A DNA stretch of 64,000 nt from Podarcis vaucheri. Its lineage: Eukaryota. The notes below the pieces were generated by a model, which did not search any database, was not told the origin of the DNA, and saw only the letters and a list, made by a program, of their open reading frames with translations. This document shows positions 1 to 64,000 of this stretch, piece after piece (within the stretch, counting starts at the first letter, position 1; each line of letters begins with the position of its first letter). Both the position numbers and the translations under genes were made by a program. Location: the NCBI GenBank assembly GCA_965113315.1, contig OZ220374.1. The stretch is one strand, 5' to 3'.

Positions 1-664
1 TCTTTATTATTCTGGTAAACCGAAGAGAGTTTTCCATTTCAAACATTTCAAACACACTCAACAAAATAAAAGGTCATCATCTCCTTTCACCTGTAACTCT
101 CTTCCACATTTCATTATATAAAGAACTCAAACTAGGACATCGTTCCCACACCATTAATCCACAACTGAAACCTTCTAATCAGCCAGATAAGATGTAGATA
201 AGGAGAATTCTGAACCTTCAGAGGAGCAAATGAAAGCCAATGCACTGTACCTGAAAATTAAACTGAGGTTAACGAACTGCATAAACGAAAACAGAAATCC
301 CCATGGGGGGGGGGGCGGAATGGTTCATCTGTTCCTAGTAAACCCTGGGATCCTGTCTCTTTGACACAGGAAGATATATTTTCCTAACATCATCATTGCA
401 CAGGCTGAATTTAGGCAGCTTTACACACAATCCTCCCACCCAACCCCAAGCAACAAATGCCTAAGGTCACTAACCCTGGTATCTGTGGGGGAGGCCACTT
501 CTCTGCTATATTAAAAAAGAAAGCAGCAGCAAACTTTCGTTTTTAAGTAATCTGCTTTTTGCTCATAAAAAGAAGTCGCTCTTCTCCCCGTTTCTCTTCA
601 GAGTGAAGACCAGGCTAGTAAACAATAGAAAGCAAAGAGTAAGGCTACCATAACTTCCGTCATA

Positions 665-1692
665 GAGCTGCAAAATGCTGATGACAATGTAGTGTGCGCA
701 CACTCACAGGATGACCTCCAAACCATCCGAAATACCTTCACAGAAGCTTATAGAAAAGCTTGGTCTATTCCTCAATATAACAAAAAAAACCCCAAAGTGC
801 TGCACCAACAAGCACAAAACAACCCCCTCTGCAGCACCACAAATCCAACTTAACGATGTGATGTTGGACAGTGTTGATCACTTTTCCTACCTGGGCAGTT
901 ATCCCTCCACAAGGGCTGTAGATGTGGAAATCCTGCATCGTTTGAGCTCTGCAAGTGCAGTTTTCTCCCAATTGAAGCACAGAAGTGTTTGAGGATCAAG
1001 ACATCCACAAATGGACATCATCCAAAATGCTGGTTTACAAAGCTACTGCACCACCAACTTTACTGTACGCTTGTGAAACATGGACCACTTATAAACTTCA
1101 ACTCCTCAGAAGATTCCATCAATGGTGTCTCAGAAAAAATGTGCGTATCACTTGGGAAGACAGGCGAACTAATGTCAGCGTACTGGAAGAAGCGAAGATC
1201 ACCAGTCTCAAAGCAATGATTCTTCAACATCAACTTCGTTGGACTGGTCATGTTGTGCGGATGCCTGATTATCGTCTTCCAAAGCAACTACTCTATTCCC
1301 AACTTAAAAATGGAAAGTGAAATACTGGTGGACAACAAAAGAGGTTTAAAGACGCTCTCAAGGCAAATCTTTTAAAAATGCAGTATAAGCATGGATAACT
1401 GGGAAACACCGGCCTGTGAGCGCTCCAATTGGAGAAAAACCTCTACCAAAGGCGTCATGGACTTTGAAGAAGCATGAACTTAGGACAAGAGGCAGAAACG
1501 AGCTAAGAGGAAGCCATGTTTGGCAAATCCTCATATTGATCAACTCGCACCCAGAAACCTATGTCCTCACTGTGGATGGACGTGTGGATCCAGAATTGGC
1601 CTCCACAGCCACTTACAGACACAACATTAAGACTGTGTTCATGAAAGACAATCTTACTCGGCTACGAATGATCGCCAAAGAAGTAGTAGTAA
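665..1692 (+). mobile_element. RTE-clade LINE, 3' fragment (degenerate RT C-terminal region)
   Basis: Frameshifted pieces read DHFSYLGS, PPTLLYACETWT, LRWTGHVVRMPDYRLPKQLLY, GGQQKRFKDALK and a terminal CPHCG...HSHLQTH; ends in a short (TAG)n tail. Confidence 0.85.
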
Positions 1693-3539
1693 CTGCTGGA
1701 TAGTGTTGGGGGTGCTTATTGACAAGGATAGCAAAATGCTATTTCATTATCACTTCTCAGATGAGACAATTTATTTCTGGTGTTTCAAGAGGAAGCCTAA
1801 CCCTCAAGAGGTGACTTGCATGGAAGCTACAGGAAAAGGGGAATGGCTGAAAACAGCCTCTCTCCCCATTCCAGTGAAGGATGCATTCAATCAACTGAAG
1901 GTCACTTACTGGATATTACCACCCAAAGCAAGCAGAGGAAGGCACCCACCCCAGCTTCTTACTCACCACATTTCTATTTCAAAACATAATTTATCTGCCC
2001 ACCCCAAATACTGAAGCAGCTCTCTGGAATTGCTTGTTCTCTGACTAATGAAAGGGACCAGGCTGACTTGTGGAGATCTTCTCAATGGTCATTTCGTCTT
2101 CTGGCGAAGGACATAGTATACTTCCCTTCTGCTCAACAACCTCAACTCTCTAGTTACTAAATATGAAAGCATTCCATGTAGTTTCATCAGCTATTCTATT
2201 AGCTCTGCTGGGTGCCTTTTGGCTCTGCTTGTCCCACATCCGTCACCTCGTTCAGATTCCCTTAATGGTTTCCATCCTAGGTGGTTGAACTGTAATTTTA
2301 AGAACTGGTGCCAGCATTTCCCTTTTTCCTCCTTTCTTCCCATCCATTTGTCTGTAGACTGGGATCATTTATCAGAGCCTATCTATCATGCAGAATTTCA
2401 CTCACCTGACTAGCAGCAATTATGGCTGGAAGTGAACAGCATCCTCCAGTATTGTCAGCCTCTCACTAACCTGTCCTGAACATAATTTTACTTCCTACAT
2501 TAGTTTAAAACTAGTCAAGAAAAATTATGAAACAAAGCTAGTATATCCAGAATGAGATCTAAAAGCAAAAATCAAACTCAAATTAAAAATGGGATTGGCA
2601 ATACACAAATCATTATTCTGTTTTGTAACCCAATGTAGTTTTTTCCTGTGCAGGCATCCAGTTGCCAGAAATGTTCCTAGAAAACAGTCTTCTGTGAACT
2701 GTGACACTAAATACAGGTTAAGACAAACAAACCTTTTCACTTTCTGTAATGACTCACTCCAAGTGATACAACAGACTTCCACGAGGACATGAAAAACTCA
2801 ATTCAGATTACAGCATCTTGTAAATTGGTAAACAGCAAATAAATACACCCTTAAATGGAGCAAGCCAGAAATGTGATTTGGAATTCTAGCTGCTTTGCAA
2901 CTTCCTAGACTGACGGCTTAAGATTTGGACTGTATCTTAACTGTAATACATGGGTTGCCTTTTCTACATTTTTGGCTCCTTAAGCTTATGACACATTTGT
3001 CCTTTGTCATCTAACTCTCTTGTTGACTTATCTGCATTTCTTTTTACACTGGAACATAATAGTAAGGTGGATGGTAACTTAGCTGCAAGTAACTTCTGTA
3101 TGCTATACAGATTATTTTTTCAAGACCTTTATTTATAAAGCACCAACTATTGTACTGGATGCTATATAAATTAAGAACTAGATAGATCCAGACAACATCA
3201 TTTGCTTCAAGGCTAACTTCCAGCTTACTAAAATGAAACTAATAGTCAAGCTCAGCTTAATATCATTCAAGAGATAATGTGCAGCAGAACAAAGGAAACT
3301 CCCATGTCATACCATATTGGTCTATGTAGCTCAGGACTGTCTACACTGATTGACAGTAGCTGTTCAGGCTTTCAGAAATGAACCTTTCCCAGCCCTCCCT
3401 GGAGATGCTGGGGACTGAATCTGGGACCTATTGTAGGCAAAGAAAATGTGCTGTACCACTGAGATATGAAGCTTGCCATTTCAGACTGAAATTAATCAGG
3501 TCAGGCTTGTATTCAGAATACTGAGCTACTGTGCCCCTG

Positions 3540-6000
3540 AGTGCAAAAGGAAGGGAGATAGTAGTAATGTGGGACTTCAATTACCCGGATATTTGTTGGA
3601 TGTCAAACTCAGCCAAGAGCATAAGGTCAAACAGATTCCTCACTGGCCTTGCAGACAACTTCATTGTCCAGAAAGTGGGAGAAGCAACAAGAGGAACAGC
3701 CATTTTAGATCTGGTCCTAACCAATGTTGATGACCTGGTTAGTGGGGTAGAAGTGGAAGGATCATTAGGCACGAGTGATCATGCTCTTCTGAAGTTTACT
3801 ATACAGCGTAAAGGAGCAGCCAAGCATACTAGGACTCAATTTCTTGACTTTAAGAAAGCCAACTTCATAAAACTTAGGGAAGTGCTGGGTGAGATCCCAT
3901 GGACAGGAATACTAAAAGGAAAGGGAGTTCATGATGGCTGGGAGTTTGTTAAGAGGGAGATAGTAAAAGCACAACGTCAGGCAATACCAATGAGACGGAA
4001 ACATGGAAGGTGCCTAAAGAAGCCAGGGTGGCTATCTAAAGAACTTTTAACTGAATTAAGATTAAAAAAGGATGTGTACAAAAAATGGAAAAGGGGGGAA
4101 ACCACCAAAGAGGAATTCAAACAAATAGCCAGCATGTGTAGACACAAAGTCAGAAAAGCTAAAGCACAGAATGAACTCAGGCTTGCTAGAGAGGTTAAAA
4201 GCAACAAAAAAGGCTTTTATGGGTATGTTCGTAGCAAAAGGAAGAACAAAGAAACAGTGGGGTCACTCAGAGGAGAAGATGGTGAAATGCAAACAGGGGA
4301 CACAGAAAGGGCTGAACTCCTCAATGCCTTCTTTGCCTCAGTCTTCTCCGATAAAGAAAACAATGCCCGACCTGAAGAATTTGGAGCAAATGATTCAGCA
4401 AAGGAAACACAGCCCAGAATAACTAAGGAGATAGTACAAGAATACTTGGCTAGTTTAGATGTATTCAAGTCTCCAGGGCCAGATGAACTGCATCCAAGAG
4501 TATTAAAAGAACTGGCAGATGTGATCTCAGAACCACTGGCAGTCATCTTTGAGAATTCCTGGAGAACAGGCGAAGTCCCGGCAGACTGGAGGAGGGCAAA
4601 TGTTGTCCCTATTTTCAAAAAGGGGAAAAGAGAGGACCCAAATAATTACCGCCCAGTTAGTCTGACATCAATAGCAGGGAAGATTCTGGAGCAGATCATT
4701 AAGCAAACAGTCTGTGAGCACCTAGAAAGGAATGCTGTGATCACCAATAGTCAGCATGGATTTCTGAAAAATAAGTCATGTCAGACTAACCTGATCTCGT
4801 TTTTTGACAGAATTACAAGCCTGGTAGATGAAGGGAACGCAGTGGATGTAGCCTACCTTGATTTCAGCAAGGCATTTGACAAGGTGCCCCATGATATTCT
4901 TGTAAAGAAGCTGGTAAAATGCGGTCTTGACTATGCTACCACTCAGTGGATTTGTAACTGGCTGACTGACCAAACCCAAAGGGTGCTCATCAATGGTTCC
5001 TCTTCATCCTGGAGAAGAGTGACTAGTGGGGTGCCACAGGGTTCTGTCTTGGGCCCGGTCTTATTCAACATCTTTATCAACGACTTGGATGATGGACTCA
5101 AGGGCATCCTGATCAAATTTGCAGATGACACCAAACTGGGAGGGGTGGCTAACACCCCAGAGGACAGGATCACACTTCAAAACGACCTTGACAGATTAGA
5201 GAACTGGGCAAAAACAAACAAGATGAATTTTAACAGGGAGAAATGTAAAGTATTGCACTTGGGCAAAAAAAATGAGAGGCACAAATACAAGATGGGTGAC
5301 ACCTGGCTTGAGAGCAGTACATGTGAAAAGGATCTAGGAGTCTTGGTTGACCACAAACTTGACATGAGCCAACAGTGTGACGCGGCAGCTAAAAAAGCCA
5401 ATGCAATTCTGGGCTGCATCAATAGGAGTATAGCATCTAGATCAAGGGAAGTAATAGTGCCACTGTATTCTGCTCTGGTCAGACCTCACCTGGAGTACTG
5501 TGTCCAGTTCTGGGCACCACAGTTCAAGAAGGACACTGACAAACTGGAACGTGTCCAGAGGAGGGCAACCAAAATGGTCAAAGGCCTGGAAACGATGCCT
5601 TATGAGGAACGGCTAAGGGAGCTGGGCATGTTTAGCCTGGAGAAGAGGAGGTTAAGGGGTGATATGATAGCCATGTTCAAATATATAAAAGGATGTCACA
5701 TAGAGGAGGGAGAAAGGTTGTTTTCTGCTGCTCCGGAGAAGCGGACACGGAGCAATGGATCCAAACTACAAGAAAGAAGATTCCACCTAAACATTAGGAA
5801 GAACTTCCTGACAGTAAGAGCTGTTCGACAGTGGAATTTGCTGCCAAGGAGTGTGGTGGAGTCTCCTCCTTTGGAGGTCTTTAAGCAGAGGCTTGACAAC
5901 CATATGTCAGGAGTGCTCTGATGGTGTTTCCTGCTTGGCAGGGGGTTGGACTCGATGGCCCTTGTGGTGTCTTCCAACTCTATGATACTATGATTCTATG
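3540..6000 (+). mobile_element. CR1 LINE, 5'-truncated, young; open ORF2 fragment (end of endonuclease plus RT)
   Basis: Uninterrupted 796-codon frame with [41 protein letters not shown]; 3' end has CR1 ATTCTATG-type octamer repeats at ~5978-6000. Confidence 0.95.
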
Positions 6001-6504
6001 AGTGGCAAATGGTTCTATACACTTATCCCAAATAAGAAGTTTAACAGGAAGGTACTTTGTGCAATTAAAGCGGCAAAAGCAGAAACTACTTCCTCAAATT
6101 TATCTATCTTCTTCAGCCAAAACATCAACCGATTAATAATTGCTAATAGTTACACGACACACAAACACAGAGGCTGTTTCAGTTTCTTGGGGTTTTTAAA
6201 TCAACATAGGAGCTTTATGAGACATTAAATTCCGAGTTAACAATGTACTCAATGCCACCAAGGTATTCCAGGTTCAAACTCAGTATGTGTACACTACACA
6301 TTACTTGCCATCAGGATACATCAAACTCAAATCACTTGGCCAAACACAAGGTTTTTCCACCACTTTTGGATCATCAACCTTTTCCAAGAAGACTTATTTT
6401 TGCTTAGTTGTATGATTTTGAGTCTCTCACATGTGCATGCTGCTCAGGTATAGATGATTAAGGTTCTCACAAAACAGAGGATGCCACAAATTCCATTTCT
6501 TTCC

Positions 6505-7105
6505 TCTATCTGCCTGCGGACTGTCTCGTCAGAGTGGTGCATGCTCTGATTATCTCTCGCTTGGACTACTGCAATGCACTCTACGTGGGGCTACCTTTGA
6601 AGGTGACTCGGAAACTACAACTAATCCAGAATGTGGCAGCTAGACTGGTGACTGGGAGCGGCCGCCGAGACCATATAACACCGGTCTTGAAAGACCTGCA
6701 TTGGCTCCCAGTACGTTTCCGAGCACAATTCAAAGTGTTGGGGCTGACCTTTAAAGCCCTAAACGGCCTCGGTCCAGTATACCTGAAGGAGCGTCTCCAC
6801 CCCCATCATTCTGCCCGGACACTGAGGTCCAGCGCCGAGGGCCTTCTGGCGGTTCCCTCATTGCAAGAAACAAAGCTACAGGGAACCAGGCAGAGGGCCT
6901 TCTCGGTAGTGGCGCCCGCCCTGTGGAACGCCCTTCCAGCAGATGTCAAAGCGATAAACAACTACCTGACATTCAGGAGACATCTTAAGGCAGCCCTGTT
7001 CAGGGAAGTTTTTAACATGTGATATTTTATTGTATTTTTGGTTTTTATGGAAGCCGCCCAGAGTGGCTGGGGAAGCCCAGCCAGATGGGAGGGGTATAAA
7101 TAATA

Positions 7106-7144
<39 letters not shown>

Positions 7145-7157
7145 TATTATTATTATT
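6505..7157 (+). mobile_element. L2 LINE 3' fragment with (TAA)n tail
   Basis: [10 protein letters not shown]...[14 protein letters not shown]...[14 protein letters not shown]...[15 protein letters not shown], followed by 3' UTR and (TAA)n/(TTA)n. Confidence 0.9.
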
Positions 7158-8939
7158 AGAACAGACACCTGCCAGATTAATGTGTCACACTACAGCTACA
7201 CACACAAAACCCTAAAGTACGCCAAAAAGTAGGGTTACTTTCTGAAGCTGTGGCATTTGATAACCCATCTCTGTCCTGTGCAAAGACTTCAGGACAATCA
7301 GATCATCATCAGCACAGAGCAAACTTAATAAACAAATGGAAAAAAGTAGAATTCATACCTGGGAGAACCTGATTCTAATCAACTACTATCAGTGCTACCA
7401 AGTGAGTGTTATTCATTATACTGATTGACTTTGTCTTGAGGGGTTATTGATCACGCAAACTATCATTAACTTGTTTAGTGCCTGATCAGTTTAGTGCCTG
7501 CTGCAATGACAAGAGGAAAGAACTCTTAGTAAACTGTGTGCTATTGGATTTCCTCTCTTTCAATTCAAGGAACATGCAAGGAAAGGATTGGAATCTTCCA
7601 GTGGGCTCACTAACTACACCTTTTCTATGTACTCTAGTTACCTAGTTATTATAATGCACTCTTCATGATGCTAGCCTTAAAGGTGTTCTGAAGCTTCAAC
7701 TGATACAGAACACTACAAGCAAGTTGCTCATTGGACTTGGTCAGTCAGTAACTCAAATTCTGCTTGATTTACAATAAGCTAAAAAAAAGTAGATAATCTA
7801 TTTAAATTGCTTGTATTCTTTATTTCTGAATCACCTCACCCATAACCAAGATTCTCTGCACAATGCACTATAATAAAACCAATAATTAACTAGAAAACTC
7901 TTAACACAGCACACAGGTAAGTATGGAATTCGCTACCACACGATGTTGCAATTGCCACCAATTTGGATGGGTTTAAGAGAGGTTTGCACAAATTCACAGG
8001 CTATCATTGGCTGCCAGCCATTATGGCTGTATATTACCTCTGGTATTGGAAACTATATGCCTCTGAATACCAGTTGCTGGAAATCACAAGTGGGGAGAGT
8101 GCTATGTGTTCATGCACTGCTTGCTGGCTTCCCACAAGCCTCTGAGAACAGGATGTTGGGCTAGATGGGGCTTTGGTCGGATCCAGCAAGGCTCTTAGGT
8201 TCTTATGCAACACAGAAGCTTGGCTTATACAGAGTCAGACCACTGGCCGATCTAGTTCAACATTGCCTATACTGAGCAAAGAAGATGGTCTACCACTGAG
8301 CTACTGCCAGTCCATACTTCTGCTGCCATGGGAAGACTTTTTAAATCCTCAACACACTGGGGACTAAGAAACAAAAAGACCACCTTCTCACACACGTTAT
8401 CCTGTAAACTCTGGTCATCAGCATCCCAGACACTCATATGCGAAAGAGCCTTTCCAGTTGTGATGCTAAGTCAACACTGTGGAATGTCCTCTCAAGGCAG
8501 GCCCACCAGGTAGTGTCTATAGCTTCAAATGATAAGTGGAAATCTGGCTTTTTCCTGCCCGTAATTCGTACTGGATTGATAACTGCAGCTGTGCTTATTT
8601 TATTTTATTTTATGGTGCTTGTTGTTTATTTATTAGCCACAAGTGTTGGTGGCCCCAGGCACTTGAACAAGAAGGACCAACTTTCTTGAAAAACTTAAAA
8701 AAACTGAGGCAGGCGAGGTTCCATGCAAAGAGTTTTCCAATTCCTTCAAGAATGTGAACAAAGGAATTTTATCAGAAATACCCATAAAATATTGTTCCTG
8801 CTTCCATTGGGGCAGGGAAGGGGAAAGAGGAGATTAAGAACCATAATGCCAATATTTCACTTTTTAAAAAACCTGAGATATGGTGCAAAATGTGCAGGGA
8901 TTGGTGTTATTTTTTGTGAGAAACTAACCTGCTCACTAA

Positions 8940-9276
8940 GAGACGCTGGTGGCGCTGTGGTCTAAACCACAGAGCCTAGGGCTTGCCAATCAAAAGGTCG
9001 GCTGTTCGAATCCCTGCCCACTGCTGGTACCAGCTCCTGCCAACCTAGCAGTTCAAAAGCATGTCAAAGTGCAAGTAGATAAATAGGTACCGCTCCGGCA
9101 GAAAGGTAAACAGTGTTTCCCTGTGCTGCTCTGGTTCGCCAGAAGCTTAGTCACGCTGGCCACATGACCCGGAAACTGTACACCAGCTCCCTCGGTCATT
9201 AAAGCGAGATGAGCACCGCAACACCAGAGTCATCCGCGACTGGACCCAACGGTCAGGGGTCCCTTTACCTTTACCT
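8940..9276 (+). mobile_element. Sauria SINE
   Basis: tRNA-like head GACGCTGGTGGCGCTGTGG, conserved body, (ACCTTT)n tail; homologous to four other copies in the window. Confidence 0.9.
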
Positions 9277-9830
9277 AACTGCTCATTGCTACACTCTGGA
9301 AAAATTACTGCAGACACCCTGACTATGAAGGCAGAGGTTTCCTATGTAACCTATGCTATCTCTGAAGGCTGAAGCTATGAATTCTGGATAATAATCTCAG
9401 ATAATGTATATTACCACCGGTTGTATAAACTAGTCTATAGTGACATTCAGCATATTGTCTTCCACCTTCAGTTTCATTGTTTCCAAAGAACGAACAGAAC
9501 CAATACTCTTTCACAAAGCTTGCTGCAAGGATGACTTAAGACCTTTTCACCATGTGGGAACTGCTTCCCAACCCTAAGAAACAACAGCAAGTGCCATGTG
9601 ACTATTGCACTATTTCTCATGCCAATGTTGCCTTGTCTCTCAAAACAAACGATTCCGTTGGCATTGCAAATAACTGCATCATTTGCTTGGCCCACATAAT
9701 TGTCTATTTCAACCTTATCATCTTGCTCAGTTGTTGTTTTTCCCCACCAGCTTTTGTTTCTAGCATTTTAACTGTTTTTCTTGTTAGTCACTCAAGCAGC
9801 ATTCGGGAAGGAAAGCACAGTACAGACAAT

Positions 9831-9881
<51 letters not shown>

Positions 9882-9963
9882 TTTCGTAGATTTTCACGGG
9901 TACAGGAATGCAGGTTTTGGTGTCTTCGGGTGTCTTCCCGTGTAAGAGTCGGGGTGTCTGTGC

Positions 9964-9997
9964 GACGTTTCGACGAGGTCTCACTCGTCATCTTCAG
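9964..9997 (-). ncRNA. Minimal type I hammerhead ribozyme-like motif (left arm)
   Basis: Reverse complement reads CUGAAGA U GACGAG-UGAGAC-CUCGUC GAAA CG UC. Confidence 0.65.
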
Positions 9998-10707
9998 GCT
10001 GGTGCTTTCGGCTTCTTGTTACTGGAACAGAGCAGAATCTGGTGTTTGAGTTCCTATAAATACTGTTGAGGGGTGTGGTGTATAGCCTCCAACGTTCTGG
10101 GCAGAGAGGAAGTTCCTAGATTAGTGTGCCTTTTCTTCTTTTGTTCCTTAATTACTTGAGGGATATCTTGAGTGATTTCATGAGTGATATTCTGAATACC
10201 ACTGGGTGGGTCATTAAGTGTAGATTAGTTGCTAAAGCTTTTGTGTCTTGACCTCTTGAGCTTGTGAAGAGTTTTTCTGAGAAGATGGCTGTGCTGCATT
10301 TAGTTGTACTCTGGCTTGGCTTCGTGTATAGGGGCCAGCTGGCTGGCACAAGGCACAAAACCACAGCTCGCCCCTATACACGAAGCCAAGCCAGAGTACA
10401 ACTAAATGCAGCACAGCCATCTTCTCAGAAAAACTCTTCACAAGCTCAAGAGGTCAAGACACAAAAGCTTTAGCAACTAATCTACACTTAATGACCCACC
10501 CAGTGGTATTCAGAATATCACTCATGAAATCACTCAAGATATCCCTCAAGTAATTAAGGAACAAAAGAAGAAAAGGCACACTAATCTAGGAACTTCCTCT
10601 CTGCCCAGAACGTTGGAGGCTATACACCACACCCCTCAACAGTATTTATAGGAACTCAAACACCAGATTCTGCTCTGTTCCAGTAACAAGAAGCCGAAAG
10701 CACCAGC

Positions 10708-10741
10708 CTGAAGATGACGAGTGAGACCTCGTCGAAACGTC
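10708..10741 (+). ncRNA. Minimal type I hammerhead ribozyme-like motif (right arm)
   Basis: CUGAAGA core, 6-bp stem II, GAAA, palindromic ACGU in place of stem III, GUC cleavage triplet; stem I only ~2 bp. Confidence 0.65.
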
Positions 10742-10888
10742 GCACAGACACCCCGACTCTTACACGGGAAGACACCCGAAGACACCAAAACCTGCATATA
10801 TATATATATATATATATATACTCTTACACGGGAAGACACCCGAAGACACCAAAACCTGCATTCCTGTACCCGTGAAAATCTACGAAAG

Positions 10889-10942
<54 letters not shown>

Positions 10943-11449
10943 TTACAAAGACGTCTCCTACAGACATTACCAAAGCAACCTGACACTCAGCCACAAAAGG
11001 AGTGATCGTAATTAAGGACCAGCTCTAAGTTCCTTACCTGCATACAGGTCAAAGCTGCCACTGAGCCAACAGATTCTTTCTTTCTTTTTTCTTACCCCGC
11101 CCCTTACACCAAGTAGCTCAAGGCATGGCATTTTGTTGCTCCATTTTATCCACACAACACCCCTGCTTCTTTAGTTCAGGCATGACTCACCCATGGTTAC
11201 CCGGTTAACTTCACATCTGAGGGGGAATTTGAACCAGGGCCTTCCCCATCCTTGTCTGATCTGTTAAGTGGTATACAGCCCTGTGCCGCCTTTAAACATT
11301 CCGGGGGTGGCCTGAGTTCGACTCCTACCCTTTCTGTCCACGTGGAAACCACTACTTACTGCGGTAGCATCCCAGGCACATGGCGCCTTCAACCCGCGAT
11401 CCACACACCATATGGCCACGACATCTCCCACAACTGGCCAGAAATGCAG

Positions 11450-12860
11450 GGCAAGAGGGAGGCGTTGCGCAAGAGTTGCCTCAGCCCTTGGCCAGAGACT
11501 TCTGGCGCGAGGAACAAACTAGGCGCAGCCCCAAAGGGAGCTGCTCGGGCTCCCCATCTGGGCAACGGGAAGAAGGACGGGCTACCTCACGGGGCTGCTG
11601 TGAGGAGGAAGCCCCCTTGGGAAACGAGGAAGCTGAAGCGGGCGCCTTCTGCTTCCTCCAAGGCGGAGGCCGCCTCCCCTCCCGCCTCCCCGGGCAACTC
11701 ACCCCACGTTGGCGGGGCGCTCCGTCGGCGGCGGCTCGGCGCTCTCGCTGTCCGAGGCCGAGGAGCAGGAGGAGGCCGAGGACGACGACGACGACCCCGA
11801 GGAAGCGGACGAGGCCGAGCAGGCGCTGGCGCTGTCGGTGGCGTCCGAGTCGCAGGCGCGCTGGGCGGCGCGGAGGCGGGCGGTGGCGGAGGCGGCCAGC
11901 TGCCGCAGCTCCGGGCCCAGCGCGGGCGGAGGAGGCGGCGGCGGAGAAGGCGCCTCGGAGCCCGTCCGCCCGGCCACGCTCCGCGCCAGCCCGGCCAGCT
12001 GCTGCCGGACGTGCCGCTCCACCTGCCGGGCCTGCAGCGCCCGCAGGCGGCGGCACAGGCTCCGCGCCCGGCCCCACAGAGAGGCCTGCCGGGCCCGCGC
12101 TTCCGCCTGGCGCTGCCGGCGACTCTGCGGACGCCACGGCGGGCCGCTCGCCTCAGGCGCAGCCGCCGCCGCCGCCGCCATGGCGGGCCCGGTCGCAGCA
12201 GCCGCCGCCGTCGCCATGAAGGGAGCCGTCGCCTCGGGGCAGGCCGCTCCGCCTCAGCAGCCGCCGCCTCCTCAGCGCCTCAGGGCGGTCCGGGACTCTC
12301 CATGGACTCCCGGCCGGGACAATACGAGCTCGCCCGAGACGGCGCGCGCGCGCCCGGCCCAGATATTTCCCTCCCAGCCCGCGCCTCAGCCGCGGCGCAC
12401 GCATGCGCGTAGGAGCGGGCCGTCGCAGCAAGCCTCTCTCCTTTCTCTCGAGCGCGCGCGCGCGCCAAACACTCGAGTTGCTGACAGAGCGCGGCCGCCG
12501 CAGCCGATAGAGGGCGGTCGCAGCCGTCTGCGCCTGCGCCCCGCAGCCTCTTTCCCCCCCCACTACTCGCCATCTTGTTACCACGTGAGCACCGGGCGTC
12601 GCTGCTGCTCACGCGCCAACGCGCGACCCTCCCATATTCTCTCTTCCGAGGCAGCAGGAGGTGGAAGGGAAGCTCGGGGGAGACGCATGCGCACAACCGT
12701 GGCCCTGCGCGCCCAGCCTTAACCCAAGCGTTTCCCGCGGGCGCCTGCGCAGTAGCCGCCGCAATTACAAATCAACGCAGGAGCCGTCATTGCTGTTACT
12801 ACGCGTCCTGGGCTGCATTCTCACGAGCATGTTTTCTAGTTCCAGGCGCGCCTGGTTTCA
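11450..12860 (-). promoter_or_regulatory. CpG island / promoter of the KANSL1-like gene
   Basis: Very CpG-rich; NRF1-like CGCATGCGC at 12400 and 12684, YY1-like CAAGATGGCG (- strand) 12568-12577, E-box CACGTG 12582-12587. Confidence 0.75.
11703..12217 (-). CDS. KANSL1-family (NSL complex subunit 1-like) gene, first coding exon; gene continues leftward beyond the window
   Basis: RARSLCRRLRALQARQVERHVRQQLAG and LRAAQRACDSDATDS resemble human KANSL1 [27 protein letters not shown] and LRCSEQAFDSDVTDS (recalled); strong donor GG|GTGAGT at 11703/11702, phase 2. Confidence 0.8.
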
Positions 12861-15005
12861 AACTGCAGCTTAACAAAACACGCAGCTCCAGCGTCTCCCA
12901 GATGCGCACAACAGGCAGGAATTCAGCAGGTGGAGCCTTACCCCAGAAGCATTTCCTCCTGATTTTCTATTATGCATCTGCCAGTAAAATGAAAAATGGC
13001 TCTGCAGGTCAAAGGGGGACCTTATCAATATTTTAATCAATCAAACAAGACATATTAGAATCATAGAATTCATACTTTATCCACTATGGTAATGTAACCC
13101 AACCGCCTGCAATGCAGAAATCTTTTGCCCAATTCAGGGCTCCAACCCAAGACGCGGAAAATGAGTCTCAGACGCTACAGACTGAACTATCCCAGGCATA
13201 AAGAGGACAGGCAAATCAAAGCCAGGAAACCAACCCAAACATTCAAGCTTTAAGCAAGCTAACCTTTTTATAGAATACACAGCAGAATGGGGAGAGTTAT
13301 TCCTGAAAATAAATTAATTTTACCACTGAATACTTGCTTGTGGGCATCTTACCCCTTTTTCACAAAGCCCCAGTGCCTGGACAACCTTCTACTGATTTTT
13401 AAATGGCAAGGTGTTACACAGACCCAAGAAGCTGCCAACTGCTGACCACAGCATTCAAAGGCTTTTCTTTCTCAGTCTTTAGACTAATGTCAACACATTA
13501 GCAAATGAGGTTAATGGCAGGTACCCCTATCCTCATCTCTTAGGTTACAGGGACAAGCTGAAACAACTTTTATATTTCCAGGAGGGGAAAAGAAGCAAGG
13601 TTAGAAGTTAAAGAATATAGTATACAATTTTTCATATACATACTCAAGCCAAGGGCTTGTCTGTATTCACGAGAAACCACATTTGTCAGGCTCCCTCTAT
13701 ACTAACCAAATTGAACTCAGAGTTTTGGAATCACTGCAATAGCATATATCTGTATGAAGGGCAATATACAAACCTCGTGCTCATAAAAAATAAAAACATT
13801 ACAATGTGATCTTGAGCACTGTTACTTGGAGGAAAGTTCAGTTGAATTCCGTGAATCTTACTCCCTGCAAAAAGTGGTTAGAACTGCAGCCTTAGCCTTT
13901 AATATACTACAAAATTTAAAGGTTTTCCAAGCACTAAGAGCTCCTGTGGCACAGTGGGTGGTGTGGTAGTCTAGGCCCTTGAAGACCAGAGTTCAAATCT
14001 ATCCTCAGCTATGAAGCTCACTAAATGAGCTTGGACCCTTCACCGTGTCTCAGCCTAACCTTTCTCGGGAGTGTTGTTGTGAGGACAGAATGGAGAGGAA
14101 CAGCAAGGGAAAGGTACAAGATTAAGATACAAGGTAAGTCACATTTCTACAAATTCTGAAAACAATATAAATGCTACCGATTAGCATGTATTAACTATGC
14201 ACAGCAAAGCAGCAACTAATACTCAGCACAAAGTATATAATAAGCATGGTACATTGCCTGCACTCATTTAGATTGTCATAGTATGCATAACTTTTCAAAA
14301 ATGCTGAAATGTGGCAGAAAAATAAGAATGTGGCTCCGAAGAGTGCTTCATCTGGCCCTTCTTTCCTCACTTTTAAGTATATTATTGCAAGTTATATTCT
14401 GGCAGACATTTCTGGTGGAGGCACCAAAACAATATGTTACTATGTTGCTGCAGTTTGCTGGCGTATATAATTTTGTTCCCATTATTGTTTTGTTCCCATT
14501 ATTGCTCATTTTAGATTGTATTTTAGTTTGTTTGGTTGCTGTATCTTTTTAAAATAAGAGAACCTGTTTCAAATTAAGATTCCTGCAAACTTCACTCAAT
14601 GCAGATGAAATTAAAAATGAAGAATGTTCATTAGCACTGCGTGGAGTTTGCAGGTTTCTTATTTAACCAAGTCTTGCTGTTTTGCCACACTCCTCTTCAC
14701 ACATCCCTCATTGTAACAGATATACAGTAAGCAGGAACTGAAATCCACAACCAAACACTCACAGAAGAGGTGTTCAAATTGCAGCAGAGTGTTGGCCATT
14801 ACTATGTCTACAACCTAAAGCTCCAATTTGCTCATCCCAGGCTATCTGAAGAACTGCATCCTCCCATACGAATCTGCCCAAACTCTGAAACCTGCTTACT
14901 TGGCACTAACTTCCCTTGAACTTGGATTTCTGAGTAAACATGCATAGTGGTGGGCTGTACGAATACATGCCAAGACCATTAGGGAGACCTCTGGGCAGGG
15001 TCTGG

Positions 15006-15223
15006 TAGCAGGCAAAATTACTCAGCTGCCTATGGGCATTGCAGCAAGTTCCTGAGAGGTGGGGAGGAGAGCTCAGCACAGTGCAGGCGCAATGGCAGGC
15101 GCATCAGATTGGCCTGCACCGCCACCAACACACTCACCCCACACTGAGCTTCCTGGGCTTCTCAATCACTGAAAGTGATGCTCAGCACTGGGAAGGCAGC
15201 TGAGTAATTTTGCCCTGCCTGTA
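15006..15223. mobile_element. Small MITE-like element
   Basis: Inverted termini GGCAAAATTACTCAGCTGCC ... GGCAGCTGAGTAATTTTGCC. Confidence 0.55.
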
Positions 15224-15463
15224 CAGCACCACAGTTCACTCCCAGCAGGAACTATACCTCTTCCTGCTCCGGTACAGCACAAACACTCAGAAACTGCTGT
15301 ATGATTGAAATCAGAAGCAGCAGTAATAAAAAGAGAAAGTGAAGAACCACCATGGGGCAGTAGATTTAGCTCTCTGCTACTCCTTTGCAGTGTCTGACTG
15401 TTCATTCTGGACGTACGTTGCAGCTCGAATACATTATTTTGGTATGATTTAAAATGGATGGGC

Positions 15464-15818
15464 GGGACACGGGTGGCGCTGTGAGTTAAACCACAGAGCC
15501 TAGGACTTGCCGATCAGAAGGTCAGCGGTTTGAATCTCCGTGACAGGGTGAGCTCCCGTTGCTCAGTCCCTGCTCCTGCCAACCTAGCAGTTCGAAAGCA
15601 CATCAAAGTGCAAGTAGATAAATAGGTACCAGTCCGGCGGGAAGGTAAACGGTGTTTCCGTGCACTGCTCTAGTTTGCCAGAAGCGGCTTAGTCATGCTG
15701 GCCAGATGACCCAGAAGCTGTATGCCAGCTCCCTCGGCCAGTAAAGTGAGATGAGTGCCGCAACCCCAGAGTCAGCCACGACTGGACCTAATGGTCAGGG
15801 GTCCCTTTACCTTTACCT
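15464..15818 (+). mobile_element. Sauria SINE, full length
   Basis: Head and (ACCTTT)n tail; TSD AATGGATGGG at 15453-15462 and 15821-15830. Confidence 0.92.
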
Positions 15819-16165
15819 ATAATGGATGGGTAGCTCCAAAGGGAGTGAAGGAAAAGGGTATCCTGTCTTTGGGTCTCTCCTTCGGGATGTGACAAGAGGG
15901 AGGGCACTTCCCGTGGGCAACTGATTGAGGATAGGCTTTGATAATAGTTGACATATTAGAACCTGGCCAGGGTGAGGGTGGAAATGCGAATTAAGGTGGC
16001 TTCTAAGTGAGAAGGGGAATGCTGGGAAGCTGTGTCCACAGAAAAGGCATGAATGCAGCTCAATACAGCTCATGATGTGGCTGATGGGTATTTAGTGATT
16101 GTGTCACTTTATAGTATTGATTTACCATGTTTCTTGTATTTTTATTTTAACTTTGCTTTGTATTA

Positions 16166-16415
16166 CAGTGGTACCTTGGTTTAAGAACAGTTTAGTTTTT
16201 GAACAACTTGGATTAAAACTGGAAACTGCAAAACTCGAAGTAGGTGTTTGTGAACTTTGCCTTGGAAGCAGAACATGTTCCGCTTCCTGTCGAGTGTGTT
16301 CCATTTGTAAATTGAGTCCCCCGCTGGTATAGGAAAGCACGCCTTGGTTTAAGAACGCTTTGGTTTAAGAATGGACTGCTGAAACGGATTAAGTTCGTAA
16401 ACCAAGGTACCACTG
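16166..16415. mobile_element. Tc1/mariner-type MITE
   Basis: TIRs CAGTGGTACCTTGGTT / AACCAAGGTACCACTG with TA on both sides. Confidence 0.88.
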
Positions 16416-17299
16416 TACAATGTTGTTCACCTCATTGGGGGGCTTTGGGCCAAAAGGTTCTATAGAAATAAACCATAGCGTGTGACGTAGAAGGCATTCC
16501 TGTGAGAGGCTTAATATTCTTAAGGATTCTTACCGTCATGTTACTCCCCTTTCTGACTCGTCCATTTTTGAAGGTCTGGAAGAATTGCGGCACTGCACTG
16601 CAATCCAGGATGAGGCCTTCAAAACAAGCTCCTCCAACTTCAGGTGCATGTTTAATCTGGGGGGAAAGTGATTCCAGGGTTTGAAAGAAATGCACAGAAC
16701 CATAATTTTTCTCAGGACCAATAAATATAAAAAGAAAGTTGTAAGGACCATAATTTAATTAAAGCCATGGAAAATCCTGAGCTCAAAGAAAGAAGGATGC
16801 ACAGCAAACATTTCAACACGAGCGAGTTCCAGAGTTTAACTCAGCACTGTGTACAGTACTCCCTTTTATGTTTCCTGAACCTTCCAACATACACCTGAAC
16901 TGGCTGTAACAATGTTGGAGCGTTAAATGTTACCGCTAATCTTCATGCCAATAAGGGGATTTTGTTTGTTTGTTTGATACAATTCATATGCCACTTGATT
17001 GTATAAAAAAATTACTACAGCTCAAAGTGGTTTATGCAGACATAAAACAATAAAAACGGGGGGGGGGGGTTGCAGCTTTATTTTGAAACGTAAAAAAAGT
17101 TAAAATACGAAAACAGATTAGAGCCGATCGACCTGCTAAATTTCTGCCTGCCACTGCTGAGGGACCTTCAACACCCCACTCGGCCCTTACGTGCGACCTT
17201 CTCTCCACCTCAGCCTATCTCACAGAGGGGTGGTTGTTGCTGTTGTTGTGGGGGCTATTCCTACCAGGCTTTTATTTTATTTTATTACTACCAGACTTT

Positions 17300-17420
17300 T
17301 AGAAGGCAGCCCTGTTTAGGGAAGCTTTTAATGTTTGCTGTATTACAGTATTTTAATATATTTTGGAAGCCGCCCAGAATGGCTGGGGAAGCCCAGCCAG
17401 TTGGGGGCTATAAATAATAA

Positions 17421-17466
<46 letters not shown>
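17300..17466 (+). mobile_element. L2 3' end with (TTA)n microsatellite
   Basis: Matches the 3' end of the L2 at ~6990-7100. Confidence 0.7.
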
Positions 17467-17467
<1 letters not shown>

Positions 17468-17499
17468 AAAGAGGTGGGGGAGAGGGCCAAACCCACGTA

Positions 17500-18480
17500 C
17501 GCCGCCTCGCGCTCCTTGGGGAAGGGGGGGGGATGTAAAGCGAAATAAATAAATAAGGAAGAAGGGAAAAGGGAAAAGGAAAAGAGAAGCAGGCGGCAGC
17601 CCGTCAGGTGAAGCCCAGACAGTTGTAGGCGGGGGGGGGGGACTGAGGGGAGGCGAGTCCCGGGGGAAGGAGAAGGGGCGCCTCACTCACTCACTCACTC
17701 ACCGGCAGAGGCCCGGAGGCGGCACCGGCCTCCTCCTCCTCCTCCTTCTCCTCCTCTCTCTCCGGGCCTGCCCGTCACCTTCCGCCTTTCCCCTCCAAGC
17801 CCCGCCCCCCGCCGCCTCCCATTGGCGTGCTCCGTTGCCTTGGAGAGACGCGAGCGCCCTCCTCTCGCCCCGCCCCTCCCTCCCGCCTAAAGCCCCGGCT
17901 GCGCTTCCTTCCTTCCTCCTCGTCTCCGCTTCCGCTCAGGGACCGGAAGCCGTATCGGCTTGCGCCGCGCGGGGCCTGCCGGGAGCCGTAGTCCCGGCGC
18001 CCTGAGAGGGAAAAGAGCGAGCCGGCCGGCCAGTGAGGGAAACCAGCGACCCACCCACTCGCCGCCTTCGCCCGCTCCCGCCCGCCCGCCCGCCCGTTCC
18101 GCGCAGCCGCCGCGGCCTCGCGCTCCTCCTCCTCCTCGCCCGCCCCCCGGCCAGAGCGGCGAAGAGCAGCGGCGCGAAGGAGGTCGGTGGCCCGTGAGGG
18201 AGGAGGGAGAAAGAAGGAGAATAGGCGGCGGCGGCGGCGAAGAGGGAAGGAAAGGAGCGGGCGCCGCCGCCGCCGCTCGTCAGGGAGGGAGGGAGAGGCG
18301 GACGCAGCTGCCGTGAGGCGCTTCGAGGCGGGGGGGGGATAAATGGGAGGAGGGGGATGCGCAGAGGAGAGGGGGGGCTGTGAGGGGGGAATTAGGGGGA
18401 GGGGTTGGATGTGGGGGGGGAGCAGGCCGAGGGGGACCGTGGTCTTGGCGGTGAATGGCGGGGTGGGCGTGGAGAAGAGA
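17500..18480. promoter_or_regulatory. CpG island; probable bidirectional promoter (upstream DHX30 promoter plus a - strand first exon)
   Basis: GC boxes, ATTGG at 17821, CCGGAAG at 17943, ZNF143/THAP11-like GGACTACGGCTCCCGGCAGGC (- strand, 17974-17994); - strand donor CCG|GTGAGT at 17703; candidate + strand donors GTGAGG near 18194 and 18313. Confidence 0.75.
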
Positions 18481-20911
18481 TGCTTCTTTGGGGGGGGGGG
18501 GAGTGAGAGAAAGAGAATCCGCACGAAGGATGTTTTTTTGGGGGTGGGGTGGGGGGCAGTGACAGGTGTTTGGTCCTGCAATGGGACGACGTTTGCTTGC
18601 AAGGGGGCGCTTTCTCCGTTTTTCCTCCTCGCAACGACAGCCCCGTGAGGTGGGCCAGGCGGAGAGGCAGCCGCTTAGCCCTGCTCCTCATGGTCTGGGA
18701 TGCGACGCTTGGAAGAAGTGGCCAGGCTCCGGATGGATTGGAGGAGGTCTGGGGGGCTTGGTCTGGGGAGAGGGGCCCTCGGGATGGGAGCGCTGTAGGT
18801 GTGTCTGGCGAAGGGATGTTGGTGAGTCTGGCATGGCGATGGAGGTAATCCTAAGAACTGGACCCAGGGTCTGGAGACAGTGGCTTGGCTAGTGATGGAG
18901 GCGAGGTGATGTTGGAAAGAGTGAGAGTAGGGTTGGTGGTCCTGATGCTGAGGGTGACAAAGGGATGTCTTCAGATCTGATTTAACAGCATCAGAGGTGG
19001 GAAGAGCCATGGTTCCGGTGGCAGGAAGGGAGGGTGGTAGTTTGGCAAAAGTTAGTTTGGCAGCTGCATGGATTTCAGTGGGTTGTTGGGAGCGTAAGAT
19101 TTTCTGGATACTGGGTACTGCCTTCTGGAGCAGAATTCTGCTTAAGGCAGTACCCAGCCAGGTGCGTCCGGATGAGTCTCAGTGTTGCTTGTAGACACAA
19201 TTCCTCTAGGTGTAAGAGGAACAGGTAGATAGGTAACAGGAGGTAGTGCATCAGATCACAAGTAGGCATCATTATAGGGGAAGAGGATGGGAGTGAAGTT
19301 GCATGGAATTGGGATGAAATTAGATTCCTGGGGTTCCAGCCTTATTTTAACACTCTCTATGTATAAAAAAAAATGTAGTAATTGCATACTAAACTTGGAG
19401 TAGCTATGATGGGGAAACTGTGAGACAGCTGGCACAATGTTCTTCACTGCATGGCTCTTGAACAACAGTTGTTTTTAAGTGCCCAGCATGTCCTGGGAAT
19501 GTGTGGGCTTGACTCTGCATCGGCTCTTGGATGGGTTTGCAATGACAAAAGGGTGACATAGAAGAGGGCATTTCAGTGGGTACAGGGTTTTTATGCCTTC
19601 ATGGCGGCTCTCACCTACCAAAACTCTTAAATGCCACTGGGACTGGTACATCCTTTGCCTCCACTGATACTGTGATGATCCTGGAAAACATATCTTTTAT
19701 TTGACTGTTGTATGTGGGAACTCTCAGTGGACCTCCATGCGGTCAGCCTTCCTCGGGCACTATGAGAAAAAACCGAATGGACTAAATGTTGCCCAAACTT
19801 GCCCACGTCCTTCTGATCCTCCCAACCAAAGTCCCAAATTGCCATGCCTGTCTTTGGTTACGGAGAACAGCCAGTAGGGATGCTGGCTTCTTTATCAGCC
19901 TCTGCTCTGGGCCTTTAATAGTGAGTTGATGACGAAGATATTAACACAGGGACTCCAACTCTCATCAGCCCCAGACAGCATGGCTAGTGGTGAGGGATGA
20001 TGGGAGTTGTAGTCCAGCAAACGTCGGGGGGGCACCATGCTGGCAACCCCCCATTTTCAGGTGGTATGTCTTGGTATGTCTTAAAAGGCTTCATCTGCTG
20101 GTTTCCTAAAAGTAAAGCTGCAGTTAAAAGTAGAGGAGCAGTCAGGGCAGCCTGGCTTTTTTCAGGTCAGTTGCGATCCCTGCAGCTCATAAAGTCTTTG
20201 AATAATTAAGAATGTCTCTTGGGAATATCATGAGGATTTTTCAATCCCTTTGGTTATACTGAATCTTCTTTCATCCTGATAATCAGCACTACTGGTTAGG
20301 ACCAAACTGTGCTGCTTGGCTTTTCAAACTGTAAATAGCAGCTGGGATGGGGTCAGAACCACAGCAAAGTGGGGAGGCGGGTTTAACACTTTCCTTACAC
20401 TCTTTTCCCCAATGTTTTCTTTAACACCAACTAGGAACTTGGGAGGGATTTTCATGGGTACAAATGGGGGATGGGGTTGCCAAACACAAATAAGCACTGC
20501 TGCTTCTAGTTAAAGTTCTAAAAGGGAAATGTGTCACCAAGTTAAACTTTTTTATGTGGAGCTTTGCACTTGGGATGGGGCATGGCTGAGTAGTTGGACA
20601 AAAGAAAAAAGATCCCAGCATCAATCCCCATCACCTCCCTCTTTAAAGGATCTCTGTAATGAGGAGAGGGAAGTCCACTACGAATTGAGATGTATGTGCT
20701 GAGATGATGGCGTCCTTGGGCTCCTGCGATTTTGAAAAGACTGGTTTCATAGAAAAACCTCCTCCCAGAAGGTCGTTGAAAGGAAACTCACAAATCCCAG
20801 CCAATAAGCCTGACTACATGTGATAATGAGGCATTTGGCTTCCTATCTCCCTCAGAAACACAATATTTACATACAAGTTCTGGTTGGACGGTTGCTTAAA
20901 ATTTTAGTTAC

Positions 20912-21285
20912 AGGTAGGTAGCCGTGTTGGTCTGCCGCAGTTGAAACAAAATACCAACTAAGTTTGTTATTGGTATGAGCTTTTGTGTGCATGCACACTT
21001 CTTCAGATACAGTGGTACCTCAGGTTAAGTACTTAATTCGCTCCTGAGGTCCGTTCTTAACCTGAAACAGTTCTTAACCTGAAGTACCACGTTAGCTAAT
21101 GGGGCCTTCCACTTCTGCTGCGCCGCCGGAGTACAATTTCTGTTCTCATCCTGAAGCAAAGTTCTTAACCCGAGGTACTATTTCTGGGTTAGCAGAGTTT
21201 GTAACCTGAAGCGCATGTAACCCGAGGTACCACTGTACTTAGTTGGTCTCTAAGGTGCTACTGGAACGAATTTTTTTATTTTGCT
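20912..21285. mobile_element. Penelope-like remnant with degenerate hammerhead (20973-21010, - strand), interrupted by a MITE
   Basis: Reverse complement GUAU CUGAAGA A GUGUG-CAUG-CACAC AAAA GC UC AUAC; ACCAACTAAG occurs inverted as CTTAGTTGGT on the other side of the MITE. Confidence 0.55.
21010..21235. mobile_element. Tc1/mariner-type MITE
   Basis: TIRs CAGTGGTACCTC / GAGGTACCACTG, TA TSD; same family as 35532-35749 in the opposite orientation. Confidence 0.88.
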
Positions 21286-21379
21286 TAAAATTGGTTAGAC
21301 TCTCCTTGATACATTTCATCTTTCCTATCTCTTCTCCCTCTTGTTTTTCCAGGAACTGGACCATTTTGCTCTCCCAGCG

Positions 21380-47024
<25,645 letters not shown>

Positions 47025-47100
47025 ATCTCCCGGCAGCGGCCCAAGGATCTGGACACGGGGACTTGTAATTTGTAAAAAGATGTTGACAAATGTTTATTTA

Positions 47101-47106
47101 AATAAA
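47101..47106 (+). terminator. DHX30: DHX30 polyadenylation signal AATAAA
   Basis: First AATAAA, ~77 nt after the stop, preceded by U-rich sequence containing TGTA. Confidence 0.7.
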
Positions 47107-49254
47107 GTTCTATTTATCCCTTGTGACATCTCTCTCCGTCCTGGAGGATTCCTAGCGCCTGCTCATCCGCTGCAGCCTCTGGCAGCCCGCGGCGGTTGGG
47201 GAGAAAGCGCACCAGCTGCTTGCCTGCCAGCGAGGATGCCAGTCTGCAAGTCCCGAGGCCCCGAAGGACAGTGCGGCGGATGGCGGCCCCTCACTCTTCC
47301 TGGTCTTGTGTGTTCTGCCCCCGTAGTGGGGGCGGTCCCACGTAGAAGGATGGATTTCTCACATGGAGGAACGGAGCATCTTCATGCGTCTCCTGGTTTT
47401 GAAGGTGTGAGAAAGCGAGCTCACGTAGACACTCCTCAAGTGTGCAGGAGTTGATGTTGCACTTAGAACAGGGGGACACAAACACCCCATCCTGTTCCCC
47501 TTGCCAGCCAGAGGATGAGCGGTCGCTCCAGGATGGGGCGATGGCATGTCGCACTTGGGAAACTTTTGTCATGCACTTTTTGAAATGAAATGGAAAATCC
47601 CTTTTGCTCTAGGTGAACCGGATTCGGTGCAGAGGTAACCCCACTCTCTGTTGGCTGGCTGGGGAGGGGGGCGGCATTGTTGCCTCTTGTCCTCTCCTTC
47701 CTGGAGCTGCTGGTGGAATGTGGCTTTGCTTAGGTGTCAGGGGCTGCTTCGTTCCTGGGAGGAGATCTTGGGCTACCGTATAGCGGGGTCTTGAAGCCAC
47801 TGTTCGCCCACTTGTGGTACACCAAGGGAAGCCTCAAGCTCTGGCAACATTGGCTTACTGAAAATGGGGAGCTGTTGTCTCTCCAGCTATGGGGTGGCTG
47901 GGACCAGTCTGTCAATAGGAGCTCTTCTCCTTTCCTGACCTCTTCAGCGGTCAGCAACAACCACAGTCACATGGCATGAGCTCCCAATTCTTCCCTGATC
48001 TGCTGTTCTGAGTCTCCCCCTGCTTGCAGTTCTTGGGCTCACCCGGTGTCTCAGTCCACACCCCTTATGTTTTAAATGTATGCCAAGCAGAGGGCAAATG
48101 TGGCCTAGGAAGGCTAGCCCAGGGGCACTCTCAAGATCAGTCGGGTTGATACTCCTGCTCAATATCTCCTGCAGGGATGACCTGAAGGAGCAAGGCAAAC
48201 TGCTGGGCAGGGCGGGGTGGGGGGGTGGAGAAGAGAGAGCTTCTCGTTGTTTCTGTACTGCTCCTTGCCAGCTTGATGGATCAGTTGCTCAACTTCAGAC
48301 AGGTGAACATTTCTCTCTCGGAAGGGAGCATGCTAAACCTGGTACCCCATCACAGCAAGTGTACTATAGTCTTCAAAGACCCAGGCTGCGAGAGGGATGC
48401 CCAGCTTTGAGCACAGCAGAAGCAGCCACACCCAGTTTGGAAAAGGGAGCTTCCAGCAAGTTTGAGCTAGATTGTGTCCTGGGGTCTGTACCTGTCTTCC
48501 ACCCCACCTTGGACCACTTTGACATCTCCATGACGCACGCTCTTGCCTCTTGACCAGTGGGAATGTGTTGCTTTTTCTTAGAGGAGAGGAAAGGTGGATG
48601 TGTTTGGTTCCCTTTCTATGGGAGGGGAGACCCCAAAAGCGGGGAAGAAATGGCTCTGAGCTGGTCTGTGACTGATGTTGGGGAAGTTCAGTGGCTATTA
48701 AACATGGTATTGGACCTTTTTACAACCTCGTCTAAAGAAAATAAAAACAGGGATAAAAACAGCCACTGCCTTGACTCTTTTTGTTGACTGGCAGGGTGAA
48801 TGAATGTGTGCGTCCCCCACTTTTCCCTTTAGGTAGAAACCCCATCCTCTTCCCTTGTCAACTGAGCAACAGTTTTTGGGGGCTTGGGTTTCTGTGAGGT
48901 GCGCATGAGTGCTTTCAGTTTCCCAACCTTTCAGCTTCCATTCTGTCTTCCAAAATGGAAGTGTGGGGGCATGATTTTATGGGGTGTCGTGGTTCCTAGG
49001 CTGGGAAACCCTTTAGCTATGGTTCCTGCCTTGCAGAGGGTTGGACTAGATGGCCCTTGGAGACCCTTCCAAATCTACAGTTCTGTGATTCCATGTCCGT
49101 GATGCCAGCTGTGCCTCTGGCTGCCCTTGTGAACACAGCGGGCCAGGAAAACTGGCCTTGGCCCAGTTCAGAAACAGATCTCCCCCTGGGCCTAGGGTCT
49201 TATCCCAGACTGTCTCTGCCCCACCCTCACCTTGATTGCTCAATGCAAAGTAAA

Positions 49255-49397
49255 AATCACAGAATCTATTAGTTTGAAGGGACCCTGAGGGTCATCTAGT
49301 CCAACCCCCTGAAATGCAGGAATATGCAGCCATCCCAGACGGGGATTGAACCTGCAACCTTGGTGTTCTCAGCACCATGCTCTAACCAACTGAGCTA
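49255..49397 (-). mobile_element. SINE with tRNA-Ile-like head and CR1-like 3' tail
   Basis: Reverse complement TAGCTCAGTTGGTTAGAGCATGGTGCTGAGAACACCAAGGTTGCAGGTTCAATCCCC then GGGGTTGGACTAGATGACC...GATTCTGTG. Confidence 0.7.
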
Positions 49398-50089
49398 TAT
49401 GGAATGGTGGCTAGTGGTTGTCTTTTTACTGCTCAGCCTGAGAGCCTCTTGCCCTCCAGATGTTGTCAGACTCCAACTCCCATCAGCAGCCAGCCTGGCC
49501 AGTAGCCAGAGATTCTGGGAGTTCAGAATCCAGCAAAGATCTATAAGGCCACGCTGGACCCATCGTTGCCAGGAAGTTTGCTGCAGCAAAAGGATTGTTT
49601 TGCTTGTGACGATTCTGCCTTGTGCACTGCTTTGTGGTAAATTGGCACCGAAAAGACTTCAAAGGGGTGCCAGACACACCTTTTTCTAAAAGCCATTCCA
49701 AATCGGAATGGCAGAGGGGGAGGCAGCCAGATCTGATTCATGGGGCACAATGGCTATCTTTCTGCAAATCTGTCATCTTGTTGGTTATTTTTGCTACATC
49801 CCTGATGCAGGAAATTGCACTAGTTACCAAGTTAGCATGTCTTCTGTGCCCACTCTTAAAGGTGGAATTATTTTTTCTTTCCAAAGTTGGGCAATACATA
49901 ATGCCAGTTGCTAGAAACTGCAGGAGGAGGGCAGAGTTGTTTTTGTGCTCAAATCCGGATTGCTGGTTTTCCAAAATGGGCATCTGGTTGGCTACTGTAA
50001 GAATAGAATACTGCACTAGACAGACGACTGGCCTGATCCAGCTGGCACTTCTTGAGTTCTGTGGTGCAACTTGTGCTGCAATGACAATG

Positions 50090-50370
50090 TTGGACCCAAG
50101 AATACCCCCAGCCTGCTCACTTGCTCCTCCTTCCAGCGGAGAGTAATCCCATCATCCAGAACAAGATGTATTCCGCTCATCTGGGCTAAGTACCTTCCCA
50201 GGAAGAGCGTCTCAGCCTTATCTGGCTTGAGGTTCAGTTTACTGGCCCTCATCCAGTCAATTACAGAGGCCAGGCACCGATCCAGCGCCACACCTGCTGA
50301 AGCTGTGCTGGAGAAGCAGAGCTGCGCATCATCTGCATGCTGATGACAACATGCTCCCAAACCCAGAGCT
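50090..50370 (-). mobile_element. Old L2 RT fragment
   Basis: HQHADDAQL...CLASVIDWMRASKLNLKPDKAE. Confidence 0.75.
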
Positions 50371-51409
50371 TTTGTGCAGAAGTTAACTCAGTATGGGGGA
50401 GCAAAGTGAATCCTGTGGAACCCCAAATCCATGCTAGCTGGGGCTGATGGGTCAGAGTCTCAGATATCTGGAAGGCTGTTGTAAAAGGTGTGACACACAT
50501 ACCCTAACTCAGAGGAAACCTTGAGATAAACCCGCTGCCCATTCACAGCAGCCGTAAACTGGGAGTAATGCCTTCAAGAAAACATGCACCCTAAGGAGCA
50601 TGGCAGAAGGTCCCTGGTTCAAGACCCGATGGCATCTGCACCTAGGTCAAGGAGACCCCTCTGCCTGAAATCCTGGACAGCCGCTGCCAGCCAGTGTAGT
50701 CAATACTGAGCTTGATGGGCTAGTGGTCTGACTTGGTATAAGAGGCAATGTTGTGCAGTGGCTAGAGTGTCGGACTAGGATCTGGGAGACCAGGGATCAA
50801 ATGCGCAGTCGGGCCTGAAGCTCACTGCCAGTCGTTTCTTCTCAACCTAACCTACCTCACAGGGTAGCTGTGAGGATTAAATGAGGAAGGGAAACCATAT
50901 ACATGCTGCCTTGAGCTCCCTGGAGGAAAAGCTGGCATATAAATGCAATAAGTTTATAAATTAAACAAGGCAGCTTCCTAGATTCCTGGCACAGGGCCGC
51001 AGCTGCTTGACCCCCAGAAAGTCCCAGGTTTTAATCCCAGGTAGATCTGGGAAAGGCTTCCTGCCTGAAACCCTGGAGAGCCACTGCTGCTGCCTGCCTG
51101 TGCAGGCCATAGCTGTCAACCTTCCCTTTTTTGCGGGAAATTCTCTTATTCCAGTGCCGTTTCCCGCTGCTATCCCGTATTGTTAGATATCCCGTAGACT
51201 GTCCCCAGGACAGGTGAGGCGGCTGATCCCTTATTTTCAAATCTGAAAGTTGACAGCTATGGTGCAGGCAGTAGTGAGCTTGGTGGACCTTGCTGGAGCC
51301 AGACTTAGTGTTAAGCAGCTTCCTAGACTCCGATGTCCCGAGTCCTTTCACAGCTGCTGCAATGGGAGAGGAAAGGGGCTGAGAGCCTCTGACAAACCCC
51401 CTCCAGAAA

Positions 51410-51830
51410 AGAAGAGACCGCGCTTTCTCAGCGTTGCCTTTTCCCAGGACCCGCTCCCCAGGCCGGACTCCATTTCCCAGGATGCTCCGGGAGGCGAGGC
51501 TGGAAGGCCGAGAACTGCTCTTCCTCCTCCTCCTCCTCCTCCTCCTCCTCCTGGAGATTGCAGCATCCCGCATCGCCTGCTCTGGTCTGCACAGGCGTCC
51601 GGGGCGCCTTTAATCCGCCGAGCAAGAAGCAGCAGCGGCGGAGGCGTCCGGGGCGCCTCCTGCTGCTGCAATCTGCATTCTGCCTTTGTCCTGCGCCCCG
51701 CCATGGCCTCGGGGGCTCATGCACAGGTAAGGGGGCAGATGCCAGGCCTTGCAGCAGCCACAGCAGGAGATGTCTTTCCCGGGGAGGGGGCGGCGCTCGC
51801 CTTTACTCTCCCCTTTCTGCGGGGAGAGAG
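51410..51830 (+). promoter_or_regulatory. Small CpG island / promoter of the KRAB gene
   Basis: Local CpG enrichment, (CCT)n tract, Kozak GCCATGG followed by a consensus donor. Confidence 0.6.
51703..51726 (+). CDS. KRAB gene start exon (MASGAHAQ)
   Basis: CCCGCCATGG Kozak context, CAG|GTAAGG donor, phase 0, in frame with the KRAB-A exon. Confidence 0.65.
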
Positions 51831-52338
51831 AAGAGTCTCAAACTCCACCCGTTTGGAACGGATCAGAGCCCTGGCGCTGCAGCAAGGGTGCCTCTGAGCA
51901 CGTGCAGAATGGGCCCACCCTCTTTCCCCGTGGGCTTGGGAGGCAGGAAAGGGTCCCTCTGCGCCCCCGACCCTAAAGCTTAACGAGATAACAACCCGCT
52001 GAATAGCAATAAAGAGAGGCTTTTAATGGGAGTCGTCTTTTTGATGAACTGGGAATGGTTATTCCCCACACACCTGCTCCGCGAAGGTGGGTCCAGAGGG
52101 AGGCGAGGGGTCTTTGGGATCCCGCATTTTCAGTGAGACTATTCAGGAGGGTATTTTTGGGGACCAGCTGCGGTTTAAATCAGGGCTGGAATATGATGGA
52201 GGCAGGCCAGCCCGCCCCCAAAGACATGTCTGGCTCCTGGAATGGGTTGGTCTAGTTTTCTATTAGCCTGGTGCTTTCCTTCGCCAGATGTTTTGGACTA
52301 CAAATCCCATCAGCCCCTGCCCACATGATGGTGTAGCT

Positions 52339-52566
52339 CATGGGTAGGCAAACTAAGGCCCAGGGGCCGGATCCGGCCCAATTGCCTTCTAAATCCAGAC
52401 CGCAGACGGTCCGGGAATCAGCGTGTTTTTACATGAATAGAATGTGCCCTTTTATTTAAAATGCACCTCTGGGTTATTTGTGGGGCATAGGAATTTGTTC
52501 ATTGCCCCCCACAAGGTCTGAGGGTTAGTGGACAGGCCCCCTGCTGAAAAAGTTTGCTGATCCCTG
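52339..52566. mobile_element. hAT-type MITE nested in an older palindromic repeat
   Basis: Same family as 26853-27111; flanked by GACTACAAATCCCATCAGC ... GCTGATGGGAGTTGTAGTC. Confidence 0.75.
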
Positions 52567-53210
52567 GTAGCTGATGGGAGTTGTAGTCCAAAGCATCTGG
52601 AGGGCAGTAGGTTTGTTTATTTATTAAAATAGTTGTATGCTGCTATTTCATTAAAATAAAATCAGAGTGGTTCACAGTAGTACGTGCAAAGAAACGGTAT
52701 AATAGTGAAAATCAGGCATCAGTTAACTGTTACGATAATACGTATTCTTAATTGCCTGCATGGGCCTGGAAGAATAAAAAAGTTTTCATCAGGTGTGTTT
52801 AAAGGTAGAAGCAGAAAGTTGGCCAAAATATTATTTATTTGTGTGCTGGGATGGGGAGAAAGATGTAACAGAGAGGATGGTGAAAAATGGGGAGTGGCAA
52901 GCTGATGTCGAGCATCTTGCACATTTGCCCCTTGGAACTCGCTGCTACAGGATGGTTGGGGACAGTGATGATATACATACATACATAATAATTATCCATA
53001 TATCAAGAGCAGATCTGATGTTGAATTAGTCTGGCTGAGGACGACTGGCTTGCCATGGCAGCCTGACACCAGGTGGCAGAGCACCATGTTCCTTCCCTTT
53101 GGCTCCCAAGAGAGTTTTCTTTGACGGAGGGTTTACCTATGCTTGAGCAATGTAGCCATTTTAAATGCCAATAAGGAAACAGGGGTAATGAAGAAGTGAG
53201 AGCAGAGTTA

Positions 53211-53575
53211 AAGGTAAAGGGTAAAGGGACCCCTGACCATTAGGTCCAGTCGTGACCAACTCTGGGGTTGCGGCGCTCATCTCGCTTTATTGGCCAAGGG
53301 AGCTGGCGTTTGTCCACAGACAGCTTCCGGGTCATGTGGGCAGCATGACTAAGCCGCTTCTGGCGAACCAGAGCAGCGCACAGAAACACCGTTTACCTTC
53401 CTGCCACACTGGTACCTATTTATCTACTTGCACTGGTGTGCCTTCGAACTGCTAGGTTGGCAGAAACAGGGACCGAGCAACGGGAGCTCACCCCGTCACG
53501 GGGATTCAAACCGCCAACCTTCTGATCAGCAAGTCCTAGGCTCTGTGGTTTAACCCACAGCGTCGCCCGCATCCC
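53211..53575 (-). mobile_element. Sauria SINE
   Basis: Reverse full-length copy; TSD GAGARCAGAGTTA. Confidence 0.9.
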
Positions 53576-53739
53576 TGAGAACAGAGTTAGGCCTGGACAA
53601 AAATGTTAATGTGGGTCACATTAGAGGTACTGGAGAACAGAAGGTAAGATAAGAAATAAGAACATTATTATCACATCACTATGTTATTAAGATGATAAAG
53701 CATCTCAAAGATGATTGAAACCAAGCCTTATGAGACATG

Positions 53740-54052
53740 ATGGTAGGCATCTTTAAATATCTGAAGGGCTGTCCCATGGCAGAGGGAACAAGCTTGTTTT
53801 CTCCTGCTCAGGAGGGTAGGACTCCAGTCAATGCCTTTCAGTTACAAGAAAAGAGAGTCCAACTAATATATCAGGAATAACTTTCTGACAACAAGAGCTG
53901 TTAAACAGTGGAATGGATTTCATTGAAGGTTTTGAAACATAGGTTAGGTCACCATCTGTTGTGGATTCCTTAGCTGTAATTTCTGATTTGCAGAGGGTTG
54001 GACTAGATGACCCCTGCGGTACCTTCGAACTCTACAATTCAATGATTCTATG
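53740..54052 (+). mobile_element. Old CR1 3' fragment
   Basis: Degenerate match to the 3' end of the CR1 at 5660-6000; ATTCTATG tail. Confidence 0.7.
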
Positions 54053-55032
54053 ACATCTTTGGAGAGACTTACGAGAGTGAAAATGTTACAGTCTACTATG
54101 CTATGTACCTAAATGCTCCCCTGGAACTCACTGGGACCGTTCTTGACCTTCATGTTATGTTTTGCTGAGATTGTTAATTGCGCTTTCAAAAAATGTAATA
54201 AAAACATTTATAAAAGCAAACACACCATATGAATCAATATGGCGAACCTGATCCAAGACACCCACCCACCCCACTCACACATGAAAACAAAGACCACCAC
54301 AGCCAACCACAAATGAATAACCACAGCCTAGTATACGTATAATAGAAACATCACTACCTGACCCCACCCCCACTCATCTCCCCACCCTTTACCCCTTTTC
54401 TTCCTAATGTCCCAACAAATGAAACCGATTTGTAAAAAAAAAAGTTACATGGGGGGGAAATACGAGAGAGAGACATTGCACATACCTTTGTGAATCAATA
54501 AAATCTTTAATAAAAATACATTAAAAATAAAATTAAAAACAAACACACAAACTTCAGTGGGTGATCCTGAAGCAGGAAGCCCTTCTTATTCTTATTCTTC
54601 GAGGCACCTTCCTATCCTACCCAGCTGCTGGTAAGAAAGTGCATCTAAGACTTTGCCCAAGCAAACCCACAATCTGCGGTTCAGATCACACGCTGCCCTG
54701 AGACGGGTTGCGTTTCGGTGTGGGGTCCCTGATGAGAGAGATGCCATTCAGCACCTGCCCCCGATGACCGTGCAACTTCATTCTAGATGAGCGCTGGCCC
54801 CTCAAGCTGTGGGAAAGAGGCACACTTCCCCATCTTCACCAGTGCTGTTGTTGCTTTGAGTGGATCCTCTGCCCCTGAAATGGAAGCAGCTGATTGGAGG
54901 AAGGCGGCAAGCAGTTAAGTAACGCAGGAAGCTGTGTCTCACCAGACTATAGAACCATCTAGCACAGTGTTCCCTGACTGGCAGCAGCTCTCCAGGGTCT
55001 CAGGCAGGGAGGGTCTCCTTTACATGAGAACA

Positions 55033-55390
55033 TGTTGTTGTTTAGTCGTGTCCGACTCTTTGTGACCCCCTGGACCAGAGCATTCCAGGCACTCCTGTCT
55101 TCCACTGCCTCCCGCAGTTTGGTAAAACTCATGCTGGTAGCTTCGAGAACACTGTCCCACCATCTCGTCCTCTGCCGTCCCCTTCTCCTTGTGCCATCCA
55201 TCTTTCCCAACATCAGGGTCTTTTCCAGGGAGTCTTCTCTTCTCATGAGGTGGCCAAAGTCTTGGAGCCTCAGCTTCAGGATCTGTCCCTTCCAGTGAGC
55301 ACTCAGGGCTGATTTCCTTCAGAATGGATAGGTTTGATCTTCTTGCAGTCCATGGGACTCTCAAGAGTCTCCTCCAGCACCAGAATTCAA
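55033..55390 (-). mobile_element. BovB (RTE) LINE 3' fragment
   Basis: MRREDSLEKTLMLGK...RRRGRQRTRW...LREAVEDR...GVTKSRTRL, (CAA)n tail. Confidence 0.88.
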
Positions 55391-55396
55391 CACAGG

Positions 55397-55655
55397 GCGA
55401 GCCAGTGTGGTGTAGTGGTTAAGAGCCGTAGTCTCGTAATCTGGTGAACTGGGTTCGCTTCCCCGCTCCTCCACATGCAGCTGCTGGTGACCTTGGGCTA
55501 GTCACACTTCTTTGAAGTTTCTCAGCCCCACTCACCTCACAGAGTGTTTGTTGTGGGGGAGGAAGGGAAAGGAGATTGTTAGCCGCTTTGAGACTCCTTA
55601 GGGTAGTGATAAAGCAGGATATGAAATCCAAACTCTTCGTCCTCTTCTTCTTCTG
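55397..55655 (+). mobile_element. tRNA-derived SINE with (TTC)n tail
   Basis: A/B-box-like TGGTGTAGTGG / GGTTCG, MIR-core-like body. Confidence 0.65.
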
Positions 55656-58632
55656 CTGTATGAGGCCAGTCACACATCTCTAGTCCAGCATCCTGATCTT
55701 GCAGCGGCCAAACAGAAGGCCCAGTAGGACCCGAGCACCAGAGCAGTCTGTCCCCCTGTGGTTTCCCACACCTAGCATTGGTACCTGACCCCAGGTGCCT
55801 GGAGAATCCCTCCTTCCTTTTCTGTCCTGAAGCTTCCTTGGATGGCCTTGTTGAGTTCCAGTATTTCAAGAACATAAGAAGAGATGCCTGTGGAAGTGAG
55901 CAAGCAGAGTTCAAGCGCAAGAGCACCGTGGCTTCCATAGTTCTACCTGAGAGGGGATTTTTTATGTTCTCTTCCACATTAAAAAAAAAATATTTATTTT
56001 GTCCATAAAATTTTCTTTTCCACTTTGTTTGATTAGAATATATGTATGAGATTGTATAGGAAAAATAGGGAATAACAGATACAGATTTGCTTAAAATGTA
56101 TATAGGAAGTGCAGTGTAAGCGATGGAAGTCGATCAATGAAATTTTATTATTGAGATATTTGTAGAATAAATTTGGAAGAAATTCTTCCAGTTTTTCTTC
56201 TTCTTCCAATTTTTCTTCTTATTTTTTCTTTTCTCCCTTTTTTTCTTTTTTGTTCTTTTTTATGTATGTGCGCTTATCTGAAAAATGTATGTATTTGCAG
56301 TATTTTGCTTGTATTTTGTAATAATTATATTAAATAAAATATAATAAATTTATTTTTTTTAAAAAATATATATATTTTAAAAAATAAAGCACCTTGCAGA
56401 TAGGAAAGTAGGATACCAGGGCAAGAATATTGTCTCTGGTGTGATGGTTGCTGCAGGGATGTGCAGGTTTTGTCGTCGTCGTCCCCCCCCCCCCCATGGG
56501 AATCCTTAAATAAATACACCCCCTTCCTTCACTTGCTTGAGGCACCATTCTGCATCCTCATGTGTTACGCCTGCCTTTGCATTTATATCTCACCTTTTCC
56601 TCCAAGGAGCTCAAGGTGGTTTACATGGTTCTTCCGCCTCCCTATAGAATCCTAGAAGAGCAGACTTGGAAGGGACCACGGTGGTCATCTAGTCCTACCC
56701 CCTGCAGTGCAAGAATCTCTTGCTCATCCTGGGGCTCGAACCCACAGCATATATGGTTTACAACATATCCCCACAACAACGCTGAGAGGTAGGTTAGGTT
56801 GTGTGTGAGTGTCTGGCCCAAAGTCACCCAGTGAGCTTCATGGCTAAATGGGGATTTGAACCCAGGTCCCAGTCCGACACTCTCTTTACTACTACACCAG
56901 ACTGGATCAGTGTTCAATAGGGGAGGACCATATGGAAGCAGACAGGAACTGGTGCTTCTAGAACAATACTGGTGGGTTGGGAGATCTGAGCACCCTAGTG
57001 CATTGCCGTTATCGATCATGCAAATAGAATGAGTTTGCATATGGAAACAGTTAAATAATGCCTTTTGACACCCAGATAGCACACAGGTGGTTTATTATTA
57101 TTATTATTATTATTAACTGCAGCTTGAACAGAGAAATTTTGCATTGCCGTTATGTCTTTTCTAGCCTTGGACTAATAATAAAGGCAGTCTGGGACAATGA
57201 CACCCCATCCTCCATCCAGCTATAAAAATCTGGGACAGATATAGATTAAAACAAAGTCCTGCAACCTCCTGACAATCGTCTAAGCCACCCTGAGCAATTA
57301 AATTGGAATGGGGAACTAGGTAATTATGCCATCTGGCGAAAAGCACAGCTTATTGAGAATATGTGATTATATATGCGGCGGGAGGGGAGTGGGAGAGCTC
57401 CCCCCTTTTATAAATGGTTGCAGTCGAAGTGTTTGCTGGATATTCAACAATTGCAGCAGCCTAATACCCCCGGGGAGAGCCTGTAAATCTGGAAGCCCTT
57501 CCTGAATGGTTAAAGTAGCACCAAACTCCGTTTTTAAAAGTCGACCGTAATATGTCCGCTGGAGAAAATGGAGGACTTTAATTACAGAAGGTTTTGTGCG
57601 CGCATGAGATTGGAGGAGAGATTATGGAGAGAGCTCCATCCTTTCCTTGGTAGATAATATTCCGCCTCTGCTGACTTGAAGTAAAGCAGTTTCTCTCTTG
57701 GTGGCACCTAATACCTTTAAATTTGGAAGGTATACTGTTGATCAGATCAGTGTCGGAAACATGGAAGAAGGTTTCGTGGACCCTTTGCTGGAGCTGTGGG
57801 AGGATAGAAATACTTGACAGGGATTCTGCTTCCAATATCATCCGTGGCACCTCATGAAGCATTGCCAATGTCTCCATCCTCTAGTTCTGCTATTTGAAAG
57901 GAAGGGTTTTTTAAAAAATGGAAAGGCAATTGGATATATAATTTGACAACAAATTAGGAGGGGGATTCCTTATTTTGTATTTTAGTATTGTGAACTGACC
58001 TGCCCTCTTCAGATGGAGGGCAGTATACAAATAAATAAGCAAATGGAAAACAATGGAAACCATCAGGACTTCTTGACAACCGAGAATCAGCTTTTTAAGG
58101 ATTTGGTTTCTTGTGCAGTTGGATGCTTAGACTGACTGCAAGCTATGTTTTGTTCTAGGGTGGAGTTAATGGTTCTGAGCTCTTAACCAGTTACACGTTT
58201 GAATTGCAAGTGCTTTCTGGGAAAGAAGGTGTAAGGCTGCAAGGGAGGGTCTGCCGTCTAATAGGAGCAGCTCACAGATGTGTAGAGCTGGAAGGGATCC
58301 CAAGGCTCATTTCATCCAACCCCCGCAGTCAAAATGTGCACCTCCGGCCATACTCTGTGGCTCTGTTTTGTCTATGGATGCCTTTCCTTCTTTCCAGCCC
58401 ATCCATCTACCATGCTCCTCTCTTGACTGGCCCTTCCCAGCAAACACAGAGAGAGCCCTCAATTCATAAGAGCTAGAATCATAGAATTGCAGACTTGGAA
58501 GGGACCCCAAGAGTCATCCAGCCCAATCCCCTGCGAGGCAGGATGAGGCCTGTGAGGGCTGTCACCATCACACCCACTAGCAGTGGGAACTGTCCAGAAC
58601 TCCATCCCAGGTTCCCTTTCTCGTTGCCGCAG

Positions 58633-58753
58633 GTGATGTTTGAAGACGTGGCCGTCTATTTCTCCTCGGCGGAGTGGGCAGAGCTAGCAGAATGGCAGAA
58701 GGACCTCTACCGGGCCGTGATGGTGGACAACTATGAAGCGGTCACCTCGCTGG
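58633..58753 (+). CDS. KRAB-A box exon of a KRAB zinc-finger-type gene
   Basis: [41 protein letters not shown]; AG and G|GTAAG boundaries. Confidence 0.92.
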
Positions 58754-60245
58754 GTAAGGATCTCTCTCATTCCCTGCTTGGGTGTCCTTTGATGTTCCTG
58801 AGAGCCTGGAGACAGCAGATAAATGATTCTGGCTTTGCAGGGTTTGCTGTGGGGACAGGATCTCTTTGTTGAACTGACGTGGGGGCTGACGAAACTTTTT
58901 GTTTGACTTTAGACCAGCGTTTCACCAACTTGGTTCCTGCATAAGAGCATCAGATGGCTGCCAGATGAGGCCAAAGAGAGCACATCTTGTCTGCTATCAG
59001 ATTCTCATGGTGGCTAAGCCAGATGCCTGAGTGGGAAGCCTGCATGCAGGACCAGATTGCAACAGCAGCAACCCTCCCCATTTGCCATTTTAGTTCATTG
59101 CATTTATATCCTGCTTTTTCCCTCCCAAGTTGCTCAAGGTGGCTGTAATGGGTATGAGTTACTCGTGCGTAAGTTGGTGCCTTTTTCGGTTAATTTGCCT
59201 TGTTAAACCTTTCTGACTGCACAGCCCCTTCTCATCGCGGCTGTCTCAGTCACTGGCAGAATCCGTCAGTGGGCGTTTCTTGAACCTCTTCCAACATAAA
59301 AGTTGTCTGACACCCAGTCTCCTCCTCCTCTCACTGCGCGGGAGTCTTCTGCGCAGGGAAGGCGTGGGTAGCGGAGGACCTGGGCTCTCCTCACTGATGT
59401 CCAGTGAAGAGTCCTGGAGCCCTCTCTCCAATTCCCCCGTCTGCCCCCCTTTATCCCTGGTGTTGCGCTGATTGGCTTCCCCCTCTACTGAGCTGTTTCT
59501 CCCCCTGCTGCTGGGTCCTTCGCCAGCATCATCAGGGAGCCTCCCCTTCGCCTCTCCCTCCGATGTCAGTTCCCTGACAGTGGCGTACGTCGTTCTCCCC
59601 CTCCTCCTTTAATTCCCACAACAATGCTGAGAGGTAGGTTAGGCTGAGAGGCAGTGACCGGTCCTAGGTCACCCTGTGAGCTTCTTGGCTGAGTGGGGAT
59701 TTTAACCCTTGTCTCCCAGGTCCTAATCCAGGGGACAGTAAGGTTTCCCCTGAACATGTCCCCAGATGCTGTGGATACAGCTGGTTCCCTCACTTGACAG
59801 TCCATCCAGGAGGAGGCTGCTGGATAGCCTTCTGTAGGTATCCTGGCATGGTATACAAGAACCGATAAGCAACCTGGTACCTAGAAAGGAATGCTAGAGG
59901 GATGCTCTTATTTATAACCCTAGGTTGCTAGTATGATTTGTGGGAATGTTCAGGGTGGCAGGAGAGGATATATTGTTTGTTAATATCCTTATTAACTTGC
60001 GTTAGCAAGTTTCTTTACTTAGCAGAGTGCATTCCCCTTTACACGACAGAAAACTAGTTGCAAACTCGTGTGAGTTTCTTAAGACAATGCACAATTCAAT
60101 CTGGCTTGTCCTCATTGTGTTCGAATATTTTCCTGGTAAGACCCCTTGAATCCCTTCTAAAAGAATAAAGACACCACAGTCTTATTCATGTGTAAGACAT
60201 AGCTTAGCAGGTCTCGTGTAAATCCAGCAGAGTTGAAATAGAGTA

Positions 60246-60966
60246 CCATATTTTTCGGCCCATAGGGCACACCTAGTTTTTTTTGGGGGGGTTACCCGTA
60301 TTTTTCGCTCTATAAGACGCACCAGACCACAAGACGCACCTAGTTTTTGGAGGAGGAAAACAAGAAAAAAAATATTCGGAATCTCAGAAGCCAGAACAGC
60401 AAGAGGGATCGCTGCACAGTGAAAGCAGCAATCCCTCTTGCTGTTCTGGCTTCTATGATAGCTATGCAACCTGCATTCACTCCATAAGATGCACACACAT
60501 TTCCCCTTACTTTTTAGGAGGGAAAAAGTGAGTCTTATAGAGCAAAAAATACGGTATTTCCCCCCAGGCGCGGGGCTGGGGTGGGGGAAGCCTGAGCTTC
60601 CCCCAACCCCAGCCCCCAGAACAGGCTGCTATCCGCAAGCCTAGGGGGCCCGGTGGGAAGTTACGCCTGTCTCCCCAGGTTTGCAGATATCTGCCTGAAG
60701 CCTGGGGCGTGCTGAGCTCAGCGCGCCCCAGGCTTCGGGATGCAGGCAGCTCTCTGCAAGCCGTGGGAGAGCTGCGCAACTTCGCGCCGGGCTCACGGCT
60801 TGCGGAGAGCTTCCTGAAGCCTGGAGAGCGAGAGGGGTCGGTGCGCACCGACCCCTCTCGCTCTCCAGGCTTCAGTGAAAGCCTGCATTTGCCCCCATAG
60901 GACGCACACACATTTCCCCTTCATTTTTGGAGGGAAAAAGTGCGTCCTATAGGGCGAAAAATACGG
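60246..60966. mobile_element. pogo/Tigger-type MITE containing a nested related MITE (60296-60554)
   Basis: CC(G/A)TATTTTTCG ... AAAAATACGG TIRs, TA flanks; internal hairpins. Confidence 0.8.
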
Positions 60967-61356
60967 TAGTTAATAGATGACAAATTGGATGATGAAAAGG
61001 ATGTGGATTATGCAGAGTAGTGGAAAAGCAAAAGGAACCAGGAAAAGTGTGGAAGGGAAGTCATATGGTATATGCAGATATGCTGTATTTGGTATGAAGT
61101 TGTAAGTGGGATGGGGGCTAAATATGCTCTCTGTTTCTGTTTTTGGAAATGCAAATAAAATTAATTTTTTTTAAAAAATAGAGTGTTGGTCTGCAACCTG
61201 GGAGACCTGGGTTCGAATGGCGACTCGGCCGCAACGCTTGCCAGGCGGCCTTGGGCCATTCGCCACCTCTCAGCCTGGCGTACCTTGCAGGCTTGTTGTT
61301 GTGGGGAGCAGGGGGGCCAGGTGCGCCACCTGGAGAAAAGGATGCAATATCCTTGC

Positions 61357-61801
61357 AAGAAATGAAGGGGAAATATATACGACTCCCAATATATACGACT
61401 GGCAGATTAAATTAACAAATTATGCCGAGCTCGCTAGATTAACTGTGAGAATAAGAGACCAAGATGAACAGAAACGACATGACAATTGGGTTAAGTATTG
61501 GACATATATTGGAATTAAATCTTAAATGACACTAGCGGGATTGGAAACAACTCTAACAGTAAATGGCTAGTATGTGAAAGAAATAAAATACGTGAGTATA
61601 AAGTTTATTTGATACTTACAAAAGTTGTAGAAGGAAGTCCAAGGCTCAGCAGAGCCTAAAATGAATGTATTCTTGACTTACGGATTGATTAGATTTTGTG
61701 CAACTTAAGTATTGAATTTTGTATACGTTTATTTGTATTTATGCATAACATGTATAATTACTAATAAAAATTTATCTGCATAAAGAAATGAAGGGGAAAT
61801 A
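61357..61801 (+). mobile_element. 5'-truncated L1-like insertion with 19-bp TSD
   Basis: AAGAAATGAAGGGGAAATA at 61357-61375 and 61783-61801; ORF end PNIYDWQIKL..YAELARLT..W..Y; AATAAA near the 3' end. Confidence 0.75.
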
Positions 61802-61829
61802 AAGATGCTGTCCTCTGCTCCCGCGACAG

Positions 61830-61943
61830 GGCACCCGTCCGCCAAACCCGAGATCATCTGCAAAATCGAGCGCGAAGAGGAGCCTTGCACGGAGGAGCCC
61901 CTCGAGACCCCCAGATGGAAGAGACCCCGGAGCCCCTGGCTGG
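61830..61943 (+). CDS. KRAB-B box exon
   Basis: GHPSAKPEIICKIEREEEPC...; AG acceptor, G|GTGAGT donor, phase 1-1. Confidence 0.85.
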
Positions 61944-63361
61944 GTGAGTTGGGGGTTTTGGGGGGGCGTGGGGGTCCTTGCAAAGAGGCCTTTCCTTGCC
62001 CCCCCCCATAACTGGTCCCTACTGGTATTGCGGTCAGGCCTACATGGCGCTGGCCTCACAGATAATGCAAACTCTGACCGGCAGCATCTCGGGATGTGAA
62101 CCAGGAGGGGGACCTGGGTTCAAATCCCCTCCTCCAGCTCCCTAGCGCTGGAATTGAGCCGGTCCACGTCTCTCCTCCTGGTCTACCTCCCAGGGCTGCC
62201 CTCGCCATGAGGCGGCCATGTTTGTCACCCTGAGGGACAACTTGGGATACGGACATAGCCATAAGTACAAAGATCAGTGTTTTTACCTCAAAGTTATCCT
62301 GTAGTTTCACGTGGTAGACTCATCCCGATCCATCCTGGAGGCAGACCCCCCAAACTCCTCGCAGGCTCACGAGGCGATTCCGTCTTTTTCAGATTATTTC
62401 GAACCGAAACTCGTGTCCAAATGCCTCCCTTCCTTTTGCGTAAAAAGCTTTGGGGCTTTTTTCCCCTTCTTACGATCCAGCGTATATAATTTTGTATGAA
62501 ATGAAGTAACTTCAAATTCTCTCTCTTTTTTTTAAAAAAAAGATATTTTTAAAGATTTTTAACACATTACAATAAAAATAGAAAAAAAGAAAAAGAAAAA
62601 TACAAAATAAAAACAGTTAAGAAACACCTTGATTTTCCGTTTCTTATTTTCCTTAAGCTTATTTCCCCGGACCTCCTCATACCTCCCTTTTTCGTATTCC
62701 ACTTAAATTTATTAGTTCAGCAAATCCTTGCCATTAAGCTTTTACCCATTTATAAGCCTTTTTTTTCATATTCTCTTAAAGAATATGCTTTAAGTAACTT
62801 CAAATTCTCATGGGGGGGAAAAAATCTCCTGAGGGAATTCGGCATTCTACATTTATTTGGCCTTCTGGAGGCTGTTGCCGTGGAAACGCTCCCCGGAAGG
62901 GAAAAAGGCGGGAAAACGCCTCCGCTAGAGGACCGCTCCTATGTCTCCCATTTTGCCCACATCCCTGCCAATTCTGAGGAGAAACTTCTCCACAGGAAGG
63001 ATCCCGGATCCCCTTAGATTCCTCACCCCTTAAGTCCCTGAGGGAGAAACAGATAACCTGAAGGCCAGAGAGAAACCACAAAGGCTGTGGCACCGAGGGA
63101 GGATTTTAATTTTTCTTTTCCTCACAGAGGAAAGATGGCGCCTGCCAAGCTGACCAGAGGCAAGGAGGCCAAAATGGCTCCTGCCCCAGGGAGAGGAGAC
63201 ACTAGTCTAGTCATCCTAGCGATAATGATAGTAATATACTTATTTGTACCCTGCCCATCTGGGAGGCTTCCAGCGTAAATAAAAACATACACAGGGCTGC
63301 CTTCAGATTACTTCTAAAGGTTGAATAGTCACTTATCTCCGCAGGGCAGGTGCCACCACAA

Positions 63362-63785
63362 CATGCCGAAAATTTCAAATCCATTTCCCATAACCTTTCC
63401 CAGTCTGAAAGCTGAATATTATGCCCCAAACCCCTCGCCCAGTGTATCATTACAGATTTAACCTGTTCATCTTTTGTATGCCATTCCAAAAGTAATCTAT
63501 ACATTTTTGACAGTAATTTTATATTTTCTAACAAGCCTTTTTCAAATATTGAGGTCTCATAGCTGAAACCTATCTATCTTAAATATATCATTTAGATGGT
63601 GAAACTGTAGCCAGTCAGTTAATCCCTTATCTCTTCAAAATCTTTCAATTTCACCTGATGTTCTACTTCAGTTAACAGCGCTCTATGTGTTGCCCAATTA
63701 CTTCTCATATTTAGTTTTTTCCCAGAGCTATCGCTTCCAGTGGGGAAAGCCCCCAGGGTGTTTTCTGTTCCAGTAGCCGGTTCTT
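63362..63785 (-). mobile_element. L1/Tx1-like ORF2 fragment
   Basis: LSKMYRLLLEW...VMIHWARGLGHNIQLSDWERLW. Confidence 0.65.
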
Positions 63786-63829
63786 TTTTTAAAAGATGAT
63801 TTTATTAAAGCTTTTTTCATAATGCGGTA

Positions 63830-63876
<47 letters not shown>

Positions 63877-63935
63877 TTATTTATATCCCGCCCTCCCCAG
63901 CCGAAGCCGGGCTCAGAGCGGTTAACAACAATAAA
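63830..63935 (-). repeat. (TAA)n tail plus L2/SINE 3' end
   Basis: (TAA)n followed by TTTATATCCCGCCC. Confidence 0.6.
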
Positions 63936-64000
63936 AGTAACACAGCACTCTAAAATCAATTCATTTTAAAATCAATTCAAAATCAAATTCATGGCAACCA

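Follow-up and report, generated by a model that had tools for sequence, protein, structure and literature searches.

A recent head-to-head insertion of two Poseidon-type element ends into a short (TA)n in Podarcis vaucheri, likely copied twice from one RNA

An interrupted palindrome in an intron

The window analysed here is a 64,000-nucleotide stretch of the Podarcis vaucheri genome (assembly GCA_965113315.1, contig OZ220374.1). We compared the window with itself and found two inverted arms of 434 nt (9908–10341 and 10364–10797) on either side of a 22-nt spacer (10342–10363); alignment of the arms with blastn gave 99.77% identity, equal to a single mismatch. A further 28 nt pair outside the main arms (9880–9907 with 10862–10889), and the right side is broken by an (AT)12 run and a 42-nt duplication (10820–10861 is identical to 10756–10797). 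A sequence-only reading of the window had described a near-perfect palindrome of ~1 kb with arms of ~460 bp. The palindrome is real, as are its 22-nt loop and near-perfect pairing, but the right side consists of two pieces rather than one 460-bp arm. The (TA)n reported on both flanks proved to be (AT)22 and (AT)24. In element numbering, which counts from the ATG of the element, the order is (AT)22, inverted −349 to +118, direct −374 to +84, (AT)12, direct +43 to +118, (AT)24. The features are as follows.

9836–9879, no strand: left (AT)22 run, read from the sequence; between the same flanks the empty allele has only 14–19 letters
9880–10341, minus strand: inverted arm, element −349 to +118, with tail, 99.6% identical to the intact copy L016; 9880–9907 is unique and the remainder of the outer end overlaps the AT run
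9962–9999, minus strand: minimal hammerhead motif, mirror of 10706–10743, sense on the host gene's strand
10334–10343, no strand: head-to-head junction, with a 3-nt arm overlap, a 10-nt self-palindrome and the single arm mismatch
10339–10797, plus strand: direct arm, element −374 to +84, without tail, taking in the 22-nt loop, 100% identical to L016
10339–10473, plus strand: end of the open reading frame (ORF) in the direct arm (last 44 codons and stop), followed by the pLTR
10643–10650, plus strand: TATA-like box ~30 nt 5′ of the family's 5′-end hot spot at −41 (10672); putative promoter
10706–10743, plus strand: minimal hammerhead motif, predicted to cleave after 10741 (+28), holding the element ATG at 10714
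10796–10819, no strand: internal (AT)12 run
10820–10895, plus strand: third piece, element +43 to +118, 76 nt, with tail, without ribozyme core
10892–10939, no strand: right (AT)24 run
11702–12217, minus strand: host-gene coding exon upstream of the insert, with a GT donor at its 3′ end (~11702); the insert lies in the following intron

A 28-nt pattern from the junction of the window palindrome occurs once in the genome, indicating that the palindrome was made at this site and not copied as a unit. The same single-copy junction rules out a MITE or foldback DNA transposon that moves as a palindromic family with a fixed centre. Short pieces beginning at +42 or +43, like that at 10820–10895, recur within TA runs (L042, L048), and this position is a possible stall site.

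We take the host gene to be KANSL1-like from KANSL1 motifs, which also identified a candidate next exon ~5 kb before the window. The KANSL1-like intron named in the sequence-only reading is consistent with this exon, with the minus-strand exon and its GT donor, and with a PEHE domain above the Pfam cut-off ~38 kb downstream on the same strand as the host exon; Pfam and PDB searches of single host exons gave no name. Within 11725–11947, the host coding exon differs among sequencing runs by in-frame indels (insertions of 3 nt at 11725, deletions of 3 and 15 nt around 11930). Other repeats in the window are presumably a fragment of a CR1-type LINE ORF2 (a 798-aa open frame at 3525–5921, plus strand), an L2 fragment (6462–7022) and a Sauria SINE (~8945–9275). 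A repeat similar to the last lies in the flank of L002.

The element family and its hammerhead motif

We used the arm as a query against its own genome and obtained 15 matches, several at 100% identity. The copy at L016 has an intact 906-aa ORF, the end of which matches the last 44 codons in the window, with an RVT_1 domain (E 6.7e-15) and a GIY-YIG domain (E 0.0011; 19.7 bits, under the Pfam cut-off of 22.6); its pLTR forms a partial tandem (4028–4351 and 6989–7312, 100% identical). The hammerhead contains the ATG of the ORF, which falls where stem II begins. The GIY-YIG domain has a CCHH motif, and reading the L016 protein by eye against the description in PMC8557442 revealed no Neptune/Nematis CX2-5CxxC linker upstream. 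A PDB search with the element protein returned distant bacterial RTs only. Judged by its sequence, the element is a young, endonuclease-bearing (RT and GIY-YIG) Penelope-like element (PLE) of Poseidon type. The earlier proposal of a Penelope-like origin is supported by the intact L016 copy and by the match of pLTR and arms to it.

The window insert is an ordinary dead stub that lacks an ORF, and its structure is not special, since thousands of such units are present in the genome. The layout itself is already known: an inverted 5′-truncated copy with a tail on one side, flanking microsatellites and hammerheads paired on opposite strands. As described in the available text of PMC3846280 and PMC8557442, Pen2a_Av, Naiad and the general PLE scheme share the adjacent inverted 5′-truncated copy and a head-to-head junction with a small palindrome, and inverted-pLTR insertions often carry a 30–40 bp tail at one end only, in (TA)n that hides the target duplication. 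Hammerhead pairs 100–700 bp apart on opposite strands are also reported from metazoan PLEs (PMC4209133).

The element further resembles PAc (Poseidon_Ac) of Anolis carolinensis, in described features rather than sequence identity: both have an RT with a C-terminal GIY-YIG domain, an ORF that starts at hammerhead stem II, ends at two sites bounding the tail, the outer at +118, and AT-rich targets (PMC11167929). For PAc, the accessible text reports that both strands are nicked and extended, that two RT start sites bound the tail, one of them at +111–118, and that hammerhead cleavage is not needed for insertion; it gives no counts, for genomic head-to-head units, of how ends pair, how alike the arms are or whether the target run grew. 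Further background is given in accessible parts of 10.64898/2026.07.22.740005 and PMC9977147.

We found 11,012 exact copies of the 37-nt hammerhead core genome-wide and none of the reversed control, indicating that the core match is not due to chance. The core reads CUGAAGA-U-stem II (6 bp)-GAAA-CG-UC, with a palindromic CG stem III and a stem I of 2 bp. As in the minimal hammerheads described for metazoan PLEs (PMC4209133), the core boxes, stem II, the extra nucleotide 9/10.1, the G10.1–C11.1 pair and the palindromic stem III (15.2–16.2) are present. By contrast, stem I is 2 bp long, as in D. virilis, rather than 4–5 bp, and the window locus has no same-strand partner. The sequence-only reading had noted a core in each arm and the short stem I, and both are as noted. 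The hammerhead search that it suggested, run as an Rfam scan of 8000–13000, found no hammerhead family at E ≤ 10; the top match was a generic hairpin, mir-3910 (60 bits, below the gathering score of 95).

Cleavage as a dimer, also proposed earlier, is not supported for this locus: the two motifs lie on opposite strands, so neither has a same-strand partner, an RNA made from either strand would hold a single sense motif next to an antisense one, and no core is present in the third piece. The inverted arrangement likewise rules out a non-LTR retrozyme, in which hammerhead monomers run head to tail. Folding of the minus-strand pre-mRNA predicted a duplex of −957 kcal/mol with all 37 core positions paired with the other arm, consistent at the level of prediction with the suggestion that a long duplex sequesters the ribozyme. 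We considered whether the insert is a functional RNA element, as a dimer-cleaving ribozyme or as a regulatory dsRNA of the host gene. The core motif is intact and the duplex is predicted to be stable, but each transcript would carry a single sense motif that is fully paired in the predicted fold, the insert is missing from other chromosomes of the species, thousands of similar units exist in the genome, and the 5′ ends of copies are not concentrated where the ribozyme would cleave; we regard this explanation as extremely improbable.

We looked for an excess of 5′ ends at +29, the position that ribozyme cleavage would produce, and saw no clear spike. Among 100 of the 104 listed matches, tallied by hand, ends fell at +29 (21), +26 (20), +31 (16), +22 (10) and, less often, other positions, with 4 indels; several of the +29 cases are one recurring microhomology join. 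The interval around the cleavage site held 104 matches, compared with 140 in a control interval. The lack of a pile-up agrees with the report that PAc does not need hammerhead cleavage to insert (PMC11167929). RNA that had not been cleaved was the template for all 11,012 intact cores.

Empty alleles and TA runs

We compared the window flanks with contigs of public sequencing runs and counted the letters between the flanks; contigs from the left and right comparisons were matched by equal length, depth and strand only. In X9 (1,473 nt, depth 12.3, plus strand), window positions 9714–9835 correspond to letters 1–122 and 10940–12000 to letters 137–1186, with 14 letters between them. X1 (2,791 nt, depth 62.1, minus strand) has 15 letters between 9835 and 10941, and X4 (1,016 nt, depth 10, minus strand) has 19 between 9835 and 10940. 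The site is empty in all three same-species runs, which come from two studies, indicating that the insertion is polymorphic within the species; the filled allele is represented by the assembly alone. Together with the absence of differences between the arms in 417 columns away from the junction, this presence/absence comparison, itself suggested in the sequence-only reading, supports the earlier claim of a very recent insertion. X12 (organism D), compared on one flank only, has 616 letters beyond 10940 and is compatible with an empty site, and X3 (organism B) gave no contig on the left flank. In X3, 0.86 of the arm's words are present, and two other runs of that study have almost none; contamination, mislabelling and horizontal transfer are alternative sources.

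The same comparison bears on whether the insert is an assembly or fold-back artefact. X1 has near-identical flanks (one difference in ~1.6 kb), may be the source sample, and is nevertheless empty. At 11725, however, the full depth of X1 disagrees with the window, so X1 is probably another chromosome. Moreover, the unique flanks differ between the two sides, the arms stop exactly at the two biological ends of the family, the tail is asymmetric and the junction is unique. We give an artefact next to no credence.

TA runs are present at 108 of 114 sampled element ends (median 14.5 units; at least 10 units in 93 of the 108), with six ends lacking a run. By contrast, ~113 kb of nearby sequence outside the insert contains just four TA runs, of 4–5 units each. 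The empty site has at most 14–19 letters where the filled one has (AT)22 on the left and (AT)24 on the right, and lengthening of the TA runs likely accompanied the insertion. At two loci inside other repeats, the paralogues have at most (TA)5 (18 of 19 read, L082 being left out) or ~(TA)6 (19 read, some without the full site), whereas the filled counterparts have 6–23 and 11 + 11 TA units. At imperfect targets we observed plain target duplications with no added TA, of 13 bp at L030 and 12 bp at L037; in the window, any target-site duplication is hidden in TA. At L050 (780–889), the repeat hosting the insertion matches both strands at the same places, so this host repeat itself contains an inverted repeat.

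This growth is most simply explained by slippage on pure TA overhangs. Alternatively, rare long alleles may have been selected, the runs may have lengthened once the insert was in place, or the target chromosome may already have carried a longer TA allele. RNA-templated, telomerase-like addition of TA is disfavoured by the plain 12–13 bp duplications, seen at two loci only. A doubling model, which predicts bimodal run lengths, was rejected: BIC did not prefer two components, and 273 of 500 null sets exceeded the observed value; the valley ratio was picked post hoc and was not counted. Retroelements have been tied to microsatellites in squamate genomes before, through LINEs (CR1-L3 and Rex) that carry the repeat (AATAG) in their 3′ tail (PMC6050309, as far as its available text goes). 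By contrast, the element described here does not itself carry a TA tail, and the run on either side appears to be lengthened target sequence.

Paired ends and the probable copying of one RNA

We next counted head-to-head units at all 44 loci holding the first 100 listed core matches on C1, with a cut-off of 60 nt for pairing; the sample requires an intact core and is therefore biased to young copies, and units within L035 and within L026 are not independent. There are 47 head-to-head units at 35 of the 44 loci. One +84 end is combined with one +118 end in 40 of 46 classifiable units (p 1.4e-7), and in 30 of 35 when one unit is taken per locus (p 1.1e-5); the window, with an adjacent inverted 5′-truncated copy bearing the 34-nt tail, has this arrangement. 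Like ends were found in 6 of the 46, and L065 (+84/+84, 96-nt gap) was left out as beyond the cut-off.

Arms differ at 17 of 12,629 columns within units (0.14%), compared with 5,075 of 344,253 between loci (1.5%), and 94 variants relative to L016 are common to both arms of a unit. The 5′ breakpoints of the two arms lie at most 60 nt apart in 31 of 47 units, where permutation gives a mean of 9.9; when 11 units at the −41 hot spot are removed, the count is 20 of 36 (mean 4.2). The tail is on the shorter arm in 20 units, on the longer in 8, and the arms are equal in 12 (p 0.036). End pairing, low arm divergence and matched breakpoints favour the copying of one RNA twice, into both target strands. 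A leading RT starting from +84 and a trailing RT starting from +118 on one RNA would account for the pairing, the arm identity, the breakpoints and the tail counts, and such a two-cDNA model agrees with what is described for PAc, namely nicking of both strands, a pair of start sites and a predicted dimer (PMC11167929).

The same-template signal could have another source, namely gene conversion between arms or one dominant source locus, in which case two RNAs or two events would have produced each unit. Consistent with this, arms differ at 5 of 411 positions in L067 and 6 of 307 in L016, the latter from the selected set, as expected of independent templates that differ by 1–2%, and multi-piece loci are common. 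However, extra assumptions would be needed for the matched 5′ breakpoints outside the hot spot, and also for an exact, spacer-less −41/−41 junction found at 192 sites (e.g. L027, L037, L049, L057), ~30 nt past the TATA-like box. We consider two RNAs or events very unlikely. Position −41 is likely the natural RNA 5′ end of the element, and identical −41/−41 junctions would be expected if both RTs ran off the natural start of the RNA. Two neighbouring units have an identical junction in L018 (2714–6880; −666/−1403) and in L035 (1703–2362; −36/−36, 46-nt filler), suggesting that whole units are sometimes duplicated or re-copied.

Self-priming would also give near-identical arms. The available text of PMC3846280 and PMC8557442 interprets the microsatellite as a preferred target and attributes the palindrome to antisense self-priming, whereas at the window locus the empty allele has only a short run, and our counts are more in line with two cDNAs made from a single sense RNA. 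Either antisense RNA, as proposed in PMC3846280, or a nascent cDNA would fold back at its 3′ end and copy itself, which gives a direct account of arm identity and matched lengths; the window junction, in which a 3-nt CAG/CTG closes the 22-nt loop beside the 10-nt palindrome, suits such a fold. However, if a cDNA snapped back, the tail would in every case sit on the longer arm, opposite to the excess observed. A single folded-back cDNA has no means of gaining a tail that is missing from its template, which calls for either two cDNAs or an antisense template; the latter could also place the tail on the shorter arm. In addition, arm lengths in many units differ by hundreds to more than 1,000 nt, and the anole enzyme in vitro is reported to use sense RNA, both start sites and both strands (PMC11167929). 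We regard self-priming as unlikely.

We conclude, with a probability of roughly 0.7, that the window holds a recent ORF-less head-to-head insertion of two 5′-truncated Poseidon-type 3′ ends, likely made by copying a single RNA twice, once into each strand of a short (TA)n. From the element's identity, its end positions, the unique junction and the empty allele, all of which are observed, we infer the following copying steps. The RT-GIY-YIG protein, whose anole counterpart is predicted to form a dimer, would nick both strands ~12–13 nt apart. One strand would prime cDNA at +84 and the other at +118, via AU/AUAU microhomology. Both RTs would travel the same RNA, the one from +118 usually behind, and both would halt near the same place, after which the two cDNA ends would join by 1–3 nt of microhomology. 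Slippage on self-complementary TA overhangs likely extended the run on both sides, the +43 to +118 piece is probably a further abortive priming in the same run, and the hammerheads would be passengers of the pLTR. Our literature search, with subscription papers and Repbase outside its scope, found no statement of single-RNA double copying or of TA growth at insertion. As a general rule, that Poseidon copies a single RNA twice in this way, leading RT at +84 and trailing RT at +118 on opposite strands, and turns a short TA seed (~7 units at the window locus) into 10–29 units per side, we put the proposal forward tentatively, at somewhat short of even odds.

What is new beyond the known layout is the mechanism counts and the empty allele, rather than the window locus. 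The available text of PMC8557442 and PMC11167929 lists among its open questions how PLEs come to form inverted units and tails on one side. As material on this mechanism, the P. vaucheri genome offers nearly identical ends in ~11,000 copies, together with an intact ORF and empty sites that are polymorphic. The proposal can be tested by counting in the existing anole in vitro system: each unit should have one end of each kind, its arms should derive from the same template, and the target run should lengthen. If TA runs grow at insertion, the microsatellite "preference" of PLEs would be partly a product of insertion. If, in addition, a single RNA is copied twice, the element would make, and not just use, long TA microsatellites, and would make thousands of near-perfect palindromes in a vertebrate genome.

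Follow-up and report, generated by a model that had tools for sequence, protein, structure and literature searches.

An exon beside DHX30 in the lizard Podarcis vaucheri very probably opens a third vertebrate KANSL1-type gene

Human and mouse possess, to our knowledge, only two genes of the KANSL1 type, KANSL1 and KANSL1L. A stretch of 64,000 nucleotides of Podarcis vaucheri DNA (contig OZ220374.1, assembly GCA_965113315.1; here called the window) carries on its - strand a G+C-rich exon with blocks typical of this family, placed next to a helicase gene on the opposite strand. The locus thus raises the question of which KANSL1-type gene begins here. A first-pass annotation, made by reading the letters of the window, had proposed a third ohnologue standing head-to-head with DHX30. 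From homologues, trees, transcript contigs and the surroundings of the exon, we consider it very probable that the coding sequence of an expressed lacertid gene, made up of several exons and encoding a third vertebrate KANSL1-type protein, begins with this exon. The gene is an uncharacterised member of a known family, the KANSL1 family. Coordinates of all features discussed are collected in Table 1.

Table 1. Positions of the features of the locus within the 64,000-nt window, in order from its left end
Feature	Position	Strand	Evidence or remark
Intron 1 of the KANSL1-type gene	1..11696	-	at least 11.7 kb; extends past left window end
CR1-type LINE ORF	3531..5921	+	796 aa; antisense in intron 1
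Inverted repeat in intron 1	9879..10890		arms of near-perfect repeat, about 1 kb in all
First ORF pair of the inverted repeat	10126..10251 / 10454..10579	+ / -	identical translations
Second ORF pair of the inverted repeat	9908..10069 / part of 10636..10986	+ / -
CpG island spanning exon 1	11000..13000		GC per 1-kb bin
Splice donor GTGAGT, phase 2	11697..11702	-	sequence and transcript contigs
ORF, 172 aa	11699..12217	-	ATG at 12217-12215; stop at 11699, passed over via splicing
Coding part of exon 1, third KANSL1 paralogue (very probable)	11703..12217	-	sequence, ORF, homologues, transcript contigs
5' untranslated part of exon 1	12218..12315	-	contig ends
35-base element	13099..13133		very high summed depth
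CpG island	17000..19000		GC 0.54-0.66, strong GC skew
CpG island	26000..27000		GC 0.69
ORF with a presumably DHX30-like internal peptide	26052..26537	+
DHX30, mapped coding exons (taken to be DHX30)	35174..41410	+	tblastn; further DHX30 exons to right
DEAH helicase exon	38531..39340	+	protein comparison
CpG island	51-52 kb
KRAB box exon	58495..58872	+	Pfam, 66 bits

The coding part of exon 1 measures 515 nt, that is 171 codons and two bases, up to position 11703, and its ORF translation yields the coiled-coil block (QARQVERHVRQQL; ...RRLRALQARQVERHVRQQLAGL...), together with CDSDATDS and then a serine-rich tail. The exon had originally been drawn as a - strand exon with two KANSL1-type blocks and a phase-2 donor, and both blocks, the donor GTGAGT and the length were found as described. 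Its assignment to the KANSL1 family held as well, the coiled-coil and DSDAT blocks being present and a profile search recovering KANSL1 and KANSL1L over them. In an alignment of ten proteins of the family, residues D122, S123, D124 and T126 of the DSDAT block are invariant. A word search matched exon 1 to a turtle protein with an E value of 1e-29, and the same frame was matched in proteins of ibis and hoazin, the hoazin match carrying the name KANSL1-like; in two bird proteins the hallmark KANSL1 block follows beyond the match to exon 1. Between 11 and 13 kb the GC content of successive 1-kb bins is 0.634 and 0.686, versus about 0.40-0.44 in the flanks. When bird and turtle homologues were used as tblastn queries, exon 1 only was recovered and exon 2 was not found within the window. 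The remainder of the gene from exon 2 on, including the exons of the WIN motif and the PEHE domain, lies outside the window, past its left end.

For the exons beyond the window we used a protein of Podarcis muralis as a stand-in (P0234, 'KAT8 regulatory NSL complex subunit 1-like isoform X2', a RefSeq model of 820 aa), found when the koala member was used in a word search. Exon 1 is 97% identical to residues about 1-173 of P0234, the differences being mainly repeat lengths, and the sequence of P0234 past ...PANVG is the junction observed in the transcript contigs. Judged by this agreement, the window exon and the P. muralis model 'KAT8 regulatory NSL complex subunit 1-like' are the same gene. 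The WIN motif and the PEHE domain were read in orthologues, the P. muralis model foremost, the window itself holding exon 1 only. A PEHE domain (Pfam PF15275) is present at residues 592-676 of P0234 with 87 bits against a cut-off of 34, and the koala and penguin members also pass. A WDR5-binding motif, which the first-pass annotation had named together with the PEHE domain as a feature to be sought in the full gene, is present in P0234 with the WIN residues A-R-x-R-P: in its WIN-type block SCVAARIRPICRYRKRR, A373, R374, R376 and P377 are invariant across three paralogue clades in the ten-protein alignment. In human KANSL1, Arg592 of the WIN motif enters the pore of WDR5, the motif's further conserved residues being Arg594 and Pro595 (PMC4018492). 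A sequence search of the PDB with exon 1 and P0234 returned just low-complexity chance matches; KANSL1 peptides deposited there have fewer than 20 residues.

The order of blocks in the protein (coiled coil, DSDAT, helix, WIN motif, FHPILS, PEHE, VQPWE-R-FPL) is like that of KANSL1, and KANSL1L, of the same family, has the same blocks, WIN motif and PEHE domain included. Residue identity is nevertheless only about 36-37% to KANSL1 and about 29-30% to KANSL1L, and after the WIN motif this gene reads RP-x-C/R-R-Y-R/K-K-R where KANSL1 reads RPVLSCKKR. A further likeness is to MSL1, the scaffold of the MSL complex, a disordered protein that combines a coiled coil with a KAT8/MOF-binding PEHE domain (PMC4018492); MSL1 was not among the relatives found, and the two are likened by description only. 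The conserved residues suggest that the protein would likewise be a disordered scaffold, in which the PEHE domain would hold KAT8 and the WIN motif WDR5, as in KANSL1 (PMC4018492).

To place the gene within the family, a profile search of 1.8 billion representatives was performed and gave 398 relatives, for 30 of which names were obtained. A FastTree phylogeny of the 113 longest matches defined the groups, and the main trees, on 51 rows and 838 columns, comprised a quick PMSF tree and an IQ-TREE analysis under LG+F+G4 with SH-aLRT/UFBoot support and constrained searches for the AU test. The PMSF and LG+F+G4 trees agree on the groups. True KANSL1 (Narcine, Rhinatrema, Erpetoichthys, Xenopus tropicalis and Gadus) and true KANSL1L (whale shark, caecilian, gecko, pike and wrasse) are each recovered with SH-aLRT/UFBoot values of 100/100. 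The group of the window's gene (94.5/95) contains penguin, koala and other marsupials, three amphibians, coelacanth, lungfish and electric ray; within it the species tree is recovered and the window exon pairs with Podarcis. Its sister is a group of ray-finned fish (bichir, paddlefish, bowfin, gar, Albula and knifefish), the two together being split from all else with 96.9/97. KANSL1 joined to these two clades is in turn split from KANSL1L, the lamprey group of one protein and the invertebrate proteins (scallop and others) with 98.8/100. The gene is thus the sister paralogue of KANSL1 in the tree, yet forms a separate clade on another chromosome, and the KANSL1L clade lies outside the two. The two paralogues found together in each of six species were always on contigs of differing size, which we read as different chromosomes. 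These trees make the gene a paralogue in its own right, whose age is at least that of the jawed vertebrates.

The ray-finned-fish sister clade is long-branched, and its members are named KANSL1, KANSL1-like or uncharacterised. The zebrafish genes kansl1a and kansl1b may be old ohnologues instead of teleost duplicates.

The origin of this paralogue has to be considered together with its neighbour. The + strand DEAH helicase exon shares 67% identity with 'DHX30 isoform X3' of Pelobates, against about 50-54% with DHX36 and DHX9 proteins, and we take the helicase to be DHX30. Its nearest solved relatives are MLE, DHX9 and DHX36; the NCBIfam search on the helicase exon gave only the bacterial HrpA and HrpB, and the ESM Atlas search on the DHX30 exon only generic helicase clusters. 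The KANSL1-type gene and DHX30 point away from each other with no further gene evident in between, in agreement with the head-to-head arrangement proposed at first. The CpG island at exon 1 may be a promoter shared with an upstream first exon of DHX30. A distance of 23 kb separates the KANSL1-type exon from the closest DHX30 coding exon that was mapped, and further CpG islands, at about 18 and 26 kb, intervene, so that such sharing is only a possibility.

On the human gene map DHX30 lies beside MAP4, with MAP4 directly after DHX30. MAPT is paired with KANSL1 and MAP2 with KANSL1L, which lies near MAP2 in human, and MAP4 stands with MYL3 at 3p21 without a KANSL gene; the label 'third paralog' has been given to KANSL3 (PMC4815063). 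The sole hint of synteny in other species comes from Pelobates, in which DHX30 and the member of the clade are on equally long contigs. The argument for the MAP4 paralogon follows from the published pairings and the human map: the gene would be the copy linked to DHX30, and hence to the MAP4 region, and would have arisen alongside KANSL1 in the early genome duplications of vertebrates.

Alternatively, an equally ancient third paralogue could stem from an early segmental duplication or translocation, independent of 2R and of the MAP4 paralogon, so that its adjacency to DHX30 would be secondary. In the KANSL tree KANSL1L stands outside KANSL1 and this gene, an order that differs from the MAP tree, in which MAP4 was the first to split from MAP2 and MAPT (PMC4815063). 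This discrepancy speaks for such an event, as do the lack of MAP4 within the window, in which no MAP4-type PGGG repeats were found, a lamprey protein without a firm place in the tree, and a synteny read in one genome. Against it, the paralogues are on different chromosomes in the six species mentioned, the duplication is older than the split between cartilaginous and bony fish, and both the positions of the other paralogues beside MAPT and MAP2 (PMC4815063) and that of DHX30 described above fit the paralogon. We regard a segmental origin as quite improbable. Of the third ohnologue claimed by the first-pass annotation, the separate clade from sharks onward stands, backed by the AU tests given below; an origin of the duplication in a whole-genome event is a proposal.

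The separate paralogue was weighed against the two known genes of the family. NCBI calls several members of the clade 'KAT8 regulatory NSL complex subunit 1' (Sarcophilus, Chelonia, Pogona and Xenopus laevis), and KANSL1 is the nearest paralogue in the tree, as would be expected if the exon belonged to the lizard KANSL1 orthologue, or to a tetrapod or sauropsid duplicate of KANSL1, with a shortened N-terminus. However, the KANSL1 clade excludes this gene, and forcing its tetrapod members together with tetrapod KANSL1 cost 414 log-likelihood units (AU p <= 9e-8). Moreover, Rhinatrema, Narcine and Xenopus tropicalis carry this gene and a separate KANSL1 on another contig, both genes occur in sharks and rays, and Erpetoichthys possesses KANSL1 along with the ray-finned-fish counterpart of this gene. 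Identity with KANSL1 is highly improbable and was rejected on the trees, the AU test and the species that carry both genes.

The automatically assigned '...subunit 1-like' is close to the official name of KANSL1L, and this similarity might suggest a lizard orthologue of the latter. The position of the well-supported KANSL1L clade outside KANSL1 and this gene argues otherwise, as do the 140 log-likelihood units lost when the tetrapod members were forced together with tetrapod KANSL1L (AU p 5e-76) and the presence of both genes in Paroedura and the whale shark (Rhincodon). Identity with KANSL1L, to which we attach hardly any credence, was rejected by tree, AU test and co-occurrence. The gene therefore groups inside neither KANSL1 nor KANSL1L, the trees and AU tests giving a separate clade.

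Expression of the third paralogue was followed in assembled contigs from four runs of a close relative, guessed to be RNA, which were aligned to positions 10950-13400. Exon 1 is covered by a contig in three runs from two studies, and in all three the contig departs from the genome exactly at 11703. Two long contigs (1462 and 2108 nt) match the genome within 11703-12315 and run on for hundreds of letters past the junction. In the other direction they extend about 95-100 nt upstream of the ATG, to 12312 and 12315, a minimum for the length of the 5' UTR, as contigs cannot set the true transcription start. The first 30 off-genome letters, in frame on the - strand, encode the ten residues that follow ...PANVG in P0234, and the sequence past the junction in the transcript contigs encodes the next exon of the family (...AERQWA...). 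Because the contigs leave the genome at GTGAGT and then enter the next exon in frame, they are spliced transcripts, and the runs are RNA here. Exon 1 is transcribed and is spliced at the predicted donor to the next exon of the family. The W-x-WLQA exon that had been expected downstream was thereby traced, its start (AERQWA) in the contigs spliced at 11703 and the whole block in P0234. In addition, all six indels that distinguish the contigs from the window within the coding part have lengths divisible by three (6, 9, 12, 9, 3 and 6), which is weak support because they sit in triplet repeats. An explanation by an accidental ORF, or by a first exon without coding function within a CpG island, is scarcely credible and was rejected, since, although several frames hold long ORFs in the G+C-rich DNA around exon 1, so that ORF length alone is no evidence for it, and although exon 1 alone gave no family in Pfam and no usable match, with a low recognition score, in the ESM Atlas, its reading frame is kept from marsupials to lizards and the transcript junction keeps that frame into a conserved next exon.

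Upstream of exon 1, numerous short contigs from each of the four runs pile up on a 35-base element (Table 1) and give it a very high summed depth. The element probably belongs to a strongly expressed SINE or tRNA-derived repeat.

The N-terminal part of the protein distinguishes the amniote members. The DSDxT block lies at residue 123 in the window exon and at residues 89-165 in amniote members of the clade, compared with 157-433 in amphibian members, 286-541 in those of lungfish, coelacanth and shark, about 400-460 in most full-length rows of KANSL1 and 316-460 in KANSL1L. From these positions by group it follows that the short N-terminus is derived in amniotes and is not a trait of the whole clade. 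Amniote members have only about 45 residues ahead of the coiled coil versus about 290 in KANSL1. The early description of an exon much shorter than its KANSL1 equivalent was right in substance, and the compactness of the N-terminus, borne out by the DSDxT position, is common to amniotes. The N-terminus of KANSL1 is reported to bind PHF20 and MCRS1 (PMC6607013, a review), and most of this region is absent in the amniote members of the gene. The amniote protein would accordingly be expected to have lost its contacts with PHF20 and MCRS1 and, being shortened in this way, may build a complex that is reduced or otherwise different. It is conceivable, though rather unlikely, that the amniote paralogue shed the N-terminus recruiting PHF20 and MCRS1, kept the predicted docking of WDR5 and KAT8, and could so build a distinct, reduced KAT8 complex with targets of its own; that this complex was lost in placental mammals; and that the NSL complex of human and mouse is a simplified state and not the vertebrate norm.

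The distribution of the gene was read from the best 120 matches to the koala protein, all of which belong to the clade of the window's gene. Among them are full-length mammalian members from echidna and seven marsupials, and, from other amniotes, proteins of many turtles, of tuatara and of many lizards and snakes. The birds among these matches comprise palaeognaths, penguins, storks, pelicans, raptors, owls, cranes, flamingo, loon and cormorant; the anamniotes comprise some thirty frogs, a caecilian, the coelacanth and about a dozen sharks and rays. The clade also includes lungfish. The first reading, according to which the gene was kept in reptiles and lost in mammals, does not agree with this distribution, given the echidna, the seven marsupials, the birds, the amphibians, the coelacanth, the lungfish and the sharks that carry it. 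Placental mammals were absent from the best 120 matches to the koala protein. As an orthologue there would be expected near the echidna (E 1e-263) and above the turtle (E 6e-200), the gene would appear to have been lost in placental mammals. Landfowl, waterfowl, songbirds and crocodilians were also absent from the best 120 matches; these bird and crocodilian absences could stem from the ranking, from gaps in the assembly of G+C-rich DNA, or from additional losses.

The gene as such is not new. It is already modelled as 'KANSL1-like' in well over 100 public genomes, and the novelty implied by the first-pass annotation did not survive comparison with public annotation, which includes the near-identical P. 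muralis model. The RefSeq/Gnomon models named 'KAT8 regulatory NSL complex subunit 1-like' (P. muralis; koala XP_020854863.1) correspond to the same gene under an automatic, generic name. We found no study in the literature searched that treats these gene models as a distinct third KANSL1 paralogue, and the literature found on the NSL/KAT8 complex concerns fly, human or mouse throughout. A third scaffold gene has very probably been conserved for more than 400 million years in lineages between sharks and marsupials and would then have been dropped in placentals; most vertebrates may therefore have a further scaffold for KAT8. The gene would fill the empty KANSL slot in the MAPT / MAP2 / MAP4 paralogon (PMC4815063). 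It would also offer a natural case of subunit loss, open to study in chicken relatives, Xenopus, opossum and zebrafish relatives. The value of these findings is tempered by the existing public annotation, and loss of one ohnologue in a single lineage is common.

Several further features of the window concern its architecture. Between exon 1 and the mapped DHX30 exons, the CpG islands at 17000-19000, with its strong GC skew, and at 26000-27000 may be alternative first exons of DHX30. An internal peptide in one + strand ORF (Table 1) resembles what we take to be the first exon of the mitochondrial DHX30 isoform. To the right of the mapped DHX30 exons there are a KRAB box exon, at 58.6 kb, and a further CpG island; gene order on this side of DHX30 may differ from that in human. 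Intron 1 of the KANSL1-type gene contains a near-perfect inverted repeat flanked by (TA/TATA)n-type repeats, the arms of which give identical ORF translations on opposite strands, as in the two ORF pairs of Table 1. The same intron also holds, among other repeats, an intact-looking CR1-type LINE ORF in antisense orientation, which encodes an endonuclease and a reverse transcriptase (Pfam RVT_1, 121 bits).
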